Positions 1 through 64,000 of a DNA stretch of 64,000 nt are shown piece after piece. Location of the stretch: NCBI GenBank assembly GCA_030295235.1, contig AP026133.1, forward strand, positions 1,240,001 to 1,304,000, read 5' to 3'. Numbering within the stretch: position 1 is the first letter of the stretch; each line of letters opens with the position of its first letter. Under the pieces are notes generated by a model that made no database searches, was not told the DNA's origin, and worked only from the letters and a program-made list of their open reading frames with translations. The position numbers and the translations under genes are program-made. Source of the stretch: Fistulifera solaris (lineage: Eukaryota).

Positions 1-156
1 GAACAAGCAGTCAAAATTTCATGCCAAGAAAAGCAATGCAAACATGCAAACACGCGTTCATTCGATGCATCCACAACAACGTGAAGAACCGTCATTGCAG
101 TCGCAAATAATAACAACATCTCCTTCTATTCTCTGTTTGATTAACAACGTGCTACA

Positions 157-1056
157 ATGGCTCCAGGCTTTCCTCTCGCCGGTGACGATTCGGGAAACAA
201 TGACGAGTGGACGACAAACCTTCGACTCGTCGCCGATTTCAAGAAAGCTAACGGTCATTCTAATGTACCGCGCATCGGAGCGACCGAGAAGCTGGGCAAA
301 TGGGTCTTGGAACAGCGGCTTCGCGCGACAGAATTGCTGGATCTTCTGTATGATGGAGTTCCGGTGGATGGGCGATCCCGTGACAAACCGAAATATCCCA
401 ACGGTACGCGGATGAGAAAGCTATTCTACTCCAACACAGAGCCGGGAAAAGCAGGGGAATATGGAGGGACGGTTGTGCAATTCGATACCGTAGAAGAAGA
501 GGGCGGAGGCGCTGTACGGGCATACATGATTCATTATGATGACGGGGATCGCGAACACATGACGACAGGGGAACTAGACAAGTACGTTGATCCGCCGAAA
601 ACCAAGAAGTCCGAGCGAAGCGAAGAAAAGGGGAACCTATCGAAGAAACTATCAAAGCCCAAGAGTGTTCGATTTGATGATCCCAATTCGAAGGGCGCGG
701 CAAAGACGGTTGGTGCTTCGGCGCAGGTCCCCGGGAGTGCGAAAGAAAACAATGCTGTGCCTTCGAAAAGCAGCAAAACATTCCGGGATGAAGAAAAGGA
801 GAACTGGTCTAAGCAAAGTAAGCGTCGGGGTACTTTGGATACAGATGCTACTGGTAAAGTTGTTGGTGTCTTGGACACTATTCCCGAAAACACTACTGCA
901 CGTTTAGAGCGGGCCCATTGTGTCTCGTCAGTGAGCGCGGTAGCCCCAAACACTACGCCGTTGAAACGTAAGAAAAAGTCTAAGCGAAGTCAAGAAAACA
1001 TGGTCTTGTCGAACCGGTCGAATGGTCAGGACGCATCGGTTGAAGATCCTAGTTGA
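157..1056 (+). CDS. Helicase-associated (HA) domain + Tudor-like (PTM/DIR17-type) domain protein
   Basis: HA motif WTTNLRLVADFKKANGHSNVP...LGKWVLEQR, then Tudor-like RKLFY...YGGTVVQF...YMIHYDDGDREHM, then a Lys/Ser-rich disordered tail. Confidence 0.7.
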   Translation: MAPGFPLAGDDSGNNDEWTTNLRLVADFKKANGHSNVPRIGATEKLGKWVLEQRLRATELLDLLYDGVPVDGRSRDKPKYPNGTRMRKLFYSNTEPGKAGEYGGTVVQFDTVEEEGGGAVRAYMIHYDDGDREHMTTGELDKYVDPPKTKKSERSEEKGNLSKKLSKPKSVRFDDPNSKGAAKTVGASAQVPGSAKENNAVPSKSSKTFRDEEKENWSKQSKRRGTLDTDATGKVVGVLDTIPENTTARLERAHCVSSVSAVAPNTTPLKRKKKSKRSQENMVLSNRSNGQDASVEDPS

Positions 1057-1737
1057 TGGGTGCACCACCAAATACTTCCGTTCCAAAGCGGACACGATCT
1101 ACCGCAAACCCTTTGTAATAGAGAACTTTTGAGTCCACTTATTGACTTATTCATGTATCTAGGCTTTTATATAACGTAGTGTGCCTTAGTCGAGGTTCAC
1201 TCCAGCAAGTAGCCATCAATCGTTTGATGTGCATGTGAGGATCCCTTGCAGGCGCCGCGTCTTCCTATAACGTTCAATGGTCACTTTAACAAAACTATGG
1301 CCAATCAAAGATGGATGAGTAGATTAGCACGAGTGTCGTTCAAAACTTGTTGAGTAATAAAATCCTTTTACGTAGGAAAAGTGAAGATGGATATGCATGC
1401 TTCGGACCTTTCTTGAAAGGTCTCGAGTGCGTCAATTCGCGCTCGCACTTCCAATCAGCTTTAATTGTTCTGCTTTCAACTTGTAATTCTGTTCGACCCT
1501 TCGGGCCGGCGAAACGAAGGCTTGTTTGTTTTTGAACCGTATCTTTATTCTTCTGAACACCATAAGAGTGAAATTTCTCAGGACGTGGCGGTACGTCTCT
1601 TCAATATCAGTTTCATTTTTTTCTGCCTTCAGCATGGTCCCTGTTGTTAACACAACTACAGGTCAACATTCCCCAATGTTCATACTCGGGCTTGGAGTAA
1701 CAGGAATATAAAATTCTGTCGAACTCTTTTTCTCTTT

Positions 1738-2570
1738 TCAAATTATAGGATTGATGCGGCACGTATACCATGACGCGAAGCCGGTCAGCTGAAATTCCAG
1801 CACGATATCTTCATTTTCTGTCAAGTTCATCCGGAAAGAAGGAGTGATCCTACCGTTTTCGTCGTCGTGAAGATCCTTACCATCTTCGTATGAGCATACG
1901 GACCCTTTTGGAAATATCCTGCGTAGCCATTTACCCTCCTTTTGCGAGAGTTGTAGTCGGTAACGTTCGGCGCCGGCAGCCTCAGTGGTGCTTTCCGTAT
2001 TGTTCTCAACGCTTTGGAGAATAAAGATACGTCTAATGTGGCGGTACACCTCGGTTTATTGAGTTCTCGTAGACGCCCCGCAACCTCGGAAACTATTGTC
2101 TTTCCGGTGCAAGATCAATGTTCGTTGTCAATTGTTTCATTCGAGTCATGACTTTCTCACACATTGACTCCGAGGGAATGCCCAATAAAGCAATACCATA
2201 AGCATGAATGACAAATAGATCCACTTTTTTCTTGAGAAGATAGTCGTCATCAATCACAACCGTCCCGTTCCAAAAAGATATCGCTATCGTTTTCTCTTCT
2301 TGCGACATCTTACAATCAATCGTCCTTTATTCATTGTTGTAGAGCAAGCATTTGGCGCGCCCATTCAACAGATCGAATCCTTCCAAAAGATCTTAATGGA
2401 ACTTCTCAAATCAACTGTGACTTTATCCCAATCGATGTCCTCGAACGATTCAGAGGCTACGGCGTATCTGATGAGGTGGACGTCACGGTTGTAATAATTC
2501 CTATTTTGCGTCGGAATAGTTACAACGATCCTATCGTGGGCATTCGCTCAGACTCTTTCCTCTTCGGCAT
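1738..2570 (-). pseudogene. Fragmented hypothetical coding region
   Basis: Several collinear minus-strand ORF pieces (2093-2308, 1738-2049, plus an upstream open stretch) with protein-like composition, broken by stops/frameshifts; no family recognised. Confidence 0.25.
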
Positions 2571-2751
2571 GATGTAAAAATAGAAGGGTTTGATACGATA
2601 ATAGCGATTGCTTTTACAAATACAAAGAAGAACGTTTGCTAATGAAGGTTTGTGATTATTATTTGTGATCTGTGATGTTGTGATAAAAAGTGCGAAATAA
2701 GTCCAGAGAAAATCTGTGATTTAGTTTCATAACGTACACAGTCCCAGATTC

Positions 2752-3075
2752 GTACACAGAAAATCTGGTACTGTGGTGTTTTCATGTTCACAGAACATCT
2801 GTAAATGTAGTTTGATAAGGTACACAGAAAATCTGGGTATCTGGTGTCTTCAACTCCTCAGAAAATCTGGGTATGTGGTGTCTTCAAGTTCACAGAACAC
2901 TTTTGAATGTGCTATTTTCATATCCACAGAAAATCTAGTATGCGGTGTCCACGTCCTGAGAAAATCTGGGGATATGATGTCTCTCACTTGCACGAAACAT
3001 CCGTGCAAATGCTATTTTCATGTCCACAGAAAATCTGAGTATGCGGAATTTTTACGTTCCCAGAAAATCTGTGGA
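2752..3075. repeat. Degenerate ~34-bp tandem array with core CAGAAAATCTG
   Basis: Core or variants at ~2757, 2791, 2825, 2859, 2893, 2927, 2958, 2992, 3027 and 3061, plus an outlier at ~2705. Confidence 0.85.
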
Positions 3076-4788
3076 TGTTGTGATGGTTTAACGTTTAACG
3101 GTGCAAATAAATGCATCGTCTCGAAAAAATACGGCTGCATCGTCGTCGTCATTTCGATCGATCGTATCGCCAATCAACGTACTTTATTGTCTTTCGTATA
3201 ATCTCTTCTTTCATTTGCTTGTTCATGACGCAACGTACGGAATGATCTCTTTTACGATGCGCTCCGAGGAGTTCTCCCGAGTCGCTCGACCCAGTACCTC
3301 AAACGAAAGTGAAATTGAATCATCGGTAGTACGATGTTCCATCTCCATCTAATTTTCAAAAAGGAAAAACGCGAAACTGCTTCTCTTAATAAAAAACGAG
3401 AACGAACGGTCCGCTTGAACTAGGACTGAAGCGTCCCATGAAAGAATCTGATTTTAGCGGTAAACTTCGAAACGCAATGGAGCCTATGTTCAGCGAATGT
3501 GTGACAGCGTGAAAGAGAAAACAGCACCACAAACAGCGACAATCCGCGACTGCATCACGCCATCTTCTGGGTTGTTCTACACACCTTGTGACTCGTAGAC
3601 CCATTCATAAATTTGGGTTGTGCAGCACAAATCGTAATCTTACAAGCGATAGCGCTGGGATGATTATTCGTCGATTTACTGAAGTATAACCATCGAGATA
3701 ATGTCACTCATGTGATTGGATATTGGCTTGTGGGAGTATGGTGTGGATGGAATATCCTCATGGCTTCTTTTGGGATTGCAGAGGAGTGATGCAATATCGA
3801 CTGTCAGCAGTTGCTGCTATTTACGAGAAAAGTCTTCAATTACCTTCGCTTTACTTGGTTGGAAAGTAAAAAGTCTCAGGTCGACTCCGCTATAACGCAA
3901 GCGATGCGTAACACTATCGTTTGCATATTCGTTGGCCTTAGAATAATCAGATGCGATTTTCGTGTTGTGGTAAAGTCAGCGGTGTCATTGTTTTGATTGA
4001 GGTGCTCGCGCAGCTTTTTTGAATCCGGAGAATGTCAGCTCCACTAGGAGTCGGAATCAACGCCTATCTTTCGTCGAGGAGAGAAGAAGGTTTGTCTCAC
4101 AATGAATGACTTTGATAAATGCACCGATCGACATCGTTGTGCTGCGCGAAAATAAATGTGTTTCGACGAAAGTTGATCGATGTAGCACGCAGTACTGACC
4201 TTGCAATCGGTGCTGAGTTCATGGCAATCCTAATGAAAACAGCCGACGCGCGCCAGTGTACCATAGCATGATCCGATTTCACTCTGACTGCCTCTTTGAG
4301 TAAATGGCGTACTGCTTTTACTGGTATGGAACCATTAAAGCCTCGCTGTTGTGGTCTCATTTTGATTTTTCGTGAACGTCAGTCCGTCTTGTCCGCACGA
4401 CTACCTCCTCGAGCTACGTTTATGAGCCACCGTCTGGATCTTTTACAGAGAAGAATGAAATGCCTAAATGCATTCATGCTTACCACTGTTCTTCCCATCA
4501 AAACATCTATTATTTCATCAAGGTATCTTTGTTGTGACGAGTACTCGTCTAACTAGTGTTTCTATAAAGTATCCATCGCTCCGCTAAATTTGATTCTAAA
4601 AATTGACAGATCTTACTATGAAATCGCCCTAAGACAAGTAGTTAGCTTTGCTGCGCGGCGAAAGTGTTTGCGATTCTTGATAATTGCGTGAAGCAAGTGG
4701 GGTGTGTGTCGGATGGGTCTCACTTATGTACTAATTATAAGTCAACGAGTAAGAGTCGATGCTAATAATAAGAACGGCGGCTTGTAAG

Positions 4789-5656
4789 TTACTTAGGAGT
4801 TGGCCGCGGGTCATGACGCTTACGTTTCTCGTAAGCTTTTAGGAGTCGCTTCACTTGGGGTTCATGCAAGCCTTCGTCGTCTCCATCATCGTATTTAATA
4901 TTCCAAAGTGGCAATTTTTCAACGAAATCTCCTTTGGGAAACCAATGCGTGATCGTGCCAAAGTATAAAAGCTTATCTGGAAAATATTTTCCAATGCGTT
5001 TTCCAACGTAAAGGTGGTCTGTCAATCCGCCTTCCAGCGAGTCTCGTGATTGGCTCTTTGAGATTTTGTTACTCAGCACACTTGCAGTAGCGGACGAACG
5101 ATCATCGACTGCTAAAGCCAAACAGTCTCCCGTCAACGGGCTGGAATGTGGAGAAGGACTGCGATAATCAACTTGATTCAACGCAATGGCAGGAGAAGAC
5201 ACCTCGACCGTAGTAATTTTCTTGTTCGATTCATCTTCATCGGAGGGATATCCGCAATCATCCCAACCCCAACTCGTGGATTTTGCAAGTAGTGCAGCAA
5301 CCGACTCATCTTTTGAAACACGTGGCGACGACTCGCCTTTTTTCTTCATCGTCCCTCTGGTCATCTTGGATGGCCAGGCGGTCCAGAAGTGCGTTTATCT
5401 CAGCAAAGTCGTCTACAATCGGCTCATGAGGATTCGGTGCTGCTTGTTCGCGTGGCAGCCCGATGCTTGTCTTGTAACGGTATTGATTGCGTCTGTAGTA
5501 TCGCAACGGAAGCCTCGGCAAAGGAGTAGGTGGACTGAGTGATTCTTGGCTCAAAAACAAGTGAGCAAAAATATCTTCTGGTGGTGGCCCGCAATGCTTT
5601 TTCATTTGACTTAAGCCGTAAAAGATTTCCGGTGATTGAAAGCAGTCACTTTCCAT
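4789..5656 (-). CDS. Disordered protein with C-terminal Tudor-like domain (one frameshift in an A-run at ~5340)
   Basis: ORFs 5306-5719 and 4789-5364 join at GAAGAAAAAAGGCGAG; C-terminus YVGKRIGKYF...YFGTITHW...PLWNIKYDDGDDE. Confidence 0.6.
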
Positions 5657-6670
5657 GCTTGTTTGTACGAAGGAGAAGAAAATTAATGAATGATCGTAAA
5701 AGTTGAGGGAAAGTTTCAAAAGGAGGAAACGATAAAGTAAAATGGAGTGTCAAAAGAAAAAAGAAGGAAATTGGAACCATTTGAAACTCGGTTTGCGCGC
5801 AGAACAGCGATCGGTGGGTACGGTACCGGTGGGTCACAACATTCAAATTCAAGACATTGAATCATCGCACTGATACATAGTCACGATGTATACACTTTTG
5901 TTGATACAGTTAACGCCCGTGTCACCACAGTGCACAGTGCACCGATGATGTGTGCGTGATGCACATGAAGATGATATACTCCTTTGGGTGTGAAAGCATC
6001 TTGTTGGACGAGGGGCATCATTGAATGATGAAGTGTTAGAGCAGGGATGGCTGATTATATTGATGATTCATAGCTCTTACAACGTGCTTGGTGTGCGATG
6101 TCCGCGCCTTCCGTAGGACCTCGCAATGGCGCAAAACGATGGTTGCAATCTTTCCTCTAAAGGGATGCAAGGGAGTCTTCGTTTTTGTTAAAGAGGACCT
6201 ACTTCAATATTAATGATGGGAAGCCACCTTGTTGATTTCGTGGCGCTTTTTGTACGTAACGAGCGCTTGTCATGTCTTTACTAGAGTGTAAGGATATTCT
6301 GTCACTACGATCGAATCGCCGCGCTGCTAGCTGCGAATGAAAGGGAAGAAAGAAAGAAGAACGAAGTATCGCTTGCTTTTGACTGCTGTGATTCACGCAC
6401 GCAGTAGCGTGCAGGATCGTTATGAAATTGGAACGACAGCTCAAATTGCTACAAGTTCGATTAGCTAGATTTCACCGATGTCGACACAATCAAAGTCGAC
6501 ACCATCAACTTTCACGCTGACACAACAATCAACCATGATATTCATTCTGAATGGCGTTATTGCTAGGATTAAAAAAATAATTTACATTTATTTGAGTAGT
6601 CGTTAATGCGATTTTCATTAAGGTCGCATACATGGAACCTATATAGAACGATTATTCAAAGAAAATCAAG

Positions 6671-9600
6671 CTACCGAACAAGGCACCGAGCAGGGTCGCT
6701 AGTTTCGAACCGGCATGTGCACCCTTCTCCGTCCCTCACAACAATAACTGAAGCAGAACGTGATAATTTCGCTGCAGTCAGCGTAAGAAGCAGGCCGTAT
6801 TGAATCGTAAAGAGCACAAATTTCATTCGGTAGGATCCCCGTTAGGTCGTTGTCGTCAATTCGAATGATCTCTATACTCGTCATCAGCGCTATGTCGGCA
6901 GGTACAGGACCTTCCAACTGGTTCGAGTTCAAGAAAAGCTGACGCACATTAGTCGCGCCACCGAGATTCGTCGGAATGGTCCCTTGCAAAGCATTTTCAC
7001 TCAGATCGAGTCTTTGAAGCTGTGTCAGTTGACCCATTGTTGATGGAATGGTGTTAATTAATCCGTTGGCTTTCATATTCAGCTGTCGCAAATTCACTAA
7101 ATTGTTGATTTGCTCCGGAATCGAGCTACCGAAGTAGTTGTTCTCACTAAGATCGAGAACCTGGAGGCTTGTCACGGAGAGTACGCCAAGGGGAAACTCT
7201 TCGAAATTGTTTTGCCTCAAGTTCAATTTTTCAAGAGACGATAGACTCGAAATTGAATCGGGAATCGCTGTGAAGTTGTTTGCTTCCAGGTTCATTTCTT
7301 TAAGCATTGATAAAGAGGAAAAGACATCAGATGGAATGGATTCCAGCAAATTACCGGAAAGGTCAAGGAAGGTGATTTCGGTAAGTGTAGAAAATGAGCC
7401 AGGAATGTCACCTTGAAGGCTGTTGAAGCTTAGATCAAGCTGCTGTAGCTGTGATAGTTTGCCGATCTCGGAAGGGATCGGACCTTCGAAGCTATTTCCA
7501 GAGATCACAAGTGAGCTGAGGACGGACAGCGAAATCACAGTCGACGGAATACCGCCGGTCAACGTGGAGGTGCTGTCGCGAGGATTGCGAATACTTATGC
7601 TGGTTAGTGTTGTTAGCAACGATATCTCATGCGGCAGCTCTCCTTGGAGGTTATTATCGTTTAGTGAGAGCACCAGCAATTCGTTATCAGGTGAACATCG
7701 TTGGGAGTCTGTGGAACTAGAATGCCAAAGACATTCATCTACGTCGGTAACCCAATCCGAATTTTCGGTCCACGAATCGCCATTCGTACTGTAAAATAAA
7801 GTAGCCAAGGCATAGCGCTGGACTATACGCAGGTCGTCCGTAGCTTTTGGCTCGCTTTCTGTCAACCATTTGAATGCAGTTCCTTGAGGCGTCTCGAGGT
7901 CAAGCAATGATTCGCAATCAGGAATAAGAGGACAAAGCAAGTCATACGCTTGTTTCTGATTAGGATCAATAGGCACGGCTTCAGAAGGCGAACTGGTTGG
8001 GGCGGTTGTAGATTCAATCGAAGGGTCCGCAGGATCGTCTTCTCCGACAGCAATTCCAATACCGACACCCGCGGCGATGCCAATAGCAATAAGAAGGATT
8101 CCCATCAAAAGTAAACACCGCTTTGTCCAATGGTTACCACTCCAATTCCTTTTAGCGTCCTTTCCTGACTCTGACTCGATCGCTTTTGTGTCAGTGTCCG
8201 ACATCTCTCTGGTGATCCGATCATCTCGCTGCATCTCGACGTCATTGTCAAGCCCGGTCGCTTCTATTAATGCATCTTTGTTGCCCGAGCGATCCAACCG
8301 ATCAAAAGCTCCAGGCTCGCCTTTTGCTGATACGACCATGAATGCTTCCTCTTCATCCACAGCTGCAGTTGCTGGATTTATTTCGCTTCTAGTCCACCAT
8401 CCGCGTTTTTCTCGCGGTGTACGTTCTTTTTCTGCCTTTCATTCACATCTTCAAATTCCGTTTCGTTTACTGGAGAGCTTTCAGTCTTTGCCCACCAGCC
8501 ACTTTTCACTGGAATTTCACCCTCTTTACTTTGGGGCTCATCGGACACCTCAGGTTCGATTTCGTCACCTGCGGCATGCTCTTTCGATGTCCGCCAGCGG
8601 CGCATAAATAATGGTACTTTGGCCGCTTCGTTTTGCATTAGGTCCTGAGTATCTGAGTCTAATTTGTCTTTCATATGATCTTCATTCCGACTATCCGCTG
8701 CAGATGGTTCCTCATTATGATTAGGCAGGGGCTCTACCAGCAAAGAGATACCTTGCCTTTTCCACCAGCTTCGTTTCACTGGTTCTTCACTTTCCTCTTT
8801 TTGATTTTCATCATGCGGCTCAGGTTCAGAGTCGTCTTGGGCGAGATCGGCTTTCCTCAGCCACCAACGCCTTTCTGCTTGTTTTTCACCCTCGTCTAAT
8901 TGTTGCTCTTCGCGAGTGTTCGATTTGAGTTCGTCTTCTTCGAGATTTTTCTTCTTTTCCACCAGAACCAAGACTTATTTTCTTTGCTAGTTGCTTCGCG
9001 ACCGCCAAGAATTTTTTCATTTGGAGACGTTGGTTCGACAGAATGACCATTGCTGAAATTATCATCATCGTCAGAGACGACTGCAATCTCGTTGACAGAG
9101 TCCGCAATGAACTCTTGCTCGATCGCAGCATCTCCTACCTCTATATCTTCATACTCTTCAGATTCGTCCTCTAATATTTCTTCTTCGATTTCAGATTCTT
9201 CTTCGATTTCAGATTCTTCTTCTAGTTCAGGCTCGGGATTCTCAATCTCATAGTAATCCTCCCCGCCTTCTTCTTCTTCTTCTTCTTCGGTCTCAATATT
9301 GGATTCGTCGCCTGCTTCTAAGATCTCGTTGTTCATATTTTCCTCGGTTTCAACTTCCACTTCAGAGTCCTCTTCATTCTCAACTTCAACTTCGGATTCT
9401 TCGTCTTCACTTTCAGCTTCCACTTCAGAAATTTCGTCGTCACGCTCGGCTTCGACATCGTAGTCTTCGTCCTCACTTTCAACTTCGACATCTGCGTCGT
9501 CGTCCTCACTCTCAGCGTCGACATAGGAGTCTTCGTCCTCACTATCAGCTTTCACATCAGAGGCCCCGTCCTCGTCATCGAGATTGAAGCTCTTTCCCTC

Positions 9601-12600
9601 TTCCTCGTCATCTTCTTGGGAATTTTGTTCCTCGTCCACGACGTCCTCCTCAGAAGCTTCTTCATCATCGACAAGAACAAGAATAGGTTTTGAGGATTCC
9701 TCTCCACCCTGGACATTATCTTTCAGGTGTTCTTCCTCGTCGTTAACCATGCCTCTTAGGCGGTTTTCGTTCTCCTGAGTAGTAGTTTCCACTCGGTCAT
9801 CCTCTCTGTCGACTTTCGCATTTTCTGTGGCCATTCTTCGTCTTAGCAAAGCCATCTGCACTTCATCGTTCATCTTCACCGTGGAAGTTCCAAGCGGATG
9901 ATTCCTGCGGATTTTATCGTCGATACTTTGTTCGTCGTTGCTCGATTCAGTCTTTTGCCGCCGCCTGCTAAAGATCGCTGCCAAGTCAGTACTCATCGAC
10001 GGTTTGTCATCTTGTATTTCTTTCTTTCTCTTTGTAAGATCGCCCCCCATGTCTTTTCCGCTGTCGGCTAGTTCTCTCCGACGCTGCAAAATGGAAAACA
10101 GACTACTTTTTGACTTTTTCTTTCTCTTTGTCTTCGAGTTCCTTTGCTGCCTTTGCCTTCAGCTCTGCTTCTTCTTCGGCTTGTTTTTCTGCCAGCAAGC
10201 TCGCCTTTTCATCTTCTTCTGCTTTCAGTCTTGCCGCTTCTTCTTTGACCTGCTTTTCTGCTAGCAACCTCATATTCTTTTCTTCTTCCGCTTTCATTCT
10301 TGCAGCTTCTTCTGCTTTTATCCTGGCCTCATCTTCTTCGGCTTGTATTGCGGCCAACAATCTAAGCTTTTCTTCTTCTTCCGCTTTCAATCTTGCCGCT
10401 TCTTCTTTGACCTGCTTTTCCGCTAGTAGCCTTGCATTCTCTTCTTCTTCCGCTTTCACTCTTCCCGCATCTTCTTCTTCTTTCAACCTGGCCTCTTCTT
10501 CTTCGGCTTGAATTTCGGCCGACAATCTAGCTTTTTCTTCTTCTTCTTCCATTTTCAATCGTGCCGCTTTTTCTTCGGCCTGCTTGTCCGCTAACAGCCT
10601 CGTCTTTTCGTTTTCGTCTGCTTTTACATTAGCCGTTTCTTGTGCTTCGTCGGGGATCTCGTCTTCAGCCACTATTTTTGCCGTTCCGGTGAGCAAAATT
10701 GCCGATTCGTCGGTAATTTTTGTGTCTTGTGCCGCAACTTCCGACACAGGCCTTCTTAAATCTTCTACAGCTTTTATCATATCTTCATCGGTGCTAGAAC
10801 GCTCAAGTACGGGTAGAGGTTCCATTGAGGATACTTCTCTCTCAATGTTCAAGTCTGACGCTAAACGAGTAATGCCAGAAGGCCTATCATCCTCTTGGTT
10901 TTCTGCCGCCTTCATCTTTGCTCTGCGCCCGATTCCAAAAAGACCTCTCTTTTTCGTCTTTTCCGGCAACTGGTCAGTTTCAATTGGAGCAAGAGTTGGA
11001 GTAGTTGTGGTCGCAGAATGAGATTGCGATGATGGGTCATGAGGAGCCGAAAGCTGTGTCTCTCTTTCCGAGGGTGCGGCTATATCTTTTCGATTATTGA
11101 AACCAAAGATTCCTCTCCTCTTCTTTTTCTCTGGGACGGAGACAGCAGTTGACGATACCTCTGCTATCTGATTAGCAGACGCAGGTTCTCTTGCAAATGA
11201 CTGTCGATTTTATCAATGCGATAAGTTGCATCTCCCATAATTTCCGCGGGTTTCGAGATTTCATCGATATCTGTTGGTTCCACCGTCGCGTCTTCATTGC
11301 CTGCCAATACAACATTATTGCGTGAGTCTTCCGTTCCCGTTTGGATAGTGCTCGAGGCAACGGTAAGGATTGGTTCTTGTGGAAGCGGATCCCTGTCACG
11401 GCTTTTCGATCGAGACCGATCTCCACGTCGAAATAATCCCATCAAGCCACGTTTCTTTTTAGAGTCTGCAGCAGTGGTGGATTGCGATTCTGTTACGGAG
11501 TCGCCCGATAGAATAATTCTGTTTTGCACATCAGGGCCGTCCTCGTCTTCATCACTACGATTCGCTGCCACCACGTTTGCTACAGTTGGTGGTAGAACTG
11601 CCGCAATTCTTTCCTCGTCTTCGTCGTCATCATCGTCGGAAAATTCAGAGTCATCCAAGTCTATCAAACGCGACTGTCGACGTGGTTTTTGTTCTTCGAA
11701 CAAAGTTGATTCCATGGCAGCCTCCGTAGTGTCTCCTATGATGTCGACATCTTCAGCTGTATTGCCCTGCTCATATGCATGAGCTACAACTTTCGCTTCC
11801 GAGGAATGTTGAGTGGAGGCATAATCCACTACTTCCGAAATATCACGATGGTCTGACTGGTCTGCTGCGTACAATGTGAGACGCTCTTGTTCAGAGATCA
11901 AATCCTGTTCATCATGTAGATTTAGCTGCTCTACCCTTTCACGACCGTCCGCTACTTCATTCGGTGTAACGTCTATTATTTGCTCGAGCTCTTCATGTGC
12001 CGATCGCGATGTCTCCGAGACGTCGGGCGCCGTTTCAACGTCGTAATCTTCCGATTGGGTATTTCGTTCGGAGCTTTGCAACAAACTAGCTGATGATGTA
12101 TCTGCCTTTCTGGAAGGTGTACTGACAGAGTCATCATTCACCGAGGTCTCCGCATCAGTGGAGATGACAGCTGGTGGATCTTCCTCACGCTTCGCTTCAG
12201 TCGAGTCAATAGGGGACACGTCTGTTGATTGGATCGATCCGGATTGTTCGGAAGTAGTTGACGAACTGTCACGAGAGCTGTCATCGTCGCTCTTTGTTGA
12301 TTCTGAATCCGATGAGTTCGAGGACGAGGAATGGGATGAGTCATCATTGTCATCCGATGTGGATGTTGTTGATGCTGCCGTAGAGTCACCGACAGTTACA
12401 CTTTCTCTGTCGGTTTCATTTTCGGAGGCAGAATTGGAGCTACTGCTACTGCTACTGCTACTGCTGCTGCTTCTACTACTACTCCGGCTCGATTGACTGT
12501 CGCCGTCGCTACTTTTGCTGCTTCGACTGCTTTTACTACTCGATGAAGATGACGAAGCATCCGAGCTTGGCGCTGCACTTGAACTTTCCCCCGTATCTGA

Positions 12601-12891
12601 ATTTGACGACTGACTTCGTCTTGATGAATCATCTGCCGTATCCGAGTTACTCGTATTTTCTGACGAAGACGAGCTACCAGAAGACTTTGAAGAAGAAGAA
12701 TTCACCGAGGATTTTGATGCCGATGACGAGGAGGAAGAGGATGACGACGATGAAGATGATGACGAGGAGGAGGACGACGACGACGACGATGAAGAAGATG
12801 ATGAGGAAGATGAGGATGAGGACGAGGACGCCGCCGAGCTGATCGACGAGTCATCTTCCAAGCCCTGCTCTGACATGTTAACATACTTCAT
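6671..12891 (-). CDS. Giant (~2,070 aa) type II membrane LRR protein: poly-Ser/acidic disordered region, EK coiled coil, TM helix, LRR ectodomain (five apparent frameshifts)
   Basis: ORFs 11164-12891, 10103-10969, 8896-10089, 8378-8971 and 6699-8360 join by single-base indels in homopolymers. TM CLLLMGILLIAIGIAAGVGIGIAV; diatom-type LRR cap (TPQGTAFKWL, QRYALATLFYST...W...C.W); plant-specific-type LRRs LxLxxNxLxGxIP; corrected end CCEDGEGCTCRFETSDPARCLVR*. Confidence 0.8.
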
Positions 12892-14151
12892 CGTTTCCTT
12901 GATTGTTGTGTTCTTGCAGATCTCTGCCAGTATTTAGTTTCGATGTGGTGTTGTCTTGCTTTTCTTTGTCGTCATGTTGTCACATGAAAACATAGAAAAT
13001 GCGAGGAACGAAATATCAAACCGCAAGAGTCATTTACTACACAAAATTCTATAGAATTATTCTGGAATGCGCCATTTTGTACTAATTCGCCGACAATTAT
13101 GTTGCCGGCTGCCAAATTTCTTCGGTTTCTCCCTCCAACGTGATCGTCTGTCGTCTGTCGTCTTCCACTCGTCAAAACTCAAAAACCGATCGAGAGGAAA
13201 CGTCAAAAACCTCAGACTGTTTTCATTACCACGGTACCGGTACCGGTATCTGTTCAAGCTACCCTGGTAATATCCTCCTCTGTCTTGCAATACTATCACC
13301 CTTGACTGTCATTGTTGCTGGTGCATGCTTTTCTTTCGGCGGTTGCAGGCCTATTTTGAGGTGAAAATTGTTGAGAAGCGCGCTTGCTCGCGGTAAAATA
13401 ATGAAAATGGCTCACGAAGACAAGTGATTCGCCCGAAATTGGTCTTTAAGAAACCGCGATTCTGTCGTGAAGAAACGCTGGAGACTAGAAATAAAGAACC
13501 AGAGCTTATTAATGCTAAAAGAGACTCCAGCAGACGAAATTCCGTATAGCTTCTCCTGCCTCCTTTTGTCCGATTACATTCATTCTTTCAAGAGCAAGAT
13601 TGCTCCATTTTGTCGCGAGGTCGGTTGTCGACGTTTCTCTGGCCTGTCTTGCCTGGCTTCTTTCATTGTGACTCTGAATTACCGGTAGACGAAAGGAAGC
13701 GCTCGCTTCTTCATGCTCGGTCGACATGGGCTTGCTGGTTCCTTCGACCTACTCGCATGTTCGGAGTTTGACGTCAATGATTCGATGTTTGGTTGCTAAC
13801 TTATGTGATCTGTCGTCACCACGCGTTCAATGATTTAGTCTTCAGTAGCCCTTGCTAAAACGTGGATAATCGGCTGGCAGCGTTTGAGATTGGTTGTGCT
13901 GAACGATGATGTTTCCATCCAAGCGAGATGTGGCTGCGCGTGCGGAACTTCGTGTTGGCTTCGTCGCGGCGAGTATCAACATGTTTCACTCTATGTTTCT
14001 AAAAATATCACTTGTGCGTTCTGTCTTGATGTACACTTGGACCTGTGCGATTGCATTTAATAGGGAGTAGTTCATAAAGTCTTTCATCATTAGTTTCATC
14101 ACTTTCATTACTTTGTATCAGTAACCAGAAAGATGAGAGAAGAACATTACT

Positions 14152-16487
14152 TCAGAATGGATTGTAGTGATTACTTGAAGGATCCCGTGCTTTCCAGTCG
14201 TCCTCCTGGTAAATGCCCAAGAATTCTTTGACTTCAGACTCATCCATGTCACGTGCATCTCCGTCGTCAAATAAGATGTGCCAAAGAGGGATGTTTGTTT
14301 CCACCTCGTAATCGCGAAAATAGCGTACAATTGTCCCTAAGTACCATTTCCCCCAGTACTCCTTTACAACACGCCTTCCCACATAATCATGGTCCGTAGT
14401 GCCTTCATACAAGGGACCAAATAATTCAAGAATCCAAGGTTGGATCATTTTGGGAGTTTTCTTTTCCTCTTCAATAGAGCCCGAATCATCATCACCCACC
14501 AAAGGAGTAGTGGGAGGACTGGGAGCCGGGAACTCGTCAGTGACACTATGATGACTATCAAGATTCAAAGATGCTTTGTTGGAATCACTAGGACTAGTTG
14601 AAACGCTTCCTTGCACCAAATGCTCAGTATTCTCGGGCAACGCGTTTTCTTTGTTATCAGAAGCCAATGCATTACCGAGAACAAATGAATCCGTGACTGG
14701 CAAGCTTCGGTCGTCCACATTGGGCGCCGCGCCTTTTGCAAAGTAAAATTTCAATATTAGAACTTTTGCCAGGCGTCTACTTTGTTTGGAGTATTGCACT
14801 TACCACAAGAAGGTCGAACCAAAGTAGGAGCAGGATATACTGCCACATGCCGTGTTCCATTGATCCAACTGATGGTAGCATCACTAGCAAAAATATCAGG
14901 AGGGTCGGGGCGACGGACAAGATTCTTGCATTCACTTTGATTAGTGACTGGCGTCAAACCATTGTCAATTGCCCGTACATTACAGGACCTATCAGCAGTT
15001 TCAATGCCAGCCGGTGGAGCGACGTTATCCTGCTTCGCATCCGTTTCAGATGACTCAGATTTCCGATCGGTACCAGTATCTTCACGGATAGCGTCAACCA
15101 GAGCAAAATCATTGCCGCCATCACCATCACCAGCAGAAGCAGAGGACGGCGCGTTGTCCCAAAACAGACCCAAGAGATCCACAGGAGACCGAGTGCTAGC
15201 ATTATACTCGACTTCACTGTCAGCTGGTGGAGCGACGTTATCCTGCTTCGCATCCGTTTCACATGACTCAGATTTCCGATCGGTACCGGTATCCTCACGG
15301 ATAGTGGCAGCCGGAGCAAAATCATTGCCGCCATCACCAGCAGAAGCAGAGGACAGCGCGTTGTCCCAAAACAGACCCAAGAGATCCACAGGAGACCGAG
15401 TGCTAGCATTATACTCGACTTCACTGTCAGCTGGTGGAGCGACGTTATCCTGCTTCGCATCCGTTTCACATGACTCAGATTTCCGATCGGTACCGGTATC
15501 CTCACGGATAGTGGCAGCCGGAGCAAAATCATTGCCGCCATCACCAGCAGAAGCAGAGGACGGTGCGTTGTCCCAAAACAGACCCAAGAGATCCACAGGA
15601 GACCGAGTGCTAGCATTATACTCGACTTCACTGTCAGCTGGTGGAGCGACGTTATCCTGCTTCGCATCCGTTTCAGATGACTCAGATTTCCGATCGGTAC
15701 CGGTATCCTCACGGATAGTGGCAGCTGGAGCAAAATCATTGCCGCCATCACCAGCAGAAGCAGAGGACGGTGCGTTGTCCCAAAACAGACCCAAGAGATC
15801 CACAGGAGACCGAGTGCTAGCATTATACTCGACTTCACTGTCAGCCGGTGGAGCAAGGACATGGCTACCGCAGGCAATACTTGTGTCAAACTCGACTTGT
15901 TCCGACGGTTGCTTCAAGTTGCTTGGATCCGCCACCAAAATAATCGTTTTTTCATCAAGAACCTTTCCATCTAAGGAATCATTTGAATGAGAAGAAGTAA
16001 TAGGACACGAAGATAACTGAGCCAAAGCGTCGGCCGCAAGTGGATTGCGTTCCAAGTTGCATCCAGGCGAACCTCCGAAAGGCACTACCAAATTGCTGTT
16101 GCGATGATCATCACAAAAATGTGTCATCAAGCCGCTTTCTTCATCTTGACGTCCCAAATTAGATGGAAGAGAAGAATCCCAGTGTCACTGTTCTCGTTGC
16201 TCCATGCAATGTTCACCTGCGAGCTTCCTGCCGTTAGGAGTACCCTCTGGAGGAGCACGAGTAACCGGAATTTTGCGTCGCGGATCGACGGGCTTTCCAC
16301 TCATGCTCCCCATGTACGGATCAGGAGGTGTTGGATAGTAAGACGAAGGAACAGGTGGAGGAGTCTCATACATTGACATCATTTGCGCGTGGCTAGGATT
16401 ACGAGGCGACTCCGGCGTCGAGGATTTGTGGCGCACGTTCTGACGCTTCGAAAGAGGCTTCACGGGCGACGGGGAAAAGGGCTCCAT
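14152..16487 (-). pseudogene. Repeat-containing protein with C-terminal Tudor-like domain, interrupted
   Basis: ORF 16185-16490 is in frame with ORF 14757-16157 across one TGA; a frame change near 14760-14800 leads into ORF 14152-14799 with YVGRRVVKEYWGKWYLGTIVRY...PLWHILFDDGDARDM. Confidence 0.55.
15008..15855. repeat. Coding minisatellite, 4 x 207 bp (69 aa)
   Basis: Unit starts at 15008, 15221, 15428 and 15635, with a partial at 15842; spacing 213/207/207/207; near-identical units encode APPADSEVEYNASTRSPVDLLGLFWDNAPSSASAGDGG... Confidence 0.95.
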
Positions 16488-16821
16488 CACTTTCGATAAT
16501 CCTTAATTTCACTTGAGTGGGAAAATACGGAGTATATGACAAAGGAAGCGATTACAAACAATAGCAGACAAGGTCAAAAATGGAAACGAGAGCCATCGCC
16601 GCTTTTTGTTCTTCGGCAAGCTGCTTTACGTAGAAACCTCAAAAGACGATCAAGGCTTAAACGATGCGACATGACAAATGCAAAAGTAAATTTTCGAAAA
16701 ACACATACAACGGATAATAGTGCGCGCTGGATGACGATGACGTATCGTAATTAGGTGAAAGTAGTGGCGGGACGAAGAGGTATAGCAAGATACCTGGTAA
16801 GCACGCCATTGAAGATCGATG

Positions 16822-17190
16822 ATACTCAGGACTGAGCTTGAGTCTAACTTGAGTCTTGTCGAAAAGTCGCCAACACTTTCGGTGTATAGTCAAGATCCAC
16901 GACCAACGATCCAGCGGAAATGATAGCTCAACGATCTAATTGCGCATCGCAAATGTCACATGGTAATATAATCGAATTGGTGTGGATAAAACAAATTTCA
17001 AAATGAGAGCGTTTCGATAATTTGACAAAGAAACTAGCGAACCATTAGTTCATACTCAGGACTGAGCTTGAGTCTAACTTGAGTCTTGTCGAAAAGTCGC
17101 CAACACTTTCGGTGTATAGTCAAGATCCACGACCAACGATCCAGCGGAAATGATAGCTCAACGATCTAATTGCGCATCGTAAATGTAACA
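16822..17190. repeat. 139-bp direct repeat (16822-16960 and 17052-17190), the duplicated left terminus of the TIR element
   Basis: Copies are 230 bp apart and differ at 2 positions near their 3' ends. Confidence 0.95.
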
Positions 17191-19886
17191 CATACAAGCC
17201 TTGACGCATTGGGCATCAAGTGCGAGGACAGGGTCTTGGGATTGCTTTCAACGGGGATTTGAACAACACTGCCATCACCGTAATTCGATTCTTGGCGCAA
17301 TTTGGTTCGATGGATATTCGTCCACTGGATCGGTTGTGATTCGCTAACTTGTCTTAGTGTTTCGGTTCTCTTGTAGGGATAGGACGTAAGTTCAATAAAT
17401 TCTAGCCATTTTTTTTAGATGATACCTAGTGAAGGATTAATGAATCTGTCATAGGGATAGGACATGAGCACGCTAAACTCTCAATAATTAATTTTAACTT
17501 ATTTTTTCGCCGCCTGCGCAGCTGGATCCGCCCCTAGTTAGACAGTCCGACCAATTCAACATTTAGAACCGAAATAATGCTTCTCACAGCATTTTGATTG
17601 ATAATAGATGGTGGAACACTCAAGCAAAAAATTTGGCTAGATTACTTCAATTCTTGTCGATGCGGGCTTTTGCAACAAGTGGGCAATGAAAGTATCCGCT
17701 CCCATTGACTTGTTGCGGCACTGTCTAATCATTCAAGCTCTTTCAAGCGTATTCACTTTCTCGCGTCGGGAATCCAAGACGTATTTTCAAAGTAGATGTT
17801 AAATCATTTTTCAAAAAAGTGTGGCTGCTTGCTCATTTTCATACAAAACAAACATCATAACAACTATATTTTCTGACTTTTCATACACATCAACCATTTT
17901 AAGCCCTTGAGATACTACATATTCTCTCCTCAATCGACCCGTCCCTTATAAATAGCTCTCCGCAAGTACATATCATGCATCCATAGCGGCCCCTAAATCG
18001 CTTGCATATTAGAAGGATCAATTTCAAAATCCGACGTGGAATCTCTAGCGGAATCCTTTAGATCGAAGTGCCCCAATTGAGCAGTGACTTCCTTTAATTT
18101 CTTTTTTAGTAATGCATTCTCCTTGTGCAGCGATTTGCGCTCGCGTTCCGACCAATCCAGCCGCTTCTTGGCATTCAAGAATGTTTTGGACGCGAATAAT
18201 TCCAGAGGTTCCCCAAATAATCGCGGCAGCAATACACCTTTGATGTCCTCCCTGTCATGCTCTGCTTCGGGCTTTTTAAAACAAGCCGTATCCCAGTTTT
18301 CGGCTAGTACCGCGATGCATCTACTTTTCAAGGGAGACATCTGGTGACGACATTCGACTCCACAAATCTTATCCTCTAGCTCAAGAAACGTTCTTGCTGC
18401 TTTGATTTCAAGTTTGGGTAAATGGGAAGCATCCGTAAGGGCCCAATACATGGAAGAATCAAGTTCTGCTTTGTGTATATTGCAATAAACCGCTATCAAG
18501 AGAGATAGCCGCAAACTCGTCGTGGTTCCCTCTCCTATCGTGGGCATAGTGACAACTCGCAAAAAGAAGAACGGATCAACCGTAGCTAGGATATCAACGA
18601 CAACAGACTCGTGGACTTGGAAAATGTGTTGCGCACAGTATTCTTCGGCGTGTGCAATGAGTCGCTTTTCTTTGAAAATATGCGCACGCTGGTAGTAGGT
18701 GCAAAGGTTTTCCATAGTCAAATCTTGCATCCAAAAGTCGCGAACTCGTTTCCGAAGCGGTTTGATCTCCAAGAGCGCAGATAACGAATACAGCGGAACG
18801 GCGTTCTCCGTAGTAATGGTTACCTGTCCCTGATTGGAGTACATGTAATCGAGCAGGACGGGGAAGACGTCAGCAGCCATCTGATGTAATTGCAAGCGTA
18901 TGAGTGAGCTCTGAGGATCGACATCGTCCTTCATGATCTCTTCAATCCCTCCACACGATAGCCATTCGTTGCGTGTTTCATTTAGTTTTGCAGCAGATTG
19001 TTGTTGCGCTTCCGGGGGAGGTGGGGGAGAAAAGAAAGCTCTGGCGAAGTACGTCGAGCGCTTCGGCCCGATGGCCAAAACTGACTTGTGAACGTGATAG
19101 ATTTCTCCATGTGTCTTTCCCTTGATCACAACTTCAATCATAAAGTCGCTCAGACTCTCTCGAGGATCGAGTCGCCAGGTGAGTTCCTTGGGCTCTTCGG
19201 CTTCATCGTCGCTATCTTTATCCGGATTGTAACGAGGAAATTGGCTCATCAAAGATGTCGTCGGAGGACCCTGTAACTTTTCCTTTTCTTTACCTGGAAG
19301 TAAGACTGTTTGCGTTCCTTCGAGTAAAGATTCGATGGACGCCATGGTGATTGGTACTGCTGGCTCGTTGTAAGTGCAACGGTAAAAGAAAGGAGTGCGA
19401 TGAGCCGCGTTTGGAGTTTGGAGTGCGTGTTGCAAACGGAGGGAGAGGGAGGGCCTTGCGTCTAAGATACGCCTGCGGCAGAAATTGAAAATTCAAAAAT
19501 TTGCAGGACGGCTGGCGCGCCGCGGAAGTTCTTCAGAAGACGTTGCTTTCTACAAGACTGAAAGACACGAGCTACATCACACATCACCGACATGTAATGT
19601 ATTAGCTACTAGAACAATCTGTCCGCCCATGCGATACACCCGGGACCTAGACACCCGGGACCGAAGTAACAGAAACACACACGAACAGCACGCTATTAGA
19701 AAAACAAAGATAGATATTATTAATAGATTATTCTCACAGGGCGTGAATCCTAGAAAAAATGAGGCTACCGACATCCCAGGGTGTACCAGATAGCCGCATT
19801 TTTTGTAGATGAATAGTTGGGAATGATTCTCGACTAAAGCCCCAAAGTGTTATTGTTTTTCAACAAGACTCAAGTTCAGTCCTGAG
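16825..19886. mobile_element. Putative non-autonomous TA-target (Tc1/mariner-type) TIR element enclosing a BTB gene; left end duplicated (16825 and 17055)
   Basis: TA|CTCAGGACTGAGCTTGAGTC at 16823 and 17053; inverted GACTCAAGTTCAGTCCTGAG|TA ending at 19886; imperfect inverted similarity continues ~80 bp inward (AACACTTT.GG...TAGTC.AGA...CCAAC.AT.CA). Confidence 0.6.
17993..19345 (-). CDS. BTB/POZ domain protein (diatom-expanded family) with C-terminal coiled coil
   Basis: Intact ORF; WRLDPRESLSDFMIEV...YHVHKSVLAIGPKRSTYF...FPVLLDYMY...ITTENAVPL; ATG chosen at 19345 (MASIESLL). Confidence 0.85.
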   Translation of the reverse strand: MASIESLLEGTQTVLLPGKEKEKLQGPPTTSLMSQFPRYNPDKDSDDEAEEPKELTWRLDPRESLSDFMIEVVIKGKTHGEIYHVHKSVLAIGPKRSTYFARAFFSPPPPPEAQQQSAAKLNETRNEWLSCGGIEEIMKDDVDPQSSLIRLQLHQMAADVFPVLLDYMYSNQGQVTITTENAVPLYSLSALLEIKPLRKRVRDFWMQDLTMENLCTYYQRAHIFKEKRLIAHAEEYCAQHIFQVHESVVVDILATVDPFFFLRVVTMPTIGEGTTTSLRLSLLIAVYCNIHKAELDSSMYWALTDASHLPKLEIKAARTFLELEDKICGVECRHQMSPLKSRCIAVLAENWDTACFKKPEAEHDREDIKGVLLPRLFGEPLELFASKTFLNAKKRLDWSERERKSLHKENALLKKKLKEVTAQLGHFDLKDSARDSTSDFEIDPSNMQAI

Positions 19887-20328
19887 TAAGTACAATGTAG
19901 TACTCGAGTAAGAGAATAATGGTTCGCTCATAGAACTCATTTGATGGGTCGTTCTTCTCGAGTCAGCTAGGTTCATAACGACTCTTGGTAAGCTTTAAGA
20001 AAGAAGAACGATCCAAACCTGACATATTCATTTCTGAGTCTATCGATAACCAGTGATAATTCCCTTGAAATTCAATGGTTTTATCGGTGTGTTCGACGAT
20101 GGAAGGCACATGATGGCTGAAAGGTGGTTTCAATTACTATAATCTTTTTGCGTCAGCCAAACCAAATGTAATAATACCTAAGGAGTAATATGCTTCTGAC
20201 GGAAGTACCTGGTAGGACGGCAACACGCACCCGCCTGTTTAGCTCCTAATCCCTCTTGCTACATGGAGACAGCGCTCGCGTTTTTTGGTCCATTCAATAA
20301 TGTGTCGCGACTGTGCTTGATACATGAG

Positions 20329-20979
20329 TTAACCGCTTTTTTCTCGCAGCATACGATCGAGTCCGCCTGAAGCGGCCAACGGCAGCAAGCCTGGTCCGTC
20401 ATTACATCCTCCAATAAATTTCCCTTGCACAAAGATAGCTGGAACAGAAGTACGTCCAGTCATACGTCCTAATAGGGCTCGTAATTGATTACCGTCCTCC
20501 ATTTCATCCAACTCCATGACTGCGTACGCTATTTCTCTTTCTTGAAAGAAGTCTTTGGATCGACGACAAAATGGACACGTAGTAAACGAAAACATGGCAA
20601 CATCGTTTTTTTCAATAAATGAATCGATTTTCGATTGCACAGGGACCGCATCGTATTCTCCCGCTACTCAATCGGCAATCCACTGATTAAAAGGAGCTCC
20701 TGCCAGCCATTCCGAGAGCTGATTGGCCCAAGAATCTTTTTCTCTCCATTCCATCGGATCACCAACGCGGCCTTGTTCATCGATTTTCGAGCTTGCCTGT
20801 ACTCGCGCGTTCTCGAGACGAAACAGAGTCGATACCAGTTGATCCAGTATGGGTCTTTTCATTTCAGAAAGACAGGTGTGACGTGTTGTACACCGCATTG
20901 GAGTGAAAGCCTTGGTAACAACAAACGCCCGGGCGATCGTCCCCCAGAAGAAAAGGGGCCATTTTACGAATGCGAACAT
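20329..20979 (-). CDS. Glutaredoxin (CPFC), probably plastid-targeted; one in-frame TGA at 20668-20670
   Basis: FSFTTCPFC, TSVPAIFVQGKFIGGCNDG; ORFs 20668-20979 and 20329-20640 share a frame (WIAD*VAGEYDAVPVQ); signal peptide followed by an AF motif. Confidence 0.8.
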
Positions 20980-23004
20980 GAATAACAGTTTTTTTTACGA
21001 GAAACGTCTGAGACTTGAGATTGGAGATAGAATACATAAGCGTTATCAGTTCGCAGATGATTCGAATTACTTCTCGGCTCTCGACAGGGCAAAAACGTGC
21101 TTCTGTCGCTCGCGATACTCTTTATCAGGATTCGGTTCTTGTCGTCGTCAAAATTTGTGAGCAATTACCTTGTCGATTCGCGGGTCTTTTTCTTGCGTAT
21201 GAGGCTACTCATCAACAATTACACCGTCGACTATCAATTAATTGAAAGTGTTTTTGTTGACGTTGATGAGAGTCTTTCTTACCAGGTTTACAATTGGCAC
21301 GTCGTTATAGTGTTTGTCAAAATACTACGATGCTCATGGCGACAAAAATAAACAGGATAAGGATGGCGATAAACAGAACAAATTTGACGCTCGGGACTCC
21401 TTATTAGTCGTATGAATGAATGATACATCCGACAAAATGGGTTTTGGTTTTGGGACAAATAAATCCTTTTTTGACACCGACGAAAATCTGCCATAACCGC
21501 CGAAAAGATGGCTCTTCGTTTTTCAACAAGCATCATTCATTCTGATAACCAACACAACTCATTCAACATTTACAAGCAGGTGCAATGCATTATGTAGTAT
21601 GAATTTGAGAAGCATGCAACAGGACCTAAAGTACGACACAAGACACAAGCGTCACAAAAGATGAAACTAATTTAGGAGACGATTGCGACGCGGAAGTTGC
21701 GGCATTAGCAACAAGTCTCTTGTCCTGTTGGCCCACCAAGGCAGTACGGTTCAGCTTCGTAAAAACACACAAGATAGGGAGAGGAGTCGATCCTCCATCT
21801 TCGAAGTCCTGCACAGTTAGCTCTAATTGCGAATTCGCAATCAATTCAGTAACTTCCGTCGACGACTACGAAAGGGAACGAGAAATAACAAGGAAAAATG
21901 CAAATACCAAAACCAAGAAATCACAGAAAAGGACTCACAAATTGCAGAGCAATATTGAGGTAACAAGCTATCAAAAATTATGCAGTACATACAGAACGAA
22001 TGACGAAACCTCCTTCGACAGAATGGCTCGAAGACCATCGCAGGCAATGTTATCTACGCTCTCCCGTTCGAACGAAAAGACGCAAAAATGCCACGTCTAA
22101 CCCCATGAATAATTTAAGCAAGCAAGGAAAAGGCAACTATCAAATTCTCACTGTGGACGACCGTTCCTTGGAATACTATTCTCCATATCCTGGGCATCCC
22201 AAGCCGAACGTGAGGAAACAACGAGGTATCACATTAAGAGGAACAAAGATGCATTTAATCGAACAGTGAGATAAATCCTTTTGTAAAGTTGTCGAAGCGA
22301 CAAGAAATAATGCTTTCAATAGCAAATCTTAAAACGCTGGATGCGACTTATCAGACAAAATCTCTTGTGGAGGGTTCGTGTTTGTCAACACAGATTTCAT
22401 ACACTTCATTGTGTACGCGAAAGCTGGGATCAAATTTGTATCGAATCATTTTAATATTTATGGCTTGTCCATCATATTAAAATTGTTGGAACCAAGTACA
22501 TTGTATTGATGAAAAATATGCGCGCGTGGCAATGAGGGCATGCCAAGAAGCGTCGCTCCAGCGTTGTCGATAACCAAATTATCATCAACTTATTACGTGG
22601 AAGAAAAGTATTACCATTGAAAATGCATCAAAAGTAATTACTTCTTAGATGATGCGAAACACAGAAAAGAAGGCCAATACCCAATCGGAGTAATAGACTG
22701 AAATCTACGGCATAATTTTTGCTCCAGCGACTGCGCATTCCAGACACAACTTTCTATAACATAGCATTAGAAGATAGCAACAAAAGAAATAAGTTTTATC
22801 ATGGTTGCGAAAATCACGAAGGCGAGCAGAAAGCTTTTGTGAATAGCTTGATTCATGACTGAAATTCAGTCTTGAGTGATCACCGTCGTCGCATTTGACG
22901 ATGTCGCGATACTTGAGCTTTCTTTCCTTTTCTTTGCCCTTCGTAATCATTTCTCTACTTGCCTTGTTCTTTCAACGAGAAGAGATAGTGTGGTTGCTCT
23001 GTCG

Positions 23005-24131
23005 ATGGCATTTTTCACGCCGAAAAAGACATCTGTATCTGTAGAACAGAATCCTCCTCCTCCGCCGCCTTCCATTCGCTGGGGTATCATCGGACTCGGA
23101 GATGTTACACGACAAAAGAGCGGGCCGCCTTTCTGGAAATGTGAAGGCAGTGAGTTAGTAGTTGTCATGAGAAGGACACCGGGGAAAGCGTAATAATTTG
23201 TGAAACAAGTACCCGGAAGCCGATGCGTCGGCTACGACACTTTAGAGGCCTTTTTGCAGCATTCTGGCCTCGATGCGGTCTATGTAGCAACCAGGCCAGG
23301 GACGCACCTGGAGATTTGCAAAGCAGCAGCTACAGCCGGTATAATAGTATACGTGAGAAGCCAGTCGGTCTTTGTGCGGTCGGAAACGGCCAGCATCTTG
23401 AAAGCAGTCGGTGCAGATAAGCTAGACACGGCCTACATCAGTCGAGCTTATCCACGCACCGAGGCGGTACGGTAATTTCTGAAAGAAGGGGCAACTGGTG
23501 ACAGGATTACCTCTGTTTCGAATGTACTTCACGGGAAGCGGTAGCGAGACTTGGTGGCCCTATGCCCTGGCGGCCGGATCCAGCCCAGTCTGGTGGTAGA
23601 TTGATTATGGACGTTGCCTGCCATGTCGTGGATCGGATCGACTGGTTCTGTGGTCCTATTACAATTTTGATGGCAGAAGCAAAACGAAAAGAGCTGGGAA
23701 CCGGAGTCGAAGACTACGTACACTTCGGGGGGTTCCTACAACAAGCGAAATGGATGGCACTGCCTCCGATGAAAACGCCTGTGTCAGTTCGCGAGTGGAA
23801 TTTTGCGTCGGTGCAGAATCTAGATGAATTAATTATTCGAGGTTGATATAGAAGCTTCGCGAATGGTGCCATGAGTGCTATGGCCCCATCTATGTATTAG
23901 ACAATGCTGACAAGGTCGAACGTGTCGTCGACAATTTTGAAGTGCCTGAACATACAGCACAAGCCATGATCCAAGCAGTTACGGACGACCTACGGGGGGA
24001 ATTCGGAAGGCCGCCTTTCTTTTCAAAGGCAAATGTGCATTGCGAACAAGTATGATTCTAGACACAGCTTTACAAGGATACATTGGTAACAGGGACGACA
24101 GATTTTGGGAATCGATCGATTCTCAGGTAAC
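23005..24131 (+). pseudogene. Gfo/Idh/MocA oxidoreductase pseudogene
   Basis: IRWGIIGLGDV, LDAVYVATRPGTHLEIC, EKPVG in a shifted frame, WRPDPAQSGGRLIMDVACHVVDRID; several in-frame stops (TAATAA at 23191, TAA at 23473, TGA at 23844) and frameshifts. Confidence 0.85.
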
Positions 24132-24662
24132 CAGTATAGTTATTGCGTAGTAGTTCATACAGCATCTGAGCATTCGCTCCGCGGCAGCGAATCAATTGCC
24201 TGATAATGTTTCTGACGTTAGACAAAGACTTGCCTGTTGCAGAAAAAAGCTCGCTTTACTCTAAGACTACGGAACTACTAAACGCATTGATGAACTGTTG
24301 ATCAAGCCCGCCAAAATGAGCATTTTTTGGTTTCCAACCAGGTATCCCATGAACTGCTCGTGACATTAGATTGATTCCAAATATTGCCCTGAGCAGGTTA
24401 TGAGAGAGCGGTCTTTGACTTGTCTACGCTCTTGATGGGACGGTGGAAAAGCTGCGATTATGCTTGATGGAGTTACATTGTGAGTTACGACTGCACAGAT
24501 CTGGAGAGCTCTCTTTCTTAACTGCTACAGCCAGAAAGTGGGGCAATGCGGGTTGTGCTTCCTTCTTAACTGATTGCAAAGGAGGGCGTCTTCTGACGTT
24601 TAGGTAGGTGGGGAGATAAATATAGCTTGTCGTCTTTAAACTTGGTGTTTGCGGCGCAATCA

Positions 24663-25194
24663 TCAGTCCAGTGATCCGTCTCTTTTCCGCTGTATCTTGC
24701 TTTTTCTTTTTCTTGCTGTTGCAATTTCATTTGCAACTACTTTGATGCTTTGTAATGAATGCGCACTCTTTTGGAGCCATTCCTCTCTTAGTTTAACAGA
24801 GATTCGCTGCACTTGTTTTGGTGAGCCAAATACACGTTCAAACTCTTCCAATGAGCAAAAACGATCCGACTTTACCGGAGTCCAGGCCAGCGATAATGGA
24901 GCTCCTTGAGAGCAGGATGGATTCTGTGGCGTAACAGATGTTACCGTTAGCGTATCATGAACCTTTAAAGCCAATTTTACTAGAATACTTACATCTCCAA
25001 GCGTTACCTTGTGTGTTCTGACATGAACAGAGCCAAATCGAACGACTTCGACGTGGGACCAATTCTTCTTGATGGTCAACGGATAGGCTTTCAGCCGACT
25101 CATTCAGGTAAAAGTCTGAGCTTTCTGACCAATCCGAAAAATCACTTAGTGAAAAACTGGCAAAGCTCGCATAATGTATATCCGTGGCTTCCAT
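24663..25194 (-). CDS. Small diatom-family protein (RFGSVxVxTH...LGD^NPSCSxGAPLxLxW); intron 24924-24992; frameshift near 25045
   Basis: GTAAG...CAG 69-bp intron between D and N; motif shared with the paralog at 32234-32920. Confidence 0.65.
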
Positions 25195-25359
25195 TTCTTT
25201 TTCGTTTTGATATAAATTGCAGTCTTGTTCAAGGCTATTAATTATGAAAAGTAAGAATGATGAAAGATGTTGTGATGATGATATTTTCTTTCTCTCTTCA
25301 CACCAAAGATTGTTTGCTGTTCCTTTCATCACTTTTTTTCTCATTTTCTCGTTTCTCCA

Positions 25360-25583
25360 TGCCGTGCCCTCACGATAAGGACAATTCGCGAAATGAAAAT
25401 TGTAAGCTAAAGGTGAGTTACTCTATTTGACGAGCGGATCCAGGAGGATCCGCTAGGAACAATGAAGATTCATGCAAGTCTGGAACCTTCGCTTGTTCCC
25501 GTGCTTCCAAGACTAATACGTAGAGATGACGTCAGCAACTCATGGAGACAGAAAAGGTTAGGGATGAGCCGTAGGCCAGCGCA
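25360..25583 (-). repeat. 3' LTR (224 bp)
   Basis: Identical to 30151-30372 except two single-C indels. Confidence 0.95.
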
Positions 25584-25650
25584 TACTGCCTCTCAAGGGG
25601 GGTCTGAGATGAAACGGGAGCAGAGGAACCTTGTAAATAGGAGAAAACCT

Positions 25651-28600
25651 CTACTGTCGATATGGTTTGACGCGACGAATGGAAATTCGTTCGATCGTGA
25701 AGGCATTTCGTCGAATGCTGATGGTACCATTGGTATGGACTTGGACAATCGTAAATGGTCCGTACGCACGAGGCGCAAGTTTAGAAGGATTGTCGGCTAA
25801 TTTTAGCACTTTATCACCAATACGATAATCGTACGAAAATCTTTTGCGATTAGCTAGAATCATACGCTTGTCAATAAGTTGTTGACGATGTTGTTGGATA
25901 TTAATCCAATCTGCAACGACCGGTAGGTCGAGAAGCATGTCCCGGCCAAAAACAAGTGACCCAGGTGTTGCTTTTAAACCGCTGTGCAACGAAGCGCGTA
26001 TTGCATACATGCAATTGGCCAAGGCAGTGTCGACCATTTGTTTACCACTGGTAATGCCTGTGGAAGTGGCTAAGCGCGTCATGGTGCGAAGGGTGTTACC
26101 GACGACCTGATGCATGCGCTCACAAATTGAATTCCCTTGGGGATTTTTTGACCGTAGTAGGACGTGGAGTGATATGATTTTCCGCAAGTAGTGTTTGAAA
26201 ACCGTTACCGGTAAATTCAGTACCGTTGTCGTAAGTAACACTTACTGGTTTTGGATAGCGTGATAACCACACGTTATTGAATTGCATAGCAACGTGGTCT
26301 GACGTTTTATTGTCGAGTCGGACGAGCTCCGTCAGATGTGTGACTGGGTCGATCATTGTCAACGCAATAAATGTTTCATCGTAACCATGAAGATTGAGAG
26401 TCCACGGACCAATCAGGTCAACGTGAACTTCACGCCATGGATGGGCGGAGGCTTCGCGGGGCGCAGTTTCGCCATAGCCACGGGAAGGCGGTTTAGCCAT
26501 TTGGCATTCGTCACACTTGGCAACAATTTGCTCGATGACATCACGAAGTTTCGTGTTGTACAAGTGGATGCCGATGGTGTCTTCAAGACGCCGCTGGCCA
26601 AGATGACCAAGAGTGTGATGATACCACTCGACTGCCGGACGAAGTAATTCGTCTGGAAGGTAAACCTTCCAAGGTTCTGAGGGTGCTGGGATGTAGCAGC
26701 AGAGCTCGAGGTCAGGGGCAAGTTGATTCATCAGAAATTTTTCTGGATGTTTTTCGCGCAGAAGGTTTAGCCGGGCGTCCCTCAGCTGTGCTTCGCGGAT
26801 TGTTCGGTAGTCGACTACGAACGGAACCACCTCGGTGGGTGGTAGGTTGACAAAACAATCTAAAAGATCAGAGTCGTCAAGTGCCATGGAACTTTGTGTG
26901 TCTCGCGCAGGCAAGTCTGCGCCGGAACCGGGATTTTTGTTTTCATCGAATGAAAGCCGTGACAATGCATCAGCAAGAGGGTTATCAATGCCCTTTATGT
27001 GATAGAGTTTGATACCAAACTCTTCCAAGCAGAGTCCCCAGCGAATTACTCGCTGGGATTGTGTTGACAAATCGGAAGAACCGACGTTGTTGAGGTGGTC
27101 TGTATAGACATGGAGGTCAGGGCAACCGTAGAGCATAGTTTTAAATTCTTTAAGAACTTCAACAACTGATAGTAACTCTTTTTCACCAACGGTGTAGTTG
27201 CGTTGAGCTGCATTGAGCTTCTTTGACCAGTAGGCGACTGGAGCGCCTTCTTGCATGATAACAGCACCCATTTGGGTGTCGCTGGCATCTGTATAGATGT
27301 GAAATGGTTTGTTATGATCCGGGTATCGGAGGAATGCATCTTTGGCGAGAAGAGCTTTTATCTGCGCGAATGATTTGTTTATTGCTTCTGTCCAGATGAG
27401 TTTTGCGTTACCGCTAGAAACAGCAGTTAATGGAGCCAGAACTCCAGAGCGTTGTCGCCACATGTCGCGATAAAAGTTTACCGCGCCGAGGAAAGAGCGG
27501 AGTGCTTTCTTTGTTTTTGGATTGTTGATCGCGAGGATCGCATTGATTTTCTTACGCCAAGGCTTGAGCCCTGTCGGAGTAAGCCAGTAACCTAGCCAGT
27601 CGGTTTCTTGAACCCCCCACTCACATTTGAGTGGATTCACAGTGAAGTTATTATCTTGTAAGATAGTTAAGACTTTATCAAGCGATTTGATATGATCAGT
27701 CCAGGAATTGGAAAAGCAGCCTACATCGTCGATGTAGCAGTTGACTTCGTCGAGTTGACGGAAGAGATCTTCCATGACTTCTTGAGCGATGTCAGGGGCC
27801 ATTGATATGCCCATCGGTAGACGATTATATCTATAGTTGCCGAAAGGCGTGCAGATGACGCAAAGGTCCTTGCTTTCTTCGGTGAGTTCGAAGGTGTAGT
27901 AATGCATCGAGACATCAATTTTGGAGAAAAAAAAACTGTAGCCCGATCGTTGCGACAAAATGTCGGTTATTTTTGGGATAGGATAAACCTTTCGTTTAAT
28001 AACTTTATTAAGTTCTCTGAAATCAGAAATCCAGCGAACGCGACCGTCCTTTTGGTATAATAAAGGATGGAGCGAGCCATTCGTTTGCTCCGCAAGGAGA
28101 CAAGACGCCAATTTGGACGAGCCGTTCGATTTCGGCTTTGAACGTTTTCAAATGATAACGAGAAACACCGTAAGGTCGTTTTGCGACGGGTGTTGCGCCG
28201 GGTTGGAGTTCGAGATGAACTTTTTTGCGATGATATTTACCGAGCTGTCCGGAGAAAAGCTTTTTATATTTTGAAAATAGTTGCGCGAGGTCCTGCCTCT
28301 GTGATGGTGTGAGATGTTTCTGTTGCAAAGCAACGGAAGTCGGATCGACTGATTCGTATTTAGATTCAAGAATATCTTTGGATTTATATCCTGCCTCTCG
28401 GGCAATCTGTTCACGAAAGGTGAGGCGATCGTTAAAGGATCATCGGCGTGTTCGGAAACAAACGACGCGGAGGGTTGATTTGCGAAATAATCGGCAGGCC
28501 GAAATGGAATCATTTCGTCGAGCCATCGCACAGTGAGAGTAGAACTCAAAATGTCTATACCCAATGGGATAAGAACGTCATTACCTAGAATGATATCGTA

Positions 28601-29446
28601 GATAGAAGTATCATTATTGAATACTGTGGCTTTGATATTGCCGTTTATCTTCAACGAAGTTGAGAATTCAGGAAGCATCATTTCTGATAAAATGACTTCG
28701 TGGCGATGTACTTCAGTACCGTGAATGCCTTGGACTTTACGTCCGGGGACCGTAGTTGGTTGAGTACCCTTAGGTAAAGCGCGACGGTTGATAAATGTTT
28801 TATCGGAACCTGAGTCAAAAAGAATTCGAAGAATTCGCTGATTCGGTAGATTTTGAATTGTTTTACAATACATAGTGGTGATTGGACGGACAGTCGTTGA
28901 GATGTAGTTGATACTACCAGTGTTAGGCATTAGACTAATGTCGGAAGTACCCGAATGGTACATTGCGTCACATAGTGCAGCGAAGTCCGGGTGGACCTTT
29001 TTGTCATTTTCCTCGCTAGGAGGCGGAGCCATTTGATTGGCTGAGGAATAGGACAGAAAAATTTGTTCACTCGAGGTGAGGAAAGCATGCTCATTCGACG
29101 ACACGTCTGAAAGGCTGGTGATGATATGCGCGCCGAAATCGGCTGCATTGGAGTAAGTTGATCCATAAGGGTCGATAAAGACTCGTTGGTCGATTGATGA
29201 GGCGTGGATAACATCGTTATCGCGAGGGATGAATGACGATTCCCACGTTGAGGTGGCGATGTCCCAACCAGTTAATCTGGCCACGACATGCGCCGTGTCG
29301 GTCGCAACGTTTGTTGCATTAATGAAATTATTGGACAAAAACGTTCCATGAATATCCACTAATGTGGAGGGAGGGGCATTATTATGCTGATGCGCGACGT
29401 TATTGTTCGATGCTCGCGACTGAGTTGCAAACGAAGCTGTCGACAA
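25651..29446 (-). CDS. Ty3/Gypsy pol (protease, RT, RNase H, integrase), split by apparent frameshifts
   Basis: PR LFDSGS; RT SDFRELN, YNRLPMG, YIDD; RH YTDAS, EKELL, YTDH, ADALSR; IN HH..LGH...C..C, VDLIGP, YDNGTEF, NPQGNSICER; GPF motif; no chromodomain before the stop. Breaks at ~28350, ~28050 and ~26148. Confidence 0.92.
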
Positions 29447-30102
29447 TGCGATTTTTGTCGAATCGCGTCGACTCGTTTTCTTTTAACATTGTTAAAGTTG
29501 TGCCCTTTAAGGTGCTTTTTAGTTCGAATAATATTCTTTTGATTTTTGTGTTTATTTTTATATTTGTTTGTAAGTTTACGGTGACCGTGTTTTGCTTTTG
29601 ATTTGAAACGAAGTTTGTGATGATGCGGTTCTGTCGCGAGAACGGATGAACAAGGAGAAAAATACTCCGCAATGAAGCAATCAATAGTGTTGTTGAACGA
29701 TTCAACGGATGTTGAGGGCTGGTTGTCCACAATGGAATGCCAAGTGCGATTGAGGTTCGGCGGAACCAGAGTGCGAGGAAAGACCTCGAAAAGCGCCGAT
29801 CCAATGGATGCGACTGGAACAACGGACGTGATAGTCGCAGAAATTCGATTGATGTGATCCATCAAGGTGTCAGAATTGACTGGTTGGTCCATAATAAGAG
29901 GAAATTCGCGTTCATAGGACGTCTTGTTGATTGTGAACCGAATGTTCTGGGTGATCTCCATCGGGGAGGCGTCGTCGTGAAGACTGTTGTTGATGTTTGG
30001 TACATGTTCAAAGAACGATGTGTTCATTGTAGAACCGTTGTTGGTCTGTGAAAGACTTTCTTTGTTTATGCTGTTCATCGCGGAACGGGGGATATTTCTC
30101 AT
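29359..30102 (-). CDS. Gag-position ORF of the retrotransposon (short, basic C-terminus)
   Basis: Lies between the 5' LTR and pol; no CCHC knuckle recognised. Confidence 0.55.
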   Translation of the reverse strand: MRNIPRSAMNSINKESLSQTNNGSTMNTSFFEHVPNINNSLHDDASPMEITQNIRFTINKTSYEREFPLIMDQPVNSDTLMDHINRISATITSVVPVASIGSALFEVFPRTLVPPNLNRTWHSIVDNQPSTSVESFNNTIDCFIAEYFSPCSSVLATEPHHHKLRFKSKAKHGHRKLTNKYKNKHKNQKNIIRTKKHLKGHNFNNVKRKRVDAIRQKSHCRQLRLQLSREHRTITSRISIIMPLPPH

Positions 30103-30150
30103 GTTAGAGATGAATGTTTTGAAAAAAAAAATTTCAGCGAGTGATCACTA

Positions 30151-30372
30151 TGCCGTGCCCTACGATAAGGACAATTGCGAAATGAAAATTGTAAGCTAAA
30201 GGTGAGTTACTCTATTTGACGAGCGGATCCAGGAGGATCCGCTAGGAACAATGAAGATTCATGCAAGTCTGGAACCTTCGCTTGTTCCCGTGCTTCCAAG
30301 ACTAATACGTAGAGATGACGTCAGCAACTCATGGAGACAGAAAAGGTTAGGGATGAGCCGTAGGCCAGCGCA
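30151..30372 (-). repeat. 5' LTR (222 bp)
   Basis: Direct repeat of 25360-25583. Confidence 0.95.
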
Positions 30373-31237
30373 CTCAATATAGAAGACCTAAAAACTAAAA
30401 ACAGCACAGAGCGAAGTCTCTACATAAAACAAAGTACAAGAGAATGCGAAATGAGAAGTCGCGTCAAGCGCTGACCTTATGTGTTTCGTGGTACTTTACA
30501 CTATCAAAATATTTATGTGCAACAGATGTCAGAAAACCTTTAAGCATTGTTAGCTCTTCTTTCTACTTTTTTACTACAGAGTATTACCTGGCATATGAGA
30601 ATATTCAATATGCCGTTTCTTTTTCTACGATTAGTGGGCTTAAGGTCAACTGTCAACTACTTTTGTTTTTTGTTAATCTTACAGAGTAGCATATAGCCAT
30701 ATAGACTAATTCTTGGTTTGTTTGTACTCCGTAGATGAAAGAAGCTCGTAGCTCGTAGCTCGAGCCTCGTGCTCGTGCCTGCTCTCTGCTCTCTCCTCTA
30801 AGGACTTATAAATTTACTCCCCTCTACCCTCTACTGGTACTTCACGTACCAGTACTTTGTATTGTGCCTCGCATCGTGCCTCGTACATGATAAGCAGGAT
30901 GAAGACTCCTCTCTCTCAGAGAGACTATTTCTCGCGTCAGAAAAGAAAAAAGTGGTGTATTGTAAAAGTTTTTGTTGCTTGTTGCTATTTGCGAGCCTCT
31001 CTATTTGCTATTTGCATTCATTGACAACTTCCGTCATTTCTCGTTCAATTCATGTTTCAAAATATCTTGGAAACCGCTCCCCATCATGTCGAAGACCATC
31101 AAAGAAACGGACAGCTACCGGCACGAATCAAACTGATCGTTTAATCGGGTCGAATAAAAATACATGTGCTGACTTCATAAATTTTAATTACGACAGACCA
31201 ATCATCACAAAAGGGCGAAAGAAGCTCGAATAACGCC

Positions 31238-31951
31238 ATGATTCCCTTGCGCAAACAAGTCATTGACGCCTATCTTGGTTCCACCGACTTCCGTGGTTGT
31301 CAAGACATTTCCAGTATTCATTTACAATATGAGGAAGACCATTCGGGGAAAATGATTGCTCATGTTGAAGCCAAAATTCCTGCTTCTACCACCAATCAGC
31401 GCGACTATGACATCTCTGTTCGGATCCACCCTCAAGGAAATTCAATCTACAGCTCGTCCTGCACGTGCCCCATTCTAGGCAAATGCAAGCACATTCACAA
31501 AGTGCTTTATCGGATACGTCAATCGCGCGAGATTCCTATTCCTCCTCCAAGTGCTCAGCATTTGGAACGTGTCGCTCGTCGCGAACGGCTCGCCGATCAG
31601 ATGGAGCATGCCTCTGTTTATATCGCCTTTGCGTGCAAATCGGAACTGGATAGTGGAAGCGATTACTACCGCTCCCAATTTGTTCGAGATAAGTATGATC
31701 AGGAAGTGTTGGGAGTATTCTTTTCCTTGAAAGAAGCCAACCTCCGCGCCAAAAAGTATGTTCGGGAGGATTTGGGTCATGAGGTCGATGATGATGATGA
31801 AGAAGAAGACGATGAAGAAGATGACGATTATGGCGAGGATGAATTTGATTGGGACGATGAAGATTTTGGTCCTGATGATAGCAATGAGTACAATAAAGTT
31901 TGGGTCGATCGGTTCGCGATTGAAAATGCTTCGCGTCACTTTCATACGTGA
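31238..31951 (+). CDS. SWIM zinc-finger protein with acidic C-terminal region
   Basis: YDISVRI...SSSCTCPILGKCKHIHKVL (CxCxnCxH). Confidence 0.75.
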   Translation: MIPLRKQVIDAYLGSTDFRGCQDISSIHLQYEEDHSGKMIAHVEAKIPASTTNQRDYDISVRIHPQGNSIYSSSCTCPILGKCKHIHKVLYRIRQSREIPIPPPSAQHLERVARRERLADQMEHASVYIAFACKSELDSGSDYYRSQFVRDKYDQEVLGVFFSLKEANLRAKKYVREDLGHEVDDDDEEEDDEEDDDYGEDEFDWDDEDFGPDDSNEYNKVWVDRFAIENASRHFHT

Positions 31952-32233
31952 AAGGTTTATGAAGAGAATGCATGTAGGGAACGAAAAGTTAAGAACGTTT
32001 GTGTCAAGCTTTCTAAGTCTAATATGGACGTATAGGTGATTACTGCTGCGTATCTGTTGCATCATTACTTTGCAGAGTGTTTCAAATTAATATCTTGGTA
32101 GCCTGCGACACCCCTTCTGCCTGTTCGTAGAGATGACTTGCATCGTCATGAAGGGAGGGGTCACACTTTTCTATTACTCCGTATCTTTGTTCATAGTGTC
32201 TATGTTTGCTTCTATTGCCTTGATACGCTGCCA

Positions 32234-32920
32234 TTAGACTCGTTGGACTGTTGATTGCTCCAAAGGCGATTCATCCAGGCTACCCGTACGTTGCGATCGC
32301 CGTGGTGGTGTCGCCGACGCTCGTTCGACGGTGGAAGGTCGTTGTTGTTCAGCTGTTTCTCTTCGTTGATGTTTTATTTCGACGATTTCATTTGTAGCAC
32401 GGATGAGACTCGCTCTCGAATGACCGTTAGTTCTCAGCCATCCTTCTCTTGTTTTTGCAGACACTCGTCGCGGTGCTGCCGGCGCACCACGTAGCTCCTC
32501 AAATTCTTCTACAGAACAAAATCGATCGGATAGTACAGGATTCCATGCGAGGGTCATGGGTGCTCCTTTCGAACAAGAAGGATTCTTTTCAGGGGAAACA
32601 AAATGAGCCGTCAGAGAGACAATGAGTTTAAAAACCATGAGAAGGTGACCGATTTGAAGGATGGCTCTACTCAATCAAGTACCGGTACTTACATCTCCAA
32701 GAACGACTTTGTGCGTTTGCACACGAACCGACCCAAATCGAACGCGTCCTCCAATTCTTTCATTCGCAAGAGTAATGGCTTCCAGAATATCAGCAGAGTT
32801 CTCTGAGTTATCGGAAAATTCAAAGTCCTCCACATCCAGGTCGTTCCAGGCATCAGCCAGAGACACGAAACTCTCGACTGTCGTTTCTCTTTTCGGTCGC
32901 ATTCTCTCTATTCGCTCCAT
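32234..32920 (-). CDS. Paralog of 24663-25194; intron 32585-32692
   Basis: RVRFGSVRVQTHKVVLGD^NPSCSKGAPMTLAW...SDRFCSVEEFE; GTAAG...AAG intron at the same codon position as the paralog. Confidence 0.75.
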
Positions 32921-33543
32921 TCTTTATAACGTTGATTGGAGAGTCGCTTTTTTGCTACTACTAGGGATCTCTTGACTCAATTTTGAAATCGTCTTTTTGT
33001 TTTTTCTTACTGACTTGATAAAGGTTTTCGTTTTACTGGATTTGCAACGCAACGACATCATTATCTCTTGGTGCTCCATCACTTCCCCAAACCTACATGC
33101 TTGCTACCAGGTAATGGTACTTGTCCCTGTAAAAGCTTCCGCGCTGCGAAGTCACCAGTCACCAGTCACCAGTCACCATTACAGTAATTAGCTTGATTGA
33201 CGCTTGACGCATTGTACAGAATGTGAATGAATAATGACTGCCCTACTGGTAGCTTGTTTCTAACTCTCATGCGCATCGGTATTCAGTCTTCAAGTCAAAT
33301 TAATCGTTACGTACGTAGTAGTCACACCTGTTTCGCATCTCTTTCAGTACCGCGCAATCAGTACTCTTGGAAAACACTGAACAGTAAACCCGACACCCAA
33401 AGCGACACGCGACACCCGACTCAAAACACTTGATTTGTTTTAAAATGTGCAGATCGAAAAGGCGAAAGGTGGAAAAACGATCATCGTTGGTCATAATAAA
33501 TATCCTCCACAATCCTGTCTCCCGTCGAAACATTTTAGAAATC

Positions 33544-34422
33544 ATGGCAGTAGAACCGTTCGGATTCACGGCTGTGTCGATTGGACTCGCTGTCGCGGTT
33601 CTATTGTCGTGGAGATCGAGACGAAAACGTACCTTGTCGAAATCGGGGGCTGTGGCTGGGTTTACCGTCGGTCTTGCTCTTGTTTCTACCGGCATGAGAG
33701 GATTAATACTCTTTTATTTCTATCAACTGGGAACTTGGGCTACGAAATATAAATTGCAACAAAAAATGAAATTAGACGAAACAGTTGAGCAAGGATCCGA
33801 ACGAGGAGCAACACAAGTTTTGTGTGTGAGCATCATTGCACTTTCGTTGTCACTGATTCACGCCATTTACTGCGGACCGGAGCTTTCTATCGACTTTTCA
33901 TTATCCAAGAATCAATCGTTGGCGAGTCATTTGACATGTGGTATCCTTGCGCACCACGCAACTAGTTTGGCGGATACACTAGCCAGCGAAATGGGGATAA
34001 TGGCAAACAAATCGCCATTTCTGATCACTCAACCATGGAAACGAGTTCCCCCAGGAACCAATGGTGGAGTAACTATCACCGGGCTGCTTTGGAGTCTTGT
34101 GGGAGGACTTTTGATTGGCATTTTGTACGTTATCACCGACTGGGTGGGAGGAACGCTACCGGTGCATCCTATTGCTACTATATCCTTTGCCTCCGTTTGC
34201 GGATTGCTCGGATCGGTACTCGATTCTTTCCTAGGAGCGGTTGCTCAAGCCACTTATTTTGACACGCAGATAAAGAAAGTCGTTCATACGAGTCGCGGAG
34301 GTATTGCCATTCAACTTATTTCTGGCACGAATCTACTGACGAATGAACAAGTGAACCTGGTCAGTACAGCTCTTACCACGTTTTTGGGAGGTTGGGTGCT
34401 GGCTCCGATTTTCTTTTCGTAG
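33544..34422 (+). CDS. TMEM19: TMEM19/DUF92 family membrane protein
   Basis: LSKSGAVAGF.VG, RGATQVL, ADTLASEMG, VPPGTNGGVT..G, GSVLDSFLGA..Q, LTNEQVN. Confidence 0.85.
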   Translation: MAVEPFGFTAVSIGLAVAVLLSWRSRRKRTLSKSGAVAGFTVGLALVSTGMRGLILFYFYQLGTWATKYKLQQKMKLDETVEQGSERGATQVLCVSIIALSLSLIHAIYCGPELSIDFSLSKNQSLASHLTCGILAHHATSLADTLASEMGIMANKSPFLITQPWKRVPPGTNGGVTITGLLWSLVGGLLIGILYVITDWVGGTLPVHPIATISFASVCGLLGSVLDSFLGAVAQATYFDTQIKKVVHTSRGGIAIQLISGTNLLTNEQVNLVSTALTTFLGGWVLAPIFFS

Positions 34423-34660
34423 AAAATTGTCAAATCATCGTTTCACCAAAATAGCAACAAAAATTCATCAGCCGATGCCACGGAACAACGAAAACTATCA
34501 GGAATGAGCATGATGCTCAGTGCAAATGATTGCCTGATTTTTTCGTGCTGATTTACATTGCATGGGTACCAAATAACTCAAAACTGTTATACGGGTGTCA
34601 ATGTGACTTAAAGTCACAGAAAGATAACAATTTGGGTCTTTAAGCGACGCAACGGGGTTA

Positions 34661-34949
34661 ATTGATGCAATACTGCTTATTTGCGGGACAATTGGTGATA
34701 AGTTGATATGGACACGATGCTCCAGCACGAAGAGGGAGACGAATGGAAACTGGGGGAGAAAGTCAACTACTAACGTCAGACCTAGCCAAAACGTATTGAT
34801 GCAATACTTTGTATACGCTTATTTGCGGGACAACTACACTTTGTAGTACACTTTGTAGTGATAATTTGATATGGACACGATGCTTCAGCAGTAAAAGGAA
34901 GACGAATGGGATGGAGTAGAAGGTCAACTACTAAACTACTAACGTCAGA
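34661..34949. repeat. Degenerate intergenic tandem duplication (~120 bp vs ~155 bp)
   Basis: ATTGATGCAATACT..GCTTATTTGCGGGACAA..TGATATGGACACGATGCT.CAGCA..GACGAATGG..CTACTAACGTCAGA occurs at 34661-34780 and 34795-34949. Confidence 0.85.
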
Positions 34950-34992
34950 TATATCCATATCGCCTAAGTAAAGCAATGCTTGCTACTCCTTA

Positions 34993-36022
34993 TTATGTTT
35001 GTTCTGTATGAAACTGAAGCTTCGAGCAGCCACAATATTTTGAATTATGAAATACCGTCGAATCGTCATGAGCAAGCATCTGTTTTGCGAAGACGTCTTG
35101 GTTTTCCGACAAGAGAAAGTGAACGCGTTCTGTAGAGCTTGAATGGTTAGCCAAAGCTGCGACAAGCAAAAGGGAGCGGATCCTTTCATTGCTAACTTGT
35201 TGCATAAGCCCGAATCGACAAAAATGGACATAATCTTGCCATTTTTCTACTTCAGTCTTCAAGCATCTAATACCGGTATCAAACACAATGAGAGAAGGAT
35301 TGTTTCGGTACCAAATGTTGAATTGATCGGAGTGTCTAACTGGTGGCGGATCCAGGTTCACAGGCGGCGGAAAAAAGTTTTCGAAGACGAGGGTGCTCCG
35401 CAGCGGCGTTCAAAATTCCCATTGAATGAAATTCAAATGTGTCGTCCTTACAATCAACGCCCAATGTTTCGAGGCTTGTATTGGCGTGCAGCATATTGAT
35501 CATGTATTCATCAAAGACATTGCAGCAATAGGACTGTCAGAAATTACTGCCTGAAAGCGTAGATCTTTCAGACGACACTCGGTAAAAAGACAACGCATTA
35601 AATCGATCCCGAAACGTAAACTCGTTGTACTCCCCGTACACGCGATCCGACCGAGAAAAATGCAAGTCAAGATTATGCGCTCTCATTGTACCATTTCGGA
35701 TAGCTTCATTAATAGCGTCGAGTTGACCTTCTTCCACAGAAAGGCGGCAGACATTGTCAAGGTCGCCGATCCAAAGACGTCGTAGTCGTTCAACGCTGCG
35801 TAAGAATGGATCAAGGGTCTTCATGCGATGCAATTTTTTCAAGCGGATATCGCCTTTTTTTATAACACGCTTGATGCGAGTGCTCATGATTGATGTTCTT
35901 CTTGACTTGTTGCGAACTAAAGAAGAAGATCTACTGGCCTGTGAAGGAATGATGATGATGGTGCGCGAGGTGATCGTTGATCGTCCTCCCGCACGCCGCA
36001 GGGGCGGGGGAAGTGTGGCCAT
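34993..36022 (-). pseudogene. RNI-like/LRR-related diatom family protein, disrupted
   Basis: ORF 35537-36046 continues past a TGA as ...INMLHANTSLETLGVD...AAAEHPRLRKL, then shifts at a T-run into ORF 34993-35361 (NNPSL...LLLVAALA...HFLLSENQD). Confidence 0.45.
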
Positions 36023-36552
36023 GTTATAGGTCCTTGAGTGTGGCATGTCTTTGTATTCACGCCGACGCGCGTTTAATTAACATGCGCGTATGAATAAACT
36101 ATTGAAGAGTATCTGGAATTACGTAGTACTGGTATGGATTCCGCAGAAAACAAGCGGTTGTAGATGGCAGTGGAAGCCGAAGAAAAATGCAAATGAACGT
36201 CAAATTTGCATTCTGACTTGAGGAAATTACTACTAGGAATTAGGAATAAATATCAGTATAGTCTTACTCGTATTAATTGACTGTACAAGTACCTGTAATC
36301 ATCTTCTGTAATGCTTCGTAAATACGAAGTAGATAAATAAGGTTACGGTTAGTACGTCTGTCCTCCACTCCTTCTCCTGCCATCCATCATTCATTTTGCA
36401 ACAACCAACCATACTGGTACCAGTAAGTTCATCGACACAGAAAAAAAAGCAAACGAATGCACCGACAAATAATAATAATCTCTTCTGCAATCCTAAACTA
36501 TCGATTCAAGTTGTTGTGAATAATTCTTTCCTCTTTCTTTTACAGAATCATC

Positions 36553-37491
36553 ATGCAGCACGATGAGATGATATGGCAGGTCATCAACCACCAATTTTGT
36601 TCATACAAAACCACCATTGGGAAAGCCCTTTCCGACAAGACCCATTTCTGTCGGCATCCCTATTCGGTGACGGGTCTTTGCAATCGCACCAGTTGCCCTC
36701 TGGCGAATTCGAAATATGCTACAATTCGTGAGGAAGAAGGAAAAATCAGTCTGTACATCAAGACTGTAGAACGAGCGCATTCCCCCAAGAATCTTTGGGA
36801 ACGCATCACTTTATCACGGAACTACAGCAAAGCCCTCGCGCAAATCGACGAACATTTAGCGTACTTTCCCAAAGTATTGATTCATCGCAACAAACAAAGA
36901 TTGACGAAAATACATCAATACTTGATTCGTATGAGAAAGATTGAACTAAAGGCACGGGCCGGTCGGAAAGCCAAGGTGGTCGGTATTCATCGAAAAATTG
37001 AACAAAGAGAAGAACGTCGAGAGAGAAAGGCTTTGATTGCTGCCAAGTTAGAAAAGTCTATCGAGAAAGAGCTGGTACAACGTTTGGCGAAAGGAGCGTA
37101 TGGTGATATTTACAACTTTCCCGAAATGTCGTACAACAAGGCGCTCGATCATGCCGAGGAAGAAGAAGAAGAAGAAGTGGAGGAGGAGACTGAATCAGAA
37201 AGCGAGGAAGAAGAAGATGGTCTTGTTGAATATGTGGAAGACTTGGAGTCTGAAGAAGAGGAAATGGAAGATGACATGGAAGATATGGATTACATGGGAG
37301 ACGGCAAATGGGGTAAAGGAAGTGACGATGATTCGGACGAATCAAACGATAGTAGTTCCGACTCCGATGACGAAAACCCCAAGAAGCCCAAGAAGGAAAA
37401 CAGAAGACGAGGTCCTCGAGTAGAGATTGAGTTCGAGGAGGAGAGAGAAGACGAACAGCAAGAAATGGTGGCCGCAACGAATGATTGGTAG
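36553..37491 (+). CDS. MAK16: 60S ribosome biogenesis protein MAK16
   Basis: [19 protein letters not shown]...[21 protein letters not shown]...[14 protein letters not shown]; acidic tail. Confidence 0.95.
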
Positions 37492-37952
37492 TTTTCCTAT
37501 TCAGCTTTTCTAAAACTAAGTGTAATTTTTCTAAATTTGATTTGCTACTTATGCTTTAGGCTTTTCATGGTTGTATTCATTTGATAGGTTTTTCATCGGA
37601 TCCAGAGTTAGGCGCAAGGAGTTACAGTTTTACAGGCGACGATCTCGTGTCCCGTCTATTAGCTCGTCGAAATCGAAGAATCCGTTAGTGCTTCTACGAC
37701 ACGATTACATTTTGTAAGTAATTTTCTGAGCTTCACCCGGTACCGTACTTTTGGATACGCACGCGCACGCGTGCTAAGACGATGATGAGCAATGCGCGGC
37801 TCGGCTGTCGGCAATCCGCAAACACAAACAAAACAAGAAACAAGGCATTTATCACTATAACTTGTTGTGGATTCAGGTCTCGTGTGCTTTCCCTATTGTT
37901 TTCACGACAGTTGAGGAAAAAGGAGCCCTCTGAACGGCAAGCTTAACGAGAA

Positions 37953-39908
37953 ATGTCGCCGCAAAATGACCCTTTTCCGATGAGTTCTCCGGAGGCACAG
38001 CGCCTTGCGGCATCGGTAGGAAAAGGTGAAGGAGGTCAAACCAGTCAATCCTGGAGTTCTATGAATACGCAGTCTGCAGGAAAAGGACCTCGAGGTGAAG
38101 CAATTGAAGCAATCAGTGCGTCGAAAGGTCTCATTAAAGGTGAAAGCAAGTCGTATGATCAAGAAAACGACGAGCAAAATGAAGACGAGTTCTTTGATCG
38201 ACCAATGTGGGAGTCTCATGGGAACTCTTCAGAACGAAGAATGACACGCGTGTTGCGGATACTTGAAAGGATCTTCAAACGACTCTATGGTGACAAACTT
38301 CCACCGGCAGAAATGATACGAACCCTTTGCTTGGCTTCAACGCTTTTCTTTATGATTGGTGGCTACTGGTTGTTGCGCTCTTTGAAAGACCCTGTCCTGT
38401 CGGCTCTTTGCGGAATTGAGACTATCCCGAAAGCCAAGATTGTGTCAGTTTTCGTCGTTCTTGGCGTCGTTTCGATTTACAATCATTTACTGGACTCGGA
38501 TATCCCCAAGCATCGTCTTTTCTACATCTTCGGGACGTTTTACTTCGGGGCATTCATTGTTATTGCTCTGCTGCTAATGCACCCAACTATCGGACTGAAA
38601 AATGAAAAACCGAATCCATATCGACTTTTGGGATGGATTAGTTACTGCACGATCGAATCCTTCGGTTCCGTCATGGTCAGTTTGTTCTGGTCCTTTGCCA
38701 ACTCGAACATTACACTCGAGACAGCCAAAGCCAGTTACGGAATTATTGTTGCTACTGCACAGATCGGAAGTATTATCGGTCCGACGGTAGCTAGATTTGC
38801 GGAAACATTAGGGTAAGTGTATTTTGAAAAGTGGTTTTTGCTCTGATTGGCGCTCGTTTCACTCATGCGAATCGTCGCGCACCGCAATCGCAGCGTGGCT
38901 TCGTGTTACATGATCGGTGCGCTCTGTATGTTGTTGCTGCAAGGAACGATGCGGTTTTACATAGCCACCTATGGTGTTCAGGATAGAAATACCAGCAACC
39001 TCACAACAACAAAGAAAGCCAAGACCGGAATTTTGGAGGGGCTGCATCTCTTTGCGAAACACAACTATGTGAAGGGAATCTTTGCCATCAGTTGCTTATT
39101 CATGGTTGAGGTTACTATTGTTGACTTTACGATGAAACTTCTCGCGAAAGAGTACTTTGCCGAGGAATATCCTTGCGAAATGGGAATGGACTGCTACGAC
39201 GCACTGACAGGGGAACACGGAACATCAGCTCAAGCCACCGCTGCATTTGCCTCGTTCATGGGTCTTTTTGGACAGGCTACGAACTCCTTGTCGTTTTTGT
39301 TTAGTTTGTTTGGAACCAGCGCGGTGATTCGCTTTCTTGGCCTCCGATTGACACTTCTACTTTTTCCTTCCCTTTGTTTGTGCGTCATCATTTTTGTAAG
39401 ACTTTATCCAACTCTCTATGTTGTTTTTGGTGCTATGATGTTGCTAAAAGCAAATTCGTACGCACTCAACAATCCTACCAAAGAAATCCTTTACCAACCC
39501 ACCAGTTCTGCGGTGCGGTACAAAGCGAAGAGTTGGATCGATATTTTTGGTGCACGAGGTTCCAAAGCCCTTGGCAGTCTTGTTACGAATTTCTTTTCGG
39601 ATAGTGCCGCTAATCTAATTGCAAACGGAAGCTTCGTGGGAATGGGAGTTGCATCGTTTCTAATCTGGAATGCACGTTTCATGGGAAAGAAATTTGATGA
39701 GTACATCGAGACCGGGTATATCGTGGGCGGCGACGATGAAGATCAAGGTGAAAATGAATACACAAGTGTGGAAATGGCGTCTTCGCAGAACGATAAAGAG
39801 GAAACAAGTTGTGCTATTGACGAAGATGACGAATTGAGCCATGAAGAGGAGGGACAAGGCTCCGATGCCGCGGATAATTCAAAGAAGGCCAAGGTACAAA
39901 TGGTATAG
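37953..39908 (+). CDS. Nucleotide transporter (NTT/TLC ATP/ADP translocase family); intron 38813-38893
   Basis: [42 protein letters not shown]...[17 protein letters not shown]; the GT..AG intron restores the frame. Confidence 0.9.
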
Positions 39909-39995
39909 TGGGTCTGACGCGGCCATCAATGATAAAAATGATTACTTCTTATGTTATCTCCAAAATGAGCTATTTGTGTTTTCATCCCCATGTCA

Positions 39996-42624
39996 TCACT
40001 GGACTGTGAGACTGTACGACGAGTAGAAGTCGAGCATTTCTGAAGTTATCTGCTTGGGAGTTGAACGGATTGCCTGTAGTAGATGGCGCATACCAATCGT
40101 TACGTTTGTTGGATCCACTGCGCGAACATCACTCTCTTCCAATGCAAGCAAAGCTGCATCCTTACAAATCGCTACGACCTCTGCACCAGAAAACCCATCA
40201 CTGATGTCGTCGCTTGCCAGCAGATCAAACTTAACGTCTTCATCCAATGACTTGGCGCTGAGATTGAGCTTGAATATTTGCGCACGACTTTTCATGTCTG
40301 GAACGCCAACGTATATCTTTCGATCGATTCTTCCGGGCCGTGTGAGCGCGCTATCCAGCAAGTCAGGCCGGTTTGTCGCGCCAACAACGACTACTCGTCG
40401 TGCCTTGCCTCCGAAAGACGAATGAGAAATACCGTCAAGTTCTGTCAGCAGCTGAGATAGTAAGCGCCCACTACTTGTAGAATCGGCACTACCACGCTTT
40501 GAAGCAATGGCATCAAGCTCGTCGAAAAAAATAATAGAAGGACTGGCCATTCGAGCTCTTTTTAAATAGTGATGCTAGCGCACGTTCACTTTCTCCAAGC
40601 CATTTACTCAAAAGCTCTGGTCCTTTCACTGCAAGAAAATTCATTTTGCCTTGGGTCGCGAGAGCTCTTGCCATTAAGGTTTTGGAACATCCCGGCGGTC
40701 CATAAAGAAGGATGCCATTGGGCGCGGATATTCCTAGATCTCGGAAAGCAGTGCTATGCTCGTCTGGAAAATCAATGGCATCCTTTATTTGCCTCTTCAC
40801 GGCTTCCATTCCACCGATCGAAGACCACTTTACTTCAGGAATTTCAACTGTTATTGCTTTGATCGTGGAAGGTTTTGTCGCCCGGATAGAAGATTGCAGG
40901 TCTGTAAGTTTCAAATCGGCTTCGAATTCCGTACTGTTTTGTAATGAGTGAACTGATGCTGCCCTTATCGCCTCTTTCATCGCAAGCACGCAATCAGAGC
41001 CACTGAAACCCTTTGCAAGTTTACCAAGATCCAACCAATCATCCACATTAAGTGAATTCGCCGTGACTTTCATTCTCTGAAGTAAAAATTTCATTATGTC
41101 CACTCGAGTTGACGGTTGATCCGGCAAAGGGACTTCGATTTCCGTATCCAGCCGCCCTGGTCGTCGAATGGCAGCGTCCAGCAGAGAGGGATTGTTTGTA
41201 ATAGCAATGACAGCAAAAGGGTGCTCCATTTTGTTCGAGACTCCGTCCATGAGCGCAAGCAGCGTTGCAGCCAATTGATCGGTAGCACTAGTCGAGCTAC
41301 CTCTCCGGGGGCATATGAGATGCACGTCATCTAAAATTAATAGCTTGCTGCGAGTGGACGAATCAAAGAATGAAGTAAGAGATCGCTCTGCTTCTCCGAC
41401 TACCGCCGCTTTGGATCGAAGTGATGTGCAGCTTACGTATGTCACATCGTAAGATCGCATCTTGAGCTCTCGTTCGATTTGTTTCGCTACTTGGCTCTTT
41501 CCTACGCCACTCGGACCGTGCAACAGCACACCTTTGGGAGGTTTCATTCGAACTTCACCATAAGAAAATAGATCGCTGCGTTCTAAGCTAGTTTCCAGAA
41601 AGGCTCTCAATGAACTCAATGTATCATCGAGGCCGACCACTAATGGTTCTTCATCGTACACAGTCGCTTTTGCTTCGTCGTTTTTCGTGCGACAAATCAC
41701 TTGAGTATCTTTGTGAATTCTATACAATCGACAATCCGTTTTTTGTATGAGACTTTTCAAATAGTTTTCTTTGTCCCCGTCCCCGTCGTTATCGCTTACG
41801 ATTTCGTTTTCCTCCAAAGACATTAGTTTGAATGCTGCATCAAAGGTACAGTCTCGGGAGACGCCTCAATGGACTCGAGCATTACATCGATGGTCCTCCC
41901 CTGGAATAAAATGTTAATTGTTTCGCCTTTTCGAAAATATCGACCCACACAATTCGCCAGTACTATTCTTTCCAAGACTCGTAGGGCTGATGTTAAGACC
42001 ATGTCTCCTTCTATCTCCGATCGTAGATCAACTCTCACTGCATCGGAACAGACATTCTGTGCAACAAAATGTCCCATAGCCGACACCTTCGGTATGATCC
42101 AGTATTTCTCCTGTATTTGAGAGCTTCGTATGGACGGAGAAGCTCTCGGATTCGATGGAGTGGATGGTGAAGGAAGGCCGTCTCGCTTAAATGAAAATCC
42201 CTTTTTATCATCCGGTGTTCGTGGTGGAATACTGCTTGTCGTGTCGATGGGGTTTTGCGGGGGCTTTGTTGTTAATTGCGATCCTATAGGCGACACAATG
42301 ACGGTTCCTGGTGTTGCTGTTTTGGTTTTAGAGCTTGGTTGCCCCGGACTCTGGCGCTCGGAGCGAGAAATGGCAGCACTAGCAATGACTATTGATGATA
42401 CTTTTTGCACCACGCCATCTCCCGTCAACGAAATAAGTATAAGTTCATCTTTCACTCTTACATTTAGCAGAGAAGCATCGTGCTCAGAAACGTTAATAAC
42501 TGTCGTTTGTTTCGAAATAGACGAGCTCTGCGTTGCCCATATCACACGAACAGGTAGGAGTTTACTGGTCTCTGCTTTTAAAATATTATCTGCAGTAGCA
42601 CTATCACCTTTTGTTGTCTCTCAT
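39996..42624 (-). CDS. Double-AAA ATPase, AFG2/SPATA5-like (CDC48 family); apparent frameshifts at ~41850 and ~40560; start uncertain
   Basis: D1 GVLLHGPSGVGKS...RRPGRLD; D2 VKWSSIGG, LLYGPPGCSKT, KGPELLSKWLGESE, FFDELD, ATNRPD, RPGRIDR. Confidence 0.85.
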
Positions 42625-43010
42625 GGTTCTTTTTACGTGTCATGTTGTAAAGTAATGTCCTTCAGCATCATTTGAAAGAAACCCAGGCAATCGGATTGAA
42701 TGCAAATGGGTGCTTTGTTGATGAAGAATTTTCGCGGTTTTCGTGGATGTTGTGAACTCGTGAAACAAACGAAACACGAGTTGGTCGCAAGAGCTATTAT
42801 CTTCCTTCTCGCTATGAAACTAGTAAAACTCTGGATGTTTCCTAAACTCTCTCGGCTATCAAATCAAGTAGGCGAGCTTAAGTATAGACATATAGAATGA
42901 TATCATACACAAAGCAGACAGATTATTGTGTACAGAGTCAAACCGTGAAATGCGATTGAAGTAAACAAAATCATCAGGCAACCGCTATATGGTCAGTCGT
43001 CTCGTGTCAT

Positions 43011-44558
43011 TCACCCCCATAAAGATTCGTCGTTCTCCCAGTTCATATTTACGAGAGGATCTGGGCTGGAATTTGGTGGCTGCTTTACAGAGTGACCTTG
43101 TCTCTCTTTCGCGTCGACCGGGCGTCCACCTATGTCAACTTCGACACCGTCGTCGAAAAAGCGAAAGGCCAACGGAGCCCCAATCAAGCGTGTTTCATTC
43201 TCGTTCGGAGGCGGCTCGTTCTCTTTGAGATTGTTTTTGTGATCCACATCAAGTCGTTGCCTTTTACTAGTGATTCGTTTCCTTTCCTCCTCCTTGCTTA
43301 GAATTGAAGTGGCTTCAGTCGCGTTCACACCATTCACTGCCCGCTTACTAGATGAAAAACTATCTCGGGAAGCATCTGAATTCATGCTTGCTTGTTGAAT
43401 CTTTCTATGCGACAGCATACAACTCTTCTTGCTTTCTTCTTTTTTACGCTCTGACGAGTCCGACTTGTTGTTGGCCTTAACGTCATCTTGCGCTCTGCTC
43501 TTGAAGCGTTCTATTCCCTTAGGAAATTCATCTCCCTGGATATCTTCATTGAAGTTCTCATTGCTTTTCAGTAAGTTGAGGTTGAATTTGCTCTGGCCCA
43601 GAACCCATCTTTCGCTAAAATCAGGACGCTCATTGATCTCAAAGTTCTCTCCGTTGCAAGAAGCGAATGTTTCACTCGGCATTCTCGAGGACGAAAAAGC
43701 AGTTGCTGTATCCAAAGGGGGATGATTTTCTATGTTTGGGCTGGCTCCGAAATCGTTGGTATCGTACTCGGGGTGTATATTCGTCATGCAGTTTAGCGAA
43801 TCTTGATGCAGTGAATGCTCTCCCGCCACGTGTCGCTCAAAAGGCAAAGGTCCCATACCCAAGTTACTGCACATTGATGCCGCGTCCCGATCAAATGTCA
43901 CGGTCCGGTTCCGAAAGTGCGCTATTCCTCGTTCCGAGTCTTTCGGTATCGGAGCTAATTGGTGAGCAAGAGTGTCATCGCCCTGAAATGCATAACAGTG
44001 CTGCGAGAATGCCACATCTGCGTGGTCGCGATTCATTGCGTAATAGTCATACTCATTCGGTGGAAGAGTTGCGTAGTGTACAAATTGTTCACGATTTTTC
44101 CATCCATTGTGATCTCCAGACTGAGGGCCTTGATAGTGCGCAGCATTTTGATGTTGATAAGTAGCGTCGCAAGAAAGTAGCATTTCTCCCGGAGGTGGGA
44201 GCATTTGCTGTTCGAAATAAGTAGGATTAGCTGGATTATTTTTCTCGTATCCGTACGATGCAGGATGATGGGGCTCAAGAAAGGCGCAGTGTTGTTGTTG
44301 CAGCCGTGCGTGAGGTGAACGACTTAGGTGATCTTGATAAGGATCACAACGCTGAAAGAAAGCCGGATTCGCTGCAACCGGGATCTCGTGCCAAGATGTC
44401 GCTCTGTTATCTCGGTTAGGCTGAGGAAGAATCGTTCCCGGAGGGTAGCCACTCTCTTGATGCAGATGATGAAGGGGGCAGCGTGCAGGACTAGACGGTG
44501 TAACGGCTCGCCTATAGAGAGGATCAGCCCATTTTGAATACGTTCCCGTCACTAGCAC
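43011..44558 (-). CDS. Hypothetical, largely disordered protein
   Basis: 515-codon open frame; no domain recognised; start uncertain. Confidence 0.55.
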   Translation of the reverse strand: MLVTGTYSKWADPLYRRAVTPSSPARCPLHHLHQESGYPPGTILPQPNRDNRATSWHEIPVAANPAFFQRCDPYQDHLSRSPHARLQQQHCAFLEPHHPASYGYEKNNPANPTYFEQQMLPPPGEMLLSCDATYQHQNAAHYQGPQSGDHNGWKNREQFVHYATLPPNEYDYYAMNRDHADVAFSQHCYAFQGDDTLAHQLAPIPKDSERGIAHFRNRTVTFDRDAASMCSNLGMGPLPFERHVAGEHSLHQDSLNCMTNIHPEYDTNDFGASPNIENHPPLDTATAFSSSRMPSETFASCNGENFEINERPDFSERWVLGQSKFNLNLLKSNENFNEDIQGDEFPKGIERFKSRAQDDVKANNKSDSSERKKEESKKSCMLSHRKIQQASMNSDASRDSFSSSKRAVNGVNATEATSILSKEEERKRITSKRQRLDVDHKNNLKENEPPPNENETRLIGAPLAFRFFDDGVEVDIGGRPVDAKERQGHSVKQPPNSSPDPLVNMNWENDESLWG

Positions 44559-45270
44559 ACAAGAAAGGAGTCAGCGCATGAAGGAAACTCATTGAACTGA
44601 TTGATAAGAAATACTTACGCCCTCTTATGCTTCTTCTAACAAAACTGGGATGTCGTTTTGTCGTCGTTGAAGGCTCATGCGAAATTGAGATTCTCGGCGA
44701 CGGCAAATCTCCCAAAGACGCTCGCCTTTCGAAAGACCTATTCATACGCGACTTCAGTCTATTCGCGCCAGAAGTCATCCATTTATCTCCTGTCATTTTA
44801 TGAAAAAGTCAGGGTGAGGTTTTCATTGTTTTGTGTCTTTGTGTTTCTACTACGTATCGCTGCGTTTGCGATGATCTTGTTTTCGTTGTTAAAGTTTACT
44901 GTTATTATTGCACTTGTCGTAAACCGTCCTCAACGCTGAACGGTTTTTGTTTGTCTAACTAATCAATCTTTACCAGGTAGAGGTAGAGGAGGAGGAGTGA
45001 GTCTATTGTTACACTGTTGGACTCGGAATCGCGACTGACGAGTCACGCACCAAACTAAAGAGCGCGGACGACACAAGACACAAGAGGCATCAAGTAAAAT
45101 CAAATATACATGATAGCAACTATGAATGGGCGCCTTAATTCACGAGATGAAAAATATAATTATTAACCAATTAACAGCACCTGAGCAAAGAGCTCGCCAA
45201 CATTCGAAAAGGACTTGCTTGCTAATCGCCCCGTGCGAGACACACTAACGAGTTTTATGCAACATCAAAC

Positions 45271-45825
45271 TTAGTGACCATCATGTCCATGCGCCCCGTC
45301 GTTATCATGACCGTGTCCCTCTTTGTGAGACAGCGAGCGGTCGAAAAGAGAGCGCATGTGGCCATCATGTCCATGCTCATCACCATCGTGTCCATGACCT
45401 TCTTTGTGTGACAAAGAGCGGTCAAAGAGCGAGCGATGACCGTCATGTCCATGCGCTCCGTCGTTATCGTGGCCGTGGCCCCCTTTGTGAGACAAGGCGC
45501 GATCAAAGAGCGAGCGATGACCATCATGGCCGTGAGCTCCATCATTATCATGACCGTGGCCGCCTTTGTGGGACAAAGAACGGTCAAAGAGAGAGCGATG
45601 ACCGTCATGGCCGTGAGCTCCGTCGTTATCGTGGCCGTGTCCCCCTTTGTGCGACAAGGAGCGGTCAAAGAGCCCTCCAGTTGACGTGGAGAAGCCAGAG
45701 GCAGCGATGTACATCACCGAACCCAAAGCAACAGCCGCGCAAAGGAATCGTCGACGGAAGCTCTTCTCAGAAGAGTTGACACCAGCGATGGTGTTGGTTT
45801 CATGAGTTGCTTCAATGTCATACAT
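45271..45825 (-). CDS. Membrane-anchored His/Gly/Asp-rich repeat precursor with RXL motifs (184 aa)
   Basis: RRR + hydrophobic helix FLCAAVALGSVMYIAASGF, then 5 units of ~27 aa (FDRSL-SHKGGHGHDNDGAHGHDGH-RSL); differences between repeats are mostly synonymous. Confidence 0.85.
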   Translation of the reverse strand: MYDIEATHETNTIAGVNSSEKSFRRRFLCAAVALGSVMYIAASGFSTSTGGLFDRSLSHKGGHGHDNDGAHGHDGHRSLFDRSLSHKGGHGHDNDGAHGHDGHRSLFDRALSHKGGHGHDNDGAHGHDGHRSLFDRSLSHKEGHGHDGDEHGHDGHMRSLFDRSLSHKEGHGHDNDGAHGHDGH

Positions 45826-47116
45826 GGTGGCGAGGGAACTACTTATTCGTGCGATCAAAGCGTTGTTATTGCTGATGCTATTTTTATGAGCAACGCGAAT
45901 GAGGCAACTGGAGCTATTTAGAGATCTGGAATCTGGAGATCTTTTGACGCTTCATGCTTCAGAGCGGGGACATGGACATTCTTCGATGGCATGGGTCATC
46001 ATTCATCATACTCTTGCAATAGCTTCTGTACTCTAATACTATTGCCTGGCCTATTTCTTTCTGCCCATGCAGTTTTCTATCATTCTATCTTGGCTGAGCC
46101 GAGACCTACAGAATAACCAAAGTTGGATTTTAGTTAAAAGTCTTGGTTGAATTGACAAAAATTTGAAAACCTTTTTCGAATTCATTTCCACTCCTTTACT
46201 TAGAGTCAAATTATACTGCACTAAATACTTGAAAATTTCTTTCGGATCGATTGGTTCTTCCGCTCCTATGTAGAAGATAGGGCATAAGTTATTCGACTAT
46301 CCACGTCTAAGTTCACAACGTCACTTCCATGTCACTTAGAAAATCAAAGTGATACGTTAGTGTACCTGGCATCGATGCGGCGAGTCGTGAAAAAGCATAA
46401 TGAATGAGGTTCGCATGTGCATCTCTCACAATCTCCCTTGCTCTGTCACAAAATTCACGGGGTGCCCCATAAATCTAAGCGAAAACATTCATCTCTCAAG
46501 GAAAGCTCATGCAAGCGTTCCATGCTTAGGCTTCCGATGGACTTCACTTAACGGACTAAATTTTGTACGGATTAACAGGCGCGGAAAAGGAAGAAAGACT
46601 ATGACTAAAGATTACTTGTATAGATTGAATTTGCGTCGCCTCTGTACTGGGTCTCACTGCGGGTCTGGGCCTGGCCGAAGGCCTTGGATTGCCATCAAAG
46701 CCTACACGTGACAGTTAATTTAGGTCCGTGGATGATTGAAATCAACGAGACCTTCTCATGCATGCTCAGGGAGCTCGAGAATCTAACGGGGGCTCTGAAA
46801 ATTGCAAGTTTTTTTGCATTATTAGGTACACAAATTATATTCATAAATTAATCCTCCGTAGCATTAGTTTTCTGTCTACTAAAGCTAGCGACGCAAGACT
46901 GAATAGTCCCTGGGCGCGCTAGATGGTGAAGCCATCACTTTGTACAAGAAATGCGGTGCGCACCGTTGAGCATGATAATCCTGCCGAGCCTCGAGGGCAT
47001 GTTCAGTGAAATAAGTACCCAGATAAGATAAAGACTTGCAGTTACAACATTTTCGTATTTAGACACTCGATGTACTTGGGAGTTATAATGGATGGTGTTG
47101 TTGTGATATAAAAAGA

Positions 47117-48073
47117 TTAGGATTTCTTCAGGTGCTGGAGTACGCACACCAGACGAAAAGCTAGCATTTCGTCGTCCACTTGAACCCCTTCTTCTAATGC
47201 ACCATGCATTTCCACTAGCTCAAGACCCGCACATCGAGCGAGTGCAGCAATTTCTTGTGCCGTAAAGAGCCTCAGTGGTACGACTTGTCGAATATTCTGA
47301 ATGCCCTCCGATTGTGCAACTCCCACAAGCTCCATCGCGACTGTAAATTGCCTAACTTGTCGAATGGGATCAAACGCGTCTCCATCATCGCCCCAAATAA
47401 TTTTTAGCTCTCCTGATTCTTTTCCGGAATCGTCTTCCAGCGGCACTTTCCAACTATTTTTGGTACATTCGACCATGGAGAAAGTTTCACGCGGGTGTGG
47501 GAGCTCTAGCACAATGGTGCCATCCTCCGCTAGTGCTTCCTGAACCGCTTGTAAACAGGATATTACGTCATCATTGGAAGTGAGATGCTGCAAGGAGCCA
47601 AGCAGAATCCATACCGTGTCGACAGAGTCCTTGCCGTTTTTATATCGAAACGATCGCATATCATCGACGCAATACTGAAACGACTTGAGCTGCTGTTCAT
47701 CTAGCAACTCTGCGGCTATTTCTATTGCGTAATCTGCCATTTCTTGTGAACTATCTACCGCTGTAGCCGTCTGAATAGAAGAGTCCGACAAAGCCGTAAG
47801 AGCATGCCGAGCTGGACCTGCCGCCAGCTCAAGTACTGAAAGTGCCGGACGACCTACCAATCGTTCGTGTGTATTCAATAAAAAGTCCACTTCTTCTTCA
47901 AAGTCACGATACCCAAACGCTAAATCGTAGAGTGCTGGGAGTGAGTAGATGGATTCTCCTTTTCCCACAGTAGCACGAAGAGATGTGACACATTTCTTTT
48001 GTGTCGTCAAGATGAATGCTTGATTGGAGGCCGTAAACAGTCCAAAAACGAACAGGAATGCCGGACGACTCAT
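47117..48073 (-). CDS. Class I SAM-dependent methyltransferase, probably plastid-targeted
   Basis: YDLAFGYRDFEEEVDFL, VLELAAGPARHA, AVDSSQEM, DDMRSF, GSLQHL; signal peptide + AF motif. Confidence 0.85.
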   Translation of the reverse strand: MSRPAFLFVFGLFTASNQAFILTTQKKCVTSLRATVGKGESIYSLPALYDLAFGYRDFEEEVDFLLNTHERLVGRPALSVLELAAGPARHALTALSDSSIQTATAVDSSQEMADYAIEIAAELLDEQQLKSFQYCVDDMRSFRYKNGKDSVDTVWILLGSLQHLTSNDDVISCLQAVQEALAEDGTIVLELPHPRETFSMVECTKNSWKVPLEDDSGKESGELKIIWGDDGDAFDPIRQVRQFTVAMELVGVAQSEGIQNIRQVVPLRLFTAQEIAALARCAGLELVEMHGALEEGVQVDDEMLAFRLVCVLQHLKKS

Positions 48074-48530
48074 GTTACAGCTAATTGATCGTCCCCGTTT
48101 TTGATTATAAAGCTTACTGGCGCAAATGGATTGTTCGAATTTGATACAACGGCACACATTTTTTCGTTGTTGTTTGGTTTGATCTGGTTATTAGTATATA
48201 AGCCTCTTATTGTTTGGTTCGATGGTCGACTGTCGACTGTCGACTGTCGACCAAGAGATTCAAAGACGTATGGTAGCACGGACCATTAACCATTACTCCC
48301 AACCCCAACAGGCAACCATAAAATCTGGGGGTTTGATATTATTTTGACGTGTCCTCCTACCTCCTACTAGAGAGTTATGATTACCAGTACGATCTTCAAC
48401 TCGTTTTCAATTTCTTACGTCGGCAGTTCACAACTACTCCCAACCGGCAACCGGCAGATTGCGGACCTCGACCGACGGCAACAATAATACGGAGTACTCC
48501 GTACAAATAGTAATCGCCTCTATCCGACAC

Positions 48531-51500
48531 GGGAGACTTCCGTTAGGTCTCCAACCAGGGTGAACCTCTTCCGATAGCTCTCCCGTTAGGAGAGACGTTA
48601 ACTGACTACATTCAACTTTACAGTAGAGTACGCGCCATTGGATGTGGTACTAATTACTTAGAATCTACTTAGGTTGCTCGATAAAGTAACAAAGCCTTAT
48701 GAATGACAGTCCCGGATGATTCATGAATCACCCCTCTAAGATAACCAAATCCTCAATAAACAATAGTCAGCGAGCGACCGCTCTTGATAAAGAAAAAGTC
48801 AGCGAGCGCGACCGCTCTCAATTGTCAATAAAGAAAAACCAGCCTACGTGACCCTGATGCAGCGAGCGACCTTCCAATAAAGAAAAACCCAGCCTACGTG
48901 ACCTTCCACCGATCAAGGCTTTCGTCGAAAACTACTTCGTGTAAATAATCAAAACCCAATCTACACAATTTCAGTTTCAAACTAGACTTGGTTGATTAAT
49001 ATCACACATTACTCTATACGTGTCATTCAGCCAATTGAAACATAACATCAAATACAAAAGGTCGGAGATCATCTCCGACTCCAATCTCCGAAATAGAGTC
49101 AAGGAACCATGTCCTCTCATTGAGGGCACGTCGACCATGTTTCAGAATTGTCGCCGCATAAAAACATACATATGGTCCGCAACTATGGCCATCATGTTGC
49201 AATAGTTTATTGGGAAGACGCATTTCTTGGTATTCCCACGGAGTAAATCGGGTAATGTTGATTCCTGCTGCTCGCTTGTTGACGCGCATTCTAATTGCTG
49301 CCTCACCGCGCATAATTTAAATAAACCTGAAAGCCAGACAGCATTAGAGTAGTGATCGTCCGGATCTTCGAGGGAGTCGAGCGAATAAATAACTCGATTA
49401 TCGGCATCAACCACCATCAACCACCAGTGCCTCTCCTTGCACATAGGGAATAAATGAATGCCCAAATTGTTCGATTTTGTCATAGAATTCAATGCCACAA
49501 ACGCTGAACTAAGCTGCAGTCTACCCTCTCTCTTAATATTTTGGTTGGCGGAATCCCACAGATTACTCATGACATACGACGGGTGTGCAATAACTCCCTC
49601 ATCCGTTCACGGTCTTGCTTGTTATGCTTTCAAGGAAACTGTTCACAATCGCGTCATTGAAATAACATTGCGAGTTCATAATTTCAAGGCATTCACTGGT
49701 TATGGATGCCGTGGCACCACTCTAGCACCTTGATATGATGCTTCTTTCCCTCTTCAGGTCGTGACGACTCGCGACCTTTATCAACGCCCTTTGCACTGGA
49801 TTGCAAAAAGGAGTGACCGAAGAGATCCCCTGGCATCTTCTTTGTTGTAAATCAGATCGTTTCCATTCTTTCTTGTCCCTACAGTGATAAATGATTCTAT
49901 TCCACTTCTTTCCTTTTGCTGTCTCTGCAAGAGTATTCGTGGATTGCAATATTGTTCTCACTCACAAGTCCTCGCTGGTTTGCGCCCTTGCGTTTTCGGG
50001 TTGAAGCCCTTCTTTTCATCGTTAAATCATTTGTTTCCGTTTCCGTGAAATGATTCTGGAATATCAAACTCGTGTTCTTGAACCAAACAATTTAATTGCT
50101 CAATGGTTCCCACAAATGGATAAGCTGTGTCGTAAAAATAGGATACGATCTTTGATGGTTCATCAGTAATGACTGGGGGTTGCAAAGGGGCTACTCCAAT
50201 TTGCCTTACTTGTTGTCGGCGTAATGAAAATTGATTTTCATTTCTGGGATCTACAATCTTACGTCTCAGGTCGAAGGGTGTTCTCAAGAATTGTGATGAG
50301 GTCCCACTAGTGGCAGTAGCGGGACTTGTTATAGCTCTACGAGTTCTTCTGGTTTTCGGAATACCCACTGAAAATGAACTTGAGAGCGCTTCATTTTGTG
50401 CCAAGTTCTTTCTTCGCAGATCTAGCGGCATTTTCAGGAAATGCGACGAATCGTCACTGAGATTACCGGATTTGGCGGGACTTGCATTCTTCTTTTGGAT
50501 GTCTAATCGCCTTTTAAATACATGTGATGAATCGTCACTAGCAGACGTGGCGGGACTTGCATTAGTGGGTTCTGTCTTCGGTATCTTTATAATCATATCT
50601 TCAGGAATCGTGATACTTCGGTTGTTGGACTGTTTGAATGAGATCTTGGCAGTGCTCTCAGATTACCCCTCTTCATAGTTGGCATCTCAACTATGGAAGA
50701 AACTGCTGTGGCGGGACTTCCTGCTTTTGCTTCTGCAATCGGTGGCGGTTTCAACTTCTTTTTTACGGGCATGAGTCGGGCCTTTGGCTCTGGAATTTGC
50801 TGTCAGTTTCGATCTTTTCCTTTTTTGTGTTGTATTCTCATTCATTGAAGACTTCGATAGTCAAGGCATGAGCTCTGATATCAGGTGGTGGCTTCAGATT
50901 TTGACTCTTCATGGTCGGCCTCTCAAAGATTGACGAATCAGTTGTGGCGGGACTTGTTCCTTCAGCTTTTTGATTTGGTGGCTGTTTCCGGCCGTTTTCC
51001 TCTTTCTCGTTGCCATTTTGACTAATGAAAAATCTGTTGTTGCTGGACTGGAAGCACAAGCTGTTGTGGTCGGCGGTGGTTTCAAATTCGGTCTGGATGC
51101 GGTCGCTGTCTTCAATATCGATGACTTTGCGGTAGATGGACTTGCCTTCTGCGCTTTTAAATTCGTTACTTGTTTGGATCTCCTCTTTGTTCTAGTTGTT
51201 GGCATTTCATTTACTGAATATTCTGTTGTTCGCGGGACTTGAGGCAAAAGCATTATGTGCGGTGCTTGGTTCCACATCTTCATCCTCTAGAATTGTCGAC
51301 AGATGACCCGAGTGTGCACCATAGAGAAACTTTTCAAAATCATACGGACCGGTTGGAGGAAGTGCCCCATATTTTTGCATAATCGTGACGAATGATCGTC
51401 GCTCCTTCGTTTCAATGATCGACATGTTAATGTTGTAAAAGAGCAACAGTAGGAACGGAAGGGCAACTATGACAATAAGGAATGCAGCGTTCTGATCATC

Positions 51501-51727
51501 TTGTCGGCAGTCGGAACGGAACAAAGCAGCACAACGCGAACGATTGTGCGGTTATTGTGCGTGACCTAAGTAGAACTAATGATGGATGGAAGGCCTTTAA
51601 GTAATTAGTACCACATCCAATGGCGCGTACTCTACTGTAAAGTTGAATGTAGTCAGTTAACGTCTCTCCTAACGGGAGAGCTATCGGAAGAGGTTCACCC
51701 TGGTTGGAGACCTAACGGAAGTCTCCC
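48531..51727. mobile_element. MULE/Mutator-like non-autonomous element, 3,197 bp
   Basis: Perfect 130-bp TIRs (48531-48660 and 51598-51727) starting GGGAGAC; exact 9-bp TSD ATCCGACAC (48522-48530 and 51728-51736). Confidence 0.92.
49023..51425 (-). pseudogene. Ulp1/SENP-like (C48) cysteine protease cargo with long repetitive N-terminal region, disrupted
   Basis: SECLEIMNSQCYFNDAIVNSFL (after TAG at 49722), FPMCKERHWWLMVVD...IYSLDSL, LQHDGHSCGPYVC; upstream SPAT...KPP repeats; several stops and frameshifts. Confidence 0.8.
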
Positions 51728-52011
51728 ATCCGACACACGACACACGACACACTCGTCTGCGAATGAAATGCATGTCGACATGTTTTTGCTTTTGTTTTTG
51801 TGTGAGAAACAAACTACCGGTACTAGTAGGTAAACAAAGAGCGTTCGAGCCGACAAGTAATACAGAGTGAGGACGGGAGAGTTTTCTTGCAAAAACAAGG
51901 ATACCGTGATAGGATTGATTCGCGCAAAGACAAATACTAGTACTTGTGCATCCAAAGAATCAACAGCGCCTTACGGGATAGTATCCTTTGTTGTCATTAC
52001 ATAACTCAAGA

Positions 52012-54066
52012 ATGATACTCACAGCAACGAAAAAAGAAGTTTCACCCAGGATTCCTACCAAGCTTGTTTTACTGATCGTGTGTCTATTGCCTGGATTAAT
52101 AATACCGTCCGAAAACCCCGCTGGATGGGTCGACCCCGACACGCCGTGGGAGGCACGAACGACACAAAAGTACAACGCCATCCCACACCAACCCTCTTCT
52201 TCTTCGTCGTCGTCGTCGTCGACAACAAGTACAATCACCAGCAACAAACGAAAACGACCGACAGCAGAAGCCAGTGCACAACCATCGGCGGCACCATCGC
52301 ATTCGACGGAATTTCCTTCACAATCTCCGTCGTTGTCCCCTAGTTCTTATCCCACTTACGTTCCGCGCAATTTTCAATTAGTCTTTAGTGATGAATTCAA
52401 TACGCCCTTTCGAACCTTTGTGGATGGTGCCGATCCGCGCTGGACGGCTCTCGATAAGAATGATTACACAAATGACGCGCTGCACTATTACTCTCCGGAA
52501 AATGCTTTTACGAACGAACAAGGGGAACTGGTGATTACCAGCGAAGCGAAAAATACCGATATTGTGGGCTTTGATGACATTCAATTGAAAAAGACTCGTG
52601 TGACGAAACATTTTCGATCCGCTATGCTGCAAACGTGGAATAAATTTTGCTTCACGGGAGGTATTATGGAAGCCGAAGTCATTCTTCCAGGAAAACACAA
52701 CGTCGGAGGCTTGTGGCCGGCATTTTGGTTACTAGGTAATCTGGCGAGACATACTTACGTTGGTACATCGGAACATATCTGGCCGTGGAGCTCCACAACG
52801 TGCACACGCAAGTCGTTTACCGCTCAAGCGGTTTCGGCGTGCGATAGGGCGGCGCACTATGGATTAGAACAAGGTGTCGGTCGAGGTGCGCCAGAAATTG
52901 ACGTATTTGAAGTGCAACCAGGGAATATCAAAGGAAACACGGGCCCTTTTCTCAAAACGACAGTAGGACAACCTTTCATGAGTGCGTCATTTCAAGTTGC
53001 TCCAGGTCGATCGGCCAATCGACCTGGACCCGGTGAGTGGCCGGGTCCAACACAATGGTACAAAGGCTTGACGCCCGGAAGGAATACAAGTCTCAATATA
53101 CTGTTCTATGGCGACTACAATCACTTTCTGGATGATGTTCATCCCGCTGAGCAAGACTACTGGAGTGATGCTATCAGTATGAATCGACAATTGGATCAGA
53201 CTTACTTCGAAAATCCCCACGTGTATCGAGTCGAATGGGAACCACCAACCGAAGGTTTTGGCGGCTACTTGCATTGGTTCTTGGACGGTGAACTTGTTTT
53301 CGCTTTGAACGGTACAGGAATTCAATCAGCAGGATACGGCGCGGAAATATCGAGCGAACCGAGTTACATTTTGTTGAATACAGCGATATCCAAGCAATGG
53401 GGTTTTCCTCATGAATGTCCAGCGAATTGCCCTTGTAAGCAGTATGATTGTAATTCAGAGCACTGGGAAAGCGCGTGTGGATTTTCCGAGGGGTTTTGCG
53501 ACATGATCAAAACGAGACCGCAGTACAAGATTAACTGGGTAAGAGTCTACCAAGATCCCCAGAATCCAATTCACAAGGTGGGATGTTCAACACCTGAGCG
53601 ACCAACTCGTCGATTTATTGAAGCTCGAGAACATTTATATAAGTCTCCAAGCGATGTTAGACCGTTGAAAGGAGTACAACGTGGTGGTGGCATTTGCTTG
53701 CCTTCTGCTGCCGGGGTCGTACCTGATGCCTGCGGTGGTGATGAAAGAGGGAGATGTACTGCTGGCAAGGTGTGTGAGTGCAGGGTGGGATGGACGGGTC
53801 CCCACTGTCTCGCCCCGCAAGGACGCGACCCTATTCTGTATGATGAGCCTGACAGTATATTGGACGTCGGATTCATACCGCCGCGTGTATTCCCGATGTT
53901 CTTGGCCGTAGGAGGTATCTTGCTTTTGAGCTTGCTACTCTTAACGATTGCCGGGCGAAGACGATTAGAGAGTTGGTCCCCCATTCCCAGCGTCGAGGCG
54001 CAGTCTCTCGCGAAGTTTACGGCTCAGGACAACTACTCGGGACAACAAGAAGTTTACTGGACATAG
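52012..54066 (+). CDS. GH16 KRE6/SKN1-like 1,6-beta-transglycosylase (TGS-type, chrysolaminarin-related) with EGF-like module and C-terminal TM
   Basis: GWVDPDTP, LVFSDEF, SAMLQTWNKFCFTGG, GLWPAFWLLGNL, GRGAPEIDVFE; C..G.CEC..GWTGPHC; TM helix. Confidence 0.9.
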   Translation: MILTATKKEVSPRIPTKLVLLIVCLLPGLIIPSENPAGWVDPDTPWEARTTQKYNAIPHQPSSSSSSSSSTTSTITSNKRKRPTAEASAQPSAAPSHSTEFPSQSPSLSPSSYPTYVPRNFQLVFSDEFNTPFRTFVDGADPRWTALDKNDYTNDALHYYSPENAFTNEQGELVITSEAKNTDIVGFDDIQLKKTRVTKHFRSAMLQTWNKFCFTGGIMEAEVILPGKHNVGGLWPAFWLLGNLARHTYVGTSEHIWPWSSTTCTRKSFTAQAVSACDRAAHYGLEQGVGRGAPEIDVFEVQPGNIKGNTGPFLKTTVGQPFMSASFQVAPGRSANRPGPGEWPGPTQWYKGLTPGRNTSLNILFYGDYNHFLDDVHPAEQDYWSDAISMNRQLDQTYFENPHVYRVEWEPPTEGFGGYLHWFLDGELVFALNGTGIQSAGYGAEISSEPSYILLNTAISKQWGFPHECPANCPCKQYDCNSEHWESACGFSEGFCDMIKTRPQYKINWVRVYQDPQNPIHKVGCSTPERPTRRFIEAREHLYKSPSDVRPLKGVQRGGGICLPSAAGVVPDACGGDERGRCTAGKVCECRVGWTGPHCLAPQGRDPILYDEPDSILDVGFIPPRVFPMFLAVGGILLLSLLLLTIAGRRRLESWSPIPSVEAQSLAKFTAQDNYSGQQEVYWT

Positions 54067-54147
54067 ACTTTTGAAAACGACATAAACCTGTTTGCTATTA
54101 GACTTAGCATGTCAGTGTATTCAGTAGGTCGTGCAAAAGCAACAAAG

Positions 54148-55790
54148 TTAGGAGAGCGAAGGTAGCTCTACATCGTATTCTTCAGCCCTTTCGTCGTCGT
54201 CCTGGTTCAACGGAACATTTTGGTAGTTGATGAAGCTGTCCTCGCGGTCCCCCGGTTGACTCGAGGTGAGCTTTTGCTCGAATTCATTATACAAGCATCT
54301 TGCTACTGCGAAAGAAATCAGAGCGAGAGCGAAACAAAGAAGTCCGCCTTTTGTAGAGAGAGTGCCGGCCGTTGTGGCAAATGTGGTATCGCCACCGCTA
54401 GTTTTCCACGTGAATGCATATCCAAGAAATTGGGTGCTATCATATCCAATGCTTTCAATCCAAATTCTGGCTTTGTACTGAATGGCGATTCCTGTTGGAA
54501 TGTAAAGCATTTCTTTGGTTGGAGTATTAATGGCCGCCGATGCGCCTTCGAGGAGCAGTAAGCAAAGCACCACCATGTAGAGATTCGGTGGATAAATGAT
54601 GAGAATAAGAGATGTAAATAAACAAATGACGGGAAAGAGTAGTAAACTCTTCGGTACACCGTATCGGCTTATAATTGCACGGCTTCCGAACAATGGGAAA
54701 AGGATCGTGACCAGACGTGTCAACAAGTTCACATAATAGACGAGGCTCTCGACATGCTTCTCTGCTTCGTAAGTCAAGCTATGGATACCCGTGTAAGAGT
54801 TGTAGCAGCTTTGGCCCTGCTCGCATCCATACACTTGCGAAAAATGGTCTTTCGCAAGATATTCGGCTGTCTTGGAAACTACGGATAGCTGTATCAGGTA
54901 CAGACACGTAATCACGGAAATGCCCTTGATGTAGTTGTGCCTGAGAATCAGCCACAGTCCTTCGAAGCAACCACAACAAGATGCACAACAAGATGATGAT
55001 GATTCTATTGCGGGCGCAGCCCCGTACAATTCCACATATTTGTTCATTACCGACTGCATCAGTAAAATAGACATGATACCCAGTACAAAGCAGGCCGAGA
55101 TTCCAACGACCGATCCAAAGAAATGAAACACGAGCGAGCCAGCAAGATTTCCAAGCTGACCAATTGCGAAAACAATACCATAGGTGGCTTTTGCTGACGA
55201 CAGTGGCACGACAGAGTTGGTGAAGGACCAAAAAGGTTAATCATAATGATGCCGAATTGATCAATAGCACCGAATGTAAACCATCCCAGTATTCGTAAAG
55301 GATCGGGCGCTCTTGCACCGAGTGCTCCTATTGACGGATGAATCAGAAAGAGAGCATTGAGCATGAAAAGTCCAAAGAAAAAGTTTGCAAAGAATCCGAA
55401 CAGATCGTGTCGTCTGGAGTAGCACCCAACTACTTTGCTGTAGAAGCAAAGGATGACGATAGTTGCAGCAAATGATATCGCCATGGCGAGAGGCTTGAAG
55501 TTGAGACCAACGACTGCTCCGAAAATAGGATCCTGTACCGAGTGAAAGATTCCGTCACTCATTTCGATGGCAAAGAGCGCGGAAGCGAGCAACATAATTC
55601 GTTTAATTTCATCTTGTTGCACATCAGTTCCGAAAATTAGGGTCGCTACTCTCCCATATGAGCTACTCACAGCATTGTTGTTTGTAGGTGCTGCACGGTT
55701 CCTCTCAATCAAGCCGTATTCCTTGTCTTCGTTGTCCTCGTCGAATTCATTGGCGTCGGCATCTTCAAGAATATCGTCTAGATCGCTCAT
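54148..55790 (-). CDS. Second, divergent NTT/TLC family transporter (frameshift in a T-run at ~55230)
   Basis: INLF|WSFTNS..PLSSAKATYGIV...GQLG, HNYIKGI, AINTPTKEMLYIPT...YKARIWIE; collinear with 37953-39908. Confidence 0.8.
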
Positions 55791-56380
55791 TTCTCTGCGC
55801 TTTTTGCGAGGCGATAACCCAATCAACGGCAAAATCTATATTGGATTCGAAGGGATTCACTCGGGCAAATCCAAATAAAATTTGCCGAGATGCCATAAGC
55901 TGTCTTTAACGAATCAAATGACACGACGACGAACGGGCGACTGGCGGGCGACGAGAATGTCGTGCGGTCGCGCACGTCGGAATCAAATTTGGGGTACTTT
56001 TTTCCTTATACAATTCCCAAGAACCAAGACTCCCTATTTTATCTTCTCGAACTTTTTTCATTTTCGCGGTTTCGCACAAGTTTTGTCTCCCGCCATTGCT
56101 CATAAATAAATGCTGTCGACGATTCGCACCTTTTGCAGCAGTGATATTGACAAATGACAACATTCATGGAGTGCATTCAAGCGTGCCCCGCTAAATGTGG
56201 GGTGCTAGTAGTTTTGGAGGCGCTAAGTCTTCCAAGTCGACGTTCTTGCTTGTTGGACCACTCAAAATCATGTTGTTGTTTTGTCTTTGACAGGTCCTCG
56301 TTGGGATTTGCATTGGTGCCAACATTTCATTTTTTTGTTTTTTAGTTTTCTTTCTATGCTTCTACAAGCGAGGCCAGCTT

Positions 56381-56860
56381 GTGTCTGATGCAAACAAGAT
56401 TACTGGAGAAACACAAAACAGTCCCTTGCCTTCAACTCCTCGCAAGGCCGAGCTTCAAACGGTCTTTTCGGGGAGCGTTCCCGCCGTTGCGCCGGCTGTT
56501 GCGGATGCAACCGCTCAAGTTGGCGAGACTGAGCCCGAAACGGTCTCTGCGGTGAGCGTTCCCGCCGTTGCGCTGGACGCTGCGAATGCAACCGACCCAG
56601 TCGGCAAGGCCGTATCTTTCGAGAACGTTCCCGCACTTTCGGCGGATGTTGCGAAGGCACCCGATTCAGCTGTCAGTGGTGTCATTCCCGAGACTCCCGA
56701 GGCCCCCGAAATTCCCAAGACACCGCATCAACCTACTGAGCCTGCGGATCAGGATACTATGGGATCGATCGTGCGCAACGGACGTCGCTCGTCGCTACGA
56801 CTGACAAATCATTGCGAAGGACCGAAGGCGTGCCTCTTCAGCAACCCCAGCAACCAGTAG
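56381..56860 (+). CDS. Low-complexity Ala/Pro/Val-rich ORF with short internal repeats
   Basis: SVPAVA-like unit three times (AGCGTTCCCGCCGTTGCGC at ~56474 and ~56555); starts at GTG, true start unclear. Confidence 0.3.
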   Translation: MSDANKITGETQNSPLPSTPRKAELQTVFSGSVPAVAPAVADATAQVGETEPETVSAVSVPAVALDAANATDPVGKAVSFENVPALSADVAKAPDSAVSGVIPETPEAPEIPKTPHQPTEPADQDTMGSIVRNGRRSSLRLTNHCEGPKACLFSNPSNQ

Positions 56861-57089
56861 AGTGGTAGCTGATCGTCCATTTGATTGTATTCAACAATAG
56901 AAATGCGATTCGAGTGATTTGGATGCCTCCCGAATGCAGACATATGCGGTATCGTATTTTGTAGATGTCATTTAATGTATTTGTATTTGAATATGTTGAA
57001 TTATCGAGAAAGCAGCGCAAAACAGATACATTTAGAAGTGTTCACTATTGCATTAGCCAATCAAGCGATTATAACCCAGCCATTCATTA

Positions 57090-57970
57090 CTACCAGGTGC
57101 ATTGACTTGTCGATGATGAATAAAGAAATGCGTTGTTGTGGTGAAGGAACATCGCCCGTCTGGCGGTACGGCAAGAAAACCACAAAGCTTTCGACACGAG
57201 AGTTCGCAGTTTATGTCCCTCCGATTTTAATACCAGAATAGTCGGTTCCTTTGATATGCAAAAATCTTTCAAATTGTACATGACGGCGTCATTCGTCGGG
57301 ACCGCGAAAGGGAAGCACCCATGATACGAAACCCATCTTCTTTCGCATTTGCCGAAGTCTCCGGTAGATAGCTCCTACAATGGACAACAGCGAGAATTTC
57401 CCATGCGCCCCCAATTGCCGCACTGACGACCGTTGACCGAGGTGTCGAGTTCTTCGCACACAACACAAGGCCAATAATTTTGGATCCTCCTAAAAAGTGT
57501 GCCGAACGGATCAAGGCACCGAAATTGTGTGAATCCACTATTTCTTTCAGCGCCAACGATATATTGGGTGTATCGTCGTCATTCGATGCTGCTGGGTACG
57601 GTACGCGAAAAATCGATTCAAAGAACAGCTTGCTGCACCGCAACACACACCCATGATGAGGTCGGTCACTCGAAATTGTAGTAAGGACACCTTTATCAAC
57701 ATCCGCGACGGGAAGATTCAGCGATTTGACCAGTTCCAACACTTTCTCGGCTTGCGACTGTCTGTCACTGGACCCGGTTTATTGTACCCTTTCGTTCTTG
57801 CACAACGAGCCATGGGCTGAAATGTGCTTCTGGTTTGCGTTCGCGCTGAAACATTTTTCGTGCCTCGCCTCGTCGCCTTCAAATGATTTCAATCGTCTCT
57901 TCCGGACGAGTGAAGCCTCTCTTCTGACTCGCAATGTATTCAGCAAAGGCGTCAAACCGTACAAATAAAC
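57090..57970 (-). pseudogene. SpoU/TrmH-family rRNA methyltransferase (MRM1-like) pseudogene
   Basis: YGLTPLLNTL, RPHHGCVL, LALKEIVDSHNFGALIRSAHFLG, PTILVLKSEGHKLR; canonical DPxNxGA and GxEGxG motifs are substituted; spread over several frames. Confidence 0.7.
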
Positions 57971-58765
57971 GAATCCGGCGCCGTCCAGTGATTTAAAAAT
58001 AATTCTGCGATCGTTATTCGCTTTGTTTGATTCCTGATTCTTGTCGTAAATGTTGCGTTGATTTTTTTCCGCAAGGCGATGATTCGTGTCGTCCGGAATT
58101 GCAATATTGTCGATGATTCTGCCTCTGCGGAGAGGATTACGTCAAGGACAACGTTAGGGAAAAGGAGGAGGTTGAAGAAGTAACTTCAGATTCAAAAGAT
58201 CCTAATCTTCCTATCCAGTCGACGCAGAAGATCTTTGTGAGCGTCGATCGCTATTACGGTCGACGTCGTCACTTGTACCTGGTATTCTAGTCATTACAGT
58301 ATCTTCTCTTGTTTGTCGAAGCGTTCTCAGGGCGATGACGATAAAAAAATGTGAGGAACAAAGGAGCAATGAGCAATGAATGTTCTCATTGGAAAGTATA
58401 GGAGCGGTGTGGCATTGTCAAGTCGGGCGACAACCAGACAGAAAAGGATATTGAGTCACGGACTGATTGTGTTCCCGCTTGTTTTTCCGGCATTGAGTTG
58501 AGTAAGTCGTGTTAGCAAGAGGTGCGCGGTGCGCAGTACGACACGAGCTTCACTTCGTGTAGAATTTATACTGCATGCTACAGGCTATAAATCCTTGATT
58601 GACTGACGCGTGTCTTGTTTCATTCGGAACATGCGAACCCCATTCGTTTTCTCACCTTTGACATTATTCAACAGCTTGCGACGATTTGCGATCTCTCTTC
58701 AAAACAAACAAGAGCCGATACTTTCTCAATCCCAACGAATCTTATTACCAAGCAAGTAACCAACC

Positions 58766-59272
58766 ATGACTTCCACTAGTAATGAACCATCGAACATGGA
58801 CAAAATGAAAGTCTCCATGAACAATTGCTGGGCGAGTACTTTGGCATGCGGCAAAAACACCAAAGAGAAGGCCTTGATTCAAAAGCTCAAATTCGATCTC
58901 GAATCCCGAAAGAAGGCTTTCGGTGTAGATTATTTGACTAAGCTGAAACAAGGTGCGAACGAACAAGACTTAAAGCTGGTGCTCGAAACAGCTCAGAAAG
59001 ATATTGCCGACCTGGAACATCAGATTAAAGAGAAAGAAGATATCATTGAAGGCAACACGGTAGAGGCCAAGAAGAAGATTGAAACAAACAAGTCCACCGT
59101 CAAGCCCGCAACACCGACTGCAGCTCCTCCGGCGGCGCAATCTGCCCCGGTGGTAGAACCCTCACCCGTTGCACCGGCTCCTGTGGTAGAACCGTCGATG
59201 ACTCCGCTCAAGACGGTCCCTTCGGATGAACACGGTTCCGTTTCCAACCCTGCTGTAACTGTTGAGCAGTAA
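58766..59272 (+). CDS. Hypothetical coiled-coil protein with Pro/Ala-rich tail
   Basis: Clean 168-aa ORF with a good ATG context and biased codon usage. Confidence 0.65.
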   Translation: MTSTSNEPSNMDKMKVSMNNCWASTLACGKNTKEKALIQKLKFDLESRKKAFGVDYLTKLKQGANEQDLKLVLETAQKDIADLEHQIKEKEDIIEGNTVEAKKKIETNKSTVKPATPTAAPPAAQSAPVVEPSPVAPAPVVEPSMTPLKTVPSDEHGSVSNPAVTVEQ

Positions 59273-59876
59273 ACACAGTTTGTGTAGTGTTTGTGAATGA
59301 ATGAATGAATGTGCGTGCTTTATGTTTCTACGTGTGCGGGTTGTTGTGTTTGATCGATGATGATTCATTCAAGAATATTACGTTAGTTTAAGCACTGGTT
59401 TAGTTATATTGCAAACTGAAACTCTAAGCCTTGAGAATTTCTCGTCTACCCATGGAAGTGCTCCAATTGAGCAACCTAACTTGATCTCTTATGTGTCAAC
59501 GAAATAGGAAATTGCGGAGATCTTCCAATCTGTGGTCGTAGCCCCCGACCTGAGCCATTTTGACGTCGTTCCGTGGAGACGAGACAAAGTGACGTCGCCT
59601 TTTCCCAGACCATGGAAATGGAAGGGGCATTGATCGAAGAGCATAAAATCCTTAAGTGTAGGGTTTAGTTCAACGACAATGACGATAACAAAGGATGATG
59701 AATGCAATGCGGCAATGCGACGACATGCGACACGAACTACTCCAGTAATTGACATCGTGGCATTGCATACTCCAAGTGCGCTAGTGATAGCGACTATTCA
59801 TTCGTTTCTCGCTTCTACTTGTACCTTCTCATAATCCCATACAGCATTTCCTTACGTCTCATCACGCTAAATTTTC

Positions 59877-60991
59877 ATGTCATTTTCAAAGCATCTTCGT
59901 CATAAATTCATTATCGAATTCTTCATGGCCTTTTCCGTATTTTGTCGACGAGGCGGAGGAAGCATTTTACGCGGTGCTGCTGCTTGGTCATCTCCAGATG
60001 TCACTCTGAGTCGCTGTTGTAAAGTTTCCTTGTTTTCCTCCCTTAAAACAAAGTATTCTGCTTGTTCACCATCGACTATACCTACAAGACAACAACAACT
60101 GCAACAACACCGCTTCTTTAGTCGACACTTGTTTTTATCGACGACCGATGACGATGATTACAATACGAATGGCTCACAAGATTCAAAAACAATCGACAGT
60201 ACTTGGGATATTTCTGGTTTAAAAAAAGAAGTGAATCGATTGATTACACGTTCACATAAGAAAATAGGAAAAGCGAGCCAACGACTGACAAAAGCGAAAG
60301 TGCAGGTAGAAGAGTTACTGACGACACCAAAGATGCCACTCGAACGATTGGAAGAATGCCCCGATGTAGAAAGCTTGGAATTTGAACTCAATGAGTTACA
60401 AGTTCGTTTGGATGGTTTGAATCAGTTAGAGTCAATGTTGGGGAGTGTCAAAAACAAAAGGACACAGTCTTGCCGCCCGACATGGCGACCCTTGCTGTGC
60501 AATTGGGCGTCAACGATCATCCTCCCGCGCGCCTACCGAGAGGTCCACCCAAACCAAAAGGCCCTCGAACGCAAGACACGAGTCGCAAACCGTATCGGCG
60601 TTATTATTCGTTAAATGGTACGGAAATTCGTGTCGGTAAAAAGGCAGAAGACAATGACGAACTCTCGTTAAACCCCAAATACCGGGATGGATCGGATTGG
60701 TGGATGCATGCTTCGGGTTGTCCCGGAAGTCATGTGGTGATTCGGTGGCCGGAGGATAGAATGCCCGACAATGAAGTTCTTCAAGATGCAGCCTCACTGG
60801 CCGCGCGACAGTCCAAGTGTCAAGGGAGCGTCATTAAAGTTTCCTTGACACGATGTCGAGACATTAAAAAACCGCCTGGTGCGAAAGCAGGTCTAGTCAT
60901 GCTTACAGGTAAAGTTCAAACCATCTCGGTCAACATGAGAGAAGCTGAAAGTCGCTTGGAAAGACTCGAATCGACCGTGTTAGTGAACTAG
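59877..60991 (+). CDS. NFACT RNA-binding (DUF814) domain protein (frameshift in an A-run at ~60455)
   Basis: IRVGKKAEDNDELS...DWWMHASGCPGSHVVIR...DAASLAARQSK...IKKPPGAKAGLV. Confidence 0.85.
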
Positions 60992-61556
60992 CTTAGAAGT
61001 GTTGCTACAAGAATAGCTATCAAGTTCAAAGCATTCAAGTACGGTGGGAACTTCAAAGATTCAGTTCTCGTAACTTAGGCCTTGCTTGGCGCTAGTGCAG
61101 GTATCAAAGCTCCACAGTATACTATGCTACAAATAGTAGTCTACTTTTTCTCCGACGGAATCGTTTGTTAGTCACGGATATAATTTTAGCAGACATTACT
61201 ACTTCAATCCTTTCCCACGCTGCGTAAACAATATCATAGCCATGATGTGAGATACTTACTTCAAGAATTTATTCTTGCTAGCAAGTAAGATAAACGCTTG
61301 GAAAAACACTGAAAGATATATATTTTTTATTAAAGTGGGTACTATTCATTCAGAATCGACAATCGACGTCATAATTTTTCTTTGCGGTCTGGCTGTTGTA
61401 CGAGGAAAGATCGCGTAAGCGCAGCCAATAGCCAACAACAAGAAAGCATCAAAGAACAAAGCGGAAATAAATATATATCGTCACTCCTAGACTAATCTAC
61501 CCAAACATTCATTTTATTTCATTCGTATTCACCTACAACAACAACAAAGTAACAGC

Positions 61557-61898
61557 ATGAGCTCTCCGGCGGCAACAATATCCACAAATGGCGGTGCACC
61601 GGCCGCTCCGGCACCCATTCAGCGAGGTGTCGAATATCGCTGCGGTGATTGCGGCTCGTTGAATAATATCAAAGGAGGCGATCCAGTGCGATGTCGCCAG
61701 TGTGGTTTTCGAATTTTGTACAAGATTCGTACGAAACGATGTGAGTTTTTGATTTTGCTGTTGAAATTGTAGAGAAGAAGGACACTTTGAAGAGACTGTT
61801 CGGCGTTTCGTTCTGATGCCAGTTCTCTTTCCCTCGAGCTCACGCTTCATCTCACCCGTTTGATACTTTCCACAGTGATTCAATTCGAAGCGCGATAG
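61557..61898 (+). CDS. RPB12: RNA polymerase I/II/III subunit RPABC4; exons 61557-61740 and 61876-61898
   Basis: YRCGDCG...[18 protein letters not shown]^LIQFEAR*; GTGAGT...CAG intron. Confidence 0.95.
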
Positions 61899-62695
61899 TT
61901 CGACCATATCAAAAGAAATGACAAATGGATAATGTCGATGTATGTTAAAAGGAAAACAAAAACCGATGGAGAGAAAACCAAGGTCGCTCGATGAAATCTG
62001 ATTAGCGATGACAGTTATGGCTGGTATTCCCTTTCTATTCATTCACGATTTTAGATTGTGGATACATGTAGGGGTTGTTTTTACGAAGAATATAAATTAC
62101 TCTCTTCGGTCTTCGTGCGATGAAAAACGTTTATCGAAAAACAAACAATCTTGATAGTGCTCATGTTTGCGTGTGAGCGATGCCCCAGAAAATGGAAGGC
62201 AATTGCGCTCTGCATACTGTTACTCCGCATTGCCTTTACGGAAAGGAGAGCCACTTGATAGTGAATACTTCCTTCCTCTTTGTGGGTCTCGCCCATGAAA
62301 TTAATGCAACTACATCATTGTCGGAGATTTCATGTGTATAGTTTTCGTTTCTGTCATCCTAATATGAGAACGTTCGTAGCGCGAGGAACAAAAGCCAATC
62401 GTCCCGTTTCGTCCGATTCGCATACACATTCAAACTTGACTTGTCCTCCGCTAACTGAACAAGGTCGCACATAGCGTCAGAACATCTTCCGCTAACGCTG
62501 TCCCCGCCAGCTATGACGTCGAGCCGGGCTTCAAGTCAGTGTTTCCGCAAATATTTATTATTCTTGTTGCGATCCTTCTTTCGTCTTCACCAAACGTCCT
62601 TGCTAGAGCGGCTTACCCATAGTATCCAGGACAGGCGTTTTGCATTCTGCGTACTCGTCTCACCCGCACTCCATCGCGCCAAGTGTTTCCTTTGC

Positions 62696-63892
62696 CTAAT
62701 TATTTTGGGGCACTGGCTTCAGGTCGGGAAATCGCGATGGATTGAAATCTCTGATATTCAGGCGAGTCGTACCAGTGGCTATCAGATCAGCGATGCATTC
62801 CCCAGTAGCGGGACCCCAGAGTATTCCCCAGCAATTGTTGCCACTTGCCATATAACAATTCTCTCCCCCTGCTTCCTCTTTTGATAAAGCTCCGATAACT
62901 GGTAAGAAGTCAGATGTGACGGGTTGATAGCAAGCGGATTGAAGTACTGGATCACCACAAAGCAGACCCTCTGTTCCGGAGCATCCACGCACGGCTTCTA
63001 GTACCCCATCGATCACGTCTGCTTCAACTGTTTCTTTCCCGGGCTCTTCTGTGACTAGCTTGAGTTCACCAGCTAGTGCGGTACAAAAGGCCGTGTTGTT
63101 CGGTCTCACATACACTTCACATTCCGTGCCTCCGTCGTCATCGTCATCGTCGTCGTTATAAAAGAATACAACCTGACTGAGAGTTCTTTCGGTCGGAATC
63201 GTTACAGCATGGCCTTTGATACCGTACATGATGTTTGCTGACCAAGGGCCACAAGCGTACAGCAATGCGTCACCACGGACCGTTCGACCATCATCTAACT
63301 TGGCTCCAATGAAATTCCCAGTTTCGTCATCGTGAACAGCATTCATGACTCTACCCTTCACTAGGACACCTCCCCTTCTTTGCACCTCTTCCCATAGCTT
63401 TTCGCACAAAAGCTTGGGTGTTACCTGCGCAATATTGGTTTCGTTGCCCATATCTTGCACACTCCGAATAAATAGTTCATTGCTCTCGCGATCCAACCAT
63501 TCGAGTTTAACCTCTTTAATGCTCTCTGTTATTCGTTTCGGCTTCTTCATTTTGGTAGATTGATTTACTGCTACACATGTTAACCTTCTGTACTGTATTG
63601 AATCCGCCCCAAACGCATCTGCCAACTCTTGATGCAGATAAAAGGATCGATGCGACAATTCTTCAGTCAGAGTCCCATCGGACCAGTGGCGGGCCAAGAA
63701 ACCGGCCGCTTTCCCTGACGCACCCGGAGCAATCGTTCCGCTCCAATCGACGAGGACTGATCGTATATTGTATTTCGTTGCCAGGTAGTAAGCAGTTGAC
63801 AATCCTGTAATGCCAGCCCCAACAATCACAACGTGTTGCGGTTTGGGTGGATTCTCAATATTCTTTCGAACGGATTGTCGAGTTGTTCGCAT
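62696..63892 (-). CDS. FAD-dependent oxidoreductase (DAO family, TDA3-like)
   Basis: VVIVGAGITGLSTAYYL, ASGKAAGFLA, ACGPWS, GNNCWGILWGPATG. Confidence 0.9.
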   Translation of the reverse strand: MRTTRQSVRKNIENPPKPQHVVIVGAGITGLSTAYYLATKYNIRSVLVDWSGTIAPGASGKAAGFLARHWSDGTLTEELSHRSFYLHQELADAFGADSIQYRRLTCVAVNQSTKMKKPKRITESIKEVKLEWLDRESNELFIRSVQDMGNETNIAQVTPKLLCEKLWEEVQRRGGVLVKGRVMNAVHDDETGNFIGAKLDDGRTVRGDALLYACGPWSANIMYGIKGHAVTIPTERTLSQVVFFYNDDDDDDDGGTECEVYVRPNNTAFCTALAGELKLVTEEPGKETVEADVIDGVLEAVRGCSGTEGLLCGDPVLQSACYQPVTSDFLPVIGALSKEEAGGENCYMASGNNCWGILWGPATGECIADLIATGTTRLNIRDFNPSRFPDLKPVPQNN

Positions 63893-64000
63893 GACTTTTT
63901 CGCTGATAGTACATATGCCTGCAAATACGCTGTTGTTTCCTCAATAAAAGGAATGCCTTGGACGTTATGAGAACCTTCACCTGATTTTTGCAAAACGTTT

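What the first reader, a model, noticed from the sequence alone, without database searches (positions are those of the whole stretch)
45271..45825. Candidate polyprotein precursor of His-rich, SHK-starting metal-binding peptides released at diatom RXL sites
Seen: a 184-aa ORF with a short N-terminus, RRR plus one hydrophobic helix (type II anchor), then five ~81-bp repeats FDR(S/A)L-SHK(G/E)GHGHD(N/G)D(GA/E)HGHDGH-(M)RSL, ending exactly at the end of the last peptide. Units 1 and 2 differ at 11 codons, all synonymous, so the peptide rather than the DNA is conserved. Established: diatom silaffin and silacidin precursors are repeat polyproteins cut after RXL motifs (RIL, RRL), with mature peptides starting at Ser; an N-terminal Xaa-His, as in the GHK tripeptide, binds Cu(II). 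Inference: cleavage after RSL would release five 18-19-aa peptides with 6 His each and a free Ser-His-Lys N-terminus. This would be a ribosomally made secreted metallophore/metal buffer or a new His-based cell-wall peptide class. I do not recognise a described family.
Basis: partly seen in the sequence, partly recalled or inferred. Interest (0 to 1): 0.88.

Follow-up and report, generated by a model that had tools for sequence, protein, structure and literature searches.

The report
Diatom His-rich RXL repeat peptide precursor
A diatom gene encodes a small precursor with one membrane helix followed by five nearly identical histidine-rich peptides, each bounded by the Arg-x-Leu motif known from diatom cell-wall peptide precursors; it belongs to a small undescribed family whose role, in the silica wall or in metal binding, is still open.

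Summary
A 184-aa ORF lies on the minus strand at 45271-45825. It has a 26-aa N-terminus ending in RRR, one hydrophobic helix, and five ~27-aa units. The stop codon follows the last His-rich peptide directly. Units 1, 2, 3 and 5 differ almost only at synonymous sites (dN/dS below 0.03), so the peptide is under selection. A neighbouring gene places the window in a diatom.

Exhaustive searches found three full-length relatives and one fragment, all unnamed. They share the architecture: the first R-x-L sits at residues 55-57 in 4 of 4 proteins. All 19 Arg residues after the helix lie in R-x-L. The SHK start is not conserved, and His per peptide falls from 6 to 2.

The Cu-binding Ser-His N-terminus does not generalise, and the metallophore role is untested.

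My best reading is a new RXL-delimited peptide precursor with silaffin/silacidin-like logic and new His/Asp/Lys peptide chemistry. I slightly favour a cell-wall or silica role over a metal role. Expression, cleavage and function are all inferred. There is no Pfam, PDB, Atlas or literature match.

The parts
45271..45825 (-). Complete single-exon CDS (184 codons plus TAA stop) of the precursor, P0001
   Evidence: The relative P0002 starts with the same five residues, which supports this ATG.
45748..45825 (-). Residues 1-26: N-terminal, presumably cytosolic, tail ending in the family-conserved E-x-x-F-R-[RK]-R motif
   Evidence: E20, F23, R24 and R26 are invariant in the alignment of 4 proteins. 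The N-flank net charge is +3 against +1 on the C-flank.
45691..45747 (-). Residues 27-45: the single hydrophobic helix, either a signal anchor or the h-region of a long signal peptide
   Evidence: It is the best 19-aa Kyte-Doolittle window, 1.88 (1.59-2.13 in the relatives). It lies in the only fairly confident stretch of the AlphaFold2 model, a helix at 16-42 with block pLDDT 70-75.
45655..45690 (-). Residues 46-57: Ser/Thr/Gly-rich linker ending in G-G-L-F-D-R-S-L. This is the first R-x-L, the 'pro-peptide' site.
   Evidence: G50, L52, F53, R55 and L57 are invariant. R-x-L is at residues 55-57 in 4 of 4 proteins.
45598..45654 (-). Peptide 1 (residues 58-76, 19 aa, 6 His)
45574..45597 (-). 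Spacer 1 (residues 77-84, RSLFDRSL: two R-x-L motifs)
45517..45573 (-). Peptide 2 (residues 85-103). Its protein sequence is identical to peptide 1; units 1 and 2 differ at 11 synonymous codons.
45493..45516 (-). Spacer 2 (residues 104-111, RSLFDRAL)
45436..45492 (-). Peptide 3 (residues 112-130)
45412..45435 (-). Spacer 3 (residues 131-138)
45358..45411 (-). Peptide 4 (residues 139-156, 18 aa, the divergent unit with E for G and one residue fewer)
45331..45357 (-). Spacer 4 (residues 157-165, M plus RSLFDRSL)
   Evidence: The fragment P0003 starts at the matching Met.
45274..45330 (-). Peptide 5 (residues 166-184), followed directly by the stop codon with no trailing spacer
   Evidence: P0002 and P0003 end at the same point of the unit.

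Best explanation
P0001 is a real, selected diatom gene for a small precursor that enters the secretory pathway.

Proposed mechanism:
1. The conserved basic motif (E-x-x-F-R-[RK]-R) stays on the cytosolic side. The single hydrophobic helix inserts N-in/C-out, either as a type II signal anchor or as a long signal peptide. The repeat region therefore faces the lumen.
2. The still unidentified diatom endoprotease that recognises R-x-L cuts after the Leu about 10 residues beyond the helix, and again at every unit boundary. The spacer (RSLFDRSL) is trimmed away, as RRIL/RRNL are lost from mature silaffins.
3. This releases five 18-19-aa His/Asp/Gly peptides. They share a conserved core: Lys at position 3 followed by H-x-H.
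4. The peptides are disordered and switch charge with pH, about +2 to +4 at pH 5 and -3 to -5 at pH 8.

I think their most likely place of action is the silica deposition vesicle or cell wall, as a His-based counterpart of silaffin/silacidin peptides. Metal binding (Zn, Cu, Ni) would be an intrinsic and possibly functional property.

Shown: gene structure, repeat anatomy, purifying selection, diatom origin, family-wide conservation of the helix and R-x-L positions, predicted disorder.
Inferred: ER entry and orientation, cleavage, trimming, location, function.

My odds: repeats lumenal about 0.85; processed at R-x-L about 0.6; primary role in cell wall or biosilica about 0.35 against about 0.25 for a metal role.
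For: Selection:
- Unit pairs among 1, 2, 3 and 5 show 7-13.5 synonymous and 0-2 non-synonymous differences. dS runs from 0.55 to saturation, dN from 0 to 0.036, and dN/dS is below 0.03 where it can be computed.

Origin:
- Every named hit among the 120 listed for the neighbouring SKN1/KRE6 gene is a diatom, apart from one cut-off 'Bolid...' entry at 53% identity. Pennates reach 58-63% identity and centrics 55-58%.

Family:
- HMMER over 1.84 billion representatives gave 5 hits. The word-indexed searches gave the same proteins.
- P0002, P0004 and P0006 share the plan: a tail of about 25 aa, the basic motif, a 19-aa hydrophobic window (KD 1.59-2.13), a short linker, then units.

R-x-L is the conserved element:
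- The invariant columns of the 4-protein alignment include F53, R55, L57, K60, F80, R82, L84 and K87, although the peptides differ.
- The first R-x-L is at residues 55-57 in 4 of 4 proteins.
- 19 of 19 Arg residues after the helix lie in R-x-L: 9/9, 3/3, 4/4 and 3/3. Composition-matched shuffles give a mean of 0.2-0.6 per protein.
- P0001, P0002 and P0003 end exactly after a peptide. P0004 and P0006 keep an R-x-L between the last peptide and an unrelated tail even though the usual Phe is lost there. This is the pattern expected of a processing site.

Precedent (passages read, not whole papers):
- RXL is proposed as the general recognition motif of a diatom endopeptidase. It sits after the signal peptide and at the C-terminus of repeats in Sil1p, frustulins, cingulins and silacidins. 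Mature silaffins lack RRIL/RRNL, and the silacidin precursor is repetitive and processed (PMC4557024).
- N-terminal RXL sites mark pro-peptide cleavage and had so far been found only in biosilica-associated proteins (PMC5647440). Sin1 carries an RXL domain (PMC5525289).
- His/Asp-rich repeats occur in silica proteins of a sponge (glassin, PMC10282587) and of sorghum, where they sit in a protein that also has RXL sites (Slp1, 10.1101/518332).

Peptide properties:
- Charge switch.
- The AlphaFold2 model has mean pLDDT 46.8, and 140 of 184 residues are below 50.
Against: - There is no evidence of transcription, translation or cleavage for this gene or any relative.
- The relatives are few (3 full-length proteins and 1 fragment). 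All are unnamed environmental or genome gene calls of unknown taxon. Repeat units within one protein are not independent observations.
- No signal-peptide or topology predictor could be run. The 26-aa n-region is long for a signal peptide.
- PMC5647440 itself says that RXL-dependent precursor processing 'remains to be proven'. The restriction of RXL to biosilica proteins may reflect which proteins have been N-terminally sequenced.
- P0001 is poor in Lys (6 of 184) and does not look like a silaffin in composition.
- His content is not conserved (6 to 2 per peptide). This weakens any function that depends on many His, including silica catalysis.
- P0001 and P0002 have A-S-G followed by F at the end of the helix, which resembles the plastid ASAFAP cleavage motif.
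Confidence: 0.45

Rival explanations
1. Processing is the same, but the released peptides are secreted, ribosomally made metal ligands (a metallophore or metal buffer for Cu, Zn or Ni) and not wall components.
For: - Each P0001 peptide has 6 His and 3-5 Asp/Glu in 18-19 residues.
- An H-x-H pair after Lys-3 is present in 12 of 12 peptide units of the four proteins. It could be a minimal conserved metal site.
- Multi-His/Asp motifs bind Zn, Ni and Cu, and an N-terminal Xaa-His binds Cu(II). This is general chemistry that I recall and did not test here.
- At seawater pH the peptides are anionic and soluble.
Against: - The Xaa-His start is absent from 7 of 7 units of the relatives.
- His falls to 2 of 23 residues in P0006.
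- No metal-related gene is adjacent.
- No diatom peptide metallophore appeared in the listing of the 12 best of 889 papers, nor among the 15 best of 457.
- Unmodified His peptides usually bind with micromolar to nanomolar affinity. That is weak against the strong ligand classes of seawater (recalled).
Confidence: 0.22
2. The protein is not cut. It stays as a type II membrane protein whose His/Asp-rich repeat ectodomain works at a membrane surface, for example in metal capture or storage or in pH buffering. In this reading F-x-R-x-L is a structural or binding motif.
For: - The hydrophobic window has anchor length (19 aa, KD 1.6-2.1), with more positive charge on its N-flank.
- The juxtamembrane motif E-x-x-F-R-[RK]-R is conserved in 4 of 4 proteins. 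That is unusual for a signal peptide that is thrown away.
- RXL cleavage in diatoms is not fully proven (PMC5647440).
Against: - Only R and L, plus mostly F, are kept at the boundaries while the units between them diverge.
- The last unit ends at the stop codon without a spacer in P0001, P0002 and P0003. In P0004 and P0006 it is separated from the tail by an R-x-L. This fits excision better than structure.
- No fold is predicted for the repeats.
Confidence: 0.18
3. The N-terminus is a bipartite plastid-targeting presequence, a signal peptide cut at A-S-G|F followed by a Ser/Thr-rich transit-like stretch. The His-rich repeats would then act inside the complex plastid.
For: - P0001 and P0002 read A-S-G-F-S at the end of the helix, followed by S/T/A/P/G residues.
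- The diatom motif ASAFAP has Phe at +1, which is crucial for import. Transit peptides are rich in hydroxylated residues (PMC4329603, passages).
Against: - P0004 and P0006 have Val or Ser, not F/W/Y/L, at the matching place. ASAFind would call such proteins 'not plastid'.
- The 26-aa acidic and basic n-region is atypical.
- The region after the putative cut soon becomes acidic.
- SignalP and ASAFind were not available, so this was never scored.
Confidence: 0.08
4. The ORF is a chance open frame across a non-coding 81-bp minisatellite.
For: Two overlapping repeat-derived ORFs of 123 and 137 aa also stay open, one on the opposite strand and one in another frame of the same strand. The exact protein is not in the 15-billion-protein collection.
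Against: - 11 of 11 codon differences between units 1 and 2 are synonymous. In a simulation, 0 of 20000 sets of 11 random base changes left the peptide unchanged.
- Relatives at 27-63% identity keep the whole architecture.
Confidence: 0.02

Closest known systems
Diatom silaffin precursor Sil1p (Cylindrotheca fusiformis) and silacidin precursor (Thalassiosira pseudonana)
   Same: - A small secretory precursor.
- An R-x-L shortly after the N-terminal hydrophobic signal.
- Tandem short units, each bounded by R-x-L-type motifs.
- A spacer that is absent from the mature peptide (RRIL/RRNL in Sil1p).
- Source: PMC4557024, passages.
   Different: - No detectable sequence similarity: only 5 hits in the whole library, none named, and no Pfam match.
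- The peptides are His/Asp/Gly-rich with a single Lys. Silaffins are Lys/Ser-rich and silacidins are Ser/Asp/Glu-rich.
- The N-terminus has a long 26-aa tail with a conserved basic motif and an anchor-length helix, unlike the 19-aa signal peptide of Sil1p.
- The spacer is a double R-x-L.
Membrane-anchored diatom biosilica proteins with RXL domains (SAP1/3, Silicanin-1)
   Same: - One membrane helix.
- A lumenal region bearing an R-x-L pro-peptide site.
- The lumenal part is delivered to silica while the membrane part is separated from it.
- Sources: PMC5647440; PMC5525289.
   Different: - Those proteins are type I: a cleaved signal peptide, a C-terminal helix and a conserved cytosolic C-domain.
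- Here the only helix is N-terminal, the cytosolic part is about 26 residues, and the lumenal part is purely tandem peptides.
His/Asp-rich repeat domains of silica proteins: glassin (hexactinellid sponges) and Siliplant1 (sorghum)
   Same: - Repetitive, disordered His- and Asp-rich segments in proteins that act on silica.
- Slp1 also carries RXL sites at repeat ends.
- Glassin is cut from a larger precursor.
- Sources.
   Different: - Unrelated lineages, with no sequence similarity found.
- Those proteins are large and have several kinds of domain.
- This is an analogy of composition only.
N-terminal Xaa-His Cu(II) peptides (GHK type) and His-rich secreted peptides
   Same: If the protein is cut after R-S-L, each P0001 peptide would start Ser-His-Lys, so His would be the second residue.
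   Different: - The feature is not conserved: 0 of 7 units in the relatives have it.
- It depends on a cleavage that has not been shown.
- The Cu chemistry is recalled and was not tested here.

Membership tests
Diatom RXL-processed repeat precursors (silaffin Sil1p / silacidin type) | N-terminal signal for entry into the ER | tested here: inconclusive
   There is one hydrophobic window at residues 27-45 (KD 1.88), with basic residues on its N-side and a helix at 16-42 in the model. No signal-peptide or topology predictor was available, and the n-region is long at 26 aa.
Diatom RXL-processed repeat precursors (silaffin Sil1p / silacidin type) | R-x-L shortly after the signal (pro-peptide site) | tested here: met
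   R55-x-L57 is present in 4 of 4 family members, 10-12 residues after the helix. For the feature itself see PMC4557024 and PMC5647440.
Diatom RXL-processed repeat precursors (silaffin Sil1p / silacidin type) | Tandem peptide units each bounded by R-x-L | tested here: met
   12 of 12 peptide units are preceded by R-x-L. 19 of 19 Arg residues after the helix lie in R-x-L.
Diatom RXL-processed repeat precursors (silaffin Sil1p / silacidin type) | Proteolytic release of the units; peptides recovered from biosilica | not testable with these tools
   This needs peptidomics, N-terminal sequencing or tagged protein.
Silaffins in the strict sense | Lys/Ser-rich units (KXXK-type clusters) that carry polyamine and phosphate modifications | tested here: not met
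   P0001 has 6 Lys in 184 residues, one per unit, and no KXXK. P0006 has S-K-S-K-S but still no KXXK. The criterion is taken from PMC5501833.
Plastid-targeted proteins with an ASAFAP bipartite presequence | A predicted signal peptide whose cleavage site is followed by F, W, Y or L at +1, then a transit-like stretch | tested here: inconclusive
   A-S-G|F-S is present in P0001 and P0002. P0004 and P0006 have V or S at that place. SignalP and ASAFind were not run. The criterion is from PMC4329603.
Xaa-His (GHK-like) N-terminal Cu(II) peptides | Free N-terminus with His as the second residue, conserved across the family | tested here: not met
   5 of 5 units in P0001 but 0 of 7 units in P0002, P0004 and P0006. 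A free N-terminus also depends on cleavage that has not been shown.
Any curated protein family or solved structure | Significant profile match | tested here: not met
   - Pfam: 0 families for P0001, P0002, P0004 and P0006.
- PDB sequences: 0 matches at E up to 0.1.
- ESM Atlas: no usable hit for P0001 or P0004.

The most novel reading that the evidence does not exclude
Diatoms make gene-encoded metal ligands. A membrane-anchored polyprotein would be cut at R-x-L sites in the secretory pathway and release several copies of a short His/Asp peptide (core: Lys-3 followed by H-x-H). The peptide would leave the cell and complex Cu, Zn or Ni in the surrounding water or at the wall. That would be a eukaryotic, unmodified counterpart of bacterial ribosomal peptide metallophores, and a molecular identity for part of the uncharacterised metal-binding ligand pool produced by phytoplankton.
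Probability: 0.15. Interest if true: 0.85.

Novelty: new variant of a known kind. Interest (0 to 1): 0.55.

Why it matters
Only a handful of diatom peptide precursors of the RXL type are known, and all were found by biochemistry on silica extracts. This family was found from sequence alone. It keeps the R-x-L punctuation across 27-63% identity while the peptides between the sites change.

That makes it a clean substrate for two open problems. One is identifying the RXL protease, which PMC5647440 still describes as unproven. The other is asking whether RXL processing is confined to silica proteins.

If the peptides are wall-associated, they add a His-based, pH-switching chemistry to the Lys/polyamine and phospho-Ser chemistries known in diatom silica. 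That would parallel sponge glassin and plant Siliplant1. If they are exported metal ligands, they would be the first gene-encoded candidates for phytoplankton-derived metal-binding ligands. Either outcome is directly testable with a 19-residue synthetic peptide and one tagged gene.

Tried and rejected
- **Whole genome:** none is held for this window, so paralogues outside the window could not be sought. tblastn of P0001 against the window found only itself; the other hits had E of 0.97 or more.
- **Related DNA loci:** The search for related loci on metagenome contigs with the 4-protein alignment matched a peptide pattern at 77 stretches, but tblastn confirmed none. A degenerate DNA pattern for the first unit boundary gave 0 matches. 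No orthologous DNA, synteny or between-species dN/dS was therefore obtained.
- **Family size:** a second word-indexed search with the alignment added no new member, giving 3 proteins, all already known.
- **P0005:** this 504-aa protein has 27-aa F-D-R-S-V-S units, no R-x-L and no hydrophobic helix. It shares only the unit start and the period (26% identity). I do not count it as a member.
- **Tat-like reading:** R-R-R-F-L before the helix in P0001 resembles the bacterial twin-arginine consensus (recalled). I rejected this reading. The gene is nuclear and eukaryotic, the motif is at the extreme N-terminus, and the relatives have R-K-R.
- **RTX-like reading:** G-G-H-G-H-D resembles the calcium-binding G-G-x-G-x-D motif (recalled). 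I rejected it because it occurs once per unit, lacks the hydrophobic position, and is absent from P0002, P0004 and P0006.
- **Structure:** the AlphaFold2 model gave only the N-terminal helix with any confidence, so no fold search was run.
- **Literature:**
  - A 14-residue stretch of the peptide occurs in 0 papers.
  - 'diatom + RXL + histidine-rich' gave 2 papers, both on Plasmodium/Phytophthora export signals.
  - Searches on histidine-rich diatom frustule proteins and on diatom metal-binding or metallophore peptides showed no description of this family among the rows listed: 15 of 347, 15 of 457 and 12 of 889.
  - Supplements were not opened. Proteome tables of silica extracts (for example 10.1101/2021.09.18.460806, seen only in a search listing) might hold relatives.
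- **Earlier findings of this scan:** nothing by place, sequence or words.
Full report
**Observation**

On the minus strand an ORF runs from the ATG at 45825 to the TAA at 45273-45271 and encodes 184 residues (P0001). Tandem Repeats Finder reports an 81-bp period with 4.9 copies over 45275-45673, score 449.

The protein has these parts:
- a 26-residue N-terminus ending in RRR;
- one 19-residue hydrophobic window at residues 27-45, mean Kyte-Doolittle 1.88;
- a 12-residue Ser/Thr/Gly linker;
- five units of the type FDRSLSHKGGHGHDNDGAHGHDGHRSL.

The stop codon follows the fifth His-rich peptide directly. Each peptide has 6 His.

**It is a coding sequence under selection, not a minisatellite**

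Units 1 and 2 differ at 11 codons, and all 11 differences are synonymous. Among units 1, 2, 3 and 5 there are 7-13.5 synonymous and 0-2 non-synonymous differences per pair. Synonymous divergence runs from 0.55 to saturation, dN is 0-0.036, and dN/dS is below 0.03 where it can be computed. In a simulation, 0 of 20000 sets of 11 random base changes left the peptide unchanged. The duplications are therefore old and the peptide sequence has been held constant. Two overlapping ORFs, one on the opposite strand and one in another frame of the same strand, are by-products of the repeat.

**Organism and context**

The window is eukaryotic nuclear DNA. Pfam finds a gypsy-type retroelement pol, Mak16, a TLC nucleotide transporter in two ORFs, an LRR protein and an SKN1/KRE6 glucan protein. 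No genome is held for it.

The SKN1/KRE6 neighbour at 52012-54066 has 847 relatives with E up to 1e-30. Among the 120 listed:
- every hit that carries an organism name is a diatom, apart from one cut-off 'Bolid...' entry at 53% identity;
- pennates (Mayamaea, Nitzschia, Fragilaria, Pseudo-nitzschia, Cylindrotheca, Seminavis) reach 58-63% identity;
- centrics (Skeletonema, Thalassiosira, Stephanodiscus) reach 55-58%;
- one unnamed record reaches 95%.

The flanking genes on the same strand are a 397-aa ORF without a Pfam match and a SAM-dependent methyltransferase. I see no metal-related or silica-related neighbour.

**Relatives**

The family is very small. The searches gave:
- a word-indexed search of 5.8 billion proteins: one relative, P0002;
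- an exhaustive HMMER search of 1.84 billion representatives with a two-sequence profile: five hits;
- a second word-indexed search with a four-sequence profile: nothing new.

The members are:
- P0002 (101 aa, 59-63% identity) has the same first five residues, the same basic motif, helix and linker. It has two units whose peptide reads SGKGEHEDHDAHDGHGH.
- P0003 is a 28-residue gene call on a 61.7-kb contig. It equals the last spacer plus the last peptide of P0001 with one substitution.
- P0004 (150 aa) and P0006 (120 aa) are 27-38% identical to P0001. They have the same plan with three and two units, whose peptides read HGKSHDHHSKSGGDDVFM and GGKSHGHDEEGSKSKSGGDDAVL. A short unrelated tail follows in each.

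None of these proteins carries a name or a Pfam domain. Their taxa are unknown. P0005 shares only the F-D-R-S-x-S unit start and the 27-residue period. It has no R-x-L and no helix, so I leave it out.

**What is conserved**

The alignment of the four proteins has these invariant columns:
- in the tail: E20, F23, R24, R26;
- around the end of the helix and the linker: A41, S43, S46, G50;
- at the first two unit boundaries: L52, F53, R55, L57, K60 and F80, R82, L84, K87.

Further points:
- The first R-x-L occupies residues 55-57 in 4 of 4 proteins.
- Every Arg after the helix is part of an R-x-L: 9 of 9, 3 of 3, 4 of 4 and 3 of 3, which is 19 of 19 in total. Composition-matched shuffles give a mean of 0.2-0.6 such motifs per protein. 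Units within one protein are copies, so the comparison across proteins is the meaningful part.
- Phe stands two residues before the Arg at 12 of 14 main boundaries. The two exceptions are the sites in front of the non-repeat tails of P0004 and P0006, where R-x-L is nevertheless kept.
- P0001, P0002 and P0003 end exactly after a peptide, with no spacer.
- Within the peptides only Lys at position 3 and a following H-x-H are present in 12 of 12 units.
- The Ser-His-Lys start is specific to P0001: 5 of 5 units there, against 0 of 7 in the relatives.
- His per peptide falls from 6 to 5, 4 and 2 across the four proteins.

**Targeting**

The flank before the helix is more basic than the flank after it (+2 to +3 against +1). 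By the positive-inside rule the repeats should therefore face the lumen, whether the helix is a type II anchor or the core of a long signal peptide. Small residues that would suit signal peptidase follow the helix in all four proteins. I could not run SignalP or a topology predictor.

The conserved juxtamembrane motif argues mildly for a retained anchor. It also fits the dibasic [RK]-x-[RK] ER-export signal of type II Golgi proteins, which I recall from memory and did not test.

P0001 and P0002 read A-S-G-F-S at the end of the helix. This resembles the diatom plastid motif ASAFAP, whose Phe at +1 is crucial for import (PMC4329603, passages). P0004 and P0006 have Val or Ser there, so plastid targeting is not a family property. 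It stays a minor rival.

**Fold and charge**

AlphaFold2 with the four-sequence alignment gives mean pLDDT 46.8. There is a helix at 16-42 with block pLDDT 70-75, and 140 of 184 residues score below 50. The repeats are probably disordered.

The calculated net charge of the putative mature peptides is +0.6 to +3.8 at pH 5 and -1.7 to -4.9 at pH 8. They would be cationic in an acidic vesicle and anionic in sea water.

**Comparison with what is known**

From the passages I read in a silaffin review (PMC4557024):
- Sil1p has an RXL after its signal peptide.
- Its repeat units end in RRIL or RRNL, which the mature silaffins lack.
- RXL motifs stand at the C-terminus of repeats in frustulins, cingulins and silacidins.
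- RXL may be the general recognition motif of a specific endopeptidase.
- The silacidin precursor is highly repetitive and is processed.

Tesson et al. (PMC5647440, passages) state that RXL sites had so far been found only in biosilica-associated proteins. They add that N-terminal RXL sites mark pro-peptide cleavage and that the processing hypothesis remains to be proven. Their SAP proteins, and Sin1 (PMC5525289), combine an RXL domain with one membrane helix, although as type I proteins.

His/Asp-rich repeats occur in silica proteins elsewhere:
- glassin of glass sponges (PMC10282587, passages);
- Siliplant1 of sorghum, which also has RXL sites at repeat ends (10.1101/518332, passages).

P0001 has no detectable sequence similarity to anything named, and a 14-residue stretch of its peptide occurs in no searchable paper.

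**Most likely mechanism**

The steps below are inferred. Only the anatomy and its conservation are shown.
1. The precursor inserts N-in/C-out into the ER.
2. The R-x-L endoprotease cuts about 10 residues from the membrane and at each unit boundary.
3. The RSLFDRSL spacer is removed. Cutting after both R-x-L sites would free an FDRSL pentapeptide and leave RSL on each peptide's C-terminus, which would have to be trimmed as in silaffins.
4. Five copies of an 18-19-residue His/Asp/Gly peptide are set free in a late secretory compartment or outside the cell.

My odds are:
- about 0.85 that the repeats are lumenal;
- about 0.6 that they are cut at R-x-L;
- about 0.35 that the products act in the silica deposition vesicle or wall;
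- about 0.25 that their main role is metal binding;
- the remainder for other uses, or for no processing at all.

The wall role is favoured by the RXL precedent, by the charge switch, and by the Ser/Lys plus acidic make-up of the distant relatives. The metal role is favoured by the conserved H-x-H and by the extreme His/Asp content of P0001.

**Novelty and limits**

This is an undescribed small family that follows a known diatom logic, the RXL-delimited repeat precursor. It differs in its peptide chemistry and in its N-terminal module, so I rate it a new variant of a known kind.

The limits are:
- four full-length family members and one fragment;
- no taxon for the relatives;
- no orthologous DNA;
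- no expression or protein data;
- no targeting predictor;
- papers read as passages only, and supplements not opened.

Noticed in passing
window 8381-12933 (-): A run of long ORFs without Pfam matches. It holds a poly-Ser tract of more than 50 residues, very acidic Glu/Asp-rich stretches and A-E-E-E-A-R-L-K-type coiled-coil repeats. A basic K-K-(K)-R-G-[LI]-F-G motif recurs three times. The region has a strong AT skew (-0.31 to -0.35) and GC skew (-0.15 to -0.23).
   Followed up: no
window 47117-48073 (-): The gene next to the start (5') end of the precursor, on the same strand, encodes a SAM-dependent methyltransferase (Methyltransf_25, E 4.6e-08). It has an N-terminal hydrophobic segment that may be a targeting signal. 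Whether it has any link to the neighbouring Lys-bearing peptides is unknown.
   Followed up: no
window 26120-27907 (-), perhaps extending to 29482: A retrotransposon pol ORF with its domains in the order RT, RNase H, integrase, which is gypsy/Ty3-like.
   Followed up: no
window 37953-38816 and 38865-39908 (+): A TLC-type ATP/ADP (nucleotide) transporter split over two adjacent ORFs, probably by a short intron.
   Followed up: no
window 52012-54066 (+): An SKN1/KRE6-type beta-glucan protein with a C-terminal EGF-like domain. An unnamed public record holds a 95% identical protein, and the next best hits reach only 71%. The organism therefore has one close sequenced relative but no close named one.
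   Followed up: partly
protein P0005 (not in the window): A 504-aa protein on a 78-kb contig. It has about eight 27-residue units that start F-D-R-S-[VI]-S and are rich in Ser, Asp and Glu. The unit start and period match P0001, but there is no R-x-L and no hydrophobic helix. It may be a distant offshoot or a coincidence.
   Followed up: partly

Follow-up and report, generated by a model that had tools for sequence, protein, structure and literature searches.

A transcribed gene of Fistulifera solaris encoding a putative RXL-processed precursor of histidine- and aspartate-rich repeat peptides

Diatom peptides of the silaffin and silacidin type are rich either in lysine and serine (KXXK) or in aspartate, glutamate and serine. 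In silaffins, the mature peptide is cut out at repeat ends that bear RXL and lacks the RRIL or RRNL tail, and silaffins, silacidins, cingulins and frustulins carry RXL after the signal peptide and at repeat ends (PMC4557024, excerpts). Silica-vesicle membrane proteins (SAPs) bear RXL sites and undergo cleavage; these sites have so far been reported solely in biosilica-associated proteins, and RXL processing as a general rule "remains to be proven" (PMC5647440, excerpts). That restriction may mirror which proteins were studied. Outside the diatoms, the His/Asp-rich (HD) domain of glassin, a hexactinellid sponge protein, is crucial for silicification and needed for glassin's silica-forming activity (PMC10772126, excerpts), and Siliplant1 of sorghum combines H,D-rich domains with RXL (bioRxiv 10.1101/518332, excerpts).

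Here, we describe a small gene of the diatom Fistulifera solaris that resembles the diatom precursors in layout and differs from them in composition. It lies in a 64,000-nucleotide stretch of contig AP026133.1 (positions 1,240,001 to 1,304,000), referred to below as the window. A first-pass annotation had called a 184-aa open reading frame (ORF) at 45271..45825 and read it as a polyprotein of His-rich, metal-binding peptides. The ORF was confirmed at 184 aa plus stop and placed on the minus strand, which had not been stated. Features of the locus are as follows (window coordinates).

45139..45865, minus strand: mRNA, intronless, polyadenylated, ~727 nt (5' UTR ~40 nt, 3' UTR ~132 nt)
45271..45825, minus strand: coding sequence (P0001), 184 aa plus stop; start context GCCACCATG; upstream ATG absent within 126 nt
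45748..45825, minus strand: N-terminal tail, residues 1-26, ending SSEKSFRRR; predicted cytosolic from flank charges
45691..45747, minus strand: hydrophobic segment, residues 27-45, ending AASG/F (slash, possible cleavage point); signal anchor or signal-peptide core
45655..45690, minus strand: spacer or propeptide, residues 46-57 (STSTGGLFDRSL), containing the first LFxRxL site
45598..45654, minus strand: predicted His-rich peptide 1, residues 58-76, 19 aa, 6 His
45574..45597, minus strand: linker 1, residues 77-84, RSLFDRSL, two RxL motifs
45517..45573, minus strand: predicted His-rich peptide 2, residues 85-103, protein-identical to peptide 1
45493..45516, minus strand: linker 2, residues 104-111, RSLFDRAL; the sole linker substitution is the X of RXL
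45436..45492, minus strand: predicted His-rich peptide 3, residues 112-130
45412..45435, minus strand: linker 3, residues 131-138, RSLFDRSL
45358..45411, minus strand: predicted His-rich peptide 4, residues 139-156, 18 aa, variant unit (E at position 4, GDE)
45331..45357, minus strand: linker 4, residues 157-165, MRSLFDRSL
45274..45330, minus strand: predicted His-rich peptide 5, residues 166-184; stop codon directly after, at 45271-45273

The gene is real and transcribed. Coverage by the transcript-like run X2 in this area was confined to 45139-45865, and a run of 20 T before 45139 on the plus strand represents the poly(A) tail of a minus-strand RNA. RNA contigs stopped at 45865 (X2) and 45860 (X5), past which the DNA-like run X1 continued, and they contained no joints inside the gene, which is therefore intronless. 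Exact contigs of the gene were also present in a freshwater library recorded as metatranscriptomic RNA. The absence of a transcript, which the first-pass annotation had named as grounds for rejecting its reading, can thus be set aside. A second haplotype or copy differed from the window coding sequence at 24 listed positions, 19 of them synonymous and none at a His or linker residue; within the 64-kb window, tblastn with three family proteins detected no second copy. The exact protein is missing from a 15 billion-protein collection, and a near-identical copy is annotated just as a 28-aa "hypothetical protein".

Tandem Repeats Finder reported an array at 45275-45673 (period 81, 4.9 copies, 79% matches, score 449), and a script placed five units with FDR starts at residues 53, 80, 107, 134 and 161, in agreement with the five ~81-bp repeats originally claimed. 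Units 1 to 4 span 27 aa each, against 24 aa for unit 5, and the stop follows immediately after ...HGHDGH, so the ORF does end exactly at the last peptide as described. The ORF and repeat pattern are far beyond chance expectation. Between units 1 and 2, 11 of 27 codons differ, and all 11 changes are synonymous (0 nonsynonymous), exactly as first noted (binomial P = 6.5e-8, 18 synonymous and 63 nonsynonymous sites). Synonymous changes greatly exceeded nonsynonymous ones in all 10 unit pairs, and in the six pairs among units 1, 2, 3 and 5 pS was 0.40-0.90 (synonymous sites near saturation) against a pN of 0-0.035. These counts support selection on the peptide, not the DNA, of the repeat units.

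The 132-aa repeat region contains 30 H and 20 D (H+G+D, 78 of 132 residues), with nine RxL motifs at fixed positions. Each predicted peptide of 18-19 aa carries 6 His, as the earlier count had it, together with 4-5 acidic residues. The whole protein has no Pro, five Thr (all outside the repeats), 6 K (3.3% of 184 residues) and 20 S (10.9%), and is therefore neither Lys/Ser-rich nor Asp/Glu/Ser-rich, although it does have an RXL motif at the propeptide-site position and RXL-bounded repeats as silaffin and silacidin precursors do. This failure of the Lys/Ser-rich silaffin pattern was counted against a role in silica.

The comparison with silaffins (Sil1p) and silacidins extends to a putative ER-targeting N-terminus with RXL shortly behind it, RXL-bounded tandem repeats, a predicted new N-terminal Ser after Leu and a disordered product. 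In contrast, the window peptides are His/Gly/Asp and not Lys/Ser or Asp/Glu/phospho-Ser, each linker holds two RxL motifs (RSL-FD-RSL), the hydrophobic segment comes after a long conserved tail, and sequence similarity to either precursor was not found in any search. TpSAP1-3 of Thalassiosira pseudonana offer a second comparison, being single-pass secretory or silica-vesicle membrane proteins that carry RXL sites, have a cytoplasmic part that is conserved and release their lumenal part by proteolysis (PMC5647440, excerpts). These SAPs have a cleaved signal peptide, a separate transmembrane helix (type I) and Ser-rich lumenal regions, whereas P0001 has a single N-terminal helix (type II anchor or signal peptide) and a predicted lumenal part that is His-rich.

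The hydrophobic segment (residues 27-45) has a mean Kyte-Doolittle value of 1.88 over 19 residues. An AlphaFold2 model with a mean pLDDT of 47, informative for helix versus disorder only, placed a helix at residues 5-42 (pLDDT 71-74 over residues 21-40) and left the rest mostly below 50. The helix is flanked N-terminally by a net charge of about +3 (four basic residues, one acidic) and C-terminally by one of 0, which supports, as a prediction, repeats on the lumenal or outer side of the membrane, opposite to the cytosolic placement that would have counted against the original reading. The architecture proposed from the outset (a tail ending RRR, one hydrophobic helix and RXL-spaced repeats) is thus supported. 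R55-S-L57 is the first RxL, 12 residues past the hydrophobic segment, and L52, F53, R55 and L57 are invariant in all three aligned sequences.

On this layout, the best reading is an ER-targeted precursor cut at RXL sites, the cleavage itself being putative. The helix probably inserts with the basic tail in the cytosol and the disordered repeat array facing the lumen or outside; it could then either persist as a type II anchor or be cleaved off, having served as a long signal peptide. The diatom RXL-type endoprotease would, on balance, be expected to cut after the Leu of each conserved RxL. Cleavage at the first site would free the array from the membrane, comparable to the N-terminal RXL propeptide site of biosilica proteins, and the later sites would release five peptides of 19-22 aa, perhaps with FDRSL pentapeptides. 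That the ORF ends exactly at ...DGH suggests that a mature peptide can do without the RSL tail, much as silaffins do without RRIL.

The protein might instead escape cleavage and stay tethered to the membrane in type II orientation, a disordered His-rich array on the cell surface or in the endomembrane system. The LFDRSL repeats would then act as short motifs for binding or as spacers, while the His/Asp stretches would capture metal near a transporter or buffer the lumen. Tail residues S18, E20, F23, R24 and R26 are invariant among the relatives (alignment A1); such conservation would be uncommon in a signal peptide that is discarded, and it suits a sorting tail in the cytosol. Conservation is highest in the linker, with LFxRxL invariant as a binding motif would be, AlphaFold2 modelled short helices with low confidence in two of the four linkers (residues 106-110 and 158-166), and RXL cleavage as a general rule is itself unproven (PMC5647440, excerpts). 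Against this, the single linker substitution in the window and one of two linker differences in a relative (P0004) fall on the free X of RXL, the ORF stops at the end of a peptide with no trailing linker, and the helix is closely followed by the first site, a position shared with known propeptide sites (PMC5647440, excerpts). We regard an uncut protein as improbable.

The sequence ASG/F behind the helix opens another explanation, which the first-pass annotation had not considered: a bipartite plastid presequence, with signal peptidase cutting at ASG/F to expose a Phe-led, Ser/Thr-rich transit peptide in front of a plastid or periplastid metal-binding array. AASG/FST in the window and AASG/FSAP in the relative P0002 resemble ASA/FAP, and the hydrophobic segment followed by A-S-G/F and a Ser/Thr-rich stretch recalls the ASAFAP-type presequences of diatoms. 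Positions +1 to +20 of the window protein hold 6 Ser/Thr, 1 acidic (D) and 2 basic (R, K) residues, counted by eye. The organism uses the plastid presequence system, since a neighbouring methyltransferase ORF (47117-48157) has an ordinary presequence, ...TASNQA/F. Plastid presequences usually have short N-regions, however, and the region before the hydrophobic core is here long (26 aa) and conserved. Acidic residues follow close behind the motif (+1 to +20 of P0002 has 3 acidic against 2 basic residues), P0004 lacks the motif, with neither an aromatic residue nor Leu at any plausible cleavage site, and the periodic LFxRxL would be left unexplained. A plastid destination therefore seems quite improbable.

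A full HMMER scan of 1.84 billion representatives found three relatives only, all unnamed small proteins; P0002 matched with E 3e-24 and P0004 with E 2.3e-5. Both share the tail motif S-x-E-x-x-F-R-x-R, one helix and LFxRxLxxK at 25-28-aa spacing, the periodic RxL taking the form RSLFDRSL in P0002 and LFSRGL in P0004. Both longer relatives thus retain the RXL spacing whose loss in homologs had been offered as a way to disprove the proposal. The linker is, from these sequences, conserved better than the peptides, so the functional element could be the linker and not the peptide. Its free X takes both the window substitution (S to A) and the P0004 difference (S to G). A PEXEL-like reading of RSLFD (RxLxD) was dropped, as the P0004 sites do not fit it. 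P0004 has 2 His per unit, the His positions vary between species, and its peptides contain the Ser/Lys stretch SKSKSG, which resembles silaffins. A partial relative in run X5, translated by hand from loose contig ends, has KKFRRGLIFA in front of the shared helix and LSHKADSHGG behind it. Run X6 (a small share, organism B) yielded related pieces of the 3' part only.

Other searches added little. A PDB sequence search gave 0 matches at E up to 1, the ESM Atlas (all and unnamed clusters) gave nothing usable, and a word-index protein search returned 1 match among 8000 scored candidates, the candidate list being saturated with His-rich words; the N-terminal 62 residues as query returned 1 match among 4 candidates. 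The A1 profile recovered just its own two members from the proteins, and among 447 pattern matches to it in metagenome contigs 0 were confirmed. A degenerate DNA pattern (two FDRxLxxK, 45-66 nt apart) hit 35 loci, 10 of which had the motif at least twice in frame; none of the 10 looked like a relative (other repeats or chance). Chorion_2, the sole Pfam match (E 0.081, below the cut-off), was rejected as composition noise. Large protein collections yielded only three unnamed sequences, and at the sensitivity of these searches the model diatoms seem to lack the family. Literature searches on the unit motifs and on histidine-rich diatom proteins, covering openly accessible main texts, found no description, in keeping with the first-pass statement that no described family was recognized.

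Two functions of the released peptides have to be weighed. We lean towards wall- or silica-associated His/Asp peptides, with a secreted metal buffer about as plausible. Sponges and grasses have silica proteins with His/Asp-rich repeats, which makes a role in the wall or in silica at least as likely as that of a metallophore. The computed peptide charge is ~+4 at pH 5 and ~-0.6 to -2 at pH 7-8; in an acidic compartment where silica forms, the peptides would thus behave as polycations, and at the pH of outside water they would be free His/Asp ligands able to bind metal. They would act via their imidazoles in the silica deposition vesicle or cell wall, as the diatom counterpart of the HD domains of glassin and Siliplant1, with binding of Cu, Zn and Ni as a built-in second property; this we propose tentatively, at somewhat below even probability. 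Like glassin and Siliplant1, the window protein has His/Asp-rich tandem repeats and comes from a silica former. Their repeats, however, carry Pro-rich and other (His/Thr-rich or Pro/Lys/Glu-rich) domains, whereas P0001 is Pro-free, and the likeness across kingdoms is one of composition and context, convergent, with no homology found (the full HMMER scan gave just the three small proteins). A preprint on the silica proteomes of three species does not mention histidine or RXL in its main text.

The main proposal of the first-pass annotation has the same processed, secreted precursor supply a ribosomally made extracellular metal buffer or metallophore, in which a free Ser-His-Lys N-terminus (Xaa-His, as in GHK), together with HxH pairs, would serve outside the cell as a ligand for Cu(II), Zn(II) or Ni(II), for detoxification or trace-metal capture. 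The density of ligands (6 His and 4-5 acidic residues per 18-19 aa) suits such a role, as does the predicted cut after L, which puts His at position 2 in all five units and in the X5 relative. Exact conservation of the units within the species also fits a defined coordination site. The chemistry invoked holds: Xaa-His peptides bind Cu(II) via three nitrogens (amine, amide and imidazole), and a fourth, imidazole, strengthens the complex (PMC7503498, excerpts); the predicted Ser-His-Lys start would supply these three donors, with further imidazoles nearby. Segments of KS-type dehydrins such as H-D-E-H-G-H-D-G-H, which resemble the unit core, act on Cu (PMC3617826). The free N-terminus is hypothetical in P0001, however, there is no evolutionary relation to GHK or dehydrins, and the Xaa-His start is missing in two of the four relatives seen (SGK in P0002, GGK or GSK in P0004). 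The low His content of P0004 and the shifting His positions also argue against this role, and metal binding in vitro by any His-rich peptide would not prove function. Taken by itself, the metal-ligand role appears rather unlikely.

Released peptides could also be antimicrobial or signalling agents, made in multiple copies from one precursor in the manner of histatins or the Gly/His-rich shepherins of plants. The architecture is that of a multi-copy peptide precursor, and the calculated charge is cationic at mildly acidic pH. At pH 7-8, however, the peptides are calculated to be net negative, and they have neither an amphipathic nor a hydrophobic face, which makes this role highly improbable.

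Taken as a whole, the best explanation is a secretory precursor, cut at RXL, that yields His/Asp peptides for silica or the wall, a reading to which we give a little less than even weight. From the earlier interpretation, the architecture, peptide-level selection, the periodic RxL and the literature background on silaffin and silacidin RXL precursors (PMC4557024, excerpts) all stand, and the transcript supports it. What falls is SHK as a family feature: it starts five of five window units and recurs in the partial X5 relative, whereas P0002 and P0004 start otherwise.

The broader proposal, possible if doubtful, is that some diatoms make a class of ribosomal His/Asp/Gly peptides processed at RXL, neither silaffin nor silacidin, that act as an imidazole-based, pH-switched silica former or as a GHK-like Cu/Zn ligand. 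Should excision of the peptides hold, the small set of diatom repeat-peptide precursors would gain its first histidine-based member, and the RXL route would serve cargo beyond the known Lys/Ser and acidic phosphopeptides. With either function, a membrane-anchored precursor would deliver five peptide copies per translation. A silica former would match the HD domain of sponge glassin by convergence; a ligand would provide one molecular identity for the algal metal-binding ligands inferred in natural waters. The five defined 18-19-aa peptides are testable targets, the conserved six-residue LFxRxL context could guide a hunt for the RXL protease, and the conserved tail motif, predicted to be cytosolic, is a possible sorting signal. 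For annotation, the locus serves as a caution, as a small real gene missed by protein catalogues. Depending on which function holds, it would link diatoms with sponges and grasses in the use of His/Asp-rich silica domains, or else yield a gene for an algal metal ligand.

The candidate His-rich precursor gene lay on the minus strand of the window (45271-45825), and its translation gave 184 residues plus a stop codon (P0001). The start codon lay within GCCACCATG, and the 126 bases upstream contained no ATG. A tandem array was placed at 45275-45673 (period, 81; 4.9 copies; 79% matches; score, 449) by Tandem Repeats Finder. The protein was made up of the following parts.

N-terminal stretch: 26 residues, with SSEKSFRRR at its C-terminal end
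Residues 27-45: hydrophobic segment (Kyte-Doolittle mean, 1.88 over 19 residues)
Residues 53, 80, 107, 134, and 161: FDR starts of the five repeat units

The stop codon followed immediately after the final HGHDGH. Splitting P0001 in silico after each R(S/A)L gave five peptides (18-19 residues, 6 His apiece), joined by an 8-residue RSLFDRSL linker (one copy RSLFDRAL, one with an additional Met). His, Gly, and Asp accounted for 30, 28, and 20 of the 132 residues in the repeat region, and Pro was absent from the whole protein. Translation, repeat detection, and unit positions bore out the first-pass annotation of a 184-aa frame with a hydrophobic helix and five ~81-bp His-rich repeats that ends exactly with the last peptide, as well as its peptide lengths and His count.

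Units 1 and 2 differed at 11 of 27 codons, all synonymously (binomial P = 6.5e-8, for 18 synonymous and 63 nonsynonymous sites), as had been claimed earlier in support of a conserved peptide. When units 1, 2, 3, and 5 were compared pairwise (six pairs), the proportion of sites that differed was 0.40-0.90 for synonymous sites, close to saturation, and 0-0.035 for nonsynonymous sites; the copies are therefore old as DNA, yet held to the same amino acid sequence. The target of selection is the peptide, not the DNA. One of the few between-unit substitutions fell in the linker (S to A), at the free X of RxL.

Contigs from four public sequencing runs were aligned to 44000-47500 (30 bins). Run X1 covered 30/30 bins, intergenic DNA included, and so behaves as DNA. 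Run X2 covered 10 bins, corresponding to 45139-45865 plus the following gene from 47174 on; on the plus strand, 20 T preceded the X2 contig at 45139, the poly(A) tail of a minus-strand RNA, and no X2 contig had a joint inside the His-rich gene, which is transcribed and intronless. Run X5, which is registered as a metatranscriptomic RNA library from freshwater, contributed a 244-base piece at 45617-45860 with 0 differences. The candidate gene thus has a transcript, documented by the poly(A)-tailed X2 contig and the exact X5 piece. RNA contigs of two studies stopped at 45860-45865 and X1 continued past, which hints weakly at where the transcript has its 5′ end.

When 1.84 billion representative proteins were scanned in full with HMMER, three matched at E values up to 0.001.

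P0002: 101 aa, E = 3e-24; MYDIE start, SSEKTFRRR, AASGFS, and an RSLFDRSL linker
P0003: 28 aa, E = 3.3e-7; the last unit of P0001 at 96% identity
P0004: 120 aa, E = 2.3e-5; STEEKFRKR, one helix, and two units of LFSRGLG(G/S)KSHGHD...SKSKSG...

The peptides of P0002 started with SGK and were otherwise unlike those of the window; the P0004 unit had a single RxL and just two His, and the protein terminated with a further RNL. A fourth, partial relative was a 388-base X5 contig that shared only the helix-coding part (45658-45735), with both flanks divergent (KKFRRGLIFA before the helix region and LSHKADSHGG after it, translated by hand); this translation identifies it as an additional member of the family, either a paralogue or one belonging to a different organism. 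In the alignment of P0001, P0002, and P0004, tail columns M1, D3, S18, E20, F23, R24, and R26 were invariant, as was L-F-x-R-x-L-x-x-K at every unit start. Periodic RxL was common to all relatives; the window and the X5 relative also shared the Ser-His-Lys start, which P0002 and P0004 lacked. For the RXL-processed precursor proposed in the first-pass annotation, the architecture and the RXL spacing of homologues therefore held, and the SHK start as a family-wide feature did not.

Word-index protein searches, Atlas, Pfam, PDB, and two metagenome scans gave no further relatives, and no second copy was found within the window. Exact P0001 was not found among ~15 billion protein sequences and P0003 is recorded only as a "hypothetical protein" of 28 aa from a 61.7-kb contig; annotation has evidently missed or mis-called the gene. 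Relatives appear to be very few and the distribution known so far very narrow.

X1, X2, and X5 carried a second version of 45508-45703, with 19-20 differences per 166-196 bases. Among the 24 differences in the coding sequence that were listed (the listing covered the best-supported rows, 154 more lying beyond it, and some contigs may be placed on the wrong unit, the region being repetitive), 19 were synonymous, each taken singly; the other five fell at A33, Y39, G61, A70, and G88 and affected no His or linker residue. In X1, the whole 44000-47500 region occurred in two versions (e.g., at 44000-44755, one contig had 0 differences and the other 98 plus 6 gaps), and for part of the His-rich gene both were also present in transcript-like X2 and metatranscriptome X5. 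The pattern points to a pair of haplotypes or homeologous copies that have diverged strongly and are both expressed. The second X1 version and organism B of run X6 had 3 inserted bases in unit 4 (45376-45377), and the last unit read GDGAHGH in P0003 versus NDGAHGH in the window; unit sequences thus vary slightly among copies with the frame kept.

The window was nuclear eukaryotic DNA, with Pfam matches to Mak16, AAA ATPases, a Ty3/gypsy polyprotein, LRR and BTB proteins, a TLC nucleotide transporter, a SKN1/KRE6 glucan-synthesis protein, and an HA domain. The genes next to the His-rich gene showed no functional connection with it. Other features were as follows.

8378-12891, minus: successive long ORFs without Pfam matches, extremely acidic, Ser-rich, and disordered (poly-Ser run of >40 residues, long Glu/Asp arrays), within a stretch of strong AT skew (about -0.3); probably one large multi-exon gene
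26120-28111 (ORFs up to 30102), minus: Ty3/gypsy-type polyprotein with reverse transcriptase, RNase H, and integrase domains (Pfam)
37947-39905, plus: two adjacent ORFs ~33 bases apart, one matching the first half of the TLC ATP/ADP transporter profile and the other its second half; most likely a single gene interrupted by a very short intron or a change of frame
47117-48157, minus: methyltransferase-domain ORF with a short signal peptide ending in FTASNQA↓F
51982-54063, plus: SKN1/KRE6-type beta-glucan synthesis protein with a C-terminal teneurin-like EGF domain (Pfam)

The methyltransferase N terminus looks like the classical ASAFAP plastid presequence, reported for algae with red secondary plastids (PMC4329603), and offers an in-window example of an ordinary Fistulifera solaris presequence. 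Gene content and presequence taken together are compatible with a diatom or an alga closely related to diatoms.

AlphaFold2 (three-sequence alignment) modeled one helix at residues 5-42 (pLDDT, 71-74 at residues 21-40), with pLDDT of <50 over most other residues (mean, 47.4), which makes disorder the most likely state of the repeats. Of the 15 residues on the N-terminal side of the hydrophobic core, four were basic and one was acidic; the 15 on its C-terminal side had a net charge of zero. By the established positive-inside rule, the repeats are predicted to face the lumen or outside, not the cytosol, in keeping with the first-pass annotation. The helix may be retained as a type II anchor, since the conserved tail argues for a cytosolic function, or removed as a long signal peptide, as an apolar run of just ~16 residues followed by small A-S-G residues would suggest. 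Plastid targeting, which the ASG↓F motif after the helix in the window and P0002 favors, is quite unlikely: P0004 lacks the motif, the N-region is long and conserved, and the periodic LFxRxL would be left unexplained.

RXL occurs after the signal peptide and at repeat ends in silaffins, silacidins, cingulins, and frustulins (PMC4557024). N-terminal RXL is described as the propeptide cleavage site in most biosilica proteins, and silica deposition vesicle membrane proteins bear RXL and are cleaved, although as a general rule RXL processing is still termed unproven (PMC5647440; PMC9650480). Like these precursors, P0001 runs from a helix, here a putative ER-targeting one, through a 12-residue spacer to RxL and then repeated peptide and RxL linker, with Ser first after Leu and the ORF ending with a peptide. 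Because this layout matches the published one point for point, proteolytic release of the peptides is rather probable: the predicted precursor would enter the ER via the helix, its RxL sites would be cut, and the His-rich peptides would be freed. That P0001 instead stays uncut as a membrane-tethered array is unlikely, even with the linker, not the peptide, as the best-conserved element.

For the predicted peptides, we lean toward a role at the cell wall or in the silica vesicle. Silica proteins of unrelated organisms repeatedly carry tandem domains rich in His and Asp, such as the HD domain of glassin (PMC10772126) and that of Siliplant1, a protein with RXL as well (bioRxiv 10.1101/518332); P0004 combines the His motif with silaffin-like SKSKSG; silica-associated proteins are typically disordered, low-complexity, and lineage-specific (bioRxiv 10.1101/2021.09.18.460806); and, by calculation, the peptide goes from a net charge of about +4 at pH 5 to -0.6 at pH 7 and -2.3 at pH 8. 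Metal binding by such predicted peptides is a chemical near-certainty, as Xaa-His N termini bind Cu(II) via three nitrogens (PMC7503498) and His segments of dehydrins act on Cu (PMC3617826); it may be their main function, which is the less likely reading. An antimicrobial or signaling role is very improbable.

P0001 shares the working layout of silaffin and silacidin precursors but differs from them in composition and shows no homology to them, and its likeness to glassin and Siliplant1 is one of composition and context only. The first-pass annotation recognized no described family, and literature searches likewise found no description of such a His-rich RXL-repeat family, subscription journals and supplements lying outside their scope. 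Judged by sequence, P0001 appears to be an RXL-spaced repeat peptide precursor with a new peptide class, and its gene is a real, expressed, strongly constrained, unannotated orphan with a clear, testable hypothesis.
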